Shown here piece after piece: positions 1 through 64,000 of a DNA stretch of 64,000 bases. Source of the DNA: Spirochaetaceae bacterium (lineage in GTDB: Bacteria; Spirochaetota; Spirochaetia; B11-G9); assembly GCA_015493635.1 (NCBI GenBank), contig WGCU01000077.1:23153-87152 (forward strand), written 5' to 3'. Position 1 is the first letter of the stretch. Each line of letters opens with the position of its first letter. The notes below the pieces were generated by a model. It did no database searches. It saw only the letters and a list, made by a program, of their open reading frames with translations, and had not been told where the DNA came from. The translations under genes were made by a program, and so were the position numbers.

Positions 1-281
1 ACGTAAGCTCACGTATCAGGGAATATGCCGTTGAGGCTTTTGCAGCTGTTGAGGCTTCGGGTTTCGCCCGGGTGGATTTTTTTATTGAAAGAGAAACAGG
101 CAGAATTCTTATCAATGAAATAAATACGCTCCCCGGCTTTACCTCAATCAGTATGTTTTCCCAACTATGCGAAGCAGGAGGTGTTCACTATTCTGTTATG
201 CTGGACAGGGTTATTTCACTGGGAGAAAAAGCCTTTTTAAGGAGAAAAGCACTAAAAAGAATTCCAGAAGATATTTTTTAA
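1..281 (+). CDS. ddl: D-alanine--D-alanine ligase, C-terminal part (5' truncated by window)
   Basis: Frame is open from base 3: ...SGFARVDFF...ILINEINTLPGFTSISMF, the Ddl C-terminal ATP-grasp motif. Confidence 0.9.
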   Translation, partial: VSSRIREYAVEAFAAVEASGFARVDFFIERETGRILINEINTLPGFTSISMFSQLCEAGGVHYSVMLDRVISLGEKAFLRRKALKRIPEDIF

Positions 282-791
282 TTACCAGTGATCCCACCCG
301 ACAACCCGGGATACCGGCTTTCGGGGGCTCTTCATAGGTACTTCAGCCGGATATCCCAACAGAAGGAGCATTACAACCCGCATGGAATACGGTATACTCA
401 GGATATCCTTTACCTCAGCTTCATCAAATGTTGTTACAACACACGCACCGAGTTCTTCCGCCCGACTCTGAATCATCATAAAAGAAACGGCCATACTTAG
501 ATCAACAGGATAAGAAAGCTGTCCGTTGGGCATTTTATATTCAATGTTTGTTGTACAGGCAGCTATAACAACAGGAGCACTGCCAACATGTTCCTGACCA
601 AAAGCTGCTTCTTTGATCCGGTTCCTCGTTCCGGGGTCCCTGCAAACCACAAACCGCCAGGGCTGGCGGTTTTTAGCAGAAGGAGCCCGGATTCCCGCTT
701 CGAGAACTCTACCGAGAACATCTTTATCAATGGAATCTTTTTTAAAGTTTTTTATACTCACCCACTCTCTTATTTCATCAATAACATGCAT
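282..791 (-). CDS. Nitroreductase family protein
   Basis: APSAKNRQPWRFVV motif, GACVV, LLLGYP. Start placed at ATG 791, which has GGAG upstream. Confidence 0.88.
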   Translation of the reverse strand: MHVIDEIREWVSIKNFKKDSIDKDVLGRVLEAGIRAPSAKNRQPWRFVVCRDPGTRNRIKEAAFGQEHVGSAPVVIAACTTNIEYKMPNGQLSYPVDLSMAVSFMMIQSRAEELGACVVTTFDEAEVKDILSIPYSMRVVMLLLLGYPAEVPMKSPRKPVSRVVGWDHW

Positions 792-819
792 TTGAAACTC
801 CGGGAATTTTATAATTAGC

Positions 820-849
820 TTGACGTTGTTCCGGATAATCACGTATTGT
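820..849 (+). promoter_or_regulatory. Putative sigma70 promoter TTGACG-18-TATTGT, ATG 7 nt downstream (leaderless candidate)
   Basis: Boxes at 820-825 and 844-849; no SD before ATG 857. Confidence 0.45.
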
Positions 850-856
850 TTCAATA

Positions 857-3055
857 ATGAAGAAATCTTTTTTGTTCATCAGTATTATTTTACTATCCCC
901 TGTCTTTATAAATGCCGGAACAACTCTCTCAAAAACAGTATATCACATTACACAGGATATGAACAGTTTCTCCACATTTTTTCCACTCAAAGAGGGATCA
1001 GAACACGAGAAAGAAGCTGTTCGTTTTATAAAAAAACGGTTTGATTCATTGGGAATTACCTATACTCAGTACGCCATGAATAATGCAGAAACCATTCATT
1101 CGGAATCAGTTATCATTGACGCTTTTTTCCCCGGTGAAAAAAGTGATGAAATATTTTTTATCATACCGCTTAATTCCACAGCAGGGTCATCAAAAGAAAC
1201 ATATTCCTTCAATATTGCATCAGCTCTCATGCTTGCTCAAACACTTCAGGCCAAAAAGCTGCGTAATAGAGTACACTTAATTTTTATGGGAGCAGAATTC
1301 GGCGATGATGATTCATACCCTCTTGGAACAGCAGAGTTTTTAAACGCTTACTATCCGGAGCACAGCAGTGCTTTTTTTTACTGTAATATAACCGGCATAC
1401 CTGAAAAAATTAATGTATCTACCGCCGGAACAGGAAATATTTCTCCCCTGTGGCTCCTTGAAAAGAGTATACAGTCCCTACAGGAAGCACATGTTTCCTA
1501 CCGTTTCCGTCAAGGACAAAACCTGATATACCGGCTTAAACTAAATGACCATCCTTCAATAATTGACCGGTATTTGGAAAATGGATATCCTACAATACTA
1601 TTTACCGGTAATAATACTCTTTCAACAGTTACAGCTCATTACTATTCGTTCCTTTTGCATATTGCAACAGATAAAGGCTGGGATATCCCTTCCAGTCTCA
1701 ACTGGGACAAGCACTATCTTTTCATCAACCATGGCAGAACCCCGTTTTTTATCAATGAACAATCCTACGTGCTCTTCCTCATTATCCTCTTAAGCATTTT
1801 TTTACTGTATCCCTTTATCAAAGGACCACAATTCAGCCGATACCTGAAATCTCTCTCACGACATCTCTGGACAATTCCTGTATTGTTCCTGATGACATTT
1901 CTTTTCCTCGCCGTTGCAACCTTTGCGCTTCAGTCAATTCTCCGTATCCGATCGTTCAATACACTCTGGAAAGAGTCTCCCTGGCTATTTCTATTTTTTA
2001 AGCTTACCTTCACAAGCTTTCTTTTTCTTCTTTCCGTACGTCTTTTTAAATTTCTAAACTTTTCCTACAAGGGCAGCTTCTACAGCGCAGCCTCAATGCT
2101 TTTTATCATTCTTGATATGCTTCTGTTATCAGCTGTTGATATTTCCTTTACTTTTTATCTTGTCCCGGTACTCTTTAGTATTTTCCTCTTTACCATATTC
2201 AGAAGTAAATGGGGAAAACTTTTTTTCCTTCTTCTCTCAACAGGTATCCTTATAGCAGGAACGGTTAACATGTTTTACAGTAACTCTTTTCGGGTTATCC
2301 ATATTTTCCTGCTTTCTTCACTGTATGGGAATTTAATTATTTCAGCAAATCTGCTTCCCGTACTTCTTATGATTTACAGATTGAGATTATTGTTCCACTC
2401 CAGGGATACCGAACGTGTAAAAAAAGGGATACGATACTTTGATTTTTCCCTGGGAGTATTGTCACTTTCACTTTTTGTATACCTATCCATTTTTAACCCT
2501 TTTTCCCGGACAAATCCTCAACCGCTTGCTATTCATGATACTGTTTCTCTTGATACCCGCTCCCGGTTTATAACGATGACAAGTCCTGCTCCACTCGGTA
2601 CATTCACTCTGACAGAAGGCTCTCATTCCACCAGGTACACGACAAAAGAAAGGGAAATTACCATTCCTTCAGCTTTTCCGGCCCAACCTCCTGTAATTGT
2701 ACTTACGAGAACCGGCTTTCTAAACCGGACAAAATATGCATTGTCATATTACGGGACAATTTGCGCGGATACCATTAAAGTAAAATTGGTTTCCGACAAA
2801 CGAATCATTCTTTTTGATTCCAATTTTTCTTATTCCGAAAACAATGATGCTACAGAGGTTAACTTCACCACAGGTTCCTTTCCCCCTTTGAATTTTTATC
2901 TCACCTTTACACTTCCCCGTTCTTTTAACGGAGAACTCTTCGTAAAAGGGGTATACACTGATCCTGCAGATGGAATTTCCATAAAAGATCACTTTTTTTC
3001 TGTCAAGAGTATACAATACATCAAAAAAAAATTACTTATTACAAACTCAGATTGA
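857..3055 (+). CDS. Polytopic membrane protein with an N-terminal M28-peptidase-like domain (probably degenerate)
   Basis: Signal peptide, M28-like segment (VHLIFMGAEFG...LGT), about 8-9 hydrophobic helices, soluble C-terminal domain. Confidence 0.6.
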   Translation: MKKSFLFISIILLSPVFINAGTTLSKTVYHITQDMNSFSTFFPLKEGSEHEKEAVRFIKKRFDSLGITYTQYAMNNAETIHSESVIIDAFFPGEKSDEIFFIIPLNSTAGSSKETYSFNIASALMLAQTLQAKKLRNRVHLIFMGAEFGDDDSYPLGTAEFLNAYYPEHSSAFFYCNITGIPEKINVSTAGTGNISPLWLLEKSIQSLQEAHVSYRFRQGQNLIYRLKLNDHPSIIDRYLENGYPTILFTGNNTLSTVTAHYYSFLLHIATDKGWDIPSSLNWDKHYLFINHGRTPFFINEQSYVLFLIILLSIFLLYPFIKGPQFSRYLKSLSRHLWTIPVLFLMTFLFLAVATFALQSILRIRSFNTLWKESPWLFLFFKLTFTSFLFLLSVRLFKFLNFSYKGSFYSAASMLFIILDMLLLSAVDISFTFYLVPVLFSIFLFTIFRSKWGKLFFLLLSTGILIAGTVNMFYSNSFRVIHIFLLSSLYGNLIISANLLPVLLMIYRLRLLFHSRDTERVKKGIRYFDFSLGVLSLSLFVYLSIFNPFSRTNPQPLAIHDTVSLDTRSRFITMTSPAPLGTFTLTEGSHSTRYTTKEREITIPSAFPAQPPVIVLTRTGFLNRTKYALSYYGTICADTIKVKLVSDKRIILFDSNFSYSENNDATEVNFTTGSFPPLNFYLTFTLPRSFNGELFVKGVYTDPADGISIKDHFFSVKSIQYIKKKLLITNSD

Positions 3056-3080
3056 CACCACCACCTCCTTCAATTAGGAT
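3052..3080 (+). promoter_or_regulatory. Putative sigma70 promoter TTGACA-17-TAGGAT
   Basis: Perfect -35 at 3052-3057, -10 at 3075-3080, ATG at 3087. Confidence 0.6.
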
Positions 3081-3086
3081 AGAGAT

Positions 3087-5384
3087 ATGAAGATGTTAAA
3101 AATATACTCAATCTCTCTTTTATTTTTTGGGGTTTTTGCACTGAGCAGTGTAAGTGGTACCGTAGTTAATACTTCGCTCGGGAAATCCTTTCTCAAGATA
3201 TTCCCGGAACTTTCCAAAGGATATATTGATTTAAATGCAAATGGCCAGATGGACAGGCTCGATGATATGGATGAGAAAATTCCTGATTCCAGTGTTAAAG
3301 ACGGTATTATCCAGGTGCAGGAAATTCTGAATTTTATCGAAGTTAATTACCGTTTTATTCCCATAGAAACACTGAAATCAGTTAAGACAGCTCTTTTAAA
3401 CGCTTCGGGAGATATTCCTCAGATAATAGCTCTTAATTATATGGGCAAAATTGATGAAGTTTTAAAAAAGAAGGAGCAGTTGGGAGGAGATTCTCTTTAC
3501 TTGACACCGTCTGCACTGAAAAAAGCACAGGAAAAGATGCTGGGATACATTGCAACGATGCTTAACGCCTACAGAAAAGAACAGAAAAAATATGAAGCGG
3601 ATTTTACATCCGCAAGTGATCAGCTGTTTAGAATGATTGAAGCCGGTTATCCGCTTCCGGATCTTAATACCGATGACCGTGATCTCCTTGTAAGTTTAAC
3701 AATATTCACCATTGAGAAAAATAAGGATACCAACAAGAAAAGAGTTACTGCCGCAATCAGAACCCTTGGTATACTCAAGGCAAGACAGGCGATCCCCTAT
3801 CTTAAGAAACTTCTGGACTCTTCTGATTACGGGTACGATAGTGCTCTTGCCCTGGGAAATATTGGAAATTCAGACTCAAGGGAAGTGCTTATTTCCAAAA
3901 TAAAGGGAGGTGTTTCAGGAAAGCTTCAGACGGGAATTATACAGGCTCTTGGGAATGTGGGAGGAGATGACAGTATTAACGTCCTCCTTTCTTTTCTTAC
4001 ACCGGGAAAAGGGAAAAAAATAGACCCCGCTATTGAAAAACCGGTTATTGAAGCACTCTCTGCTATTACAAAAAAGAATCCCCGGAACAGAAAGGTTTAT
4101 TCGATTCTTTCTTCATACCTCACCAATCCTGATAAATCATTACGGATCCTTGCCATTAAGGGCATTGCCCGTTATAAATCTGCCTCAGCCGTATCGCTTC
4201 TCCTTCCTCTTCTGAAAACTGAAAAAGCAGAAGATGTTAAAATTGGACTGGTAAAAAGTCTTAGTGCAACGGACAGCTCTACTGCAGTACCGGCAATTAC
4301 CGCGCTTCTGAAAGACCCAAATTCATCAGATGATCTCAAAGAAGCTGTTATTACATCACTTGGTGACAACAGTAACGGTTCGAAATCGGTATTGAACATA
4401 GTCGATTATCTGGGGGATAAAAACAATACCCTCCGGACAGCAACCGCCAAAACCCTTGAAAAACTTTACAAGCAGAACAGTACTGTTGTTACAGGAATGT
4501 TAAGCAGGAAACTTGCCACCCGTAAGGATGAACTCTTCTTAACAGAAGCATCCGCGCTTCTTGCAAAACTCGCAGATCCCGGAACTATCGTTACAGTTAC
4601 AAATCTGCTCCAGTCACAGTATCCTTCTGTCAAGAAGAATGCCACCTGGGCACTTTACAGAATACGTCCGGAAAAAAATCTAAAAGTAGTTACAGAACTT
4701 CAAAAACTGGTTACAAGTGAAACAGAATCTACAGAGGTCCGCATCAATGCCGTACGTACCATAGGTGCCATGGGATATGATCCGCCCCGTTCTGATACCT
4801 GGAAAACCTTACTTGCTCCCTTAAAACTGCAGGATACAAAGTATTTCATGCTGAAACTCTATGCTGTTGAAGCTTTAGGGAATCTGGGCACGGTAAACAA
4901 TCAGATTATCTCACGTCTTACCGAAACGTTAACACGTGAAAAAAGTGAAACCATAAAAATCGCTGCAGTTGACGCGCTGCGATCAATGAATAACCTGAAT
5001 AGTTCTGTTGAAAAGGTTCTTACCGGGATTTTTAAACGGAGCAAGGACACAATGCTGCGCCTTTCAATACTTGAAGTTCTCAGTGATATGGATTCTCCTG
5101 AAATTTCTACCTTTGCCCCCGACCTTCTAACCAAAGAGCAGACTATAGATGTTAAATTCAGGGTAATCTATGCTCTGGCCCGGGTTGGAGATGATAAATC
5201 CCTTTCCGTTCTCCTTGATGAAACCTCTGATACTACTGTTGCGGCATTCCTGACCGGAGTACTGGAAGACGCCGATAAGACAACTCTCGGGAATCTTCTT
5301 GCAAGAAGGATCAAAACAGAAACAGATCCTGTACGGCTTGCAGCTTTCAAGAAGCTGAGTAACGGTTTTGCCGATTCATTCTAA
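3087..5384 (+). CDS. Exported HEAT/PBS-lyase-like repeat protein
   Basis: Signal peptide; many repeats of the type AAIRTLGILK...AIPYLKKLL, SALALGNIG, VRINAVRTIGAMG. Confidence 0.8.
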   Translation: MKMLKIYSISLLFFGVFALSSVSGTVVNTSLGKSFLKIFPELSKGYIDLNANGQMDRLDDMDEKIPDSSVKDGIIQVQEILNFIEVNYRFIPIETLKSVKTALLNASGDIPQIIALNYMGKIDEVLKKKEQLGGDSLYLTPSALKKAQEKMLGYIATMLNAYRKEQKKYEADFTSASDQLFRMIEAGYPLPDLNTDDRDLLVSLTIFTIEKNKDTNKKRVTAAIRTLGILKARQAIPYLKKLLDSSDYGYDSALALGNIGNSDSREVLISKIKGGVSGKLQTGIIQALGNVGGDDSINVLLSFLTPGKGKKIDPAIEKPVIEALSAITKKNPRNRKVYSILSSYLTNPDKSLRILAIKGIARYKSASAVSLLLPLLKTEKAEDVKIGLVKSLSATDSSTAVPAITALLKDPNSSDDLKEAVITSLGDNSNGSKSVLNIVDYLGDKNNTLRTATAKTLEKLYKQNSTVVTGMLSRKLATRKDELFLTEASALLAKLADPGTIVTVTNLLQSQYPSVKKNATWALYRIRPEKNLKVVTELQKLVTSETESTEVRINAVRTIGAMGYDPPRSDTWKTLLAPLKLQDTKYFMLKLYAVEALGNLGTVNNQIISRLTETLTREKSETIKIAAVDALRSMNNLNSSVEKVLTGIFKRSKDTMLRLSILEVLSDMDSPEISTFAPDLLTKEQTIDVKFRVIYALARVGDDKSLSVLLDETSDTTVAAFLTGVLEDADKTTLGNLLARRIKTETDPVRLAAFKKLSNGFADSF

Positions 5385-6561
5385 CGGTAAAATCATTTTC
5401 CATGTGGACATGGACGCTTTCTATGCCTCCATTGAGCAGGTTGACAACCCCGAATACCGGGGGAGACCGGTAATAGTAGGCGCACAGCCGGGAAGCAGAG
5501 GGGTTGTATCAGCATGTTCCTATGAAGCCCGTTCATTCGGGGTACACTCAGCCATGCCCATTTCCGAGGCTTTCAGTTTATGCAGATCAGGTATCTTTGT
5601 TCCTGTCCGCATGCATCGATATCAGGAAGTGAGCCGGTTGATTATGCGTATCTTTGATGATTTCACCCCCTTGAAGTTTCAGATCTCCATAGATGAAGCA
5701 TTTCTTGATATGACCGGTACGGATAAACTCTTTGGGACGCCTAAAAAAACAGCAGAGAAGTTAAAGGCCAGTATAAGAGAAGAAACTGGATTGACCGCTT
5801 CTGTCGGTATTGCACCAAACAGGCTTCTTGCAAAAATTGCATCGGACCATAATAAACCTGACGGACTGGTAGAAATCAAGAAGGGTACAGAGATAGACTT
5901 TCTCGATACAATACGGTTAAAAGATATATGGGGCCTTGGGAAAAAGACCCTGAAAACCCTGCAGGATTATAATATAACAACAGTAAAGCAGTTAAGAACT
6001 CTTGATCTTCCCACTCTTCAGCAGTTAACAGGAAAATCCGGAGGGGCATTCCTGTACAATGCCTCCAGAGGAATTGATCCCGGTATGTATTCAGGTGAAC
6101 GGAAGACAAAGTCTATCAGCAGTGAGACCACATTCAGTACAGATACAAAAGACAAAGAAAGTATCAAACACATATTGCTTGATCTTTCAGATCAAATTAT
6201 GTTCAGATTGACAGAACATGGATACAAAAGCAAAACGATCTTTATTAAAATCCGATACACCGATTTTACAACGATGACAGCTCAGACCACGCTGCCGCAT
6301 CCGGTTAGAACAACGGACGAGATATTCACTACTGCTCTCGGTCTTTTCGAAAAAAAGTGGGACGGTGTTTCTTCCCTGCGTCTGGTAGGTCTCGGCGTAT
6401 CTTCTGTTGAAGTAAAAAAACTCCCGGATCAGATTCAACTGTTTATGGACACTGAAGATCAAAAATCTAAAGTTGAAAAAGCTGTTTTCTCATTACGGGC
6501 AAAGGGAAGCAGGGTAACCAAAGCAAGCCTCCTGAACAAAGAGGCCCGCTTCAATCGGTAA
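5368..6561 (+). CDS. dinB: DNA polymerase IV (Y-family)
   Basis: HVDMDAFYASIEQ, SYEARSFGVHSAMP, SIDEAFLD, LAKIASD motifs. Confidence 0.95.
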   Translation: MPIHSNGKIIFHVDMDAFYASIEQVDNPEYRGRPVIVGAQPGSRGVVSACSYEARSFGVHSAMPISEAFSLCRSGIFVPVRMHRYQEVSRLIMRIFDDFTPLKFQISIDEAFLDMTGTDKLFGTPKKTAEKLKASIREETGLTASVGIAPNRLLAKIASDHNKPDGLVEIKKGTEIDFLDTIRLKDIWGLGKKTLKTLQDYNITTVKQLRTLDLPTLQQLTGKSGGAFLYNASRGIDPGMYSGERKTKSISSETTFSTDTKDKESIKHILLDLSDQIMFRLTEHGYKSKTIFIKIRYTDFTTMTAQTTLPHPVRTTDEIFTTALGLFEKKWDGVSSLRLVGLGVSSVEVKKLPDQIQLFMDTEDQKSKVEKAVFSLRAKGSRVTKASLLNKEARFNR

Positions 6562-6566
6562 CAGTG

Positions 6567-7469
6567 TTACATTTTTGCAAGAATATCTTTTACTTCCTTT
6601 AAATCGTCCTTATCCCCCGGTTTCGCATCGGGGAGGGTACTCAGCTTCTTTTCTAGCCATACCATGATGGCTTTTCCTTCTTCCTTGTCTGAAAGTTTTG
6701 CGAGAGCCTTTGAACTGTACGGAGGTATACGGGAAAAATCAACGACTCCCTCGTAATACCAGTTTTTCTTGAGCAGAGAATTTTCACTGCTGTACTTAAC
6801 CTTTTTTTTCTTCTGCTCCCGCAGACGTTTGGATGCACTCCATTTTCTCCCCAGAAGGTCTTTGCCAAGAGCAAGATAGTACGAATAATGGTACGGCCGG
6901 GTTTTCTTCTCCTGATTATCAATAGCCTTCCGGGCAAAGGACACAGCATAATCCATATTACCAAATGAAATAAAACCGGGTACCGCATAGTAGAGCCGTC
7001 CCAGGACATAGTATGAATCACCGTGCCGGGGATTATTGTTGATAGCCTTCTCTAGATCATCCCGCATCGACGGTGCTTTAAAGAGTGAATTCAGAATACC
7101 CTTTGTTTCTCCCCATCTTCCGGTATTTGAAGACCGCCAGTAGTAGGCATTGTAATTCCCCGGTTCATAAGTAAGGGATTTATTTGCAAACGCAACCCCT
7201 TTATCAAATCCGGCAAGAAGGTCATCTTTTGAATAACCGTCACGTTCTTCCTGATCAACAATTTCCAGATTTGCCCGGGATAATCTCCAGGTTATCTCAC
7301 CCTTTTCCCGGTTACTCTTTGCCGAAGAGAGTGCGTTCTCCAACAGTGCATACTCCTGTTTGTACAGCCCTGCATCATGCATTGCATCAGCTTTCTTGTA
7401 GAGTGCTTGATCAGCCCACAGTCCGGCAACGAGAAAAGTAAACACAAATCCCAACAGTATCTTCTTCAT
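6567..7469 (-). CDS. Exported TPR-like helical repeat protein
   Basis: Signal peptide; TPR-like segments (AYYWRSS, SYYVLGRLYY, YYLALGK); SD AAGGAG. Confidence 0.65.
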   Translation of the reverse strand: MKKILLGFVFTFLVAGLWADQALYKKADAMHDAGLYKQEYALLENALSSAKSNREKGEITWRLSRANLEIVDQEERDGYSKDDLLAGFDKGVAFANKSLTYEPGNYNAYYWRSSNTGRWGETKGILNSLFKAPSMRDDLEKAINNNPRHGDSYYVLGRLYYAVPGFISFGNMDYAVSFARKAIDNQEKKTRPYHYSYYLALGKDLLGRKWSASKRLREQKKKKVKYSSENSLLKKNWYYEGVVDFSRIPPYSSKALAKLSDKEEGKAIMVWLEKKLSTLPDAKPGDKDDLKEVKDILAKM

Positions 7470-7510
7470 AAAAGCTCCTTTATGTTTTTATACAGTGTAG
7501 CATACCCCTG

Positions 7511-8737
7511 CTACATTTCCCACCGGTAAATTTCTATTTTTCCATCCAGAAAATCTGAGAAAGCAACCGTCTTCCCATCGGGAGATGCTGCAAGCCCCGT
7601 CGGCTGATTCCCGCCCCATGTCCAGTCAACAAGCTGCTGTTTCCGGGTATCATACACAAATATTTTACCGAAAACAGGACCTTTATGCAGGTACCCCTCT
7701 GCAGAGTTTTTTCCCCGGGAGGATATAAACAGATACCGTTCATCAGGGCTGAGAGCAATGGTATTAAGATTGCTTCCTACATAAAATGTTTTCAGTACCC
7801 TGTCAGTAGAAATACTTATTTCAGATACGGTTCCTCTGTACATATCCGAAACATACAGCTTATCTGATTTCCGTGCTACTGCAATATGCCGGGGAGCCCC
7901 GTTCCCAAGTATAATATTTTTTATTATTTTAAACGAAGAAAGGTCAATTTTTACCACCATACCTGCAGAATAAAGTGCTGCATAGAGATATCTGTTATCA
8001 GGAGAGATTCCAAGTCCCCGGGGAATACCGGGAGTATGAATAATTTTTAATATCCGGTGACTCCTGGTATCTATAACAGAAACTGTCTTTGATTCCCAGT
8101 TCGAAACAAATGCTCTCCTGCCCTCTCCGTCAGCGGCAATAACTTTCGGCCACCGCCCACCAGCCGGAAAACTTGAAAGATACGTAAAGTTCCTGCTGTC
8201 AAAAATATGGATCAATCCTGTTGTCATCTGGCTGACCCAAAGCTCATGTATATGCGGAATAAAAAGGGTTTCCACAAACCCTTTCTTTTCGGCATATTTC
8301 TGCGGGATAGAAATTTCAGAATATTTTCTGTTGCTTCCGGAATAAAAAACTTCTATTCCACCTCCATTAAGGAGGGCGGTAACGTAATATTTACCGTCAG
8401 GAGAGAATCGGACACTCTTAGGCTGACTTCCCGTCCTGTTGTATGAATCGAATACAAGATGAGTATGCATTCTCTCCAGTTTGTATTCCTCAGCACCTCC
8501 TGACTGTTTATGATAGGGGATGTATTTGTCTCTGTATGAAGGGGCCCTTAACAAAGCATACGTCCAGCCTACCGGAAGGAGGTAATGATGCACTCCTCCG
8601 CTGATACTTTGAGGTTTAATAATGCCGCCGTTCACAACAAGAACCGAAGAGAAAGGAAAGGATTTTATATCAAAAGACAGAAGATTCTGAACAGCGGTTA
8701 AGAATAAAAGCAGCTGAAAAACCTGATACAGTCTCAT
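7511..8737 (-). CDS. YncE/YVTN-type beta-propeller protein
   Basis: Repeats such as PKSVRFSPDGK, PRGLGISPDNRYLY, PTGLAASPDGK, TVSVIDT. Confidence 0.8.
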   Translation of the reverse strand: MRLYQVFQLLLFLTAVQNLLSFDIKSFPFSSVLVVNGGIIKPQSISGGVHHYLLPVGWTYALLRAPSYRDKYIPYHKQSGGAEEYKLERMHTHLVFDSYNRTGSQPKSVRFSPDGKYYVTALLNGGGIEVFYSGSNRKYSEISIPQKYAEKKGFVETLFIPHIHELWVSQMTTGLIHIFDSRNFTYLSSFPAGGRWPKVIAADGEGRRAFVSNWESKTVSVIDTRSHRILKIIHTPGIPRGLGISPDNRYLYAALYSAGMVVKIDLSSFKIIKNIILGNGAPRHIAVARKSDKLYVSDMYRGTVSEISISTDRVLKTFYVGSNLNTIALSPDERYLFISSRGKNSAEGYLHKGPVFGKIFVYDTRKQQLVDWTWGGNQPTGLAASPDGKTVAFSDFLDGKIEIYRWEM

Positions 8738-9171
8738 ACAGTGATAATTTTCTGGGGTGAATGCTCAGTAAGATAGATGGTATCATACCGCCCGGAGTGC
8801 TCAAAGTCCTGATCAGGAAAGTGGCTCTTCCCGAAAAAATAAATAATATCCATCATGTCATTACTGCTATTGCTTAAAGAGTAACGATAATAACAGTCAT
8901 AATTCTCAAGTATTTTTTTATGTTCCGGCGTATAAATCAGTACAGAATCTGTCTGGCGGCGGAGCCTTGAGCGGAGTCCGCCGTACCACACCCAATCCAG
9001 GAACATAAGATTCAGTTTCTTTTTCTCATCCATATAGTAAAGTTCATAGATCCCGCCGAGGGAAGGGACTGAAGATGAAATTTCGTACTTGTCCGCCTTT
9101 TTCAGGAGAGACCAATACACCTGAAAAAAGACTTCCCTTTTATCTTCCTTTTTTTTAATGACTGGTTCCAT
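8734..9171 (-). CDS. Hypothetical protein with a GIY-YIG-like motif
   Basis: VPSLGGIYELYY...YGGLRSRLR; start taken at ATG 9171; stop overlaps the next start. Confidence 0.55.
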   Translation of the reverse strand: MEPVIKKKEDKREVFFQVYWSLLKKADKYEISSSVPSLGGIYELYYMDEKKKLNLMFLDWVWYGGLRSRLRRQTDSVLIYTPEHKKILENYDCYYRYSLSNSSNDMMDIIYFFGKSHFPDQDFEHSGRYDTIYLTEHSPQKIITV

Positions 9172-9180
9172 TAGAAAAAA

Positions 9181-9209
9181 AGTGTAAACTGAGTTATGAA
9201 AAAGTACAA
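9181..9209 (-). promoter_or_regulatory. Putative sigma70 promoter TTGTAC-17-TACACT
   Basis: Minus-strand boxes at 9209-9204 and 9186-9181; ATG 9 nt downstream with no SD. Confidence 0.45.
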
Positions 9210-9261
9210 CCCCTCTTGTCCCCACTTTAAATTATTTCAATTTCAAGGTAGTATCCTTTTC

Positions 9262-9762
9262 ATGGCAGTTGGAATTGTACTTGTTGAACCTGAGATTCCT
9301 CAAAATACAGGGAATATTGCCCGTACCTGTGCCGCAACAGGAAGCAGTCTTCATCTTGTTAAACCCCTGGGTTTTTCCGTGGATGACAAACATCTGAAAC
9401 GCGCCGGGCTTGATTACTGGAATTTACTGGATGTTTACTATTATGAAAATTTTGAAGCGTTTTTATCCGCAGCCGGTCATTCCAGGATAGTCTTTGTTAC
9501 TACCAAGGCTGACAGACTATATACGGATTTCAGATATGAAGATAACTGTTATCTGGTTTTCGGCAAAGAAACGAAAGGACTCCCGGAAGAACTTCTTGTT
9601 GCACATCATGAAACCTGTGTGAGAATTCCCATGGTTGAAGAAGCCCGTTCCCTGAACCTTTCAAATTCAGCAGCAATTGTGGTATATGAAGCATACAGAC
9701 AACTTAATTTTTGCGGGATGCAGCACAAGGGAAAGCTGCACCGTCTTGAATGGAGGGAATAG
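9262..9762 (+). CDS. trmL: tRNA (cytidine/uridine-34-2'-O)-methyltransferase
   Basis: IVLVEPEIPQNTGNIARTCAATG, LKRAGLDYW, FGKETKGLP, RSLNLSNS (SPOUT fold). Confidence 0.95.
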   Translation: MAVGIVLVEPEIPQNTGNIARTCAATGSSLHLVKPLGFSVDDKHLKRAGLDYWNLLDVYYYENFEAFLSAAGHSRIVFVTTKADRLYTDFRYEDNCYLVFGKETKGLPEELLVAHHETCVRIPMVEEARSLNLSNSAAIVVYEAYRQLNFCGMQHKGKLHRLEWRE

Positions 9763-9763
9763 C

Positions 9764-10555
9764 ATGACACAAACAGGAATCATCGGAATGGGCAACATGG
9801 GTTACGCAATAGCCCGGAGCCTTAAAAGGGCAATGCCTGGTACTACGTTATCTGTTATTGATAAAGACACAGAAAGAGCAGAGAAATGCGCCCTGGATCT
9901 GGAAGCACAGGCGTTCAGTAACTATGCTGATTTTTTCAAGAACACGGAAATTTGCATTATAGCTGTTAAACCGCAGCATCTTGAATCTCTTTTCTCGGAA
10001 ATTTCCCCCTACACCAACGGAATGAAAATTATCACCATTGCGGCGGGAAAAAAGATTTCATTCTTTTCCGAACATCTCTCCACCGGTCAGGTTATACGGT
10101 TTATGCCGAATATTGCAGCTAAAATGTCCCGTTCATTAACGGCCATCACTTTTGGCAGAGATGTTTCTCCGGTATTCAAGGAGGAAGCAGTAACTATTGC
10201 AGAAGCTTTCGGGAAAACAGTTATTATTCCGGAAACACTCATGCCTGCTGTAACAGGACTTTCCGGGAGCGGTATAGCCTACGTCTTTGCCTTTGTACAC
10301 GCTCTTGCCCTCGGCGGAACTCATAGCGGGATTCCCTATGAGACCTCAATGGATATCGCTGCTCAGACTCTTGAAGGAGCACTGGCTCTTCTCAAAGAAG
10401 AAAAGGAAAACCCGATAACACATCTGACAAAGGTTATTTCCGCAGGAGGAACAACTATTGAAGGTATTAAAGCACTTGAAGACGGGGGTTTTACCGCTTC
10501 GGTTATGGATGCAGTTAAGAAGGCCGCAGATAAAGCACAGAAATTTGAACAATAA
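9764..10555 (+). CDS. proC: Pyrroline-5-carboxylate reductase
   Basis: GIIGMGNMG, AVKPQ, RFMPN, TGLSGSG, SAGGTTIEG. Confidence 0.93.
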   Translation: MTQTGIIGMGNMGYAIARSLKRAMPGTTLSVIDKDTERAEKCALDLEAQAFSNYADFFKNTEICIIAVKPQHLESLFSEISPYTNGMKIITIAAGKKISFFSEHLSTGQVIRFMPNIAAKMSRSLTAITFGRDVSPVFKEEAVTIAEAFGKTVIIPETLMPAVTGLSGSGIAYVFAFVHALALGGTHSGIPYETSMDIAAQTLEGALALLKEEKENPITHLTKVISAGGTTIEGIKALEDGGFTASVMDAVKKAADKAQKFEQ

Positions 10556-10579
10556 ATCTTAAAAATTAACGAGGATGAC

Positions 10580-11857
10580 ATGCTGGATTTAAAATTTGTA
10601 AAAGAACACGCGCAGGAAGTAAAGGAAAATATTAAAAATCGGAACATGCAGGTGGATGTAGATACCGTTGTTGCCTATTTCGATAAAAGAAGTGATCTTA
10701 TCCGGACGATAGAAGATTTGCGCAGGAAGAGAAACGCCAACGCCCAGGCCATGAAGGGGAAGATGTCACAGGAAGAAAGACAGCTTCTTATTAAAGAAGG
10801 AAAAGAGTTAAAGACCTCTATAGCTGAATATGAAAAAGAATTGGAAACAGTGGAAAAGGTTCTTTTCAGTGAAGCAGGGAAAATTCCAAACATGGCTCAC
10901 CCCGATGCTCCTGTAGGCAAAGAGGAAAAAGACAACCTTGAAATAAAAAGATTTCTGGAACCGGTCCGCTTCCCCTTTCAACGGAAAGATCATGTACAGC
11001 TCGGGCAGGATCTTGATCTTATTGATTTTGAAACAGCCACCCGGGTTACCGGACCTAAATTTTATTACCTTAAAAACGAAGCGGTATTTCTTGAACTTGC
11101 CCTCATACGGTATGCCATGGAGATTCTTCAGAAAAAGGGGTTTACACCGGTTATAACTCCTGATATAGCCCGGGAGGAGATCCTCGAAGGGATCGGCTTT
11201 AATCCGAGAGGTACTGAAAGCAACATCTATAATCTGGAAGAAACGGGAACATGCCTTATCGGTACAGCGGAAATTACTTTGGGAGGCTACTTCAGTAATC
11301 AGATAATAGAAAAAGATTCCCTGCCGCTAAAGATGGCGGGACTTTCCCACTGTTTCCGAAGAGAGGCAGGCGCCGCAGGTAAGTATTCCAAGGGATTGTA
11401 CCGGGTCCATCAATTTACGAAGGTAGAGATGTTTGTGTACTGTATGCCTGAAGATTCAGAAAACATGCACCGGGAACTTCTGGACATTGAAGAAGAAATA
11501 TGGAAGGGAATGGGAATACCTTATAGAATTGTCGATACCTGTACCGGTGACCTTGGAGCTCCTGCCTACAGAAAATACGATATAGAGGCATGGATGCCCG
11601 GAAGAGGAAAAGATGGTGAGTGGGGAGAAGTAACAAGTACTTCAAACTGTACCGACTACCAGTCCAGAAGACTGGGAATACGGGTAAAAGACGGCGGAAG
11701 AACGACGTACCTGCACATGATCAACGGTACAGCAATAGCCGTTTCCCGTGCCATCATTGCTATTATGGAAAACTTTCAACAGGAAGACGGTTCCATCGTG
11801 ATCCCGGAAAAACTTGTTCCCTATACAGGCTTTTCCCGTATAAACCGGCATGAATAA
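10580..11857 (+). CDS. serS: Serine--tRNA ligase
   Basis: GTAE, CFRREAG, GLYRVHQF, EVTSTSNCTDYQSRRL, NGTAIA. Confidence 0.97.
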   Translation: MLDLKFVKEHAQEVKENIKNRNMQVDVDTVVAYFDKRSDLIRTIEDLRRKRNANAQAMKGKMSQEERQLLIKEGKELKTSIAEYEKELETVEKVLFSEAGKIPNMAHPDAPVGKEEKDNLEIKRFLEPVRFPFQRKDHVQLGQDLDLIDFETATRVTGPKFYYLKNEAVFLELALIRYAMEILQKKGFTPVITPDIAREEILEGIGFNPRGTESNIYNLEETGTCLIGTAEITLGGYFSNQIIEKDSLPLKMAGLSHCFRREAGAAGKYSKGLYRVHQFTKVEMFVYCMPEDSENMHRELLDIEEEIWKGMGIPYRIVDTCTGDLGAPAYRKYDIEAWMPGRGKDGEWGEVTSTSNCTDYQSRRLGIRVKDGGRTTYLHMINGTAIAVSRAIIAIMENFQQEDGSIVIPEKLVPYTGFSRINRHE

Positions 11858-12410
11858 CGGGGAAGAAATAAAATCCCTTGTTCTGAAAACCGTTCTTTTT
11901 TTCATAATAGCCGCTGCTGCTTACGGGGTACTGTTTTTTGCGGCTGGCAGCACTATCCGGGAAATGGGAAGACACTTTGCCGGGAAACGGGGACTTACCG
12001 GTATTTTCCTCTATGTGTATCTGGTAGATACCTTTATCGTCCCTGCTACCCCCGATATTGTTTTTACCCTGTCAACAGCTTCTCCGCTGCTTCTTATCAC
12101 GGTTGTATCCACAGCATCCATCTCGGGAGGGTTTACGGGATACCTTATTGGAAGATATCTGAATCACCTTTCCATTGTGCGTAAAGTAACTGCTTACTAC
12201 CGTGCAAAGGGAGAAGCATTGATACACAGATACGGTCCCTGGGCAGTTGCTCTTGCAGGGTTTACCCCCCTTCCTTATTCAACCATATCCTGGCTCGCGG
12301 GAATGTTTAAAATAAAACCAGGACAGTACCTTCTCGCTTCTTTAACACGGATTCCCCGTCTTACCCTGTACTATATGGCAATTCAGGGAGGAATGAAACT
12401 TTTTTCATAA
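11850..12410 (+). CDS. DedA/VTT (YqaA-like) membrane protein
   Basis: GYLIGR, RYGPWAVALAGFTPLPY, LAGMF. Confidence 0.8.
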   Translation: MNNGEEIKSLVLKTVLFFIIAAAAYGVLFFAAGSTIREMGRHFAGKRGLTGIFLYVYLVDTFIVPATPDIVFTLSTASPLLLITVVSTASISGGFTGYLIGRYLNHLSIVRKVTAYYRAKGEALIHRYGPWAVALAGFTPLPYSTISWLAGMFKIKPGQYLLASLTRIPRLTLYYMAIQGGMKLFS

Positions 12411-12428
12411 ACTGTGTGACCGGGGAGG

Positions 12429-12457
12429 TTCACAGAGAACCCATATTCTCCTATACT
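12429..12457 (+). promoter_or_regulatory. Putative sigma70 promoter TTCACA-17-TATACT for the ECF operon
   Basis: Boxes at 12429-12434 and 12452-12457; ATG at 12467. Confidence 0.5.
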
Positions 12458-12466
12458 GCGGGCGGT

Positions 12467-13954
12467 ATGAAGGAATTACTGGAACTGAAACAACTCTCAT
12501 TTAAATACCCTGACTATCCGGGACTTGAATTTCCTCAGCTCTTTTCCAACATCAACCTTACACTCAATAAAGGTGATTTCAGGATTGTTCTGGGAAAGCC
12601 GGAAAGCGGAAAAACCACCCTTTCTCGGATTATAACAGGTCTTATTCCCCGCTATACCGGGGGAGTATTAACAGGGTCAATACTTCTCAATGGAAAGACT
12701 ACGGCAGAGCTGAAACCCTACGAATTGATAGAACAGGCAGGTACCGTTTTCCAGAACCCTGATGAACAAATTATTACAACCCGCTGCGATACCGAGATTG
12801 CTTTCCCTATGGAATCACTGGGATGGGAGCGAACGATAATGACAAAGCGTATTGACGCTGCATTACATGATACCGATATCTCCCGCCTGAAAACAAGAAA
12901 TCCGGCAACCCTTTCCGGCGGAGAGAAAAAAAAACTTCTTATAGCATCTCTCTTTGCTCTTGATCCGGATGTATGGATACTTGACGAAACCCTTGAAGAG
13001 CTTGACCCGGCATCCGTACAAATGATTTTAACACAAATTCTGCAGAAAGAAAAAACAGTTCTTCTTTTGGCATCCAAGAATCCCAAAATCCCGGAAAATA
13101 TTCAGGCTCTCTATTCTGTCTTTTCAGAGGGAGAACTTTTTCACAGAGAGAACCTTCCGGAACACAGCTATCAGGAACTGCTTGAGCAGGAAGGTCTTGT
13201 CATTCCGGGAAACAGTACCTCTTTTTCACTACCGGTTACCTTAAAAAAAGAAAACAAGAACGGAGAACTGCTCCTTCAGATACGGAATGTACGGTATTCC
13301 TATGAAGGAAACAGGGAGTTTTCCTTGACAATAGATAATTTGTCTCTGCATAAAGGAGAAATACTATCCATCGTTGGGGAAAACGGCAGCGGGAAATCTA
13401 CCCTTGGGAAAATTTTAAGCGGACTCATACAGCCTTCTTCCGGTGATATCAGTATAAGGAATGGTGAGTATATGCAAAGTGCTACTGCCCAAGCACTCAA
13501 CGCTTTTACCGGTTTTCTGTTTCAGAACCCCGACTCACAGATATTCCTTCCAACGGTAAAAGAAGAACTATCTTTCAATCTTGATCTTGATGAACACGTA
13601 CTCTCGGACACGATACAGCTCTTTTCCCTTCCGGGAAAAGATGTCCCTCCCGCCCTGATGAGCTACGGAGCCCGGAAACGTCTCCAGGGAGCGGTATACT
13701 ATCTCCTTGCAAAAAGACTGTACATTATTGATGAAGCTGACTCGGGATTATCCATTAATGATTACTCAAATATTATCTCTCTTCTCAAGAAAAAAAATGC
13801 CGCACTTATTATTATTACCCATAACATGGAATTAAGCCGGTTCTTTTCGGACCGTACGTACATCATGGAACGAGGGGCCATCATCAAAACTATTGAAAAA
13901 AATCAGTTTTCCCGAGTGCAGACCTATTTTGATACGATAAAAGGGAACCAGTAA
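12467..13954 (+). CDS. ECF transporter duplicated ATPase (A-A')
   Basis: Two Walker A motifs (GKPESGKTT, GENGSGKST), two FQNPD Q-loops, LSGGE signature. Confidence 0.88.
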   Translation: MKELLELKQLSFKYPDYPGLEFPQLFSNINLTLNKGDFRIVLGKPESGKTTLSRIITGLIPRYTGGVLTGSILLNGKTTAELKPYELIEQAGTVFQNPDEQIITTRCDTEIAFPMESLGWERTIMTKRIDAALHDTDISRLKTRNPATLSGGEKKKLLIASLFALDPDVWILDETLEELDPASVQMILTQILQKEKTVLLLASKNPKIPENIQALYSVFSEGELFHRENLPEHSYQELLEQEGLVIPGNSTSFSLPVTLKKENKNGELLLQIRNVRYSYEGNREFSLTIDNLSLHKGEILSIVGENGSGKSTLGKILSGLIQPSSGDISIRNGEYMQSATAQALNAFTGFLFQNPDSQIFLPTVKEELSFNLDLDEHVLSDTIQLFSLPGKDVPPALMSYGARKRLQGAVYYLLAKRLYIIDEADSGLSINDYSNIISLLKKKNAALIIITHNMELSRFFSDRTYIMERGAIIKTIEKNQFSRVQTYFDTIKGNQ

Positions 13955-13957
13955 AAG

Positions 13958-14731
13958 ATGATTACCAGCACCTACCAGAACGGCAATTCATACATTCACA
14001 AAACAGATCCCAGAATGAAACTGTTTCTCCTTGTATTTTTTACTGTTTCTTTTTTTATTACAGACAGCATTTCAGTAACATCATTATATTTTCTTTTTAT
14101 CATGTTCCTTATCGGTTCAAGCATCGGCATAAAAGGGATGGCTGCTCCCGTTAAAACAATTTACCCGCTCCTGATCTTTGTAGCACTGCTGACTCCGCCG
14201 TTTCACCCGGGAGGAACGGTCTATCTCCGGATAGGTTCACATATCCTTGTTTCAAACAATGGCATAATGGAAACGTTACGTCTCATTATACGGTTTACGG
14301 GAATCACCGGTATCTTTTTTCTCTTTTTCCGTACCACAAGTATTGATGATCTTATTCTTTCCCTACGGTGGTTCCACGTTCCCTTTACCATTACCCTCAT
14401 TCTCACTATTGCAATCAGATACATACCCCATATGATCTACCTGTACACCAGTGTTACCGATGCGCATAAACTCAGAAAAAACTGGAACAGCAAAGAAGAA
14501 AAGATCAGCTTCAAAACACGAATAAAAAACCTTTTCCCGGTACTTGTTTCTGTTCTCATACAATCAATAAAAGCCATCCCCACCCTTGCCATGTCCCTGG
14601 AATTAAAGGGCTTTGGATCAAAGCGGCCGAGAAGCCGGTACATGACTATTCATCAGTATTACTCTTTTCCCTTGCAATTGTTTCTTCTCTCTGCTATTGT
14701 GCTCACCGTAATTTTATCAGCGATACTTTAG
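13958..14731 (+). CDS. ECF transporter transmembrane component T
   Basis: SYIHKTDPRMKL, IAIRYIP, AMSLELKGF. Confidence 0.88.
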   Translation: MITSTYQNGNSYIHKTDPRMKLFLLVFFTVSFFITDSISVTSLYFLFIMFLIGSSIGIKGMAAPVKTIYPLLIFVALLTPPFHPGGTVYLRIGSHILVSNNGIMETLRLIIRFTGITGIFFLFFRTTSIDDLILSLRWFHVPFTITLILTIAIRYIPHMIYLYTSVTDAHKLRKNWNSKEEKISFKTRIKNLFPVLVSVLIQSIKAIPTLAMSLELKGFGSKRPRSRYMTIHQYYSFPLQLFLLSAIVLTVILSAIL

Positions 14732-14740
14732 GAGGTATCC

Positions 14741-15301
14741 ATGTCTGATCAGGAACAAAAAAACACTTTCACCAGATTCTCAGCTTTCAGAATTGCATCT
14801 CTTGCTATTCTTATAGCAGTGACCACCATTTTCACCTATTTAATCCGTATACCGACTGCTCCAACCCGGGGCTATCTTAATCTGGGTGACGTTGCCGTTT
14901 TTTTTACAGCAATTACCTTCGGCCCTTTTTCTGCGCTTATAGCCGGAGGCCTGGGAACAGCTCTGGCAGATATTATATCCGGATACGCCCAATGGGCTCC
15001 TATTACGTTTTTTGCCCATGGTATTCAGGGTTTTATTGTTGGGCTTATAATATTTGCCCACCGGAAAAACGCGGATAATCTGCGGATTGGAATTGTCAGA
15101 CTCGTTCTTGCATTTTTGGGAGCCACCATTATCATGGCGGGAACATACTTCGTCACCGGCGGCTTCATGTACGGATTCGGAGCAGCAGCTACAGAGATAC
15201 CGGGAAACATCCTTCAGAATGTTGCAGGTGTTCTTATCGGATATCCGCTGGCCCTGGCAGTACGGAAAGCATACCCTCCTGTTCTTACCTACAAGTGGTA
15301 A
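14741..15301 (+). CDS. ECF transporter S component (substrate unknown)
   Basis: IRIPTAPTRGYLNLGD, GGLGTALADIISGYAQWAP, GNILQ. Confidence 0.88.
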   Translation: MSDQEQKNTFTRFSAFRIASLAILIAVTTIFTYLIRIPTAPTRGYLNLGDVAVFFTAITFGPFSALIAGGLGTALADIISGYAQWAPITFFAHGIQGFIVGLIIFAHRKNADNLRIGIVRLVLAFLGATIIMAGTYFVTGGFMYGFGAAATEIPGNILQNVAGVLIGYPLALAVRKAYPPVLTYKW

Positions 15302-15642
15302 TGTTGTTTCATTAACAGCTCTCTATACCGGGACACATCCGTGTGGGAAGAAAACATGACACTCACCCGGGATGTTTCCGGTGAAAGGGCTTTTATGTAC
15401 ACGATATCATCGGTAATGGAGAATGATCCATCTACCGCACGCAGCGTAATCTGGTAATCTTTAACCTTAAAAACATTAACCGGAAGAATAACACTTATCC
15501 CGTTATCATCGGCATCTATCGTTTGTGCTTTCATCCGCTGCGCTGATTCTGGATCTCCCAGATATGCCGCAAATTCTTTCAATAAGGGAGGTAATCTTTT
15601 TGCCGGGAGCCTTGGTCCTCCCCGTCTCTCTTCGTCTCCCAT
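15289..15642 (-). CDS. Small PilZ-like domain protein
   Basis: N-terminal ERRGGPR (RxxxR) and a DADDNGI segment in place of DxSxxG; start taken at ATG 15642. Confidence 0.5.
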   Translation of the reverse strand: MGDEERRGGPRLPAKRLPPLLKEFAAYLGDPESAQRMKAQTIDADDNGISVILPVNVFKVKDYQITLRAVDGSFSITDDIVYIKALSPETSRVSVMFSSHTDVSRYRELLMKQHYHL

Positions 15643-15646
15643 CGTA

Positions 15647-16816
15647 CTATACAGAAGCCTTGAAAAGACTGTTAAGATAAGAAATCTTTTTCTCACATAC
15701 AGCACGTAAGCTTCCCGGCCGTTTTGAGGAAGCAATGCGCTCTTTGGTCCAAAGCCAGGTAAAACGTTTAAACAACCTTACATATTCATCATCTGAAACA
15801 CCTTTCCAGTAGGGAGCCTTTCTTTCTTTAAGAAGCTCCGGAGTACCAATCCCTGTTTCTTTCTTGTCTCTCAGATACATATCAAGAGGAAACCGGGCAT
15901 TGTACTCCTGCCAGAGACTCACCGTTTCCTTTTTTGCAAAATCCCGTTGTTTTTCCCAGAACTCCAGAACATCTATGATATGATTAACCGGTTCAAAGGC
16001 CTTTTTCCCTCCGTCATAGATGGCACATCCTTCAAGAGCAATAATAATCTTTTCAAACTGGGAATGTTCAAATTCAGGACTGAGAAGAGCTCCAAGCTTG
16101 TAATTACGGAGAAGATCTGTATCCGGAAGCACATTTGCAAGAGGGGTTGCGGTACTGCCGAGAGCAAACCGCCCTTCCAGATAGATTAAAACTGTTCTTT
16201 CATAATGAGGATGCGTCTGCTTAAACCGTTTGTCCCATTTTTCAAGAACTTCTTCAGCTCTCACACCGCCGATGGTTATAAAAATAAAGTTCTTCAACTC
16301 AAGCTGCTTCTGTTCAAGATATTTCTCAAGATACACCAGACTGTTGTCGAGGGATGCCCCGGAAGCGACTATATCAGCACTGTACACTGTTGCATTATTG
16401 GGAACCTCAAACTTGCGATACGCGTCTTCGGAGATGACGAACTGAACACCCTCCTTCACCCGCTGACTGGAAATGTATGAGCTTGAGTGCCATTTATATC
16501 CGAAAGCCTTCCGCAGAACATCGCGTATTTGAAAATTTAAACCTCCCCGGAGGATATGATACACATTCACATTTCTGGAGTTAATCATACTGAGTTTCTC
16601 AAGGTGATTCAAACTTTTTAGTGCGTTTGTTATACCGTTACGCATCAATTCCGTAAAATCACAGTTAATTATTTCGGGGAAATTCATCATGTTCCTTGTA
16701 TCACGGGTTGAGACTATGTACCGGTGCAGAGAAGAAGCGTCTGATTCTCTTTCTATCGTATAAATAGCTGCAGTCTCATCCTTAAATTTTCGAACCAGGT
16801 AATCTTTTATTTTCAT
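15647..16816 (-). CDS. Phosphoribosyltransferase-fold protein of unknown specificity
   Basis: HILRGGLNF and a PRPP-loop-like VYSADIVASGASL. Confidence 0.6.
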   Translation of the reverse strand: MKIKDYLVRKFKDETAAIYTIERESDASSLHRYIVSTRDTRNMMNFPEIINCDFTELMRNGITNALKSLNHLEKLSMINSRNVNVYHILRGGLNFQIRDVLRKAFGYKWHSSSYISSQRVKEGVQFVISEDAYRKFEVPNNATVYSADIVASGASLDNSLVYLEKYLEQKQLELKNFIFITIGGVRAEEVLEKWDKRFKQTHPHYERTVLIYLEGRFALGSTATPLANVLPDTDLLRNYKLGALLSPEFEHSQFEKIIIALEGCAIYDGGKKAFEPVNHIIDVLEFWEKQRDFAKKETVSLWQEYNARFPLDMYLRDKKETGIGTPELLKERKAPYWKGVSDDEYVRLFKRFTWLWTKERIASSKRPGSLRAVCEKKISYLNSLFKASV

Positions 16817-16877
16817 ATATGCTCCATGAGAGTTTATTTCTCATTTTAAGCTAAATAGAGACATATTGAAAGTATTA

Positions 16878-16906
16878 TTTACACTTGGTAGACAAATTGT
16901 TATAGT
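16878..16906 (+). promoter_or_regulatory. Putative sigma70 promoter TTTACA-17-TATAGT (extended TG)
   Basis: Boxes at 16878-16883 and 16901-16906; SD GGAGG before pncB. Confidence 0.55.
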
Positions 16907-16923
16907 GGTCTTGGAGGTCTTAC

Positions 16924-18345
16924 ATGAACTACTCCGGATTGCTGACTGATCTGTATGAACTTACCATGATGCAGGGGTACCTGCTTCAAAACCGAAATGA
17001 GAATGTTGTCTTTGATGTATTTTTTAGGAAACACCCCTTTTCCGGCGGATACTCCATTCTAACGGGAATAGAAGATGTATTGAATCTGCTCCCCCGTCTC
17101 TCTTTCTCAGAAGATGATATTGCATATCTGCGGAGCCTTAACAGATTTGAAGACCGGTTTCTTGATTATTTACGTAACTTTAAGTTTACCGGTGATGTCT
17201 ATACCATGGATGAAGGGGATGTAATATTCCCTCAGGAACCGCTTCTTCGTATTCACAGCACAATCATGGAAGCCCAGCTCATTGAAAGTATCATACTCAA
17301 TACCATTAATTTTCAAACACTTATAGCAACAAAAGCTGCAAGAGTTGTTCATGCAGCAGGTGGAAGCGGCGTTCTCGAATTCGGACTCCGCAGGGCACAG
17401 GGTGTTGATGGGGCACTTTCCGCGTCTCGGGCGGCATATATAGGCGGGGTTATTGCGACATCAAATACCCTTGCGGGAAAGTTGTATAACATACCGGTAA
17501 CCGGTTCCATGGCACACTCCTGGGTTATGGCCCACGACAATGAACTGCAGTCTTTCGCAAAATTTGCCGAGTTGTATCCTGATGCGGCCATACTGCTCAT
17601 TGATACCTTTGACACTCTTGGCAGCGGTATTGAAAACGCAATTAAAATAGGTTTGGATCTTAAGAAAAAGGGTAAATCAATCATGGTGCGCCTTGACAGC
17701 GGTGACCTTTTCTACCTCAGCAATAAGATAAGAGAAAAACTTGATAATGCCGGTCTTCAAGATGCAAAAATTGTTGTTTCAAACGATCTGAACGAAGAAA
17801 TTATTCATCAGATGGTTACTGATGGTGTTCCTATAGATTTCTGGGGTGTTGGTACACAGCTTGTTACAGGAGGTATTGATTCCGCTTTTGGCGGAGTCTA
17901 TAAGCTCTGTGCAAAAGAGAACAGCGGCAGGATGGTACCGACAATCAAGGTTTCCAATAATGCGGAAAAAACATCAAATCCGGGTGTTAAACAGGTTTAC
18001 CGTTTCTATGACTCAGACGGTTATGCGATAGGAGATATGATTGCTCTGCAATCAGAGAAGATTCGTCCCGGAAGACCTTACAAGTTTTATCATCCGACCT
18101 ATTTCCATAAAAAATATATCCTGAACAAGTATTCACGTATTGAACCGTTGCTCAAACTTCAGATGGAAAATGGTGTCCGGACCGGTGATTCTTTCACCCT
18201 GCAGGAAATACAGCAGAAAGTACAAAAAAATCTCACAAATTTTGATAAAACTTATAAACGGATTCTTAACCCTCACATATATAAAATTTCTCTCTCTGAA
18301 ACACTGAAAAAATTAAAAGCGCAATTGATTGATGAATATAAATAA
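16924..18345 (+). CDS. pncB: Nicotinate phosphoribosyltransferase
   Basis: LLTDLYELTMMQGY, EFGLRRAQG, GSMAHSWV, LIDTFDT, RLDSGDL, GGVYKL. Confidence 0.95.
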   Translation: MNYSGLLTDLYELTMMQGYLLQNRNENVVFDVFFRKHPFSGGYSILTGIEDVLNLLPRLSFSEDDIAYLRSLNRFEDRFLDYLRNFKFTGDVYTMDEGDVIFPQEPLLRIHSTIMEAQLIESIILNTINFQTLIATKAARVVHAAGGSGVLEFGLRRAQGVDGALSASRAAYIGGVIATSNTLAGKLYNIPVTGSMAHSWVMAHDNELQSFAKFAELYPDAAILLIDTFDTLGSGIENAIKIGLDLKKKGKSIMVRLDSGDLFYLSNKIREKLDNAGLQDAKIVVSNDLNEEIIHQMVTDGVPIDFWGVGTQLVTGGIDSAFGGVYKLCAKENSGRMVPTIKVSNNAEKTSNPGVKQVYRFYDSDGYAIGDMIALQSEKIRPGRPYKFYHPTYFHKKYILNKYSRIEPLLKLQMENGVRTGDSFTLQEIQQKVQKNLTNFDKTYKRILNPHIYKISLSETLKKLKAQLIDEYK

Positions 18346-19417
18346 AAAACTCCCGAAAGGGAGGCACAGGACCTTTATTATTGCTGAAATAGGTACTGCC
18401 CACAACGGTGATCTATCGAGGGCAAAGGATCTTATACACTCCGCCCGGGATGCTGGTGCTGACTGTGTAAAATTTCAGTATGTTATAGCGGAAGAAATTA
18501 TTCATCCTCTTACCGGCGATGTATTACTTCCCGGCGGGGCGATTCCTCTGTTTGACCGTTTTAAATCACTGGAAAGAGAACCGGAATTTTATTTATCCCT
18601 GAAAACAGAAGCGGAAAAATCAGGATTGTTGTTTCTGTGCACCCCCTTCGGCCCCCGCAGTGCTGAAGTTTTAATGGAGCTTCAGGTTGAAGCAATTAAA
18701 ATAGCATCTCCGGAACTGAACTATTATGCTCTTCTTGACAAGGTGCAGTCGTTTCCCCTTATCATTTCCACAGGAGTTTCAACTCTTACGGATATTGACA
18801 GAGCCATCTCCCACTGCCCGGAGGAAACAGCAATACTTCACTGCATAACCGCCTATCCGGCACCTGAAACTGAGTATAATCTTAAAGTAATACCGAATTT
18901 AATGCGTATCTTTAATAAACCGGTCGGCATTTCAGATCATTCATTAAACCCTGTTCTCGTCCCCTCTCTGTCCGCATCAATGAAGGTATATGCCCTGGAA
19001 AAGCACATCACCTTTTCAAACACGGATAAAGGCCTTGATGATCCCATTGCTCTTACACCTGAAAACTTTAAACTCATGTGCAGGAGTGTTAGAGAAGCGG
19101 AACATGACGGATACAACGAAACACTCGAAAAAATGATATACGCTTTCGGCACAGAAAAAGTATTTACAACCCTCGGAGACGGAGAAAAAAAACTTGCCCC
19201 CTGTGAACGGGATAATTACAGGACAACGAACAGATCTATTATGGCAGTTGAAGATATAAAGAAGGGAACCCCTTTTACAGAAAGGAATATAGCTCTTTTG
19301 AGAAGTGAGAAATCCCTCTCACCGGGCCTCCCGCCCGATTATCTATCTATTGTTTTATTTAAAAAAGCTGCAAAAAACATCCCCAGCGGAACAGGGATAA
19401 CAGGAAACTGTTTTTAA
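18332..19417 (+). CDS. N-acetylneuraminate synthase family (NeuB/SpsE) with C-terminal SAF/AFP-like domain
   Basis: IIAEIGTAHNGD, KFQ, KIASPE, LHCITAYP, GISDHS, EKHIT. Confidence 0.88.
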   Translation: MNINKKLPKGRHRTFIIAEIGTAHNGDLSRAKDLIHSARDAGADCVKFQYVIAEEIIHPLTGDVLLPGGAIPLFDRFKSLEREPEFYLSLKTEAEKSGLLFLCTPFGPRSAEVLMELQVEAIKIASPELNYYALLDKVQSFPLIISTGVSTLTDIDRAISHCPEETAILHCITAYPAPETEYNLKVIPNLMRIFNKPVGISDHSLNPVLVPSLSASMKVYALEKHITFSNTDKGLDDPIALTPENFKLMCRSVREAEHDGYNETLEKMIYAFGTEKVFTTLGDGEKKLAPCERDNYRTTNRSIMAVEDIKKGTPFTERNIALLRSEKSLSPGLPPDYLSIVLFKKAAKNIPSGTGITGNCF

Positions 19418-19430
19418 CGGCAAACGCCGC

Positions 19431-20651
19431 TTATGAAGATTCGGTCTTTACCAGTTTCGCGAGTTCTTTTCCCCGCTGATATGCACGCTCATGAACTTCT
19501 TTATCAGCCGTTCCGTTCCATTCAACCGGATCAATAAACTCCCACTTCAATTTTTCTGTTCGTGCTTCAAAATCTTTCTGGGCACCGCCGCTCCAGCCCC
19601 ATGAACCGAATCTGAACACCTTTTTATTCCAGATGTGCTTAATCCCAAATACATCAAGAACATACACAATAGGGGGAAACATCTTGTATTCATACGTGGG
19701 CATTCCAAATACCAGCCCGGCAGATTTCCATGCGTCTGCCAATGCCCAGGAAACATCCTCATTTGGTACCCGGTGAATATGAACCGGAACGTTTTCCGAT
19801 CTGATGCCTTTAATAACGGAATGGAGAACCTGCTCCGTATGGCCGTACATACTTCCCCAGATGACAGTAATTTCCGGAAGTGCGGGACCATTCATATACG
19901 TAGCAAAATCTTTGTAAAGTGAAACAATCCTTGCCGGATTTTCCCTCCAGATAATTCCATGTGAAGGAGCAATCATTGCTATTTCAAGATCTTTCAGCTT
20001 ATCAATCGCCTTAAGAACAAAGGTTGAAAAAGTTGATACAATGTTGGCATAGTATCTAAGGGACTCTTTATAAAAGAATTCATGATCTTCTTCGGAAAGT
20101 TCATCATCAAACACAGCTGCACCAATAGACCCATACGAACCGAAGGCATCACAGGAAAATAGAATCCGGGAACTCTTTTCGTACGTCACCATAGTTTCCG
20201 GCCAGTGGACGTTAGGAACTTCCTCAAAAACCAGCTCTTTCCCATCACCAAGATCAAGGATGTCGCCGCTCTTTACCGCCCGGATATTTTCCGTTATTCC
20301 GGAAAAAACTTTTGCAAGCTCAACCCCCTTTTTTGTCGCAAGTATCTCAATTCGGGGGTTTTCTTCAATGAAATCATGGAGCCATCCCGTATGGTCAGGC
20401 TCCAGATGATTAAGCACCAGATAGTCAATTTCTTTAAAAGAAAGAGGAATAGACTCAAGCTGTTCTTTAATAGTCAGGGGAGCATCATTCCAATCCCGTA
20501 CAAGATCTATAAGAGCTGTCTTTTCCCCTTTCACAACGTAGCAGTTCAGGGACACCCCATGGGGAATGGGCCACATTCCCTCAAACATATCTCCGTTTTC
20601 AATGTTCGCACCAACACGGTATATTCCATTAACTATCTTAATTGCTTTCAT
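19431..20651 (-). CDS. fprA: Flavodiiron protein (FprA/Roo type)
   Basis: NHLEPDHTG, HWPETM, FSCDAFG, APSHG, flavodoxin domain SMYGHTE...FGSWGWSGGA. Confidence 0.93.
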   Translation of the reverse strand: MKAIKIVNGIYRVGANIENGDMFEGMWPIPHGVSLNCYVVKGEKTALIDLVRDWNDAPLTIKEQLESIPLSFKEIDYLVLNHLEPDHTGWLHDFIEENPRIEILATKKGVELAKVFSGITENIRAVKSGDILDLGDGKELVFEEVPNVHWPETMVTYEKSSRILFSCDAFGSYGSIGAAVFDDELSEEDHEFFYKESLRYYANIVSTFSTFVLKAIDKLKDLEIAMIAPSHGIIWRENPARIVSLYKDFATYMNGPALPEITVIWGSMYGHTEQVLHSVIKGIRSENVPVHIHRVPNEDVSWALADAWKSAGLVFGMPTYEYKMFPPIVYVLDVFGIKHIWNKKVFRFGSWGWSGGAQKDFEARTEKLKWEFIDPVEWNGTADKEVHERAYQRGKELAKLVKTESS

Positions 20652-20654
20652 TTT

Positions 20655-20813
20655 TTAATCCTCTGCTGAAAAATCATCTTTACTTGCACCACAGAGGGGG
20701 CACACCCAATCCTCAGGAATCTGATCAAAAGGGGTTCCCGCTGCTACTCCGTTATCCGGATCACCTTCTGCCGGATCGTAAACATATCCGCATACATCAC
20801 ATACGTACTTCAT
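20655..20813 (-). CDS. Rubredoxin, 52 aa (below ORF-track cut-off)
   Basis: Manual translation [52 protein letters not shown]; TAATG overlap with the upstream gene. Confidence 0.97.
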
Positions 20814-21193
20814 TAAAATTCTCCTTTCCACAAACCATGTTTATTACAATATTCTCTGGCAGATACTTCCGCAGCGTCTGTCTTAAAAACTGCTACCGGT
20901 TCATCACCAGGTTTAAGATACTGAAAGTAAGATTTACCGTAGGCAAGAAGTTCTATCCACTCTATGTAATGATCTTCAGCCATAGGATGCAGTGTACTTC
21001 CAACAGTAACTTTATAACCACCGTCAATTTTTTCAATTACAGGGACATGTTTCTCCGTTGCAGAATCAGCTGTCTTTTCCGGCAGTAAATTCATAGGTTT
21101 ACCGCAGCAAACCAAAGTCCCCCCCGCTCCGTGTTCTACTGCTACTATATTCCCGCAGATAGAACACCTATACATTTCGTTTCGTTCAGCCAT
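20813..21193 (-). CDS. dfx: Desulfoferrodoxin (2Fe superoxide reductase)
   Basis: CSICGN...[28 protein letters not shown]. Confidence 0.95.
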
Positions 21194-21228
21194 ACTATTA
21201 CCTTCCTTATACATTTAAAATACGTCGA

Positions 21229-21804
21229 TTACCAATTTTCTCCCAGTAACTCAAAATAAGACTGCGCATGTGCACAGGCAGGGCATACCTTGGGAGCTTC
21301 ATATCCCTCATAGATGTAGCCGCAGTTTCTGCAGCGCCATACGACCTTTTCGTCACGTTTAAAAACTTTTCCAGCCTCCAGATTAGCAACAAGATCATTG
21401 TACCTCTTTTCATGCTGCTTTTCCGCTACAGCAATCGCTTCAAAAACAGATGCAATTTTGTCAAATCCTTCTTCCCGTGCTGTTTTTGCGAAGGAAGGGT
21501 ACATATCAGTCCATTCATAATTCTCTCCGCCTGCACCTGCTTTTAAATTTTCAAGGGTAGATCCTATAACACCAGCCGGGAATCCTGCAGTTATTTCCAG
21601 TTCTCCCCCTTCAAGAAACTTAAAAAGCCTTTCCGCGTGTTCTTTTTCCTGGGCAGCCGTTTCAGTAAAAATATCCGAAATTTGAATATACCCTTCTTTT
21701 TTTGCCTTGGAAGCAAAGTAGGTATATCGATTACGGGCCTGGGATTCACCCGCAAAAGCTTTTAATAAATTTTTCTCTGTTTCAGTACCCTTTAATCCAG
21801 CCAT
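21229..21804 (-). CDS. rbr: Rubrerythrin
   Basis: [23 protein letters not shown]-terminal WRCRNCGY...CPACAH. Confidence 0.97.
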
Positions 21805-21826
21805 ACGCTCTCCTTATAAATATATT

Positions 21827-21870
21827 TAGTAACCATTACTAGTATAATAGCCACTTATTAAAAAAGTCAA
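21827..21870 (-). promoter_or_regulatory. Promoter TTGACT-18-TATACT with an overlapping PerR/Fur-like palindrome TAGTAA-CCA-TTACTA
   Basis: -35 at 21870-21865, -10 at 21846-21841; palindrome 21827-21841 covers the expected start site of the rbr operon. Confidence 0.65.
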
Positions 21871-21887
21871 GTACCTCTCTGAAACTG

Positions 21888-22343
21888 TCATCTTGACTCC
21901 TCAATTTCTGCAAGAAGTTCATCTTCTATACGCAGCCGTCTGCTGATATCCCTGGCAAGATTCATAATTAAAATTGAAAATATCTGACAGCTGCATTTGT
22001 TTATTTCATACAATCCTCTGTTTGATAGTGTTAAAGTTGTTGTATCCTCTATGGCCCGGACCGAAGCTGCACACGGCTGTATATCAATGAGTTCCATTTC
22101 ACCAAATGTTTCCCCTTCATCCAGTACAAGAAGCTGACGGAATCCTTCCCTGTGTTTACGTTTTTTTATAATTTCAACAGAACCCTTTGTAATAAAAAAT
22201 ATGCGGCTTCCACGTTCTCCTTCCCGTTCAATGAAATCACCGGTCACAAATGAACGCTCTTCAAAGAAAGGACGGATCAGTTCAATTTGATCAGCTGTTA
22301 TCCCTCCGAAGAGACTGTGTGACTGCAGTGACGTTAAATCCAT
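21888..22343 (-). CDS. Stand-alone cyclic-nucleotide-binding domain protein
   Basis: LFGG, EGERG, FFITKGSVEI, GETFGEMELID...ASVRA; no HTH. Confidence 0.85.
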   Translation of the reverse strand: MDLTSLQSHSLFGGITADQIELIRPFFEERSFVTGDFIEREGERGSRIFFITKGSVEIIKKRKHREGFRQLLVLDEGETFGEMELIDIQPCAASVRAIEDTTTLTLSNRGLYEINKCSCQIFSILIMNLARDISRRLRIEDELLAEIEESR

Positions 22344-22411
22344 TTAAGAACTCCCCTTGTTAACTCTAGTACATAAATTCATCTGTTGCAAGATTTTTTA
22401 TAAATATTATA

Positions 22412-22440
22412 TTGTCAAAGGATGTGGATAGTTTTATACT
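22412..22440 (+). promoter_or_regulatory. Putative sigma70 promoter TTGTCA-17-TATACT, ATG 6 nt downstream (leaderless candidate)
   Basis: Boxes at 22412-22417 and 22435-22440; CCCGCC then ATG 22447, no SD. Confidence 0.6.
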
Positions 22441-22446
22441 CCCGCC

Positions 22447-23082
22447 ATGAACAAGCGATTACTTCTTCTTCTTGTTACTGTACTTGCCGCTTTTCCTCTT
22501 TATGCGCATCCGCACATAATGCTCTTATCAGACCTTGATTTTATCTTTTCCGGCAGGACATGCAAGGGCGTCTGGGTTGAATGGGCATTTGACCGTTTTT
22601 TCAGTGCTTCAATTATCCAGGACTATGACACTGATCATGATGGTTCTTTCAGTATTAAGGAAATCAAGCAGGTACATGACCATGCATTCATCAACCTTAA
22701 GCATTACGGTTTTTTTGTTTCCTTCAGAAAGGGAAAAACACGGAAGAGCCCCGATTCGGTAACCAACTTCTCCGCCAGAGAAAAAGACGGTGAGCTTTTC
22801 TATAAGTTTTTTATCCCCCTCGATACCTTTAAGTTCAGTAATGGGTTTTATCTTTCAATTTTTGACCCCACCTACTATTGTGCAGTAAAATATCGAAAGA
22901 ATCCTGTAAAAATTGAACAGTCAAAAGGGGAAACACCCTCATTTTCAATTGAAACAAACAAAAATTATCCTGTGTATTACAATCCTTATGGAGCGGCAAA
23001 TGATACCTCAACGTACAATAAATGGAAACCCGGACTGCAGACAGCCTATCCTAAAGAAGTCCATATCTTTTTTAAGCAGTAA
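22447..23082 (+). CDS. DUF1007 family exported metal-binding protein
   Basis: Signal peptide then AHPH, WAFD, D-x-D-x-D-G loop, FDPTYY. Confidence 0.8.
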   Translation: MNKRLLLLLVTVLAAFPLYAHPHIMLLSDLDFIFSGRTCKGVWVEWAFDRFFSASIIQDYDTDHDGSFSIKEIKQVHDHAFINLKHYGFFVSFRKGKTRKSPDSVTNFSAREKDGELFYKFFIPLDTFKFSNGFYLSIFDPTYYCAVKYRKNPVKIEQSKGETPSFSIETNKNYPVYYNPYGAANDTSTYNKWKPGLQTAYPKEVHIFFKQ

Positions 23083-23995
23083 AAAGTACGGTATTTTATT
23101 CATTTTTCTCATTTTTATTTTAACTGCCGTTTCGGTTTCTGCGGATCCATTCACCTCCGGGAGTAACGGAGAAACTCTTCCGGCGGCATCTCGGGTTTCG
23201 GTAATTCATATTCCGAAATTTCTCATCACCTCCCAGCTTGTATTCAGAGAAAAGGCAGGAGATATCCTCTCCTCCCTTAAAAATAATCCCTCTGTTTCTG
23301 TATTATTGTGGTTCATTTTTATTGTCTTTATCTATGGCTTTTTACATGGGGCAGGCCCCGGACATCGGAAAACTGTTGTCTTTTCCCTTTTTTTATCCCG
23401 TTCAGCAAAATCATGGGAACCATTTGCCGCAGGTTTCCTTTCCGCGGGACTTCATGCCGGCACAAGTCTTATTCTCATTATCATTTTCAAAGTCATAAAA
23501 CAAACAGTTGCAAGCTTTACCAGTTCAGAACTCCTGGCCTTCTACCTGGAGGGATGGACCTTCATAGCTCTGGGAATCTTTGCCGTGTTCCTTATCATCT
23601 TCAAAATATTTGAAAACCATAGAGTAACATCACAAAGCAAAACGGTTATTCATTCAAACAAAAATATATATGGACTCCTTTTTGTATCAAGCCTTTTCCC
23701 CTGTCCGGGTGCTACCATGATTCTTCTGTTTGCTCTTTCAGAAGGACTTCTTACCATAGGAATTCTTGGAGTTGTAGCCATGTCCCTGGGAATGGGAACG
23801 GTTATCTCACTCGTAGGATACCTGGCTATGACAGGAAGAGAGAGTCTTTTCAAATGGTTTAAAAACAGAGAAGATAAAGTCAAAAGTATCAGCGATAAGC
23901 TTGAGATAACATCGTATGTCCTCGTTGTGTTCTTTGCTTTATGGATGGGCAGCCCTTTCATCTACTGGCTTATTACCCACACCGGGGTATCATAA
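22988..23995 (+). CDS. RcnA/HoxN-like nickel/cobalt (or zinc) transporter; start uncertain
   Basis: YGFLHGAGPGHRKTVV, LFPCPGA, AMSLGMG. Confidence 0.8.
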   Translation: MERQMIPQRTINGNPDCRQPILKKSISFLSSKKYGILFIFLIFILTAVSVSADPFTSGSNGETLPAASRVSVIHIPKFLITSQLVFREKAGDILSSLKNNPSVSVLLWFIFIVFIYGFLHGAGPGHRKTVVFSLFLSRSAKSWEPFAAGFLSAGLHAGTSLILIIIFKVIKQTVASFTSSELLAFYLEGWTFIALGIFAVFLIIFKIFENHRVTSQSKTVIHSNKNIYGLLFVSSLFPCPGATMILLFALSEGLLTIGILGVVAMSLGMGTVISLVGYLAMTGRESLFKWFKNREDKVKSISDKLEITSYVLVVFFALWMGSPFIYWLITHTGVS

Positions 23996-24006
23996 AACCG
24001 TACCTT

Positions 24007-24978
24007 TCATTTCAGAATCTGGTATGCAGTATTATCGGTTGGTTTACCGCCGATAGTTGTTCGTATAGTAGGAACACCTTCTGCCTCAAAAGCAGCTGCA
24101 ACCTTGTCCTGCAGCTCCTTATCGGGAGTCAGGGCAAGCATATAACCGCCTCTTCCCCCTCCTGTAACTTTTGATCCATAAGCACCGAGAGAATTCGCAA
24201 GATTACAAAGATGAATCAATCTTTCATGAGATAGTCCCATTTCTATGAGGATTTCATGATTGGCATTCATAATTCTTCCGGTTTCTTTCAGATCTCCTCC
24301 GGTAAGAGCTGCTCCAAGGGCTTTTACCTGATCCCGTATACTATCCAGACGTTTATTAAAGAGAACAGGATCGGAGGATTCCTGTTCTTCAAGAAATCCT
24401 TTCAATGCTGCAGTATTTGCAGTAATTCCGCTGTTGCCAAGAACCACTTCTACCGGTCCGCTCATATCAATACGCTTAAACTGCTTTACACCATCCTTAA
24501 TCCAGTATTGAATGACTCCGCCGTAAGTTGATACCGTGTTATCCAGACCACTGGGAAGGCCGTGATAGCCGAATTCACCTTCCCATGCCACATGGTTAAT
24601 TCCAAGTATATCAAGGCCGAGATCAAACTCTTCATTACAAGCTCTGGCAAACGATACACAGATGGCAGCGCTGGCACCCACACCGCTTCCTGCCAGCAGA
24701 TCACCGGAAACCGTAATTTTTATCGGATTCTTATCAAGATCCAGCCCCATTACTTCCACCATACGGTTAAAAGAGGCAATACTGTCCTTCTCTTTTGCTT
24801 TTTTATACCCAGGAACTTCAATCCTGTTATCTTCTACTATCCACCCCGATCCGGAGGGTAACCGTTCAACTTTACAGTATGTTTCAAAGGGTATCGCTGA
24901 AAGAACTGCAGGAATCTCCCACAGAACAAACTGGTCTCCTATAAGTATTGTTTTTCCAAATCCTTTACCTGTTCCCAT
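24007..24978 (-). CDS. Mevalonate-kinase-like GHMP kinase
   Basis: GKTILIGDQF, LAGSGVGASAA, HGLPSGLDN, GSKVTGGGRGG; SD GGGGAG before ATG 24978. Confidence 0.78.
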   Translation of the reverse strand: MGTGKGFGKTILIGDQFVLWEIPAVLSAIPFETYCKVERLPSGSGWIVEDNRIEVPGYKKAKEKDSIASFNRMVEVMGLDLDKNPIKITVSGDLLAGSGVGASAAICVSFARACNEEFDLGLDILGINHVAWEGEFGYHGLPSGLDNTVSTYGGVIQYWIKDGVKQFKRIDMSGPVEVVLGNSGITANTAALKGFLEEQESSDPVLFNKRLDSIRDQVKALGAALTGGDLKETGRIMNANHEILIEMGLSHERLIHLCNLANSLGAYGSKVTGGGRGGYMLALTPDKELQDKVAAAFEAEGVPTIRTTIGGKPTDNTAYQILK

Positions 24979-25002
24979 TATCTTTCTCCCCAAGTTTGTA
25001 TT

Positions 25003-25827
25003 TCATTTCTCACTCTGAAGCGCAAAACCCTTCATAAAACTGTCCTGCATTATATAGAAAATCAAGAGCGGCGGAATCATGGTCATTACAACGCCTGCCA
25101 TAATAACACCCCAGTTATTACTGGATTCTGCGTTCATGAGCATTTTAATACCAATCTGCACAACTCGCATATTATCCGAATTTGTTGCCATCAGCGGCCA
25201 CAAATACTGATTCCAGATATAGATAAACTCAATCACCGATAAAGCAGCTATAGTGCTCTTTGTCAACGGAAGGAGTACCTTAAAGAAATACTGCATTGGT
25301 CGGCATCCGTCCATTTTGGATGCATCAATCAGCTCTGACGGAACAGTTTTAAACCGCTGAATAAAAAGAAAGGTTCCTGTAGCAGATGCCCAGAAAGGAA
25401 CAATAAGCCCCGCATAGTGGTTTAACCACCCCAGTTTTCCAACAACATTAAAAAGTGCGACAATTCTTACCGGAACAGGTAAGAGCAGTGATATAAGAAT
25501 AAGAATAAAAAGGATACTCTTTCCCTTAAATTCAAAATGAGTAAAAGCAAAAGCTGCCAGAAGGCTCATGATAACTTTTCCTATGGTAACTGATACTGCA
25601 ATAAACGCAGAATTAAACAGCATCCTCCCAAGATGCACTGCGTTCCATGCTGTTTTATAATTGGAGACAGCATTATTGCTGGGAATAAGACGCGGCGGAT
25701 ATGATAATGCCTGCGTCTCAGTCTGTGTACTGATAGTAAGGGAAAGAATCACCGGCAGACAAATAACAAAAACCGATAAAATTAAAAGCGCGTGAATCGA
25801 CAGGGTCTGTAATTTTGTTCTTTTCAT
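25003..25827 (-). CDS. CUT1 ABC transporter permease (UgpE-like)
   Basis: EAA-type loop ELIDASKMDG, WNQYLWPL. Confidence 0.9.
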   Translation of the reverse strand: MKRTKLQTLSIHALLILSVFVICLPVILSLTISTQTETQALSYPPRLIPSNNAVSNYKTAWNAVHLGRMLFNSAFIAVSVTIGKVIMSLLAAFAFTHFEFKGKSILFILILISLLLPVPVRIVALFNVVGKLGWLNHYAGLIVPFWASATGTFLFIQRFKTVPSELIDASKMDGCRPMQYFFKVLLPLTKSTIAALSVIEFIYIWNQYLWPLMATNSDNMRVVQIGIKMLMNAESSNNWGVIMAGVVMTMIPPLLIFYIMQDSFMKGFALQSEK

Positions 25828-25836
25828 CTGTTTCTC

Positions 25837-26706
25837 CTACTGATAATGAACTTTTTTTTCTGTGGTCTGAAACTGCAAAACGGTTATACCGACAACAAGG
25901 AGAAATAAAACCAGACTTTCTGCTGCGGCATACCCTGTCTTTGAATTAACAAAGAAATCCCTGTACAGCTGATATATAAGTATATTTGTCGACCGTGCCG
26001 GTCCGCCTTCAGTAAGAACATCTATAAGACCGAAACTGCTGAAGTACGCGTACGTTGTATTCATTACAAGAAGAAAAAATGTTGTTGGTGAAAGGTAAGC
26101 AAAGGTTATGGAAAAAAACCTGCGCACCGGTCCTGCACCGTCTATGGCGGCAGCCTCTAAAGCACTCCGGGGAACGTTCCGCAGAGCGGTAAGATAAAAA
26201 ACGATATTGTAACCCAAATTCTTCCAAACCGCAGCCATAATAATAATAAAAAACGCGGTGGTTCCCTGGGTAAGCCAGGTCCGGTATCCGGTAAAATAGC
26301 AGATAACACCATTAGCGGGATTGAACAAAAAGTTAAAGAGTGCACCGGCAATAGCTGGAGAAAGTGCGTATGGCCATATTAAAAAAGACCGGTAATACTT
26401 CATTCCCTTAATTTGCTCATTGAGAAGAAGCGCAATCATCATGCTGAAAATAAGCCCCAGAATTACCACTGCCAGCGTAAAAATAAAAGAAATCCCAAAA
26501 CTGTGTATGTAGTCACTGTTGGAAAAAATATTTTTAAAATTGTACAATCCTGCAAATCGTTCTGCTCCGGTATACGGATGAACGGTAAACAGGCTCAATC
26601 TAAAGGTTTCAAGTGCCGGATAAAACAAAAAAACAACAAGAATAAGAAATGTCGGCAAAAGAAGAATGTAGGGTAACACATCACCTTTAAAAGTTGATTG
26701 TTTCAT
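25837..26706 (-). CDS. CUT1 ABC transporter permease (UgpA-like)
   Basis: IWPYALSPA, WKNLGYN, LEAAAIDGA, TEGGP. Confidence 0.9.
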   Translation of the reverse strand: MKQSTFKGDVLPYILLLPTFLILVVFLFYPALETFRLSLFTVHPYTGAERFAGLYNFKNIFSNSDYIHSFGISFIFTLAVVILGLIFSMMIALLLNEQIKGMKYYRSFLIWPYALSPAIAGALFNFLFNPANGVICYFTGYRTWLTQGTTAFFIIIMAAVWKNLGYNIVFYLTALRNVPRSALEAAAIDGAGPVRRFFSITFAYLSPTTFFLLVMNTTYAYFSSFGLIDVLTEGGPARSTNILIYQLYRDFFVNSKTGYAAAESLVLFLLVVGITVLQFQTTEKKVHYQ

Positions 26707-26727
26707 ATATCGTCCTTTACGTAAAAG

Positions 26728-26758
26728 AGGGGCTGCCCTTCAAATAAGGGCAGCCCCT
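26728..26758 (-). terminator. 13-bp hairpin between the binding-protein gene and the permeases (partial terminator or mRNA stabiliser)
   Basis: AGGGGCTGCCCTT-CAAAT-AAGGGCAGCCCCT, followed by CTTTT on the minus strand. Confidence 0.75.
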
Positions 26759-26769
26759 GTGTTAAAAAA

Positions 26770-28116
26770 CTACTGTTTAATTACTTTATTCCATTCAGCC
26801 ATAGCTGCATCAACTTTTGCTGCTGATTCGTCAAGCGCCTGCTGAACCGGTTTACCGGCATAACATTCCTGGATAGCAGACTGAATAATCGACCGAGCCT
26901 GTGGGAATACCCCAAGGAGTGCACCGGCTGTATTCAACGATTCAGGGCTGTCCAGCAGCTGGTTAAAAGCAGTAAGGTAATTAGGATTTTCTTTAAACCA
27001 TCCCTGTGCTTTCAACTTGTCCATAGCTGTCTTACGTACAGGAAAGTATCCTGTTCCCTTGTGCCATTTAATTTGAGGACCATCGCTGGATATGTATTCA
27101 ATCAGTTTAAGAGCAGCAAGCTGCTGTTCTGGAGTTCCGGTATTGGTCATCCACAGAGAACCGCCGCCGATAGCAACGCCGCCCTTGGCTCCTGCGGGAC
27201 GCGGAATATAACCGGTTCCCATTTCCCATCCCTTCTCCTTAAGACCTTTGGTAAGAAGGTTTACATCAGAAGATGAGGACATAACCATGGCAACTTCACC
27301 GGAAACAAATGCTGCACGGTGATTTGACCATCCGGGACCTACATCAAGGAAAAGACCGTCTTTTTCCATTCCAACCCACCAGTCAAGTACCTTTTTCCCG
27401 GCTTCTCCGTTAAAAAGGGCCTTTGTGGGAAGTTCTTTACCACGGCCGTTGTCATTATTCACAAAAGGAGCATCCTGCAGACAGATCATCTGTTCAAAAT
27501 ACCATGAATGAAGGTTCCAGGTAATAGGAGTTTTAATACCGGCTTTCTGGAGAGCTACAGCAGCTTTCCGTATATCAGCGTAGGTTTTCGGAGGATTTTC
27601 AGGGTCCAATCCTGCTTTCTTAAAAAAAGTTTTATTATAATAAATCAAAGGTGTTGAAGAATTAAAAGGCATTGAATAGTGCTTACCCTGATATTTATAA
27701 TAACTCTGTACAGGAGTAAAGAAATCACTCCACTTGATAGGAAGATTAAACTTTTTCGCCGCATCGTCTACCGGTGTAATAATATCGCTGTAAATAAGAC
27801 CGAGGGTTCCGACATCGTAGGATTGGAATACCTGAGGTGCGTTCCCGGCTTTTACCGCTGATTTAACCTTGTTCAGCGTATCATTGTACGAACCGGTATA
27901 CTGAACCTTTACCGTAATATTCGGGTTCTCTTTCATAAACTGGTCAACTATACCCTGTATAAGATCAATCCGGGTTCCTGACATTGCATGCCAGAACTCG
28001 ATGGTTACGGGGGCATTCGCGTCCACCTTAACTGCTTTTTCTTCTTTCTTGCCTGTAGCAAACAATGCTGGAACAAGCATTGCAACAGCCAGAAGAAGGA
28101 TCACAATTTTTTTCAT
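26770..28116 (-). CDS. ABC transporter solute-binding protein (UgpB-like)
   Basis: IEFWHAMSG, SMPFNSSTPLIYYNK, IGGGSLW, WHKGTGYFP. Confidence 0.9.
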   Translation of the reverse strand: MKKIVILLLAVAMLVPALFATGKKEEKAVKVDANAPVTIEFWHAMSGTRIDLIQGIVDQFMKENPNITVKVQYTGSYNDTLNKVKSAVKAGNAPQVFQSYDVGTLGLIYSDIITPVDDAAKKFNLPIKWSDFFTPVQSYYKYQGKHYSMPFNSSTPLIYYNKTFFKKAGLDPENPPKTYADIRKAAVALQKAGIKTPITWNLHSWYFEQMICLQDAPFVNNDNGRGKELPTKALFNGEAGKKVLDWWVGMEKDGLFLDVGPGWSNHRAAFVSGEVAMVMSSSSDVNLLTKGLKEKGWEMGTGYIPRPAGAKGGVAIGGGSLWMTNTGTPEQQLAALKLIEYISSDGPQIKWHKGTGYFPVRKTAMDKLKAQGWFKENPNYLTAFNQLLDSPESLNTAGALLGVFPQARSIIQSAIQECYAGKPVQQALDESAAKVDAAMAEWNKVIKQ

Positions 28117-28156
28117 CGCTTTCTCCTTAAAAATAATTTAACAAAAAACTACCTCT

Positions 28157-28229
28157 ATATAGTTAAAACTATATTAGGATTCCGTTAATTGTTAATGAGC
28201 ATTATACAACAAGGCGGCTTGTTGATCAA
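28157..28229 (-). promoter_or_regulatory. Promoter TTGATC-17-TATAAT with two inverted repeats (candidate operators)
   Basis: -35 at 28229-28224, -10 at 28206-28201; CAACAAG-N4-CTTGTTG at 28207-28224; ATATAGTT-AA-AACTATAT at 28157-28174. Confidence 0.6.
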
Positions 28230-28299
28230 GTTTTTATTAAATATGTTTTTCAAATACTGTTTATGATCGTTTTTGGAAGTTTAAAGTATTTCACTTTTT

Positions 28300-28328
28300 T
28301 TGATATGCATTCTTTTTTGTTATATACT
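28300..28328 (+). promoter_or_regulatory. Putative sigma70 promoter TTGATA-17-TATACT
   Basis: Boxes at 28300-28305 and 28323-28328; SD AAGGAG. Confidence 0.55.
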
Positions 28329-28348
28329 GTCATCAAGGAGTGAAATAA

Positions 28349-28882
28349 ATGACAAAAAAAATAGTATTTATATGCCTGTTCATTTTACTCGCGGGAGCAC
28401 CCTCCCTGATATTTTCCCAGGAACAGCCTGTATCTCCTGCACTGCAATACAAAGAAATAACCACCGCTCAGATAACCTTTAAGTGGACCATCAGTGAAGG
28501 TAATCTGTACGTTATTCTTTCCGCACCGACAGACGGCTGGGTTTCCGTAGGATTTGATCCGACACGAATGATGAAAGACGCAAATATAATTATCGGCTAC
28601 GTTAAAGGAACTGAAGTTGTTATTGACGACCAGTTCGGAATAAGAACGACATCCCACAAACCGGATACAGAGCTGGGAGGAACGAACGATGTTACCGTTT
28701 TGGGAGGCAGTGACACCGGAGGCATAACTACCCTCAGATTCTCCATTCCGCTTGATTCAAGGGATACCTTTGACCGGAAGATTGAAAAGGGGAATGAGTA
28801 CACCATACTTGTTGCATACGGAGCAAGAGACAATCTGACATCGTACCACAATAAAAGAGGAAAGGTAAAAATCACATTTTAA
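28349..28882 (+). CDS. Exported DOMON-domain protein
   Basis: GWVSVGF...MMKDANIIIG, TTLRFSIPL, ILVAYG...YHNKRG. Confidence 0.85.
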   Translation: MTKKIVFICLFILLAGAPSLIFSQEQPVSPALQYKEITTAQITFKWTISEGNLYVILSAPTDGWVSVGFDPTRMMKDANIIIGYVKGTEVVIDDQFGIRTTSHKPDTELGGTNDVTVLGGSDTGGITTLRFSIPLDSRDTFDRKIEKGNEYTILVAYGARDNLTSYHNKRGKVKITF

Positions 28883-28991
28883 TTGTTCTCAAATAACATA
28901 TTTCATGAATTTCATAACAATATTTGCTAACTTATAACTTTTTCTTGACAAAAAGCTGTTTTTGTTGGAAAATAGTACAGGAGGATAAGAT

Positions 28992-29381
28992 ATGGGTAAA
29001 ATTTATGTAATAGACGATGATCCTGATATTATTGATTTTCTGACCCTTGTCCTTGAAAAAGAGGGCCATTCTGTCGGTTTCCAAACCGATGAACAGAATG
29101 CGCCGAAAAACGCAGCTACCTTTGGAGCAGACCTTATTATTCTGGATGTTATCTTTCCGGAAAACGACAGTGCCGGGTTTGAAATTGCCCGGGAGCTAAA
29201 ACATAGCAACCAGACAAAAAAAATCCCCATTATCATTCTTTCTGCTGTCAATCAAATGGGGAATTATTCGGGAAGTTTTTCCAACAGAGACAAGAACGAC
29301 ATCTATCTTCCCATAGAGGAATTCACTGAAAAACCCATTGAACCGGCAAAACTTATCAAGATAGTACAGAAACTTCTATGA
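28992..29381 (+). CDS. Single-domain response regulator (receiver only)
   Basis: IDDD, ILDVIFP, PIIILSA, KP. Confidence 0.9.
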   Translation: MGKIYVIDDDPDIIDFLTLVLEKEGHSVGFQTDEQNAPKNAATFGADLIILDVIFPENDSAGFEIARELKHSNQTKKIPIIILSAVNQMGNYSGSFSNRDKNDIYLPIEEFTEKPIEPAKLIKIVQKLL

Positions 29382-30562
29382 GTATCCAGCAATCCTTTCC
29401 TCATTCCTCTATAGCTATTGTAGGAATGGGGAAAGGAGGTACATCAATTTTAAAGCTGCTTCTGCAAATCACGGGAGCCACGGTAAAGTATATTTGTGAT
29501 ACCAATCCAAAAACTGAAGGGATGATTCTTGGTTCCAGAATTGGTATTACCTGCTTAACAGAACTTAAGGGTTCTGATGTTGTAAGAGACAGATCCCTCA
29601 ATCTGATTTTTGAAGCTACCGGCAAAAAGGATATTTTTGAATATCTACAGGAAGAAGTAGCTACATACTGCACTGTTATCGGTGCCGTCGGGGCTCGGGT
29701 AATTTATTACCTTCTCGACGGACAGCAAAAAATTACCGAAGAGCTGCAGCAGTGCAAGCTGATCCTCTCAGAAAAGGTAATGGAGAGAACGGAAGAACTT
29801 GAAAAAAGCAACCTGGAATTACAACGGCAGATTAATGACTATCAGGAACTGAATAAAAAATTACATCAGATCAATGAAGAAAAAACAAAATATCTTGTAA
29901 ATGCGACACATCAGCTAAAAGCGCCCTTTGCAGCTATTCAAAGTTACACCGAGCTGCTTCTCGACGGTTACGCGGATACCTTTTCCGAAAAAGCGGAATC
30001 AATACTACGAAAGATGAAAGACCGCTGTATCCTTCTTTCCAGTTCCATTAAAGAGATGCTGGAACTGGCAAATTTAAATTCATTTCTTGAAGAGAATTTA
30101 CAGACGGATACGGAGAATCTTGACACCATTTTGCAAAAGGTTGTTGATTCTTTGCATCCTCTTATAAAAAGAAAGCACATGATCGTTACGTTTCATTCCG
30201 GGAAGAGGCCCCATATAATCCGATGCAATAAAAAACAGATTGAAGCTCTCGCACAGATCCTTCTGGAAAACGCGGTTAATTATTCAGACCCGGGAATGCC
30301 GATTGATATCCTGATCAAGAAGGACAAGGGAGGCAGAATACTTTTTTCAGTTTCTGATAAGGGAATAGGAATCGATAAAAAGAATTTGCAGAATATCTTT
30401 AAAGAATATTTCAGGACAAACAGAGGCGTACAAAAATCCTACAATGGAAGCGGTCTTGGACTTGCAATTGCAAAACGGATAGCAGAGCTTCACCGCAGTG
30501 ATATCTCTGTTGACAGCATCTCCGGCGAAGGTTCTGTTTTTAAAATAGAGTTTCCCAAGTAA
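29378..30562 (+). CDS. Cytoplasmic sensor histidine kinase with an N-terminal Rossmann-like domain
   Basis: IAIVGMGKGG...ICD...IFEATG; H-box THQLKAP; LLENAVNY; DKGIGI; GSGLGL; no TM helix. Confidence 0.88.
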   Translation: MSIQQSFPHSSIAIVGMGKGGTSILKLLLQITGATVKYICDTNPKTEGMILGSRIGITCLTELKGSDVVRDRSLNLIFEATGKKDIFEYLQEEVATYCTVIGAVGARVIYYLLDGQQKITEELQQCKLILSEKVMERTEELEKSNLELQRQINDYQELNKKLHQINEEKTKYLVNATHQLKAPFAAIQSYTELLLDGYADTFSEKAESILRKMKDRCILLSSSIKEMLELANLNSFLEENLQTDTENLDTILQKVVDSLHPLIKRKHMIVTFHSGKRPHIIRCNKKQIEALAQILLENAVNYSDPGMPIDILIKKDKGGRILFSVSDKGIGIDKKNLQNIFKEYFRTNRGVQKSYNGSGLGLAIAKRIAELHRSDISVDSISGEGSVFKIEFPK

Positions 30563-30573
30563 AATTTATCATA

Positions 30574-30894
30574 TTATAGAGCCCGGGATACGACATACAC
30601 ATACTTCAAAATGTTACCGCCCGTATTTTTAACATTATGTTCTGTTTCCGGGGGACAGTAAAAAAAAGTACCTTCGTGTAAGGCGGCAGGATCCCTGCCG
30701 GAGATAAGAAACTCTCCCTTCCCTTCAAGTACGATAATGAGCTCCTCACGGTCGTTTGTACTATGGATCCCCACTGTTTCTCCCGGCCGCAACCGTACCA
30801 GTCCTGAACGCATAACAACACTTTCCGGAAATCCTCGTAAAATTCGTGAGAACCCCGCTTCCTTCTCTTCCGGAATAATAAGTTTTGGTTCCAT
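30574..30894 (-). CDS. Cupin domain protein
   Basis: LRPGETVGIHST..REELIIVLEGKG, PPETEHNVKNTG. Confidence 0.85.
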   Translation of the reverse strand: MEPKLIIPEEKEAGFSRILRGFPESVVMRSGLVRLRPGETVGIHSTNDREELIIVLEGKGEFLISGRDPAALHEGTFFYCPPETEHNVKNTGGNILKYVYVVSRAL

Positions 30895-31051
30895 AATACC
30901 TCCCTGTTGACCGTAAGTATACTTCATTATTTATCTTTTTGCTATCATTATTTTATATTTTAGTATATTTTATTTGATTTATCATATTTATTGTGATATA
31001 TTTTTAGTAATTGATATATCTTATACTTTCTCCTCGATATCGGAGATGTTG

Positions 31052-33361
31052 ATGAAAGGGTTCGAATTACAAGCAACCGCTCCTCTTTCAGCCAGAGTTA
31101 TATCTGTGGATGGGAGAATTCAGGGAGTAGGGTTCAGGCCTTTTTTGTACCGTCTTGCTGAAAAGTATGAATTAACGGGCTGGGTGAAGAACTGCACCGA
31201 TGGAGTCCGCATATACATCGAAGGGCCTGAAAACAAAGTGCACTTGTTTATTAACGGGATCACATTAGACGCACCGGCTGCAGCCAAGGTACATTCTGTT
31301 CACGTCTCACCGGCAGCACAGGAATTCCTGCCCCGGTTTTCTATTCTTCCTTCAGAATCAGAAAAAACGAATGCTGCCATTTCTGAAATTCCTCCGGATA
31401 TAGCAGTCTGTAAAGAGTGCCTTTCAGACATGAAATCCCATGGGTCACGGCTAAACTATTTCTTTACAAACTGTACCAACTGCGGTCCCCGGTTCACTAT
31501 CATCAAAGCCCTTCCCTATGACAGGGAAAGTACAACGATGGTTCCCTTTACCATGTGCGGTAACTGTCAAAAAGAATACAGAGAGGTAACAGACAGAAGG
31601 TTTCACGCGCAGCCGGTCAGCTGTCTTAAGTGCGGTCCGTCTTATACCTTTCAGAGTAAAGATGAAACAATCACCAATGACCGGTTAATTTTACAGAAAA
31701 TCAGGGAGATAGTAGCAAACGGCGGTATATGCGCCATTAAAGGGCTGGGAGGTTACCACCTGGTCTGTGATCCCTTTAACACTGAAGCTGTTGAAAGATT
31801 GCGTAAAGTAAAGAAACGCGAAGGCAAGCCTTTTGCCGTTATGTTTCCCACCGTAGAGGAAATAAGGAACCATGTGCAGGTATCCGAAACCGAAGAAAAA
31901 GCCTTAACCTCTTCTGCCGCCCCGATTGTACTTTTGAAACTCCGCAGAGGAACCTCAATCTCCTCCGTTGTGTACAGAAACCTGCCGGCACTGGGATGTA
32001 TCCTCCCCTACACCCCCTTCTACCATGCTCTTTTCTCCATTACCGGACTGAAAGCTCTCGTTCTTACGAGCGGTAATATCTCTCATCAGACCCTTGTTAC
32101 CGATAACAGGGAAGCTCTTTCCCTGTTTTTGGAAAGTACCGACGGAGTTGTTACGTACAACAGGGAAATCCATAACAGATGTGATGATTCAGTCGGCAGG
32201 GTATCAGCTAATATGTTTCGTCTTATCCGGCGTTCCCGGGGATGGGTCCCGGAATCCCTGCCTCTGAAAAATAATGCGGAAGGGATACTTGCCGTAGGGG
32301 CGGAACTTAAAACCTGCTTTTGTATCGGGAAAAACCACCGGGCTATTCTCAGCCAGCACATAGGCGATCTTAAAAACCCTGAAACGGTTGAAACCTTTAG
32401 CAGCACCGTTGAGCGGTTTAAACAACTTTTCCGCTTTTCTCCTTCTCTCATTGTTCACGATCTTCATCCTGACTACGCTTCTACAAGATTTGCCCGTTCT
32501 CTCGGTCTACCGGTGCTGGAAGTTCAGCATCACCATGCCCATATTGCCTCCTGCCTGGCGGAGAATGGAAAAGACGAGACCGTTATCGGTTTCAGTTATG
32601 ACGGGACAGGACGTGGGGATGACGGGAATATTTGGGGAGGTGAAGTTTTACTGTGCGACCTGGAAGGGTATCAGCGTGCTTACCACCTGCCGTATCTTCC
32701 CATGCCCGGAGGCGATGCAGTTGTGGCAGAACCATGGAGAATGGCACTCTCCGTGCTTTACCGGACATACGGTAAAAACCTTTTACGGATGCCAGTTCTC
32801 TTCCTGAAAACTCAGGACCGGAACAAAATTGATATTGTTCTGAAAATGATCGAACGGAAGATCAACACGCCCTTAACGTCAAGTATGGGACGGCTGTTTG
32901 ATGCTGTCTCAGCCCTTCTTGGTCTCTGTACGAAGGCATCCTTTGACGCGGAAGCACCCATGCGTCTGGAGGCTGTTCTGAAACAGGGTGTAACAACGTT
33001 CTATCCTGTCCCGGTGACTGAAACAATTGATACCTCGCACCTCATAACGGGAATCATTGATGACATCCTGCGGAACGTTACTCCCGGGGAAATATCGGCC
33101 AAATTTCACAACAGCATTATCCACATGACCGGTACCATAGCCGAACGTATACGCAACCGTACCGGTGTATCGGTCTGTGCTCTCTCAGGAGGTGTTTTTA
33201 TGAATGCATATCTCCTTGAAGGATGTACGAAAATACTGGAGCAAAAAGGGTTCAGTGTATTATCTCACACCGAGATCCCGTGTAATGACGGTGGAATCGC
33301 ATTGGGACAGTTGGCGATAGGTGCAAAAAAACGGGAAAAAGGAGCCGCATCATGTGTTTAA
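31052..33361 (+). CDS. hypF: [NiFe]-hydrogenase carbamoyltransferase
   Basis: GRIQGVGFRPF, CKEC, NCTNCGPRF, RRFHAQP, QHHHAH, TSSMGRLFDA, NDGGIALGQ. Confidence 0.97.
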   Translation: MKGFELQATAPLSARVISVDGRIQGVGFRPFLYRLAEKYELTGWVKNCTDGVRIYIEGPENKVHLFINGITLDAPAAAKVHSVHVSPAAQEFLPRFSILPSESEKTNAAISEIPPDIAVCKECLSDMKSHGSRLNYFFTNCTNCGPRFTIIKALPYDRESTTMVPFTMCGNCQKEYREVTDRRFHAQPVSCLKCGPSYTFQSKDETITNDRLILQKIREIVANGGICAIKGLGGYHLVCDPFNTEAVERLRKVKKREGKPFAVMFPTVEEIRNHVQVSETEEKALTSSAAPIVLLKLRRGTSISSVVYRNLPALGCILPYTPFYHALFSITGLKALVLTSGNISHQTLVTDNREALSLFLESTDGVVTYNREIHNRCDDSVGRVSANMFRLIRRSRGWVPESLPLKNNAEGILAVGAELKTCFCIGKNHRAILSQHIGDLKNPETVETFSSTVERFKQLFRFSPSLIVHDLHPDYASTRFARSLGLPVLEVQHHHAHIASCLAENGKDETVIGFSYDGTGRGDDGNIWGGEVLLCDLEGYQRAYHLPYLPMPGGDAVVAEPWRMALSVLYRTYGKNLLRMPVLFLKTQDRNKIDIVLKMIERKINTPLTSSMGRLFDAVSALLGLCTKASFDAEAPMRLEAVLKQGVTTFYPVPVTETIDTSHLITGIIDDILRNVTPGEISAKFHNSIIHMTGTIAERIRNRTGVSVCALSGGVFMNAYLLEGCTKILEQKGFSVLSHTEIPCNDGGIALGQLAIGAKKREKGAASCV

Positions 33362-33591
33362 GTATTCCAGCTGAAATTATTTCCATTGAAGAAAATGGAA
33401 GGGCTCTCGTAAGTGTGGGAGGCACCAGATACAAGGCAAGTTTAATCCTTGTGGATAATGTAAAACCGGGAGATTTTATTCTTCTTCACTCGGGATACGC
33501 AATAGGTAAAATTGATCCTGAGAGAGCGTATGAAACACTGCATCTCATGGAAGGAATCAAGAGGAAGGCTGATGATACCACTCATGAGTGA
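33352..33591 (+). CDS. hypC: Hydrogenase chaperone
   Basis: MCLSIPA...GDFILLHSGYAI. Confidence 0.95.
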   Translation: MCLSIPAEIISIEENGRALVSVGGTRYKASLILVDNVKPGDFILLHSGYAIGKIDPERAYETLHLMEGIKRKADDTTHE

Positions 33592-34669
33592 ATACAGGGA
33601 TAAAACCCGGGTAGACGAAATTCTTACAGCAATACGTGATATATCCCGAAAACAGGTAACATTCATGGAGGTATGCGGCGGCCATACCATGGCTATCCAT
33701 AAATCCGGCATTCCTTCGCTGCTTCCCTCCACCATAAAACTCTTATCCGGCCCCGGCTGCCCGGTATGTGTAACATCAAAGTACTTTATTGATGAGGCTG
33801 CGGCTCTTGCAAGAATGGATAACACCATTATTACAACCTTCGGTGATTTAATCCGCGTTCCCGGCTCACTCACCTCACTTTCCCGGGAGAAAGCGGATGG
33901 TCGAGATATACGAATGGTCTACTCCCCTCTGGATGCCCTGGCAGCTGCAAAGGAAAATCCTGATAAAAATGTAATTTTTCTGGGTATAGGATTTGAAACA
34001 ACAGCACCCTCAAGCGCTGCGGCGGTTCTTGAAGCGGAAACGCTGAAGCTTGACAATTTCTACATCCTCTCAGCACATAAAGTCATGCCGCCTGCCATGT
34101 CAGCGCTCATAGACGGGGGAGTAAAGATCAATGGATATATATGCCCCGGACATGTCAGCACCATAACGGGATCTCGGATATACAAACCCCTCGTCGAGAA
34201 ATACCGCATTGGATGTGTCGTTTCCGGTTTTGAGCCGCTTGATATCCTTCAGACCATATTCCTTCTTGTTAAACAGTGTGAAACAGACACTCCCGAACTG
34301 GAAAATCAATACACAAGAGCTGTTCAGGATAACGGGAACAGGAAAGCCCTCTCTCTGATGAACAAGGTTTTTGAACGTTCCGATGACTGGTGGCGGGGAC
34401 TTGGAATTATACCTGACAGCGGATTGCAGTTAAAAAAACAGTACATAAAACATGACGCCCACAGGGTTTTTGAAATCAATTTTGAAAAAGGCCCCGAAGA
34501 AGAGGCCGGATGCAGATGCGGTGATGTCCTGAAAGGAACCATTTCACCTCCGGAATGTCCCCTCTTTTCCCGCGTCTGTACTCCCGGAAATCCCGTAGGA
34601 GCCTGCATGGTTTCCAGTGAAGGGGCCTGTGCCGCATGGTTCAGATACTCAGGGGAGGCAAAACCATGA
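33572..34669 (+). CDS. hypD: Hydrogenase maturation Fe-S protein
   Basis: MEVCGGHT, GPGCPVC, GFETTAP, PGHVS, GACMVSSEGACAA. Confidence 0.97.
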   Translation: MIPLMSEYRDKTRVDEILTAIRDISRKQVTFMEVCGGHTMAIHKSGIPSLLPSTIKLLSGPGCPVCVTSKYFIDEAAALARMDNTIITTFGDLIRVPGSLTSLSREKADGRDIRMVYSPLDALAAAKENPDKNVIFLGIGFETTAPSSAAAVLEAETLKLDNFYILSAHKVMPPAMSALIDGGVKINGYICPGHVSTITGSRIYKPLVEKYRIGCVVSGFEPLDILQTIFLLVKQCETDTPELENQYTRAVQDNGNRKALSLMNKVFERSDDWWRGLGIIPDSGLQLKKQYIKHDAHRVFEINFEKGPEEEAGCRCGDVLKGTISPPECPLFSRVCTPGNPVGACMVSSEGACAAWFRYSGEAKP

Positions 34670-35673
34670 AAGGGATCATTACCATGGATCATGGAAGCGG
34701 ATACGGCCGGACGTCCGAGCTTATCGAATCCCTTTTTCTTGCCTCTTTTTCCGGTACAGGGCTGTCCGACCAGGGAGATTCAGCAATTCTTAGTATCGGA
34801 TCTGATCACATAGCGTTTACCACAGATTCATTCGTCATTAAACCGGTATTTTTCCCCGGAGGAGATATCGGGAAGCTTGCCGTCTGCGGTACGGTAAATG
34901 ATCTGGCCGTTTCTGGAGCCCATCCCCGGTATCTTTCCTGCGGATTCATACTTGAGGAAGGTCTTCCGCTGGAGGATCTGGAACGTATTGTTGCATCCAT
35001 GGCACAAACAGCACAAGCAGGCGGTGTAAAGATTGTTACCGGTGATACGAAGGTTGTCGAGAAGGGTTCATGCGACAAACTGTACATCAATACAGCAGGC
35101 ATAGGTACCATAAGGGAAGAATATACCCATATTACAAATGCTGAAAAGGTGAAACCCGGGGATGTCATTATCATAAACGGTACCATAGCTGAACACGGTC
35201 TTGCTGTTCTTTCATTTCGAAACTCATTTGAAAACTCAATTATCTCTGACTGCACTCCCCTGTCCGGGCTCATAGAGAAATGTCTGGAATCGGGTGCTGA
35301 TATCCGGTTCATGAGAGACGCGACCCGCGGCGGGATTGCGGCGGTTTTATCAGAACTGGCGGTAAAAACAAAAACCGGAATAGAACTCTTTGAAAATGCA
35401 ATTCCCATAAGGGATGAGGTTGCCGGACTGTGCGAGATGCTCGGGTTTGATCCTCTGTACGTTGCCAATGAGGGAAAGGTTTTAATGGCGGTATCAGAAA
35501 AGGAGGCCGGTAAAGTACTTTCAGTGCTGCATAACCATCCGGACGGGAAGAACAGCAGCATCATGGGAACCGTAACAGAGAAACATCCGGGAAGCATTGT
35601 TCTTAATACTTCCATAGGCGGCAGGCGGATCGTTGATATTCCCGCCGGAACACAGCTGCCGAGGATATGCTGA
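34666..35673 (+). CDS. hypE: Carbamoyl dehydratase
   Basis: FTTDSF, GTVNDLA, GDTKVV, RDATRGG, ANEG, C-terminal PRIC. Confidence 0.97.
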   Translation: MKGIITMDHGSGYGRTSELIESLFLASFSGTGLSDQGDSAILSIGSDHIAFTTDSFVIKPVFFPGGDIGKLAVCGTVNDLAVSGAHPRYLSCGFILEEGLPLEDLERIVASMAQTAQAGGVKIVTGDTKVVEKGSCDKLYINTAGIGTIREEYTHITNAEKVKPGDVIIINGTIAEHGLAVLSFRNSFENSIISDCTPLSGLIEKCLESGADIRFMRDATRGGIAAVLSELAVKTKTGIELFENAIPIRDEVAGLCEMLGFDPLYVANEGKVLMAVSEKEAGKVLSVLHNHPDGKNSSIMGTVTEKHPGSIVLNTSIGGRRIVDIPAGTQLPRIC

Positions 35674-36020
35674 TGCATGAGATGAGCGTTGTATCGAACA
35701 TTATAAAGATTGCCCTCCAGACAGCGGAAGAAAATAATCTCGCAGCAGTAACGAAAATCAGAATAAAGGTAGGCAGTCAGCATCATCTGGCTCCTGATCT
35801 CATGGAATACGCTTTTTCTTTTTTTAAAAAAGATACCGCTGCCGCTGAAGCTTCCCTGGAAATCAAAAAAGTACCGGTAACCATGAAATGTCTCCGATGC
35901 GGCAGAACCTTTACCGTAAACGAAGGTATCTATATCTGTCCTGTATGTGAATCGGTACACGTGGAAATGCTGACAGGCAGAGAATTAATTATTGAAAATA
36001 TAGAGGGGGAAACACAGTGA
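35673..36020 (+). CDS. hypA: Hydrogenase nickel chaperone
   Basis: MHEMS, CLRC, CPVC, GREL. Confidence 0.95.
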   Translation: MHEMSVVSNIIKIALQTAEENNLAAVTKIRIKVGSQHHLAPDLMEYAFSFFKKDTAAAEASLEIKKVPVTMKCLRCGRTFTVNEGIYICPVCESVHVEMLTGRELIIENIEGETQ

Positions 36021-36682
36021 AAATAGAAGTGATGAAGGCCTTGATGGAGGATAATGCCAGCAATGCCCAAAAATTACGGAATTTGTTTTCAGAAAAAGAA
36101 GTTCTGGTACTTAATCTTATCAGTTCTCCGGGATCAGGAAAAACCACTCTTCTGGAGAAAACGCTGGCGGAATTGAAGGATAGATATTCCATAGGGGTTA
36201 TTGAAGGAGATATTACCACAGCGAGAGACGCTGAAAGGCTTACACAGTTCAATATACCCCAGGTAGTTATCAATACTGATGGAGCCTGTCACTTGAACGC
36301 CAACAGCATCGAAAAAGCCCTGGAGAGTTTTGATCTTGATGCGCTGGACCTTCTTTTCGTTGAGAACGTAGGAAACCTTGTATGTCCGTCGGAGTTCGAC
36401 ATCGGGGAGTATGCCAAAATAGCAATGGTAAGCACCACAGAAGGAGATGATAAACCGGCCAAGTATCCCCTCCTTTTTCAGGAGGCAAAACTTGCACTCC
36501 TGAATAAAACAGACCTTATTCCCTACACAAACTTCAATTCGGACGCTTTTTACCGGGATTTACAGAATATCAACCCCGGAATACCTGTCCTTGAGATGTC
36601 GTGCATAACCAATGACGGTCTTTCGGGCTGGTTTGAATGGATAATAGCAGAACTGAAAAAAAGGAGGATACATAATGACTGA
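36017..36682 (+). CDS. hypB: Hydrogenase nickel-insertion GTPase
   Basis: SSPGSGKTTLL, IEGD, CHL, ENVGNLVCP, EGDDKPAKYP, NKTDL. Confidence 0.96.
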   Translation: MKIEVMKALMEDNASNAQKLRNLFSEKEVLVLNLISSPGSGKTTLLEKTLAELKDRYSIGVIEGDITTARDAERLTQFNIPQVVINTDGACHLNANSIEKALESFDLDALDLLFVENVGNLVCPSEFDIGEYAKIAMVSTTEGDDKPAKYPLLFQEAKLALLNKTDLIPYTNFNSDAFYRDLQNINPGIPVLEMSCITNDGLSGWFEWIIAELKKRRIHND

Positions 36683-38555
36683 AGTACTGGAGATACAGTC
36701 AACGAAAGATAATGTAATGCTGGGTCTGCAAAAAGCACTCTCGGAATACTCCATCGCCGCACTTACCAGAAAGGGAGGGAAAGTCCTTTTCGATTATGTG
36801 GATTCTGTTGATAAAATAGAACTTGAATATACGCCTACTGTTCTTTCCCCAAAGAAGTTCTTTTTCCCGCAGGAGGAAGTTATTCTGGAGTATACCCTTG
36901 AAGGAAAGGTGAATACAAAAATTGAGTATAAAAAGACAGTCCTGTTCGGTGTCAGACCCTGTGATATAACCGGAATACAGATCCTTGATGAAGCATTCTC
37001 AGAAAGTAACGGGGATCCGAACTACCTTACAAAACGGGAAAACTCGGTAATTATCGGCATCGACTGTAAAAGCGTATGTGATGAAAACGCCTTTTGCTAC
37101 AAGGTGGCTTCCCAGAATCCGGAGAAAGGGTTTGATATCATGCTCCGCGATCTTGGGAATGATTATGCCATGACCATCGCGACCCGGAAAGGTGAAGTGT
37201 TTGCTGAAGAATATTTCTCAACCTTCAAACCTGATTATGAGGCGCTGCATGAGTTCCGCGTTCAAAAAGAACGGGCCTTTGAAGAAGCGGGAGGTCCCTT
37301 TGAAGAACTTGAAAACCTGCCTGCAATATTCAGTGAGAACCAGTTTCATCCCATTTGGGATTCAGAAGCAGAACGGTGCTTAAGCTGCGGTTCCTGTATC
37401 ATGGTGTGTCCGACCTGTTACTGTTTCGATGTAATTGATGAGCTTTCCCTCAGTATGAAGATAGGAGACCGCCTCAGGAGATGGGACGCATGTATGCTGC
37501 GCAGTTTCGCGGAAGTATCCGGCGGTGAAAATTTCCGGGAAGAGGTAAAAAACAGGGTAAAGCACCGTATAAACAGAAAGTTCAATTTCCTCATGCTGAA
37601 ACACGGCAGATCTGTCTGTGTCGGCTGCGGCAGATGTGTACGGAGCTGTCTTGCTGATATTTCTCCGGTAACAATCGTGGATGCCCTGACAAAAACAAGT
37701 AAAGAGATGAGACTTGAAGAAAAAAACAATGATCTGTACCTGCCGGAGAAAGCATACATACGGAAGATAGAATCATTTACGGACAAAGAAAAGTTTTTTG
37801 AACTGGAAATGGAAAATGGTAAAAGCCTCGGGGCGCAGCCGGGTCAGTTTATCCTTCTTTCCATCTTCGGGATCGGGGAAGCTGCCATATCCGTATCTTC
37901 ACCCCCCAGTTTCGGAGACCGGTTTGAAATTGTTGTCCGTGCGGTTGGAGATGTTACCAACAAACTTCATACCCTTACTGAAGGTGATTTTGTTTTTATA
38001 CGGGGGCCTTTCGGCCATGGCTTTGATGAAAACATATTACGGAAAATGAAGGGGAAACATCTGCTCTTTATAGCCGGAGGTATAGGATACGTTCCGCTCC
38101 GTTCTCTCATTAACCTCACCTTAAAACAGACAGATTTGTACAAAAAGATATCAATTCTGTATGGCTGTAAAACACCTGAAGACAGGATGTACAAGGATGA
38201 ACTTGCCTATATTTCAACCCTCGGAGGCAACGTGGAACTCCTTGAAACTGTTGATAAGGGTGATGATACCTGGCTTAAAAATACCGGGGTAATAACAACC
38301 CTTATTCCCCAGGTCGATTTCGATCCTGAAGAGACAATTGCTGTTGTCTGCGGACCGCCGGTTATGTACAAATTCGTAACAAAAACCCTGAATGACCACG
38401 GTATTCCCAACAGCAGCATCTACGTTTCTCTGGAGAGAAGGATGAAATGCGGCGTAGGCAAGTGCGGCCACTGCCAGATTGATGATATCTATGTATGTCA
38501 GGATGGCCCTGTTTTCAGGTTCTCGGATATAGAAGATAAAGAGGAGGCACTGTAA
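36675..38555 (+). CDS. Fused group 3b hydrogenase beta (4Fe-4S) and gamma (FAD/NAD(P), 2Fe-2S) subunits
   Basis: N-half: PKKFFFP, GVRPCD, CLSCGSCIMVCPTCYC, CVGCGRCVRSC. C-half: PGQF, RGPFGHGF, AGGIG, CGPPVM, ERRMKCGVGKCGHC...VCQDGP. Confidence 0.9.
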   Translation: MTEVLEIQSTKDNVMLGLQKALSEYSIAALTRKGGKVLFDYVDSVDKIELEYTPTVLSPKKFFFPQEEVILEYTLEGKVNTKIEYKKTVLFGVRPCDITGIQILDEAFSESNGDPNYLTKRENSVIIGIDCKSVCDENAFCYKVASQNPEKGFDIMLRDLGNDYAMTIATRKGEVFAEEYFSTFKPDYEALHEFRVQKERAFEEAGGPFEELENLPAIFSENQFHPIWDSEAERCLSCGSCIMVCPTCYCFDVIDELSLSMKIGDRLRRWDACMLRSFAEVSGGENFREEVKNRVKHRINRKFNFLMLKHGRSVCVGCGRCVRSCLADISPVTIVDALTKTSKEMRLEEKNNDLYLPEKAYIRKIESFTDKEKFFELEMENGKSLGAQPGQFILLSIFGIGEAAISVSSPPSFGDRFEIVVRAVGDVTNKLHTLTEGDFVFIRGPFGHGFDENILRKMKGKHLLFIAGGIGYVPLRSLINLTLKQTDLYKKISILYGCKTPEDRMYKDELAYISTLGGNVELLETVDKGDDTWLKNTGVITTLIPQVDFDPEETIAVVCGPPVMYKFVTKTLNDHGIPNSSIYVSLERRMKCGVGKCGHCQIDDIYVCQDGPVFRFSDIEDKEEAL

Positions 38556-39301
38556 TGAGTAAACCAAAAGTAGCTTTCTTTGATTTTACATCCTGTGAGG
38601 GATGCCAGCTGTCCATTCTTAATCTTGAAACAGAATTACTGGATCTGCTGGAAATTATCGATATAGTGGAGTTCAGAGAAGCAATGAGTGAAAAATCTCC
38701 GGTTTTTGACATTGCTGTTATAGAGGGGAGTTACTCCCGGGACAGTGATTTGAAGCGGCTTAAAAAAATACGTGAAACAGCCTCGGTTGTTGTAGCCCTC
38801 GGAGCTTGTGCCCACATAGGAGGGATAAACGCTCTCCGCAACAGTCAGAACAAGGAAGATTTGATGAAAAAGGTGTATCCTGATAATCCGTTCCTGTACG
38901 AAACGAACGAAAAAGCTCTTCCGATCTCGGGAGCTATCAAGGTAGATGCCTTTGTTCCAGGGTGTCCCGTTGATGTCAAGGAGTTTGTACGGGTTGTCAA
39001 GAACCTTGTCCTTGGTAAAGATCCGGGACTCCCGACCTACCCCGTCTGTGTTGAATGTAAATTAAACGAGAATGTCTGTGTGTATGAGCTGGGAAAAACC
39101 TGTCTCGGTCCGGTGGTACGTGCCGGCTGCAATGCCGTCTGTACGAGCAGCGGAGGTGTATGCATCGGCTGCAGAGGACTTATCCCGAATCCTAATATTA
39201 ATTCCCAGAAAGATATTATGGAGAAATACGGCCTTGATATGAAGCGGATTATCGATTCCGTCAATATGTTCATGACTGAAGATGCCAAGGGGGTACAATA
39301 A
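38555..39301 (+). CDS. Group 3b [NiFe]-hydrogenase small (delta) subunit
   Basis: FTSCEGC, GACA, PGCP, VCVEC...C...CLGP...GC...C...CIGCRG. Confidence 0.92.
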   Translation: MSKPKVAFFDFTSCEGCQLSILNLETELLDLLEIIDIVEFREAMSEKSPVFDIAVIEGSYSRDSDLKRLKKIRETASVVVALGACAHIGGINALRNSQNKEDLMKKVYPDNPFLYETNEKALPISGAIKVDAFVPGCPVDVKEFVRVVKNLVLGKDPGLPTYPVCVECKLNENVCVYELGKTCLGPVVRAGCNAVCTSSGGVCIGCRGLIPNPNINSQKDIMEKYGLDMKRIIDSVNMFMTEDAKGVQ

Positions 39302-40602
39302 TGGGCGAAACAATTACTATTGGGGTAAATCACATAACCCGGGTTGAAGGTCACGGAAATATAAAGGTAGATGTTCAAAACGGTGAAGTAAAAGAATGCA
39401 AACTTGAAATTGTAGAAGCACCCCGTTTTTTTGAAGCGATGCTTGAGGGAAGACACTATACGGAAGCATCTCTGATAACATCAAGGATCTGCGGTATCTG
39501 CTCGGTCGGGCACCAGCTTGCGTCGGTAAAAGCAACGGAGGATGCCTTTGGCATAAAACTTTCAAAGCAGAACAGGCAGCTTAAAACACTCCTGGACATG
39601 GGACAGTATTTTGAATCGCACGTGCTGCACACCTACTTTCTCGCGGTTCCGGATTTTGTCGGCGCCCCCTCGGTCTTTCCCCTTATTGCTACCCATAAGG
39701 ATGTCGTCCTCTCAGCATTAAAATTAAAAAAACTGGGACATGATATAGGGGATATGGTCGCAGGACGCCTCGTTCATCCTATTTCCATGACACCCGGAGG
39801 ATTTACCATGATGCCGACGGAAAAGAAACTGGAAGAGATTCTCGACCGGATTCAGGATGCAAAGGGTGAACTGGAAGACGGAGCAAAACTTATTTCCCAG
39901 CTGAAGCTCCCTGATTTTCAGCGGGAAACTGAGTATATATCCCTCTACAAAGAGGGAGAGTACGCTTTTATAGACGGGAACATCTATTCCAGTGATAAGG
40001 GTGAAATTTCCTACAAAGATTACAGGAACGTAACAAACGAATACCTTGTTCCCCACTCAACTGCCAAAAGAACCCGTTTTTCCCGCAGTTCATACATGGT
40101 TGGAGCCCTCGCGCGATTCAACAACAACTACTCCTGGCTCAGTGACAGTGCCAAGGAAGCAGCCGAAACACTTGGCCTGAAACAGGGCTGCTACAACCCG
40201 TATATGAATACGGTCGCGCAGATGGTGGAGCTGTTTCATATTATCGATAACAGCACAGCTATCATTGAAGACATGCTCTCAAACGGTATAAAAGATGAAA
40301 AACCGGTGGTTCCGGAACTTAAAAACTGTACCGGTGTCGGGGCAGTGGAGGTCCCCCGGGGGATTCTGTTCCATGAATATACCTATGATGACAAGGGGTT
40401 CATTACAAAAGCGAACTGTATTATCCCTACCGGCCAGAACCTGCAGAACATTGAAGATGATATGAACGAGATTGTTCCTGCCGCGCTGAAGGTCCGTTCA
40501 AAAGAAGAGCTGACCCTCGATCTTGAAATGCTTGTCCGGGCGTACGATCCGTGTATATCCTGCTCATGTCACCTGCTGGATGTTGAATTTATAAATGAAT
40601 AA
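39301..40602 (+). CDS. Group 3b [NiFe]-hydrogenase large (alpha) subunit
   Basis: TRVEGHG, L1 EAPRFFE...RICGIC, L2 RAYDPCISCSCH with a cleavable C-terminal extension. Confidence 0.95.
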   Translation: MGETITIGVNHITRVEGHGNIKVDVQNGEVKECKLEIVEAPRFFEAMLEGRHYTEASLITSRICGICSVGHQLASVKATEDAFGIKLSKQNRQLKTLLDMGQYFESHVLHTYFLAVPDFVGAPSVFPLIATHKDVVLSALKLKKLGHDIGDMVAGRLVHPISMTPGGFTMMPTEKKLEEILDRIQDAKGELEDGAKLISQLKLPDFQRETEYISLYKEGEYAFIDGNIYSSDKGEISYKDYRNVTNEYLVPHSTAKRTRFSRSSYMVGALARFNNNYSWLSDSAKEAAETLGLKQGCYNPYMNTVAQMVELFHIIDNSTAIIEDMLSNGIKDEKPVVPELKNCTGVGAVEVPRGILFHEYTYDDKGFITKANCIIPTGQNLQNIEDDMNEIVPAALKVRSKEELTLDLEMLVRAYDPCISCSCHLLDVEFINE

Positions 40603-41047
40603 CCCGGTCCTTGTCCTCGGCGTAGGGAATCCTCTACGCCGGGACGACGGGATCGGTCCCGCGGTTATACGGAAACTGTCAGAACGGAAAGAGGAATCAT
40701 GTATCCTTCCTGACACAGATATTGTTGACGGAGGAACTGACGGCCTGGGGCTTATTGAATACTTCAAAAAGTATAAAAGAGTCATCCTTGTTGATGCTGT
40801 TGAAATGGGAAAGCCCCCCGGAAGTATTAAAATTTTCACCCCGGATGAAGCTGTTTTACACAGCGGCACCGATTCACTCTCTACCCATGGTTTCGGTATT
40901 CCGGAACTTATTAACCTTGCCCGGGAACTGGACATCCTTCCCGATCTTACGGTCATCGGCATACAGCCGGAAACAACGCAATACGGACTTGAACTCTCAA
41001 AAACCGTTTCATCCTGCATTGAGAAAGTGTGCCGGCTTATTGAATAA
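40595..41047 (+). CDS. Hydrogenase maturation protease
   Basis: GVGNPLRRDDGIG, DGGT, ILVDA, STH, GIQP. Confidence 0.93.
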   Translation: MNNPVLVLGVGNPLRRDDGIGPAVIRKLSERKEESCILPDTDIVDGGTDGLGLIEYFKKYKRVILVDAVEMGKPPGSIKIFTPDEAVLHSGTDSLSTHGFGIPELINLARELDILPDLTVIGIQPETTQYGLELSKTVSSCIEKVCRLIE

Positions 41048-41071
41048 AATAAAAGCAGTACGTATGCAGCC

Positions 41072-41100
41072 TTGCACATTGGATTGCTTTCTGGTATGGT
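41072..41100 (+). promoter_or_regulatory. Putative sigma70 promoter TTGCAC-17-TATGGT upstream of the riboswitch
   Basis: Boxes at 41072-41077 and 41095-41100, TG extension. Confidence 0.55.
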
Positions 41101-41110
41101 CAGCTTAACA

Positions 41111-41177
41111 GCTCATATATTTCTGGAGATAGGGTCCGGAAGTTTCTACAGGCAGCCGTAAATTGCCTACTATGAGC
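41111..41177 (+). ncRNA. Purine riboswitch aptamer, guanine-specific (C74)
   Basis: P1 GCTCATA/TATGAGC; P2 TTCTGGA-GATAGGG-TCCGGAA; J2/3 GTTTCTAC; P3 AGGCAG-CCGTAAA-TTGCCT; J3/1 AC; lies directly upstream of purL. Confidence 0.93.
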
Positions 41178-41303
41178 GGAGACAGCTTCTATATCAGACC
41201 TCTCTTCTTTTTATAAAACAGCACCAATGCTGTTTTTACAGAGTGGGGGGCAGAAGGTTCTCTCCGCCGGCCCTTATTTTCCGGCCTGGAGGGTCCTTCT
41301 AAA

Positions 41304-44300
41304 ATGCACAGTTCCTTTCGTGTCTTTGTAGAGAAGAGGCACGGCTATTCGGCAAAATCAAAAAACATTCTGAAAGAGCTAAAGAGCCTTTTTCATCTCC
41401 CTTTACTGGAAGATGTGAGACTCATAACATTTTACGAAATCTTCGGGCCTTCCCCGGAAGAAGGGATGAAGTACGCAGAGGAGATCCTTTCCGAACCCCC
41501 TGCGGATATCTTTTCTACGGAATTTCAATCCTCAGAAGGAAGATTTATTGCCGCGGAGTACCTGCCGGGTCAGTTTGACCAGCGGGCCGATTCAGCAGAA
41601 TCCTGTTTTGCCCTTCTTCTGGGCCGTGACGGAGTTTCCGTAAGGTCCGGACAGATACTGGATCTTACCGGCAGTATTTCGCAGGAGGAGTACAGCCGGA
41701 TAAAGGACTACTGGATAAACCCCGTTGAGATGAGGGAGAAGCGTTTTGAACCGGAGCCCGCTCTGGGAACTTACCCGCCGCCGGAGAAACCGGAAATACT
41801 TACCGGATTCACCGCCGCAGGAAAAGATGATCTGGAGAAGATTATCTTAAAATACGGTCTTGCAATGGACATAAAGGATCTGATGTTTACTCAGGAGTAC
41901 TTCAAGTCAATAGACAGAGATCCTTACCTTGGCGAGATCAGGGTAGTGGACACATACTGGTCGGACCACTGCAGACACACCACCTTTGAAACTGAACTTT
42001 CGGAAATAGAATTTCCTTCCCGGGGAATTACAGAGCCTGTCAGGGAGGCATGGGAAACCTACCTGGCTGCCCGGAATCGTACCGGTAGAGAGTCGAAACC
42101 TGTTACCCTTATGGACATAGCAACAATATGGGGAAAGGATATGCTCAAACGGGGTAAACTCGAAGACCTGGAGGTATCCGAGGAGATAAATGCCGCAAGC
42201 GTAAAGATAAAAGCGGATACACCCTCCGGAGAAATTGACTGGCTTATGATGTTCAAGAATGAAACCCACAACCATCCCACGGAACTCGAGCCCTTCGGAG
42301 GAGCATCCACCTGTATCGGAGGGGCCATAAGGGATCCTCTTTCGGGAAGAGCCTTCGTATACCAGGCGGCAAGGATTACCGGAAGCGCGGATCCCAGAAA
42401 GGGACCCGAAGAAACCCTTAAAGGGAAACTGCCCCAGAGGTACATTACAACGAGAGCCGCCGCCGGCTACAGTTCCTACGGGAACCAGATTGGGCTCGCT
42501 ACATCCTTTGTCAGGGAGATATACGACAGCGGTTACGCAGCAAAACGGATGGAGGTTGGAGCGGTAGTTGGCGGTGCCCCGGCGGAACATGTTATCCGTG
42601 AAGCTCCGGCTCCCGGAGACGTAGTGCTTGTAATAGGGGGTGCAACGGGCAGAGACGGATGCGGGGGTGCTACAGGATCCTCGAAGAGCCACAAGGAAGA
42701 CTCCATAACCACAGCGGGAGCGGAGGTTCAAAAGGGGAACGCCCCGGAGGAAAGAAAACTCCAAAGACTTTTCCGAAGCAAGAAAGCTGCATCCATAATA
42801 AAGAGATGCAACGACTTCGGGGCCGGGGGAGCATGTGTTGCAATAGGGGAGCTCAGTCCCGGGGTAAGGATACACCTGGACAGACTTCCGGTTAAGTACC
42901 GGGGACTTTCGGCAACGGAACTGGCAATATCCGAATCCCAGGAAAGGATGGCCGTTGTAGTAGCCGCCGAAAACCGGGACAAGATGATAGAACTGGCGGC
43001 AGAGGAGAACCTCGAAGCCGTGAGCGCCGCGGAGATAACGGATAACCGGCGGCTTATAATGGAGTACGGCAGCGAAAGAGTTGTGGATATCAGCCGCAGC
43101 TTTCTCGACACCAGCGGAGTTGACCGGAAAACAACGGCAAAGATAAAAGAGATCGATCCCCTGACAGCCCCTTTCACACCGAAGGCGGATGGAGAAAGCA
43201 TAAAAGAAAAACTTTTAAACCGCTTAGGCAGACTCGATGTTGCCGGCAGAAAGGGTCTTGTAGAGATGTTCGACAGCACCGTGGGCGCCGGAACAGTACT
43301 TATGCCCCTTGGCGGGGTGTATCAGGAGACGGAGGCTGAAGCCTCGGTTCATCTCCTGCCCATTACAGGAACGAAGACTGCCAGCGTTCTTGCCGCGGGC
43401 TACAACCCTGAGATTTCAAAGTGGAGCCCCTTTCACGGCGCTGTTTATGCGGTTACAGAAGCCCTGTCACGGATTGCAGCTGCCGGAGGGAACTGGGAGA
43501 AAACAAGGTTCAGCTTCCAGGAGTACTTCCCCTCCCCCGGCAGCAATCCTCAGATGTGGGGGCTGCCCCTTTCGGCCCTTTTAGGGGGATTATGGGCTCA
43601 GGCAGCCTTTGACCTTCCGGCGATCGGGGGAAAGGACAGCATGTCGGGAACCTTCGAAAACCTTACTGTACCCCCTGCTCTTATAGCCTTCGGGGTAACC
43701 ACCGCCAGGGGTGACAAGGTTATATCCCCGGAACTAAAAAAGGCCGGTAATTCCCTGTATCTTCTCTACACTCCCAGAGACAGCAGCCTTCTGCCGGAGG
43801 TCGGGGTCTTCAAGAAAAACATGCGGATTCTGCAGGAGGGGATAAAAGGGGGCAGGATAGTTTCCGCCTGGAGCCTTAAGGAGGGGGGACTGGCCGAAGC
43901 CCTCGCCAAGGTATCCTTCGGCAACAGACTCGGAGCGGAGGTGGACCTGACCGGCATTGATATCGGCCTGTTCGATCTCTCCTACGGAAGCTTCCTGATA
44001 GAAGCGGAGCAGGGGTCTAACATCCGGGAAGCTGAAAGGTTAGGAGAGGTTATCCCCTCCCGGAAACTCAAACTGAAAGGGGAACATGGAGAGGAAACCA
44101 TAGCCTTAAAGGAAGTCTTCGAAGAAAGCAGGAAAACTCTTTCGGAAGTTTTTCCCCTTTCCAATTCACCTGAGGGAGATGTCAGGATCAAAGAGAATCT
44201 GAAGACTAAACAGACAGCAGCCGGGTTTAAAGAGAGTCTTGCATCCCCGGTAATCCCCACCCCTCCCAAAGTAATTATCCCCGTGTTCTACGGAACCAAC

Positions 44301-45053
44301 TGTGAGGATGAAAGCACTCTGGCCTTCCGGAAAGAGGGAGCGGATGTGGAAACCTTTATATTCAGAAACAGAAGCTCTTCGGATGTAAAGGAATCCATAA
44401 GAGTTCTGTCGGAGAGGATAAAAAACAGCCGGATACTCTTTCTTCCCGGAGGGTTCTCCGCCGGAGACGAGCCTGACGGATCGGGAAAGTTTATAGTCTC
44501 TGTTCTCAAGACCCCTTCGGTATCGGATGCGGTAAGCACCCTTCTGGAAAAAGAGGGGCTTATCCTTGGTATCTGCAACGGCTTTCAGGCCCTTATAAAA
44601 TCGGGGCTCCTCCCCTACGGGAAGATCGGAGGCGTGGATGAAAAATCTCCCACCCTTATCGAGAACACCGTCGGGAGACACATCTCTGCAATTGCACCGA
44701 CCAGATACACCGGAGCTTCATCTCCCTGGCTGGAAGGATTTACCGAAGGGGAGATCCATCACCTTCCTTTTTCCCACGGCGAAGGCAGATTCAAGGCTGA
44801 ACCGGAGGTTCTGGACAAACTGTTTGCCTCCGGCCAGGTAGCTTTTCAGTACGCTGACCTTAAGGGCAATCCTCTTACAGGGGAGGACTGCATAAACGGA
44901 AGTGACGGAGGAGTGGAAGGGATCATCTCTCCGGACGGCAGGATCCTGGGGAAGATGGGGCACAGTGAAAGATACAGGGATATGCTCTATAAAAACTATC
45001 CCGGATTCAAACATCAGAACATATTTGCAGCTGGAGTAAGATATTTTAAGTAA
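41304..45053 (+). CDS. purL: Phosphoribosylformylglycinamidine synthase, large single-chain form
   Basis: YWSDHCRH, KNETHNHPTE, DFGAGG, SESQERM, GGKDSMS, glutaminase GICNGFQ, MGHSER. Confidence 0.96.
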   Translation: MHSSFRVFVEKRHGYSAKSKNILKELKSLFHLPLLEDVRLITFYEIFGPSPEEGMKYAEEILSEPPADIFSTEFQSSEGRFIAAEYLPGQFDQRADSAESCFALLLGRDGVSVRSGQILDLTGSISQEEYSRIKDYWINPVEMREKRFEPEPALGTYPPPEKPEILTGFTAAGKDDLEKIILKYGLAMDIKDLMFTQEYFKSIDRDPYLGEIRVVDTYWSDHCRHTTFETELSEIEFPSRGITEPVREAWETYLAARNRTGRESKPVTLMDIATIWGKDMLKRGKLEDLEVSEEINAASVKIKADTPSGEIDWLMMFKNETHNHPTELEPFGGASTCIGGAIRDPLSGRAFVYQAARITGSADPRKGPEETLKGKLPQRYITTRAAAGYSSYGNQIGLATSFVREIYDSGYAAKRMEVGAVVGGAPAEHVIREAPAPGDVVLVIGGATGRDGCGGATGSSKSHKEDSITTAGAEVQKGNAPEERKLQRLFRSKKAASIIKRCNDFGAGGACVAIGELSPGVRIHLDRLPVKYRGLSATELAISESQERMAVVVAAENRDKMIELAAEENLEAVSAAEITDNRRLIMEYGSERVVDISRSFLDTSGVDRKTTAKIKEIDPLTAPFTPKADGESIKEKLLNRLGRLDVAGRKGLVEMFDSTVGAGTVLMPLGGVYQETEAEASVHLLPITGTKTASVLAAGYNPEISKWSPFHGAVYAVTEALSRIAAAGGNWEKTRFSFQEYFPSPGSNPQMWGLPLSALLGGLWAQAAFDLPAIGGKDSMSGTFENLTVPPALIAFGVTTARGDKVISPELKKAGNSLYLLYTPRDSSLLPEVGVFKKNMRILQEGIKGGRIVSAWSLKEGGLAEALAKVSFGNRLGAEVDLTGIDIGLFDLSYGSFLIEAEQGSNIREAERLGEVIPSRKLKLKGEHGEETIALKEVFEESRKTLSEVFPLSNSPEGDVRIKENLKTKQTAAGFKESLASPVIPTPPKVIIPVFYGTNCEDESTLAFRKEGADVETFIFRNRSSSDVKESIRVLSERIKNSRILFLPGGFSAGDEPDGSGKFIVSVLKTPSVSDAVSTLLEKEGLILGICNGFQALIKSGLLPYGKIGGVDEKSPTLIENTVGRHISAIAPTRYTGASSPWLEGFTEGEIHHLPFSHGEGRFKAEPEVLDKLFASGQVAFQYADLKGNPLTGEDCINGSDGGVEGIISPDGRILGKMGHSERYRDMLYKNYPGFKHQNIFAAGVRYFK

Positions 45054-45065
45054 GGAGGCATTTTT

Positions 45066-45545
45066 ATGCAGGTGGCGCTGATTATGGGATCAAAATCCGA
45101 CACGAAGAGTATGGCCCCCGCCGCTGAACTATTAAAGGATTTTGGAGTAAAGGCACGTTCCTTCATTCTCTCCGCCCACAGGGTACCGGAGAAGCTGGAG
45201 GAGGTTCTAAGGGAGCTGGAAAAAGAGGATACCGTCTGCATAATTGCAGGAGCCGGCCTAGCGGCGCATCTGCCCGGGGTTATTGCATCAAAGACGCTGA
45301 TCCCTGTTGTGGGGGTACCCCTGGATGTAAAGCTCGGAGGAATGGATGCCCTTCTCTCCATAGTCCAGATGCCCAAGGGAATACCCGTGGCAACGGTCGG
45401 GATAGGCAACTCGGTAAACGGAGCACTGACAGCACTGCAGTTTGCCGCCGCAGCTGATCCGTCTGTAAAAGAAAAACTGTCTGAATACAGAAAAAACATG
45501 AAAGAAAAATTTTTATCCGAAAACGGAGGGGAGATTACGTTATGA
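45066..45545 (+). CDS. purE: N5-CAIR mutase / AIR carboxylase
   Basis: [32 protein letters not shown]. Confidence 0.96.
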
Positions 45546-46258
45546 CAAAAGGGAAGATGATCTATGAGGGAAAGGCAAAACAGCTCTTTGAGACTGAAGA
45601 CAGGAACAAAGTACTGGTCTATTTCAAGGACGATGCCACTGCATTGAACGGAGCCAAGATGGCTCAGATTCACGACAAGGGAATTGTAAACAACAAGATT
45701 ACATCCATGCTTTTCAAGCTGCTGGAGAAAGAGGGAATTCCGACCCATTTTATCGATAGAATAAGCGACAGGGAACAGCTCTGCAGGAAAGTCGATATCT
45801 TCCCCCTTGAGGTAATTGTAAGGAACGTTGTTGCAGGGCACATGGCTGAACGTGTAGGGCTTCCCGAGGGAACGGAGATACCCAACACCATATTCGAGAT
45901 AAGCTATAAAAAGGACGAACTCGGAGATCCGCTTATAAACGATCACTATGCGGTAGCCCTGGGTGCGGCCACCTACGAAGAACTCAAAGAAATCTACGCC
46001 ATGGCCGGCAGAATAAACAAGATCCTTATCGATTTCTTTGCCACCCTGGGTTTGAGACTTGTGGACTTCAAACTCGAGTTCGGGAAGGACGAAGAGGGGA
46101 ACATTCTTCTTGCCGACGAGATAAGCCAGGACACGTGCAGACTGTGGGATCTTGAAACCGGGAAAAAGATGGACAAGGACCGGTTCAGAAGAGACCTGGG
46201 AGATCTGGAAGAGACCTACCGGGAAATTCTGAAACGTGTGGAGTCAAAGCTTAAATGA
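45542..46258 (+). CDS. purC: SAICAR synthetase
   Basis: [41 protein letters not shown]. Confidence 0.96.
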
Positions 46259-47622
46259 ACGACAAGATGGAGGAAGAATGCGGAGTTTTCGGGGTATTCG
46301 GAAGCTCCGGGGATGAAACTGCCAACCTGATCTATTCGGGACTCCTTGCCCTCCAGCACCGGGGGCAGGAGAGTGCCGGAATTTCCATCCAGACCGGTGA
46401 GAAGATAATAACCCGCAAAAGCATGGGACTGGCCAGCGAGGCTTTCAAGGCAGTAAATCCGGAAACCCTAACGGGAACATCCGGGGTCGGCCATGTAAGA
46501 TATTCAACATCAGGGGATAAAAGTCTTACCAACGCCCAGCCTCTGGTGGGACACTGCAAACTTGGGGACCTGGCAATAGCCCATAACGGGAACCTGGTCA
46601 ACGCGGATATTATACGGTCCCTTATGGAGGACGGAGGCACCGTTTTTCAGACAACCAGCGACTCCGAAATTCTGCTGAACCTGATATCCAGAGGAGCTTC
46701 CTCCGGGAGCTACGACAAGGCTATAAGGGAGGCTGCAAGTGCGGTAAAGGGATCCTACTCAACCATTATACTTACCGAAGACCGCCTTGCCGCAGTAAGA
46801 GACCCCTACGGGATAAGGCCCCTCTGTATCGGCAAACTGGGGGATATCTACATAGTATCCTCCGAGACCTGCGCCCTGGATGCGGTGGGAGCCGACTTTG
46901 TAAGGGACATTGAACCGGGAGAGCTGGTTTTCATAGACAAGAACGGAATCCACAGCGAGATAACGGGAAAGGGAAGTGAACAGAACACATGTCTTTTCGA
47001 GTACATCTACTTCGCCCGTCCTGACAGCGTAATAGACGGCATAAGTGTCTACAGGTTCAGGTACCAGAGCGGAATGGAGCTCTACAACGAACATCCGGTC
47101 AAAGCTGATGTAGTTGTAGGAGTTCCAGACTCCGGACTTGCTGCTGCCCTGGGTTATGCGGCAGCTTCCGGTATTCCCTTTACCCACGGACTAATAAAGA
47201 ACAAGTACAGCGGGAGGTCCTTCATCGCCCCCTCCAAACACTTAAGGGAGCAGACCGTAAACGTCAAGCTTAACGTACTTAAGGAAGAGGTAAATGGGAA
47301 GCGGGTTATTCTGATTGATGACTCTCTTGTCCGGGGAACTACGAGTAAAAAGCTGATCAAGTCTTTACGAAAAGCGGGAGCTGAGGAAGTGCACCTGGGG
47401 ATTGTTTCACCCCCGGTTACACACTCCTGCTACTTCGGAATAGACACCCCCTACAGAACCGAGCTTATTGCCGCGGGAAAGAGTACCGAAGAGATATGCC
47501 AGCTTATAGGTGCCGATTCTCTCTTCTACATTTCTCCCGAAGGTGTGCTGAAGTCCACGGGAAAAGAGAAGGGATTCTGCATGGGCTGTTTTAACGGGAT
47601 CTATCCCATGTCATACAGTTAA
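46255..47622 (+). CDS. purF: Amidophosphoribosyltransferase (propeptide, Fe-S type)
   Basis: [50 protein letters not shown]. Confidence 0.97.
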
Positions 47623-47631
47623 GAGGTAAAG

Positions 47632-48639
47632 ATGAGTAAAAACTACAAAGAGGCCGGAGTGGACAAGGAAGAGGGATACCGCTCCGTATCCCTTATGAAA
47701 GAGCACGCGGCCAAAACCGCAGACAGGAACGTTCTTGGCGGGCTGGGGAGCTTTGCCTCCCTGTACGCTCTTCCGGCTATGGAAGAACCTGTTCTGGTCA
47801 GCGGAACCGACGGGGTAGGCACGAAACTGGAGATTGCCCTTAAACACAGAGTTTACGATACAGTGGGAAAGGACTGTTTCGCCATGTGCGCCAACGACGT
47901 CCTGTGCCATGGGGCGAAACCCCTGTTTTTCCTGGACTACCTTGCCTGCGGGAAACTGGAAGCGGAGGTTGCATCGGAAATTGTAAAGGGGATCTCCGAA
48001 GCCTGCACAGAGGCACAGTGCTCCCTGGTCGGCGGAGAGACCGCCGAGATGCCCGGATTCTACCGGAAAGGAGACTATGACGTTGCAGGTTTCTGCGTCG
48101 GAGCAGTGGAACGGAAGAAAATAGTCGACGGTTCAAAGGTAAAAGAAGGTGATCTCCTTCTCGGGATCGAGTCCTCGGGCATTCACAGCAACGGATTCAG
48201 TCTGGTAAGAATGCTCTTCAAGAATATGGAGGCCGATTTTGAAGGCTCTCCCCTGTACAAGACCCTTCTTACCCCCACAACCTTATACGTTACGCCCGTT
48301 TTGAAGCTTCTAGGGCAGATTGATATCCGCGGAATGGCCCATATAACCGGCGGCGGACTTCCGGAGAATCTTCCAAGAACCATCCCCGAGGGTCTCGGCG
48401 TAAGGGTTGACAAGAGTTCCATACCCGTTCCTTCAATCTTCAAATACATTCAGGAACAGGGAGTGGAGGAAGAGGAGATGTGGAACACCTTTAACATGGG
48501 TATAGGATTTGTTCTTGTTATGGATCCTGCAGATTTTCAGACAGCCCGCAGGCTGCTTGAAAAAGAGGGGCTTGAATCCTTCGCAATAGGTTCTGTGGTA
48601 AAGACAAAGAATCCGGAGGAGAAGTTTTGCTTCGTATAG
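47632..48639 (+). CDS. purM: AIR synthetase
   Basis: YKEAGVD, SGTDGVGTK, GGETAEMPG, HSNGFSL, HITGGG, FNMGIG. Confidence 0.97.
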   Translation: MSKNYKEAGVDKEEGYRSVSLMKEHAAKTADRNVLGGLGSFASLYALPAMEEPVLVSGTDGVGTKLEIALKHRVYDTVGKDCFAMCANDVLCHGAKPLFFLDYLACGKLEAEVASEIVKGISEACTEAQCSLVGGETAEMPGFYRKGDYDVAGFCVGAVERKKIVDGSKVKEGDLLLGIESSGIHSNGFSLVRMLFKNMEADFEGSPLYKTLLTPTTLYVTPVLKLLGQIDIRGMAHITGGGLPENLPRTIPEGLGVRVDKSSIPVPSIFKYIQEQGVEEEEMWNTFNMGIGFVLVMDPADFQTARRLLEKEGLESFAIGSVVKTKNPEEKFCFV

Positions 48640-49211
48640 GGGTTCTCATATCCGGCGGAGGAACCAACCTTCAGGCGCTTATTGATGCCGTAGATGGGGG
48701 TATTCTGGATGCACGGATTACCAAAGTAATCGCCGACCGACCCGCCGGGGGGCTTAAAAGGGCAGCATCAGCGGGAATACCCGCCATTATGCTGGACAGG
48801 ACGATCTACGGAAAAGAGCTTTCCGAAAGGATTATGGAGGAGCTTAAGGGGGAAGCGGACATTGTTGTTCTTGCAGGTTTTCTGTCTATTCTGGGCAGCT
48901 CTTTTGTGAAAGCGTACAGGGGCAGGATAATAAACATCCACCCATCCCTGCTGCCATCCTACGGAGGTAAGGGGATGCACGGCATTCATGTACACGAAGC
49001 TGTTATAGCCGCAGGGGATAAGTACAGCGGCTGCACCGTTCACCTTGTGGAAGAGGGAGTGGATACGGGGAAGATTCTCGCTCAAAAAAAGGTAAGAGTA
49101 GTACCCGGCGACACCCCGGAAAGTCTTGCCAAGAGGATTCTTGAAGAGGAGCACTCCCTTCTCATATCCGCAGTCAAGAATATGGCAAAGAGCATGGAGG
49201 ATAAACAATGA
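48627..49211 (+). CDS. purN: GAR transformylase
   Basis: ISGGGTNLQA, LAGF, INIHPSLLP, GCTVH, VDTG. Confidence 0.96.
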   Translation: MLRIGVLISGGGTNLQALIDAVDGGILDARITKVIADRPAGGLKRAASAGIPAIMLDRTIYGKELSERIMEELKGEADIVVLAGFLSILGSSFVKAYRGRIINIHPSLLPSYGGKGMHGIHVHEAVIAAGDKYSGCTVHLVEEGVDTGKILAQKKVRVVPGDTPESLAKRILEEEHSLLISAVKNMAKSMEDKQ

Positions 49212-50455
49212 AGATAATGGTTCTCGGCAGCGGGGGGAGGGAGCATGCCCTTACCTGCGCCTTTTTAAAGAACAGAGATGTTGAAAAGATCTACTGCGTT
49301 CCGGGAAACGGAGGGACTGAGGATCTGGAGAAGTGTGAAAACGTAAACCTGAAGACAATCGACGGGATAGTCCGCTTTTGCCGGGAAAAGGGGATCGATC
49401 TTGCCATGCCCGGCTCCGAGGCTGCCCTTGTGAAAGGGATAGTGGACAGGTTGACTGAGGCAGGCATAAAAGCATTCGGACCGGACAGAAAAGCGGCCAT
49501 GCTTGAGGGAAGCAAGGCCTTTGCCAAGGATTTTATGAATAAGTACGGCGTCAGGACAGCAGGATACAGAAGCTTCAGCTCCTACAAAGACGCTCTCGGC
49601 TATCTTTCGGAATGTCCCTTCCCTGCAGTAATCAAGGCAGACGGCCTGGCAGCGGGGAAAGGGGTAATCATCTGCAGGAGAAGAGAAGAGGCGGAGGATG
49701 CTCTCAAGCTGATAATGGTTGACAAACACTTCGGCAGTTCCGGAGACAGGGTTGTTATAGAGGAGTTTCTCGAAGGCTTCGAGGCCTCGATCCACTGCTT
49801 TTTCGACGGCAAGACATTTCTGCCCCTTCTGTCGGCAAAGGACCACAAGAAGATAGGAGAGGGAGAGAGGGGCCCGAATACCGGTGGGATGGGGGTTGCT
49901 GCTCCTAATCCCGGGATGACAGATGAGCTCTGGGAGGACTTCAACAAAAATATCCTGGCCCCGACAAAAGAGGGGCTGCTGTCCGAAGGTTTGACCTTTC
50001 AGGGGGTTATCTTCTTCGGAGTTCTCGTTCAGAACGGCAGGTGCTATCTTCTGGAGTACAACATGAGGATGGGAGATCCCGAAACACAGGGGATGCTCTC
50101 CCTGCTGGATTCCGACTTTACAACCCTTGTTACCGGCACCCTCTCGGGGAAACTGGAAAATACCGAACTGAAGTGGAAAGAGGGTTGTGCTTGCTGCGTA
50201 GTTCTGGCATCTGAAGGATACCCCGGCACCTACCGGACAGGATACGAAATAAAAGGGATCACTCCGGATATATCATCCAACATATATATGGCGGGGGTAC
50301 AGAAAAAAGAGGGTCTCCCGGTAACCTCCGGCGGACGCGTTTTGAGCGTTACCGCCGTTGGATCAAACCTTGAAGAGGCCAGATCCCTCTGCTACCGGGA
50401 TGTCGAAAAAATCTCCTTTAAGGGGAAGACATTCAGAAAAGATATCGGCCTTTAA
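49208..50455 (+). CDS. purD: GAR synthetase
   Basis: GSGGREHA, LEGSKAFAK, KADGLAAGKGV, GPNTGGMG, RMGDPE. Confidence 0.97.
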   Translation: MKIMVLGSGGREHALTCAFLKNRDVEKIYCVPGNGGTEDLEKCENVNLKTIDGIVRFCREKGIDLAMPGSEAALVKGIVDRLTEAGIKAFGPDRKAAMLEGSKAFAKDFMNKYGVRTAGYRSFSSYKDALGYLSECPFPAVIKADGLAAGKGVIICRRREEAEDALKLIMVDKHFGSSGDRVVIEEFLEGFEASIHCFFDGKTFLPLLSAKDHKKIGEGERGPNTGGMGVAAPNPGMTDELWEDFNKNILAPTKEGLLSEGLTFQGVIFFGVLVQNGRCYLLEYNMRMGDPETQGMLSLLDSDFTTLVTGTLSGKLENTELKWKEGCACCVVLASEGYPGTYRTGYEIKGITPDISSNIYMAGVQKKEGLPVTSGGRVLSVTAVGSNLEEARSLCYRDVEKISFKGKTFRKDIGL

Positions 50456-50464
50456 TCAAAGCTC

Positions 50465-53400
50465 CTACAGGGGCTTTACGTTTATCTCCCCTTTTTTCAG
50501 GAACCCGATCCCTTCCACCGCCGCCCACGCTGCGGTGGTTGTTGTCGTATAGGGGATACTCCTTTTAAGAGCCTCTATACGGATGTCGTGGTCCCCCTTC
50601 TTGGCATATCCGCCCAGGGGGGTATTTATTAAAAGATCTATCCTGCCGCTTCTCAAATGGTCCACAACATTGGGGTTTCCTTCGTGGGTCTTCAGAATTA
50701 CCTCGGCAAAGATCCCGTTGTCGTAGAGGAACTGGGCGGTTCCTCTCGTCGCCGCAATTTCGAATCCCATATCCGCCAGTTTCTGAGCCGTCGGAAGGAT
50801 TGTCTCCCTGTCCTTGTCATGAACCGATATAAATACTCTGCCCTTTACGGGAAGGCTGTTCCCCACAGCTATCTGAGCTTTTGCGTAAGCCTCTGCAAAA
50901 GACTCTCCCATTCCTATTACCTCACCGGTGGACTTCATCTCCGGCCCCAGAAGGGGATCGATGTCGTTAAAACGGTCAAATGGGAACACGGCCTCTTTTA
51001 CTGCCCATCCGGTTTTACAGCTTCCCGAACCTGTTCCGCCGGATGTAAGCTCCTGGCTTTCCAGATCCTTACCGAGCCATACATTTACCGCCGCCTTTAC
51101 AAGATCAACTCCGCTTGCCTTCGAGAGAAAAGGAACGGTCCTGGATGCCCTGGGGTTCACCTCCAGAACGTACAACAGGTTGTCCTTTACGGCAAACTGT
51201 ATGTTGAGAAACCCCTTGACCTCCAGCTTCCGTGCAATCCTGACCGTTGCACTCTTCATCTCCTTCAGAATCTCCGGTGTCGATTTGAAGGGCGGGAAAA
51301 CACAGGCCGAGTCGCCGGAATGGATCCCCGCAGCTTCGATGTGCTGCATGATCCCCGCTATATAGACGTTCTTTCCGTCGCATACGGCATCGAGGTCGTA
51401 CTCAAAGGCATCTTCCAGAAACTGATCCACAAGAAGAGGAGATTCTTCGGAAAGCTGGACCCCGCTTTCAAGATAATCCAGAAGCTCCTCCCTGTTGTAG
51501 GCAATGTACATGCTCTTTCCGCCCAGAACGAAGGAAGGACGGAGGAGTACCGGATATCCTATCTCCGCGGCCCTGTCAAGGATGTCTTTTCTGTTTCCGG
51601 CCATAAGCCCCTTAGGCTGCCGCAGGGACAGGGCATTGACCATATTCGAGAAAGCCTCTCTGTCTTCAACCCTTGTAATACTCTCTATGGAGGTACCGAC
51701 AATCTCTGCACCCCACTTTTTAAGATCCTCCGCCACGTTCAGCGAGGATTGCCCGCCGAGCTGAACGACAATCTTCTTAGTCCCCTCTTTCTCCATTATG
51801 GCCTTGATACTCTCGGAGGTGACAGACTCCATGTACAGCCTGTCGGAAACGTTGAAGTCAGTGGAAACGGTCTCGGGGTTGGAGTTGACCATTACAGTCT
51901 TTACCCCGTTGTCCCGGTAGTTAAGGGAAGCAAGGGTACAGCAGGTATCGAACTCGAGTCCCTGGCCTATCCGGTTGGGACCGCTTGCCGCTATTACAAC
52001 CGCGCTCTCACCCATCCCCTTTGCCTCGTCGGCCTCGCCGAAGGTGGAGTAGAAGTACGGGGTTTTTGCCGCGAACTCTCCGGCACAGGTATCCACAAAG
52101 TGGAAAGACGCCTTTATTCCATGCTCTTCCCTTAACCCCTGCACTGCAGCCTCACCGATTCCCGTAACGCCTGAGATCTGCCTGTCCGACATTCCCGCTC
52201 TCTTTGCTTCGAGAAGAAGATCTTTGCTAAAGTCTTTTTCATTACCCGAAAGGGCTTCCAGCTTTTTTTCAAGATCAACGAGTTCCAAAAGGTTGTAGAG
52301 AAACCAGTAATCGTATCCGGTTTTTCCATGCACATCCTCTACAGCTTTCTCCCCTTCCCTTTTGAGGATGGTATAGGCACCGAAAATTCTTAAGGGATGA
52401 CGGGTGGAAACGATCTTCTCCAGAGCATCGCCTTCCTGATCCAGCGCCCCCAGCCCCTCGAACCCTGCTTCACAGGAACGGATTGCCTTGTTAAGGGCCT
52501 CGTTAAAGGTCCGCCCCAGAGCAAGGGATTCTCCCACAGATTTCATCTGTGTATTGAGCTCGGTATAGCCTCCGGCAAACTTTTCGATCTCAAACCTCGG
52601 CACCTTTACTGCACAGTAATCCAGGGTGGGCTCAAAACTCGAGACCGTTACTCCGGTTATGTCGTTCAGAATCTCATCCAGGGTGTATCCCACCGAAAGC
52701 CGGGCGGAACAAAGAGCGATGGGAAACCCCGTAGCCTTACTCGCCAGAGCCGAAGAGCGGGAAACACGGGGGTTCATCTCTATTATAACCCTCTTCCCGG
52801 TTTCAGGATGAACTGCAAACTGAACATTTGCCCCTCCGCAGTCAATTCCCACGGCTCTAAGCACCTTTATGGAGGCATCCCTCATTTCCTGATACTCGGT
52901 ATCCGAAAGGGTCTGGATGGGGGCTACGGTAATACTGTCTCCGGTATGAATTCCCATGGGATCCACGTTCTCTATGGAGCAGACAACAACGGCGTTATCC
53001 GCATGATCCCTCATAACCTCCATCTCGAACTCCTTCCATCCCAGAAGGGATTCCTCTATAAGCACCTCGTGTACGGGGCTGTCAAACAGCGCCTTTTTTA
53101 CCAGAGTTTCAAACTCCTCTTCACTCCTCGCTATGCTTCCCCCCTTGCCGCCCAGGGTAAAGCTTGGCCGGATAACCACCGGCAGTCCCCTCTTTTCCTT
53201 GAAGGCACAGGCCTCTTCGAAGGACCCGACGAGGATCGACTCGGGGCTCTTTTCCCCTATCTTTTCCACTACATCTTTAAAGCTTCCTCTGTCCTCTCCG
53301 GCCATTATGGACTCTACCGAAGCGCCGAGGACCTCGACCCCGTACTTTTTCAGAATATCCTGCCGGTACAGATCCAGAGTAAGGTTAAGCCCCGTCTGCC

Positions 53401-53674
53401 CTCCCATGGTCGGAAGGATTGCATCGGGCCTTTCCTTTTCTATTATCGCCTCGAGATACGGAACCTCCAGCGGCTGGGTATAGATCCTGTCCGCCAGCCC
53501 CGGGGTTGTCATTACCGTTGCGGGGTTTGGATTTACCAGAATAACCGTGTACCCTTCCGCCTTGAGTGCTTTTACCGCCTGGGTTCCGGAGTAGTCGAAC
53601 TCGCAGGCCTGACCAATTACAATAGGTCCTGATCCTGGAATAAGAATCTTTTTTATGTCTTCTCTCTTCGGCAT
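50465..53674 (-). CDS. carB: Carbamoyl-phosphate synthase large chain
   Basis: [41 protein letters not shown], duplicated ATP-grasp, MGS domain. Confidence 0.97.
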
Positions 53675-54819
53675 TACTTGTTCTCCGTGTTTTTAATTAT
53701 CTCATCGAAAATCCAAAGGGAATCGTGAGGTCCCGGAGCTGCCTCCGGATGTAACTGAGTAGTGATTATGGAAAGCTTTTTATGCTTCAATCCCTCTACG
53801 GTATTGTCGTTGGAGTTTCTCATCCAGACCTCTACATCCTCAGGCAGAGTCTCTTCGTCGATCATAAACCCGTGGTTCTGGGATGTTATCAGAACCTTAT
53901 CATTCTCCATGTTCCGTACCGGGTGGTTTATTCCATGGTGCCCGAACTTCATCTTTACCGTTTTGGCTCCCAGGGCAAGTCCTATTATCTGATGTCCGAG
54001 ACAGATCCCCGAAAGAGGGATCTTTCCTGCAAGATCCTTTACCTGATCAATTATGTGGGTAAGCACCGCGGGATCTCCGGGGCCGTTTGAAACAAGAACC
54101 CCGTCACAGCCGGTTGCCGTAATCTCCCGGGAGGTAAATGTTGAAGGTACCACAGTAACCCTGCATCCTCTATCAAGAAGGCTGCGGACTATGTTCTCCT
54201 TTATTCCGCAGTCCACCACAACAATATGGGGAGAGCCCTTTGGATTATACCCGGCCTTCTCCGTTGTCCCGGTTTCGGAAACCAGATTGCATCCCTCCAT
54301 GGAGGGGCAGGTACTTAAGAACGAAAGGGTCTTCCGCTTTTCATCATCCGAAAGAACCGGAGAATCCCCCCGGGGTCTTACAATAACTCCGTTGCAGCTT
54401 CCCTCGTCCCTGAGCTTAAGGGTAAGGCTCCGGGTATCTACACCGGTGATACCGCTTACTCCGTTGTCCGAAAAATACTTGTCCAACGGCATTCTTCCCC
54501 CCGGAACAGGTCCTTTATACAGAGAACGGACTATCATGGCAGAGAGCCCCGGTTTACCGTCCATGGACTCCGCCCACTTTAAGTCTACCCCGTAGTTCCC
54601 TATATGGGGATAGGTCATAACAACCATCTGCCCGGTATAGGAGGGATCTGTGGCTATCTCCACGTACCCGCTCATTCCCGTATTGAATACAACTTCACCG
54701 AACGGGATCTGATGCTTAAGGCTCAGATCTTCCACTAAAGGGGGAATAGCCCCGAAGGCCTCCCCGGCATAAGCCGTGCCGTCCTCCAGCACAAGAAAAC
54801 ATGGTTTATTCATGCCCAT
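53674..54819 (-). CDS. carA: Carbamoyl-phosphate synthase small chain
   Basis: [42 protein letters not shown]. Confidence 0.97.
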
Positions 54820-54891
54820 TACTATGAACTCTCCTGTAATTACTGTCAATATAAGAAGTTATGTAAAATTTTAATAGGTTTATCATTCAAT

Positions 54892-55953
54892 TTAATACTC
54901 CCCGTCCATACCCGCAAAGGGGTCGAAACCGTACTCATCGGCAGGGATCTTCACAGCCCCCGGATTCTTCTTAAAGGTATTCTTCTTAATTCCGAAGGCT
55001 TCTGTTATGTTGCTGAAGGTAAGATCTTCCAGGTCAGAATCCCCCAACCCTCTGCTTTTAAGAATCTCCATAAAAGTTCCGTAGAACTGGAGTACCGGAA
55101 TCCCTGAAAAGTTTTTAACCCTCTTTTCCTCCTCCGCATGGGGAGCATGGTCTGTCTCTATCCAGTCTATCCGGCCGTCCAGGAGAGCCTCAAACATCTC
55201 TTCCTGCATCCTCTTTTCCCTGAGAGGGGGATTTACCTTGAGAAGGATCCCGTCGGGGCCCTTCATGTCATCCACAGAGAGCAGCGCATGATGGGGAGTT
55301 ATTCCGCAGGTAACCCTGCAGGACAGCTTTTTCCGGCCATCCTCTATTACCTTCAGACTTTCCGGTACCGAGACGTGGCATATATGGAGAGTACCTTTGA
55401 ATCCTCTCTCCTGTGCCCACCTTATCTGATCCCTTACCGATTCAACCTCCGCTTCAGGCGGCCGGGCGGCAAGATGGGTTTCAGGCCTTTCGGGATCGAA
55501 CAAATCCGGCTTTTGAAGACTCTCCTTCTCGCAGTGAACCATAAGCACTCCGGTATAGTTCAGGGATGAGAGAATTTCAAAAACACTTCTCTGCCCGGCG
55601 GGCTCTGTAATTCCCATATTCCCTGTTGAGTGGCCGGCAAACATCTTCAAGCCAGCAACCGAGGGGAAGAGATCTTTCCATGCCTTTACTACCTCCGCTA
55701 TCTGTTCCGGATCAGGGGTAAGGCCTGCAAGAATCCCATGGAACAGAGGCAGGCCGAGTTTACTCAGGGCTTTTTCACCCTTCTCAAGCCTGGAGAGAAT
55801 AACATCTCTTGAAGTCAGAGGGGGATCGGTATTGGGCATCTCGAAAACACCGGAAAGCCCGCTTCTCCATGCAGTAAGAAAACCGTGCTCCATGGTCTCC
55901 TTGTGTTTCTGTGAAGTCCAGTCCCTTAGGTGGACATGGGGATCAATTCTCAT
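54892..55953 (-). CDS. pyrC: Dihydroorotase
   Basis: DPHVHLRD, EMPNT, HCE, TPHH, KVNPPLR, TDHAPH. Confidence 0.93.
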   Translation of the reverse strand: MRIDPHVHLRDWTSQKHKETMEHGFLTAWRSGLSGVFEMPNTDPPLTSRDVILSRLEKGEKALSKLGLPLFHGILAGLTPDPEQIAEVVKAWKDLFPSVAGLKMFAGHSTGNMGITEPAGQRSVFEILSSLNYTGVLMVHCEKESLQKPDLFDPERPETHLAARPPEAEVESVRDQIRWAQERGFKGTLHICHVSVPESLKVIEDGRKKLSCRVTCGITPHHALLSVDDMKGPDGILLKVNPPLREKRMQEEMFEALLDGRIDWIETDHAPHAEEEKRVKNFSGIPVLQFYGTFMEILKSRGLGDSDLEDLTFSNITEAFGIKKNTFKKNPGAVKIPADEYGFDPFAGMDGEY

Positions 55954-57652
55954 TCATCTCACTCCATTTAAACCAGGTTCCCTCTCTGCAGGTAAGATGC
56001 CCTCCGCACTCACACTCGCCGCAGAGGCCGACTCCGCACTTTGTGTGGGTCTCTATGGAAAGGAGAACATCATCGGCGCTTCCCCTTTCGGCGGTAAAGG
56101 CATAGGCAGCCTTCTCCATAAATGGCAGGGGCCCTATCGTATAAAGGGCGCAGCCTGCAGCGGAGATCCCGCCGTCAAAGGGAGAAGTATTCTCCCTCAG
56201 AGCTTCCATCATACGGTTTATAACCCTTCCCGCCTTTCCCCCGTCGGGAACTGCGGTGTAGCTGCCGAAGCCAAGGAAATCATCAGCCATCGCTTCCTGC
56301 CCCGGAGTACTCATTCCGTGAAAGGTATGAACACTCTTACCTTCGCCTGCAAACTTTTCAGCCAGCTTTAAAGCCGAGGCCAGTCCCGTTCCTCCCGCGG
56401 CGATCAGAACCGTTTCCTTGTCAGTCTCCGGAGCACTCTTACCGTACAGTCCCCTTACAAAGATCCTGTCCCCGGCCTCAAGCTCCATAACCCTGGATGT
56501 AAAAATCCCCTTCTTTTTAATAAGGAAGGTAAGAGGATCGCCGCTCATTATGGAAAAGGGTTTTTCTCCGGTTCCGGGAATCCAGAGGAAAGCGAACTGC
56601 CCTGCGTCGTACTTAATCTTTCCGTCAAGCTGAATAATCCTGACATCGCCGGGCAGATCCTTTATCTGCGTAACGGTATGGGGTTCGTACTTCATACCGC
56701 TGTCCGTTCTTTTCAGTCTTGAAGCACTGTCTCCCCCTTCGACAAGATCAGTCTTAAGGGATTTAAAGAAATCCTGCCAGTTCCAGGGTTCAACGGAGGC
56801 AAAGAGGGAGCCTATCCCCGCAACGTCTGCACCGGCGTTCATCATGTTCCTTACATCGTTTCCATTTTCGATTCCACCCATACCTATTATCGGGATATCC
56901 GGACCCAGGGCCTTCCGTATCTCCCCTACCTTCTCCAGGGCAGTCTCCTTTATCCACCTTCCGGACATCCCCCCCTTGTTGCCGCTGGCATTCAGCAGCA
57001 GGGGTGCTCCCGACACCGGTTCCGTATACAACCTGGGTCCCACAGTATTTATTGCAGTAATACCGTCCGCTCCTCCCTCTACCGCGGCAAGGGCTGTCTC
57101 CCCTATCGATTCCACGTTGGGAGTAAGCTTTGCAAAGACTAGGGCATCAGTCGACTTTCTTATCTCTATAAGGTAGGTATATACAACCTCCGGGTCCTTG
57201 CCTATGGCCATGCCGTATCCCCCGGTTGCATGGGGACAGGAGAGGTTCAGTTCGATTATGTCCGCAAGACCTTCAAAGTACTTTACCAGAGTTACAAACT
57301 CCTCCACACTGTTTCCTGATACCGAAACATTCAGGATTGAGCGCAGAGGCTTTTTTGAGATCATTTCCTCCAGCCCCTTCAGCCCCTCTTCCATTCCGGG
57401 GTTACGCAGACCTACCGCATTTCCGAAACTTCCCTCTTCGGGTTCTACAATAACCGGCTCGCGGTTACCCGGATTCGGCTTAACCTGAAAACTCTTGGTG
57501 GTTATAAGACCGATCTCCGGGATATCGTTATCCACCCTCCGGACCATTCCCGGGTTTGTCGTTACAACACCGGATACGGTGGCAAAAAAGGTGGAGCTGT
57601 TTACCGGATTATTGCCCTTTAAAAGTTCCAGAACTTTCTTCTTATCCATCAT
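55943..57652 (-). CDS. pyrD: Fused dihydroorotate dehydrogenase 1B catalytic subunit (PyrD) and electron-transfer subunit (PyrK)
   Basis: N-half: NAVGLRNPG, LNLSCPH, KLTPN, AINT, GGMSG. C-half: GQF, EKPFS, VRGLYG, AGGTG, KCGVGLCGEC...LTCREG. Confidence 0.9.
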   Translation of the reverse strand: MMDKKKVLELLKGNNPVNSSTFFATVSGVVTTNPGMVRRVDNDIPEIGLITTKSFQVKPNPGNREPVIVEPEEGSFGNAVGLRNPGMEEGLKGLEEMISKKPLRSILNVSVSGNSVEEFVTLVKYFEGLADIIELNLSCPHATGGYGMAIGKDPEVVYTYLIEIRKSTDALVFAKLTPNVESIGETALAAVEGGADGITAINTVGPRLYTEPVSGAPLLLNASGNKGGMSGRWIKETALEKVGEIRKALGPDIPIIGMGGIENGNDVRNMMNAGADVAGIGSLFASVEPWNWQDFFKSLKTDLVEGGDSASRLKRTDSGMKYEPHTVTQIKDLPGDVRIIQLDGKIKYDAGQFAFLWIPGTGEKPFSIMSGDPLTFLIKKKGIFTSRVMELEAGDRIFVRGLYGKSAPETDKETVLIAAGGTGLASALKLAEKFAGEGKSVHTFHGMSTPGQEAMADDFLGFGSYTAVPDGGKAGRVINRMMEALRENTSPFDGGISAAGCALYTIGPLPFMEKAAYAFTAERGSADDVLLSIETHTKCGVGLCGECECGGHLTCREGTWFKWSEMNEN

Positions 57653-58543
57653 CTACAGAAGACCTCCTGCCTCTTCGTTAAACCTGAGAAAGGCATCCAC
57701 ACATACTTCGTCCCAGTTCCGGGGCACCCCTTTCTTTTCTTTTACCCATGGATGAGTAATGGCACTCGAAACGTTTACCCGGATAAGGGGTGTCTCGTAC
57801 CGTACTTCTTTCATTATCCCCGCTACGTCGGAGAAACTCCCCCCCTGACTTCCCACTCCGGGGATGAGGAGAGGTATGTTTCTGCCTCCGAAAAGCAGGG
57901 CGAGATCCTTCAGTTCCTGTGGAGATGTGGCACCTGTTACGGCTCCGGTTCCGGGATACTTCCAGGCCCAGGAGATAATCTTTTCCCCAACCGCAGTAAA
58001 GAGCTTCTCTCCCCCTTTCGCAAGCCGCAGGTTCTGAAACTCCTTTCCGCCGGGATTAGATGTTCTGTCAAGAACATAGGCTCCGCCCCCCCGGCTTACA
58101 GCCTCTTTCAGGAAAGGCTCTACCGAATCGCTGCCCATGTAGGGCGACACAGTAACACTGTCGCATCCCCAGGAGACAAACCCCTCAAGGGCATAGTTTT
58201 CAGACGACCGGGCTATGTCGCCCCTTTTGTAATCCAGGATTACCGGGATATCCGGGAAGCTCTTCTCGATCAGGGAAAGTATCTTTGCCAGAGCAAGGGA
58301 ACCGGGGAACCTCCCCTGCCGGGGTCTGTCCAGACAGGAGAAGAAACCCAGATTGGGCTTGAATGCACCGGGCATTACGTTCTTCCTGATCAGTCCGGAA
58401 AGAATAGTTTCAAAAAAGGAGGTTATCCTCTCTTCCGTCTCCAACCCCTCACCGGGCAGGTAATCGGGTACAGGATCCAGTCCCATACAGAGAACACTTC
58501 CGCTTTTTTCTGCCGATACTTTCAGTTTATTTATGAAATCCAT
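57653..58543 (-). CDS. pyrF: Orotidine-5'-phosphate decarboxylase
   Basis: LCMGLDP, FKPN, LDYKRGDI, RTSNPG, VTGAT, PGVGSQGG. Confidence 0.95.
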   Translation of the reverse strand: MDFINKLKVSAEKSGSVLCMGLDPVPDYLPGEGLETEERITSFFETILSGLIRKNVMPGAFKPNLGFFSCLDRPRQGRFPGSLALAKILSLIEKSFPDIPVILDYKRGDIARSSENYALEGFVSWGCDSVTVSPYMGSDSVEPFLKEAVSRGGGAYVLDRTSNPGGKEFQNLRLAKGGEKLFTAVGEKIISWAWKYPGTGAVTGATSPQELKDLALLFGGRNIPLLIPGVGSQGGSFSDVAGIMKEVRYETPLIRVNVSSAITHPWVKEKKGVPRNWDEVCVDAFLRFNEEAGGLL

Positions 58544-59180
58544 TCTTCTCCCCCCATTCAAAGGGAGCCTTTCTCCACTCCCTCAAGCTTTCCAGATCTT
58601 TTTCCTCTATGTATCCGATTCTTTCAGCCTCCTGAATCAGCTCGTCGTAGGTAAAAATCGGAATTGTTCTGCAAACCGGGTCAAGGGATGCGAAGTTTTC
58701 GGACCCCTTATCAAGCCCGTAGTTGAATATGGAAAGGCAGTACTCTATATCCCCGTCAGCCTCTCTTATGGCTTTTACCGCCTCTATGGAGCTTCCCCCC
58801 GTCGAGACAAGGTCTTCTATAAGAACGACCTTTTTACCTTCGTACCCCTTGTCAGCAGGCAGCCCCTCGATCCTGTTCTTGAGTCCGTGAGCTTTAGGCT
58901 TACTCCGCACGTAGGTAAGGGGAAGATCAAGCTTGTCCGCCAGAGTTGTCGCATGGGGAATTCCCGCTGTGGAGGTCCCGGCAATGACGTCCGCTTCTAT
59001 ATGGTTTTCCTCCATTATGGAGATAAAGGCTTCTGCAATCATCGACCGGTATCTTTTCTCTTTAAGAAAGATCCTGTTGTCGTTGTACACCGGCATGTAG
59101 TATCCCGATGCCCAAAGGAAAGGCTCCTTCGTATTCAGCTTGAGAGCCTCTATATCAAGTATTGTCTTTATCAATTCCAA
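58527..59180 (-). CDS. pyrE: Orotate phosphoribosyltransferase
   Basis: PFLWASG...YNDNR, AGIP, YVRSKPKAHG, IEDLVSTGGS. Confidence 0.95.
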   Translation of the reverse strand: MELIKTILDIEALKLNTKEPFLWASGYYMPVYNDNRIFLKEKRYRSMIAEAFISIMEENHIEADVIAGTSTAGIPHATTLADKLDLPLTYVRSKPKAHGLKNRIEGLPADKGYEGKKVVLIEDLVSTGGSSIEAVKAIREADGDIEYCLSIFNYGLDKGSENFASLDPVCRTIPIFTYDELIQEAERIGYIEEKDLESLREWRKAPFEWGEKNGFHK

Positions 59181-60754
59181 ACCTCCCTGAAGGTATGTAC
59201 TTTTTCACAATAATCACACTTGAGGGTGTCTTCGGAAATCCTGGTAAACTCCGGCAGAACGTTCTCTTTGTGTGAAGGATGACTTATACAGTCCGGGTTT
59301 TTACAGCTCATGGATTCAAGGTTATAGACCCTCGGCGGCAGGCTGAGTCTCAGTTTTTTTACAATCTTGCCGTTTCCGATTACGTTCAGTGTGGCACCCG
59401 GGGCTATCGCCGCAAGCCTTTTTATGGTCGATTCATCCGGAGCCTCCGCTCCCGGCCGGAAGATAATTCCCTTCATTGTTCCGGGCTTCTCCTTGGAGGA
59501 TGATATCCACTCTCCCCCCTTACCAAAGAGCTTCATTACACGGATAATCCGCGACATATGCTCCCTTATCTCCTTCTCATCGTCTCCCCGGCATATATGA
59601 TCTATAACTATTCCGTTTGTTATAGGGTTGACCCCTTCGGAGTACCGCTTGGGAGTACGGCCGCTGCCGGCCTGAATTTCCTCTATAAACGGTTCCTCTT
59701 TTTCTTCCGGTTTTTCAAACTCCGCTTTAAAGTCATCTCCCAGTTTTCCCGAAACCAGACCGAGGAGAACAATCCTTACAAGCTTCCCGTTCATGGACTG
59801 CTCCTCCCATCCGTTAAGACTTGTGGAATCCAGAAAGGCCGGGATTGTGGGATGCTCTTTGTGCCGCGGGAGGGGATGGTAGAAGACCGTTCCTGATGGA
59901 ATCCTGTCCATATATTCCCGTTTAAAGGTTATCCTGGCCCTCAGGGAGTCGGCAATCTTCAGGATATCATCCCCCATTCTCTCCAGCTGAGGGCGGGTGA
60001 AGTACCATATACCTGCAATTTCTTTCTGCCCTAAATACTCCTCTATGGAACCGAAAACCCTAACCTTGTACCCCTTGGCCTCCATCTCTTTTTGGTAGTG
60101 ATCAGGCAAGGCCAGCTGAGGCGGAGCAACAAGATCAACGCTAACAGAATTAAAAACATTAAGCCCCTGTACTTTTGAATGTACAGTTCTGCCGTGAAAG
60201 AGGTCGCCTATCAAAGCTATGTGGATGGAAGACCGGTCCCCGTTCAGTTTTTCGAGAAAGGTAAACTCATCGAGAAGCTCCTGGGTGGGATGTTCATGCT
60301 TGCCGTCCCCGGCATTAATAAAAGAAGGCGGAACGTCCATACCGTTCCGCCCTGCAAATTCCCGTCCGTTTTTCTCAAGCCACCGGCACACGCCTTCCAG
60401 GCGGCTCCGTACTATAAAGACTGAATTGTCATAACCGGAAAGGGTATTGAAGGTATCGGCATAGCTTTCCTTTTTGTTTATTGACGAAGCGGATACGTCA
60501 AGATTACTCAGTTTAACCCTGTGAAACTCCGAAGCATTCTTGAAAGACTCCTTGGTCCTTGTACTGGACTCCAGGAACACCTCGTAAACACCGAAATCAC
60601 CGTTGTTGATACGGAAAGCTTCGAGCTTTTCCTTATTTTTCTCCTTAAGAAGTGCCTTCAACTCCCTTGTCTTTTCAAACAAGTACAGTCTCTCCTCCAA
60701 AGAGAAATCGGCTATTACCGTCAGCGACCGTCCCTTAAACCTGTTTTTTCCCAT
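59171..60754 (-). CDS. pyrB: Fused aspartate carbamoyltransferase catalytic and regulatory chains (PyrB-PyrI)
   Basis: ESSTRT, HPTQELLD, HPLPR; C-terminal GIVIDHI, CKNPDC, CDYC zinc site. Confidence 0.95.
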   Translation of the reverse strand: MGKNRFKGRSLTVIADFSLEERLYLFEKTRELKALLKEKNKEKLEAFRINNGDFGVYEVFLESSTRTKESFKNASEFHRVKLSNLDVSASSINKKESYADTFNTLSGYDNSVFIVRSRLEGVCRWLEKNGREFAGRNGMDVPPSFINAGDGKHEHPTQELLDEFTFLEKLNGDRSSIHIALIGDLFHGRTVHSKVQGLNVFNSVSVDLVAPPQLALPDHYQKEMEAKGYKVRVFGSIEEYLGQKEIAGIWYFTRPQLERMGDDILKIADSLRARITFKREYMDRIPSGTVFYHPLPRHKEHPTIPAFLDSTSLNGWEEQSMNGKLVRIVLLGLVSGKLGDDFKAEFEKPEEKEEPFIEEIQAGSGRTPKRYSEGVNPITNGIVIDHICRGDDEKEIREHMSRIIRVMKLFGKGGEWISSSKEKPGTMKGIIFRPGAEAPDESTIKRLAAIAPGATLNVIGNGKIVKKLRLSLPPRVYNLESMSCKNPDCISHPSHKENVLPEFTRISEDTLKCDYCEKVHTFREVWN

Positions 60755-60773
60755 ATATACTCCTATAAATAAT

Positions 60774-60887
60774 TTAAAAGGACAAAAAAAATACCGGCAA
60801 AAAAGCCGGTAAACAATTCACAAAAAAAGAGGAAATACCATCCCCATCAAAAATGATGTCTGGTTTTTTCCTCTTTTCTCTCTCCAT
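60774..60887 (-). CDS. Putative pyr leader peptide (37 aa) spanning two hairpin/U-tract elements
   Basis: ATG at 60887 lies just after the predicted start site; MEREKRKKPDIIFDGDGISSFFVNCLPAFLPVFFLSF*; ends 20 nt before the pyrB ATG. Confidence 0.5.
   Translation of the reverse strand: MEREKRKKPDIIFDGDGISSFFVNCLPAFLPVFFLSF
60784..60811 (-). terminator. Intrinsic terminator / attenuator in the pyrB leader
   Basis: Minus strand TACCGGC-TTTTTT-GCCGGTA followed by T8. Confidence 0.75.
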
Positions 60888-60898
60888 CTTGAAAAGAA

Positions 60899-60927
60899 AT
60901 TGTAAAGAATGTCGGGCAGGGTGTAAA
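60899..60927 (-). promoter_or_regulatory. Sigma70 promoter TTTACA-17-TACAAT for the pyr operon
   Basis: -35 at 60927-60922, -10 at 60904-60899. Confidence 0.65.
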
Positions 60928-60991
60928 GACCCTGCTCCCGATTTGGTTAAACTTTTTTGATTAATCTTGATCATCCCTGAATATTGCCACT

Positions 60992-62839
60992 CTAGATATA
61001 GTAACCGTCTTGAATAGCATCCTGTGCATCTCCCACTATTCTTGCATCACCTATAACATGCACCGGCATTGTTTCAGACAGTTCTTTCCCAAGAGGATTA
61101 TTGGACTTCATCCCTGAGGAAACAATAATAAGATCTATATTTTGAAAGACAATATCCTTATCATTCCTTTTTGCATAAACAGTGCTCCCCTCAATCTTTG
61201 AAATATGGGTGTAATCACTGAAAATAACACCTTTCTCCTTCATCTCTTTCAGAGAAAGCTTCTTGGATATCATCTCCATGTCCTGACCGAAATCGGTAGA
61301 ACGCTTTACAATGATAATATCATTGTTCTCCGGAAGGAGAGCTGTCGCTATATCAACGCCCGTCAGTCCTCCTCCGATTATAAGAACCCTTTTATTTTTT
61401 GGAAGTTCACTGTCCAGAAGGATATCAGCCCCCCTAAAATCATTTAGCCCCTCTATCGGCGGAATTGAAGGGACAGCTCCGGTTGCAAGAACAACAGCAT
61501 CATACTTCCCCTCCAGATCCTCTTTTGTTGCTTCCTTTGAGATACTATGTACACCGGTTCTCTCCATTTCCATCACGTAGAAAGGGATGAGCCGCTCCAT
61601 TGATCTTTTATGAGGAGTTTTTGAAGCCATTATGAACTGACCGCCAAGCCTATCCTTTTCATACAAGTCTACCAGGCACCCTCTTGAGGAAAGCTGTAAA
61701 GCCGCTTCCATTCCCGCGGGTCCGCCGCCTACAACAGCATACCTTTTCTTTTCCTTGCATTCTTTTCTTTCAGGAACCTTCTGACCAACAGATGGGTTCA
61801 CAAGACATCCCAATCCTTTACCCGCTTTTACTCCGCCAAGACACCCCTGGGCACACTCCATACACGGACGTACGGCCCCTGGAACCTTGCCGGTGTACTT
61901 TCCGATAAAGTCGGGATCTGCGACAAGAGCTCTGCCGGCTGCAATATAATCAGCATGAAACTCATGCTTTAGTCTGTCGATATCCTCCCCTGTGTTTACC
62001 TTTCCCACAAAGATAACCGGTACCGTTACTTCCTTCTTTATCTTTCCTGCCAGCTCCCATGTTTTTCCCTTGGGCACAAACATATGCTGAAAGAACCACG
62101 GCGGAGTTGAGCAGAGACTTCCCGCAGAGACATGAAGTGCGTCGGCCCCTCTTTCTTCCAGGAGCCGGGCAAAGGTGACCATCTCCGGAAGCTTGATACC
62201 GTCGGGAATCATCTCGTCAGCACTCATTCTTACGATAACCGGGATGGAAACCGCCTGCTTAACAGCATTGAGAATCTCAAGGGGAAACCGTACTCTATTC
62301 TCAAAACTACCGCCGTACACATCATCCCGGCCGTTTACCTTGGAAGAAAGGAACTGTGCGGCAAGATATCCGTGCCCGAACTGAAGCTCTACAATATCAA
62401 ACCCAGCCTTCTCTGCACGTATTGCAGAAGTTACAAAGAGACTAACTATTCCTTTGATCTCTTCAATGGTCAGCTGTTTTGGTACCGGCCCGCCTGCTTC
62501 ACATGCTGAACCGTATGAAGATACAAAATAGTTGCCGGATATCTTGGGATTTGCCATCCTTCCCGGATGGTTCAGATGTGCTATTACCTTCGTTTCTGTC
62601 TCCTGAATCATGGATACAAGAGCTGAGAGACCTTCAATTTTATCATCATTGTCAATACCAAGCTGGGTCGGCACTTCTCTTAACCCCTTGTCCATATACA
62701 GCGGTTCCAGAGCTATGGCGCCAAGGTACGTTCTTCTTTCCCGGTAAAAATCAAAATGTTTCTCCGTGACCCTTCCGTCACCTTTCGTATATCCCAGTTT
62801 CACCGGGGGCATGATAAATTCATTTTTTAATGATAACAT
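60992..62839 (-). CDS. NADH:flavin oxidoreductase (Old Yellow Enzyme / dienoyl-CoA reductase-like, Fe-S)
   Basis: HLNHPGR, AGFDIVELQFGHGYL, NGRDDVYGGSFENR, PCMECAQGC...CLVNP, VGGGPAG, IIGGGLTG, IGDA. Confidence 0.88.
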   Translation of the reverse strand: MLSLKNEFIMPPVKLGYTKGDGRVTEKHFDFYRERRTYLGAIALEPLYMDKGLREVPTQLGIDNDDKIEGLSALVSMIQETETKVIAHLNHPGRMANPKISGNYFVSSYGSACEAGGPVPKQLTIEEIKGIVSLFVTSAIRAEKAGFDIVELQFGHGYLAAQFLSSKVNGRDDVYGGSFENRVRFPLEILNAVKQAVSIPVIVRMSADEMIPDGIKLPEMVTFARLLEERGADALHVSAGSLCSTPPWFFQHMFVPKGKTWELAGKIKKEVTVPVIFVGKVNTGEDIDRLKHEFHADYIAAGRALVADPDFIGKYTGKVPGAVRPCMECAQGCLGGVKAGKGLGCLVNPSVGQKVPERKECKEKKRYAVVGGGPAGMEAALQLSSRGCLVDLYEKDRLGGQFIMASKTPHKRSMERLIPFYVMEMERTGVHSISKEATKEDLEGKYDAVVLATGAVPSIPPIEGLNDFRGADILLDSELPKNKRVLIIGGGLTGVDIATALLPENNDIIIVKRSTDFGQDMEMISKKLSLKEMKEKGVIFSDYTHISKIEGSTVYAKRNDKDIVFQNIDLIIVSSGMKSNNPLGKELSETMPVHVIGDARIVGDAQDAIQDGYYI

Positions 62840-62905
62840 ATACAACACTCCATATATGAAATTTGCGATAGTATATCACTAAATGCTGTTTTCGGGAAAG
62901 ATTAA

Positions 62906-63712
62906 TTACGTCTTTATCCGATACAGCTCTTCATAGCTTAAATCGGGGTGGATGCCAAGCCGGGAAAGGCTGAAATCGAAACGTACAGGATCGGTTTTAT
63001 CAAATGCCCGCAATGCTTCGGTTATTTCAAGGGCCGTTTTCATATCCGCCTGCTGCCTGCGGGTAAGCCTTAGAATATGGCTTATCTGCATAATGTGAGT
63101 ATCGAGAGGAATAATGAGAATCTCAGGAGAAAGGGTTTTCCACGTTCCGGGATCTATTTCATCACAGCGGATCATCCACCGGGCATACATGTTGAGCCGC
63201 TTTACAGCACTTCCCTTTTCAGGGTCAGGAAGAACACTGCGGGTGGTTCCCGTTTCTTTTCCTATGCTCCGTACAAGAGAAACAAGCCCTGACAGAAGAG
63301 GATACGGTGCCGCATTCTTTCCACTGCTTCCGCTTAGAAAACAATTTTCAAGAGATCCAAAATACAAAACAGTTTTTTTTATTCCTTCAAGAAAGTCAAC
63401 AAGACTGGCGGATGGATAAAACCGATATTTAAAATCTTTAAACAGGAGGTTCAACGCGGCTCTATCGGTTGCTAAAAGATCCTTTTTCAGGGAAGGAAAC
63501 GGTGCAAGAATGCTCCTGACAGTTTTTAAAATACTTCCGACTCTGCCGGTAGCAAAAGATGCGGCAACTAACCCTGCTATCTCCTGATCCTCCGGAGCCG
63601 GGTAGCGGAGAACCAGTTCAAGAGGATCCGGATGAATAAACTCCGGTTTATGATATTTTTGATATATGGTTTCCAGGATACGGGAGATTATACGGATCCG
63701 CTCCCGTTGCAT
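62906..63712 (-). CDS. TIGR02757/DUF2400 family protein (HhH-GPD-like)
   Basis: IHPDPLE, DQEIAGL, SAVKRLNMYARWMIR...DPGTW, IPLDTH, DPVRFDFSL. Confidence 0.85.
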   Translation of the reverse strand: MQRERIRIISRILETIYQKYHKPEFIHPDPLELVLRYPAPEDQEIAGLVAASFATGRVGSILKTVRSILAPFPSLKKDLLATDRAALNLLFKDFKYRFYPSASLVDFLEGIKKTVLYFGSLENCFLSGSSGKNAAPYPLLSGLVSLVRSIGKETGTTRSVLPDPEKGSAVKRLNMYARWMIRCDEIDPGTWKTLSPEILIIPLDTHIMQISHILRLTRRQQADMKTALEITEALRAFDKTDPVRFDFSLSRLGIHPDLSYEELYRIKT

Positions 63713-64000
63713 TTGGCACAAAGACCGGTATATTCCAGGGTTATTCCTTCCACCTTTCTGTCTCCGGCCCACTGGTTCATGGTACCTGAGGAAACAACCG
63801 AATCTATATCAAAGGGGAGGTCTTCAATTGCCCCGCATTTTACACATCGGAAATGAGGATGTTGAGATACAACAGGATCGAATCTCTTCTGCCCGTCTTT
63901 ACCAGAAAGCTTCAAGATTATACCTGCTTCGGATAGTAACTCAAGATTTCTATACACCGTTCCCAGACTGATACGGGGAAGTACCTTACGCACTTCCGCG
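63688..64000 (-). CDS. Fur/PerR family transcriptional regulator (5' end outside window)
   Basis: ISLGTVYRNL, RFD, HPHFRCVKCG, GLCAKC. Confidence 0.9.
   Translation of the reverse strand, partial: AEVRKVLPRISLGTVYRNLELLSEAGIILKLSGKDGQKRFDPVVSQHPHFRCVKCGAIEDLPFDIDSVVSSGTMNQWAGDRKVEGITLEYTGLCAKCNGSGSV

Follow-up and report, generated by a model that had tools for sequence, protein, structure and literature searches.

What controls an operon for UMP synthesis that begins directly behind a transcription terminator? The question is raised by a 64,000-nucleotide stretch of DNA (the window) from a genome placed in Spirochaetia, with a completeness of 97.9%. An earlier note, made from the letters of the window, had proposed that a short leader ORF ahead of the operon acts as a translation-coupled UTP attenuator in a nonenteric lineage. 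Our analysis supports this proposal, in that the host belongs to Spirochaetia and the architecture is conserved; the sensing of UTP we infer. Judging from the sequences, we put at roughly 0.6 the probability that a ribosome-coupled attenuator sets the whole de novo UMP operon according to the supply of pyrimidine nucleotides.

The pyrBI operon and its leader in the source genome

The operon comprises seven genes over 10.3 kb, in the order pyrBI-pyrE-pyrF-pyrDK-pyrC-carA-carB. The Shine-Dalgarno (SD) sequence at its head had been assigned to a pyrB-pyrI gene pair; the SD sequence is present, but the two genes are one fused ORF encoding both chains of aspartate carbamoyltransferase (ATCase). The fused product scored 790.4 bits against the model NF009916 (cutoff, 800) and contains four Pfam ATCase domains (OTCace_N, OTCace, PyrI, and PyrI_C), three of them above the cutoffs, with OTCace at 28.5 bits against a cutoff of 29.4. 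Scores under the curated cutoffs were obtained for the dihydroorotase-like protein and for the pyrD-pyrK fusion, and PyrE scored under the cutoff of NF001729 and over that of TIGR00336. The coordinates of the operon and its leader are collected in Table 1.

TABLE 1 Features of the pyrBI leader and operon in the window
Feature	Position	Strand	Remarks
-35 hexamer TTTACA	60922..60927	-	Promoter match, 10/12
-10 hexamer TACAAT	60899..60904	-	17-nt spacer from -35
Pyrimidine-rich stretch TTCTTTTCAAG	60888..60898	-	Sequence from -10 box to ATG
Leader ORF	60774..60887	-	37 codons plus TAA (60776-60774); ATG at 60887-60885; peptide MEREKRKKPDIIFDGDGISSFFVNCLPAFLPVFFLSF; no SD
Purine-rich opening GGAGAGAGAAAAGAGGAAAAAA	60864..60885	-	5' arm of hairpin 1
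Hairpin 1, long, imperfect	60822..60880	-	14-bp outer stem including the U7 tract
U7 tract	60822..60828	-	Within U-rich region
Terminator hairpin TACCGGC-UUUUUU-GCCGGUA	60792..60811	-	-12.1 kcal/mol; 6-nt loop
U8 tract of terminator	60784..60791	-	Sequence
SD AGGAG of pyrBI	60760..60764	-	Read from the sequence
pyrBI, fused (catalytic plus regulatory chain)	59171..60754	-	527 aa; ATG at 60754
Operon remainder after pyrBI	50465..59180	-	Genes overlapping or at most 42 nt apart
pyrE	58527-59180	-	
pyrF	57653-58561	-	
pyrD-pyrK fusion	55943-57652	-	
pyrC (dihydroorotase-like gene)	54892-55953	-	
carA	53674-54849	-	
carB	50465-53674	-	

The leader elements described in the earlier note are all found on the minus strand. 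The near-consensus promoter is the best of five promoter-like sites in 1.1 kb, for which shuffled sequences yield 1.8, and a near-consensus promoter stands at the equivalent relative position in relatives. The leader ATG follows the -10 box by 11 nt and lacks an SD sequence. The transcript probably starts at an A residue of CAAG, giving a 5' untranslated region of about 3 nt; in the closest relatives, CAAG-ATG or CAAT-ATG lies 9 to 11 nt past the -10 box. A search for sequencing runs covering the 1-kb stretch listed 17, all of them DNA runs. The single ORF of 37 codons does cross both hairpins, spanning hairpin 1, the terminator hairpin, and the U8 tract, and its opening is indeed pyrimidine poor, with 87% purine and 3% T in the first 30 nt. 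Pfam contains a family for the enterobacterial PyrBI leader; the 37-aa leader peptide matched no Pfam family at E values up to 10.

Both hairpins are likewise present, the long one running into U7 and the second one, TACCGGC/GCCGGTA, into U8. On folding, the 146-nt leader RNA reached -41.7 kcal/mol (z = -3.9), which was equaled by none of 200 shuffles. The U8 tract ends only 30 nt ahead of the pyrBI ATG, which leaves no space for a further promoter. Hairpin 1 minus its A/U extension is itself terminator-like, with an inner stem of -17.3 kcal/mol followed by the U7 tract, and from its sequence it is likely a pause element or a first attenuator. In a tandem variant of the arrangement, specific to the source genome, two terminators would act in succession, hairpin 1 with U7 and then the second hairpin with U8, masked by a ribosome on codons 3 to 8 and on codons 26 to 32, respectively. 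This would fit the strength of the inner stem with TTTTTTT directly after it, the location of the 5' arm of hairpin 1 within the leader ORF, and the rank of hairpin 1 as the top terminator of the region in one scan (it was also listed by a second). Against this, no more than a small GGGGGA...UUUCCCC hairpin, trailed by an interrupted U tract, is found in the closest relatives, and other clades have none; the U7 tract could equally be a pause site like the hairpin pause of pyrL. We regard the tandem variant as possible but doubtful. Folding of the part ahead of the terminator across leaders revealed no general pause hairpin or antiterminator (z < -2 in 5 of 33; mean z, -0.57), and the long hairpin 1 is restricted to the source lineage and is no general feature of the leaders.

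Conservation of the leader ORF without a conserved peptide

When the regions upstream of pyrB were compared among relatives, as the earlier note had suggested, the architecture proved to be conserved in most Spirochaetia loci in which the operon begins with pyrBI. Directly 5' of pyrBI, these combine a promoter and a short ORF with a U-rich tract and a strong terminator. In a first set of 64 related loci, 36 had a terminator within 110 nt ahead of pyrBI, and 31 of these had an ORF that began with ATG 45 to 125 nt ahead of the terminator stem, comprised at least 16 codons, and ended at most 15 nt ahead of the stem or later; dinucleotide shuffles gave an expectation of 11.5, and none of 200,000 simulations reached 31. 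This definition was fixed after the first set had been viewed and was applied unchanged to a second set of 61 new, nonredundant metagenome loci, which is the only clean test: 43 had a terminator and 38 of these had the ORF, with 14.2 expected. P values from these loci overstate the evidence, since the loci are related rather than independent and only the second set was cleared of near-duplicates.

Further counts were made on 79 nonredundant related loci with a terminator at most 110 nt ahead of pyrBI. A short leader ORF ending at most 13 nt ahead of the terminator stem, or later, was found in 74 of them, with its start codon at a median distance of 73.5 nt from the stem (interquartile range, 70 to 80). 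The stop codon lies 1 to 13 nt ahead of the stem in 29 of the 74 loci. The same tendency was seen when any stop position was allowed: an ATG preceded by a 5-nt SD core is present in 40 of the 79 loci, and none of the 40 resulting ORFs stops before position -12 (counted from the stem), 31 of them stopping between -12 and +13. A point against attenuation by a coupled ribosome is that, with stops at -13 to -9, a terminating ribosome would cover no more than a few base pairs at the beginning of the stem.

The near-leaderless start of the ORF had been considered unusual. This view does not hold among the relatives, where it is one of two interchangeable forms: 51 of the 74 leader ORFs are preceded by an SD sequence, 18 have a TANNNT motif 6 to 12 nt before the start codon (leaderless type), and 5 have neither. 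Of the 22 starts listed as leaderless type, the majority are also accompanied by a -35 box at 16 to 18 nt.

The peptides differ from clade to clade. The closest relatives retain the leader nucleotides but have the ORF in a different frame; one clade has three 3-nt indels within the ORF, and two further clades have 4-nt and 1-nt indels, with the ORF still reaching the terminator. The leader ORF is thus maintained without a conserved peptide.

Could the leader have no regulatory role at all? The ORF might be a small, independent gene that carries a terminator of its own, or the hairpins might end the upstream oxidoreductase gene, with pyrBI being transcribed from elsewhere. The leader promoter is a prediction, and any small gene would look like an ORF running up to a terminator. 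Only 16 to 87 nt (median, 24) separate the end of the terminator from the pyrBI ATG in the 79 loci, however, and with so short a gap pyrBI would be left without a promoter of its own. What is conserved is the position beside pyrBI and not the peptide; the genes upstream vary by locus, while promoter, ORF, and terminator move along with pyrBI; and leader and terminator are both missing where pyrBI directly follows another gene (10 of 21 loci). An absence of regulation appears highly improbable to us.

Inspection by eye revealed neither leader nor terminator at six of seven unfused pyrB genes of other Spirochaetia (L034 to L040), where the upstream sequence leads directly into pyrB; in L039, the 5' end of the gene lies outside the locus. 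Fused pyrBI loci from outside the spirochaetes, including that of Fervidobacterium, had no terminator near the gene. Within the source genome, no such leader was found upstream of pyrG, a uracil/xanthine permease gene, or two upp-like genes. A CCGG core occurs in the terminator stems of 53 of the 79 loci and in 37 of 154 terminators from the source genome, which we read as common ancestry of the leaders rather than as a binding site.

U-richness ahead of the terminator

The 30 nt ahead of the terminator stem have a T fraction of 0.41 in both locus sets, compared with 0.21 to 0.24 at positions -80 to -51 (paired Wilcoxon test, p about 1e-6 in each set). As a control, 154 terminators of the source genome average 0.28, among which the pyrBI leader, with 60% T, ranks second. 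Some leaders are modestly U-rich or not U-rich, with, for instance, 0.20 in L062 and 0.27 in L051 and L052. Another very U-rich terminator of the source genome, on contig C47, was set aside, as it merely trails the end of a gene.

The composition bears on the nature of the signal. The leader ORF might attenuate transcription in response to something other than UTP, such as translation capacity, ribosome availability, or an amino acid, with the U-richness as a by-product. What the comparison displays directly is the ORF, the terminator, and the ribosome-loading site, and the link to UTP comes from base composition and the analogy with pyrL. Against a signal of this kind, the genes under control are those of the UMP pathway, and the bias is specifically for U, lies just ahead of the terminator, and exceeds that of the 154 control terminators. 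No run of a single codon is common to the peptides. In addition, the stops that precede the stem lie within 13 nt of it, versus more than 20 bp in amino acid attenuators, which also require an antiterminator, as described in PMC4824070. We hold a signal other than UTP to be quite unlikely.

PyrR and other possible sensors

The earlier note had seen neither pyrR nor a PyrR RNA motif, and we found neither in the genome or the window. The genome has 11 matches to the phosphoribosyltransferase family PF00156, none of which is PyrR; the four of PyrR-like length correspond, according to NCBIfam, to Hpt, Apt, and two proteins with weak matches to purine phosphoribosyltransferase models. Among 41 related genomes, the PyrR model NF003549 scored above the cutoff in one, and this genome has just a weak, nonfused match to the PyrBI query (E = 9.8e-6).

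Might the terminator nevertheless be controlled by a trans-acting RNA-binding protein or a small-molecule riboswitch, the ORF being incidental? The sequence alone would be compatible with some further regulator, and the PyrR RNA family RF00515 does match the leader weakly (21.1 bits; E = 3), over its entire length. That score is far under the gathering score of 54 bits, and a scan of 20 related loci gave no Rfam family at its gathering score. All Rfam matches obtained in the window with a permissive E-value cutoff were below the family thresholds; those to rseX (27.1 bits versus 50), a plastid psbA 3' untranslated region family, microRNA families, and PyrR were rejected as chance matches driven by the terminator or the long hairpin. 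The 76 leaders searched have no shared k-mer besides SD and U-rich words and no PyrR-like core, for which we used what we take to be the PyrR-binding core motif. The structure ahead of the terminator is not conserved, the PyrR model passes its cutoff only in the one of 41 genomes mentioned above, and a protein or riboswitch would give no reason for the retention of the ORF, of its loading signal, and of its stop position. Control of this type strikes us as improbable.

Comparison with known attenuators

Termination in E. coli falls from about 90% to less than 10% when a stop codon is located 5 bp before a terminator, and the effect is lost beyond 27 nt (PMC4824070). At pyrL, polymerase pauses under UTP limitation on a transcript with 49% U, and a coupled ribosome blocks the terminator (PMC10135430). 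The spirochaete leader resembles pyrBI-pyrL of E. coli and Salmonella in several respects, with the E. coli mechanism as described in PMC10135430, PMC5021804, and PMC4824070: the same enzyme is regulated with no repressor protein; a promoter, a U-rich leader, and an intrinsic terminator stand just before pyrB; and the leader ORF runs into or through the terminator, which a closely coupled ribosome could block. In contrast to pyrL, with which there is no sequence relationship, the spirochaete peptides differ even among themselves. Their ORFs are shorter, with a median of 27 codons (37 in the source genome) versus a leader gene of 135 bp in E. coli (PMC4824070); where they stop 1 to 13 nt before the stem they do not pass through it; and a leaderless-type start is found in the source genome and 17 other loci. 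The lineage is Spirochaetia, and the operon governed has seven genes, including carAB. The spirochaete leader is best read as an attenuator that senses UTP through a coupled ribosome, as pyrL does, but has no homology to pyrL.

The initially transcribed region of E. coli pyrBI, AATTTG, undergoes UTP-sensitive reiterative transcription (PMC7039003, PMC6524683), a type of control that also operates at upp and codBA and calls for at least three T residues immediately past the start site. Three distant relatives (L023, L062, and L066) are similar in having a -10 box followed after 6 nt by AATTT-ATG, with predicted start sites. The likely start of the source genome, CAAG-ATG, differs, with a T run before it and none after it. 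NTP-dependent choice of the start site, raised in the earlier note, may occur at this leader.

PyrR attenuation, as in Bacillus and many other bacteria, likewise places a terminator in the pyr leader and presumably answers to a pyrimidine nucleotide, but the spirochaete lacks pyrR, a PyrR-binding RNA, and the antiterminator/anti-antiterminator arrangement. In attenuators of the trpL/hisL type, a translated leader ORF likewise governs formation of the downstream terminator; unlike these, the spirochaete peptides have no regulatory codon runs, there is no conserved alternative hairpin, and the stop is at the terminator, not more than 20 bp before it as in the systems covered by PMC4824070.

Proposed mechanism

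The combination of leader, U-rich stretch, and terminator is seen in dozens of related genomes, and the leader therefore probably adjusts the operon to the UTP supply in the manner of E. coli pyrL, without being related to it in sequence. In the ribosome-coupled attenuator that we favor, the predicted start site, leader translation, pausing, and UTP signal would work together as follows. Transcription would begin a few nucleotides ahead of the leader ATG, and RNA polymerase would pass the purine-rich opening and then the U-rich stretch (in the source genome, the hairpin and U7). With ample UTP, polymerase would outrun the first ribosome, the terminator (60811-60792) with its U8 tract would fold, and transcription would stop 30 nt ahead of pyrBI. 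With little UTP, polymerase would linger over the U-rich stretch, and the ribosome on the leader ORF would catch up with it. Because the leader ORF ends at or past the foot of the terminator, this ribosome would cover the 5' arm of the hairpin, which would then fail to fold, with read-through into the operon as the result. We know of no demonstration of close ribosome-polymerase coupling in spirochaetes.

A bolder version, which we think unlikely, would make the leader a Spirochaetia-wide UTP sensor of an origin separate from that of enterobacterial pyrL, with interchangeable SD-led and leaderless forms and with AAUUU-AUG coupling initiation to attenuation. Where a leaderless form begins with AAUUU-AUG, its 5' end would gain U residues by UTP-dependent reiterative transcription, which would lead to aborted transcripts, and the added residues would also impair leaderless initiation on transcripts that escape. 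The five-nucleotide element would thus feed the UTP level into initiation and attenuation alike. In this version, the leader family would also be a natural reporter of close ribosome-polymerase coupling in spirochaetes.

Significance

The literature searched on pyrL-type control, all of it concerned with E. coli and other gammaproteobacteria, yielded no pyrL-type leader in spirochaetes. The leader described here would be a nonhomologous counterpart of pyrL, conserved over many Spirochaetia families, and would place all seven genes of the UMP pathway under one leader in a lineage where PyrR was not found. The mechanism is open to testing, since the carriers include the named isolates Sphaerochaeta sp. 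S2 and PS; the Sphaerochaeta loci L052 and L053 have SD-led leaders. The use of the same device with an SD or a leaderless start would offer a compact natural system for relating the mode of ribosome loading to coupling. The leader further implies that the first ribosome can match the pace of RNA polymerase in these bacteria.

Leader and operon in the window

The leader before pyrBI lies on the minus strand, and a reading of the sequence, a promoter scan, and an ORF check found all of the elements that the earlier note had described from the sequence alone. Its promoter matches the consensus at 10 of 12 positions and is the top one of five promoter-like sites in 1.1 kb (shuffled sequences gave 1.8). 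The terminator is of textbook form. In the hairpin preceding it (hairpin 1), the purine-rich opening pairs with UUUCCUCUUUUUUU to form the outer stem, so that the U7 tract is included in the stem. Folding of the RNA, which the earlier note had proposed as a check, gave -41.7 kcal/mol for the leader (z = -3.9), and none of 200 shuffles was equally stable.

Features of the leader, the pyr operon, and the facing genes (window coordinates)
Feature	Position	Strand	Remark
Imperfect GC-rich inverted repeat GGGAGCAGGGT...ACCCTGCCC	60913-60940	minus	flanks leader -35 box
-35 box TTTACA	60927-60922	minus	followed by 17-nt spacer
-10 box TACAAT	60904-60899	minus	
TTCTTTTCAAG		minus	between -10 box and leader ATG
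Leader ORF start ATG	60887	minus	no SD
Leader ORF, 37 codons (MEREKRKKPDIIFDGDGISSFFVNCLPAFLPVFFLSF)	stop TAA 60776-60774	minus	
Upstream-extended leader frame, 66 codons	60774-60974	minus	ATG 60974
Hairpin 1 (long hairpin)	60880-60822	minus	
Terminator TACCGGC-UUUUUU-GCCGGUA	60811-60792	minus	followed by U8
SD AGGAG, then pyrBI ATG	ATG 60754	minus	
pyrBI (pyrB-pyrI fusion, 527 aa)	59171-60754	minus	
pyrD-pyrK fusion, 569 aa	55943-57652	minus	pyrK, electron-transfer subunit of pyrD
Plus-strand ORF block	45542-50455	plus	converges on carB end
Amidophosphoribosyltransferase-like (purF) gene, 455 aa	46255-47622	plus	within ORF block

The leader frame stays open as far as an ATG that lies ahead of the predicted promoter, which would be relevant only with read-through transcripts from the upstream gene. 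The inverted repeat around the -35 box lacks a U tract and lies 50 nt past the stop codon of the oxidoreductase gene upstream.

The gene after the leader is a single fused ORF rather than the separate pyrB and pyrI genes of the earlier note. It is followed by pyrE, pyrF, the pyrD-pyrK fusion (a second fusion within the operon), a dihydroorotase-like gene, carA, and carB; adjacent genes overlap or are no more than 42 nt apart. From this gene content, the leader heads a 10.3-kb operon for the entire route to UMP, including carAB.

Conservation of the leader ORF

The best PyrBI matches are from Spirochaetia (Spirochaeta, Sphaerochaeta, Treponema, and Alkalispirochaeta), mostly metagenome-assembled genomes with two named isolates. 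We collected the regions upstream of fused pyrBI at 64 loci. The first source, 41 related genomes, supplied 21 of them (one more, with its 5' end missing, was left out); the second, the best 46 genome-contig loci (L042-L087), supplied 43 (three 5'-truncated ones were left out). A terminator no more than 110 nt upstream of pyrBI, itself preceded by sufficient sequence for testing, was found in 36 of the 64. Where none was found, pyrBI typically lies directly behind another gene (10 of the 21 loci of the first source).

We counted ORFs with an ATG and at least 16 codons, starting 45 to 125 nt before the terminator stem and ending at most 15 nt short of it or further downstream; the expectation came from dinucleotide-shuffled versions of the 130 nt that precede the stem. 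With these criteria, picked after inspection of the first set, an ORF was present in 31/36 loci compared with 11.5 from the shuffles. None of 200,000 simulations reached 31, and since the relatives are not independent, such p-values overstate the evidence. A metagenome scan gave a second set of 80 loci, 77 of them with full upstream sequence and 61 after removal of near-duplicates. Under the unchanged criteria, 43 of the 61 had a terminator and 38 of these 43 had the ORF (14.2 expected). At least one of the 18 loci scored as terminator-less, L125, does have a leader and terminator, placed further upstream because of an insertion. The ORF enrichment is large in effect size and was replicated, and the arrangement in the window recurs in the comparison of pyrB upstream regions that the earlier note had suggested.

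Across all 79 loci with a terminator (both sets), an ATG or GTG ORF of the leader kind is present in 74 (median, 27 codons). Its start codon is a median of 73.5 nt upstream of the stem (interquartile range, 70 to 80), and a median of 24 nt separates the end of the terminator from the pyrBI ATG. The stop codon precedes the stem by 1 to 13 nt in 29 loci, falls within the hairpin in 24, and lies past it in 21, the lower limit being partly set by the criterion. We therefore recounted without a stop condition: 40/79 loci have an ATG preceded by a 5-nt SD core between -125 and -20 (negative positions count upstream of the stem). None of these 40 ORFs ends before -12, and 31 end between -12 and +13.

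The stems themselves contain CCGG in 53/79 attenuators versus 37/154 terminators of the window's own genome, frequently in the form UCGG...CCGG, where a U-G pair is conserved, which suggests common ancestry of the leaders across Spirochaetia families.

Open frame and ribosome loading

Leader peptides are unrelated from clade to clade. The closest relatives (L013, L014, L127, and L042) keep the nucleotides AAGAGGAAA...CCNGAC...ATTTCC with parts in another frame. One clade has three separate 3-nt indels within the ORF; in two others, 4-nt and 1-nt indels alter the C-terminal peptide and the ORF still extends to the terminator. What these leaders keep is an open frame that extends from the loading site as far as the terminator, rather than a protein. 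In one clade (L021, L045, L139, and L148), DLGP(R/T)V(F/S) occurs in leader peptides that otherwise differ.

An SD precedes 51 of the 74 leader ORFs; another 18 have a TANNNT hexamer 6 to 12 nt before the start codon, and the remaining 5 lack both. Most of the 22 leaderless-type starts listed also have a correctly spaced -35 box. The window leader is of this type (hexamer, no SD), and in its subfamily CAAG-ATG or CAAT-ATG lies 9 to 11 nt past the -10 box, which would imply a 5' untranslated region of about 3 nt. As both types occur, the near-leaderless start, which the earlier note had taken for an oddity, is one of two interchangeable solutions. The pyrG gene (CTP synthase; locus L122, plus strand, around 39570-39620 of C84 in the same genome) is apparently leaderless too, with TTGCTA-17-TATAAT, 8 nt, and the ATG of MRKYIFVTGG without an SD. 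This genome may have many leaderless starts.

Three distant loci (L023, L062, and L066) have a -10 box, 6 nt, and AATTT-ATG. The same five bases occur in the initially transcribed region of Escherichia coli pyrBI, where UTP-dependent reiterative transcription takes place (PMC7039003, PMC6524683). The leader in the window differs in that its T run precedes the likely start instead of following it.

Searches for PyrR and for RNA families

The earlier note had seen neither a PyrR RNA motif nor pyrR, and our searches agree. The Rfam PyrR family scored 21.1 bits on the leader against a threshold of 54, no Rfam family reached threshold in 20 related loci, and a PyrR core motif was absent from 76 leaders. 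No PyrR was found among the 11 matches to the phosphoribosyltransferase domain in the genome (97.9% complete). NCBIfam scans of the four with PyrR-like length identified Hpt and Apt, while the remaining two gave only weak scores with purine phosphoribosyltransferase models. The other seven, judged by eye from length and sequence, are PRPP synthetases, PurF, PyrE, Upp, and a ComF-like protein. The PyrR model scored above the cutoff in one of the 41 related genomes, whose PyrBI match is weak and nonfused.

Proposed attenuation mechanism

The long hairpin that the earlier note placed before U7 is present and strong in the window (z = -3.25 for the pre-terminator part), but it is not a general feature of the family: among 33 leaders, pre-terminator folding had a mean z of -0.57 and z < -2 in 5. 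Its inner part plus U7 is terminator-like on its own (-17.3 kcal/mol). In this genome, hairpin 1 may be a hairpin-stabilized pause site or a first attenuator, and a ribosome at codons 3 to 8 would open it.

U content increases toward the terminator: in 31 leaders, the T fraction is 0.18 at -80 and 0.53 at -20. Both sets (36 and 43 loci) have 0.41 in the 30 nt directly ahead of the stem, compared with 0.21 and 0.24 between -80 and -51 (paired p of about 1e-6 per set, from relatives that are not independent). The 154 terminators found in the genome average 0.28; the window leader, at 0.60, ranks second of 154, behind an ordinary gene-end terminator. Certain leaders are not U-rich (0.20 to 0.27).

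In E. coli, ample UTP leaves the polymerase ahead of the ribosome and transcription terminates in pyrL; with scarce UTP, pausing of the polymerase on a transcript with 49% U allows the coupled ribosome to block terminator folding (PMC10135430, PMC5021804). Termination fell from about 90% to <10% with a stop codon 5 bp upstream of a terminator, with no effect beyond 27 nt, and amino acid attenuators have >20 bp between stop and terminator (PMC4824070). In contrast to the latter, the spirochaete stops sit in the range of direct ribosome action on the terminator. No conserved alternative hairpin was found in the 33 leaders folded before the terminator.

The leaders do not appear to belong to the pyrL sequence family, as the leader peptide has no match in Pfam and the peptides are not conserved. 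The pyrL literature examined concerns E. coli or other gammaproteobacteria. Full-text searches, which reached few subscription journals, gave no account of such a leader in spirochaetes, so an earlier mention is possible. From the stop positions, the absence of an alternative hairpin, the U-richness, and the pyrimidine genes downstream, we consider it rather probable (about 0.6) that the spirochaete leaders work like pyrL.
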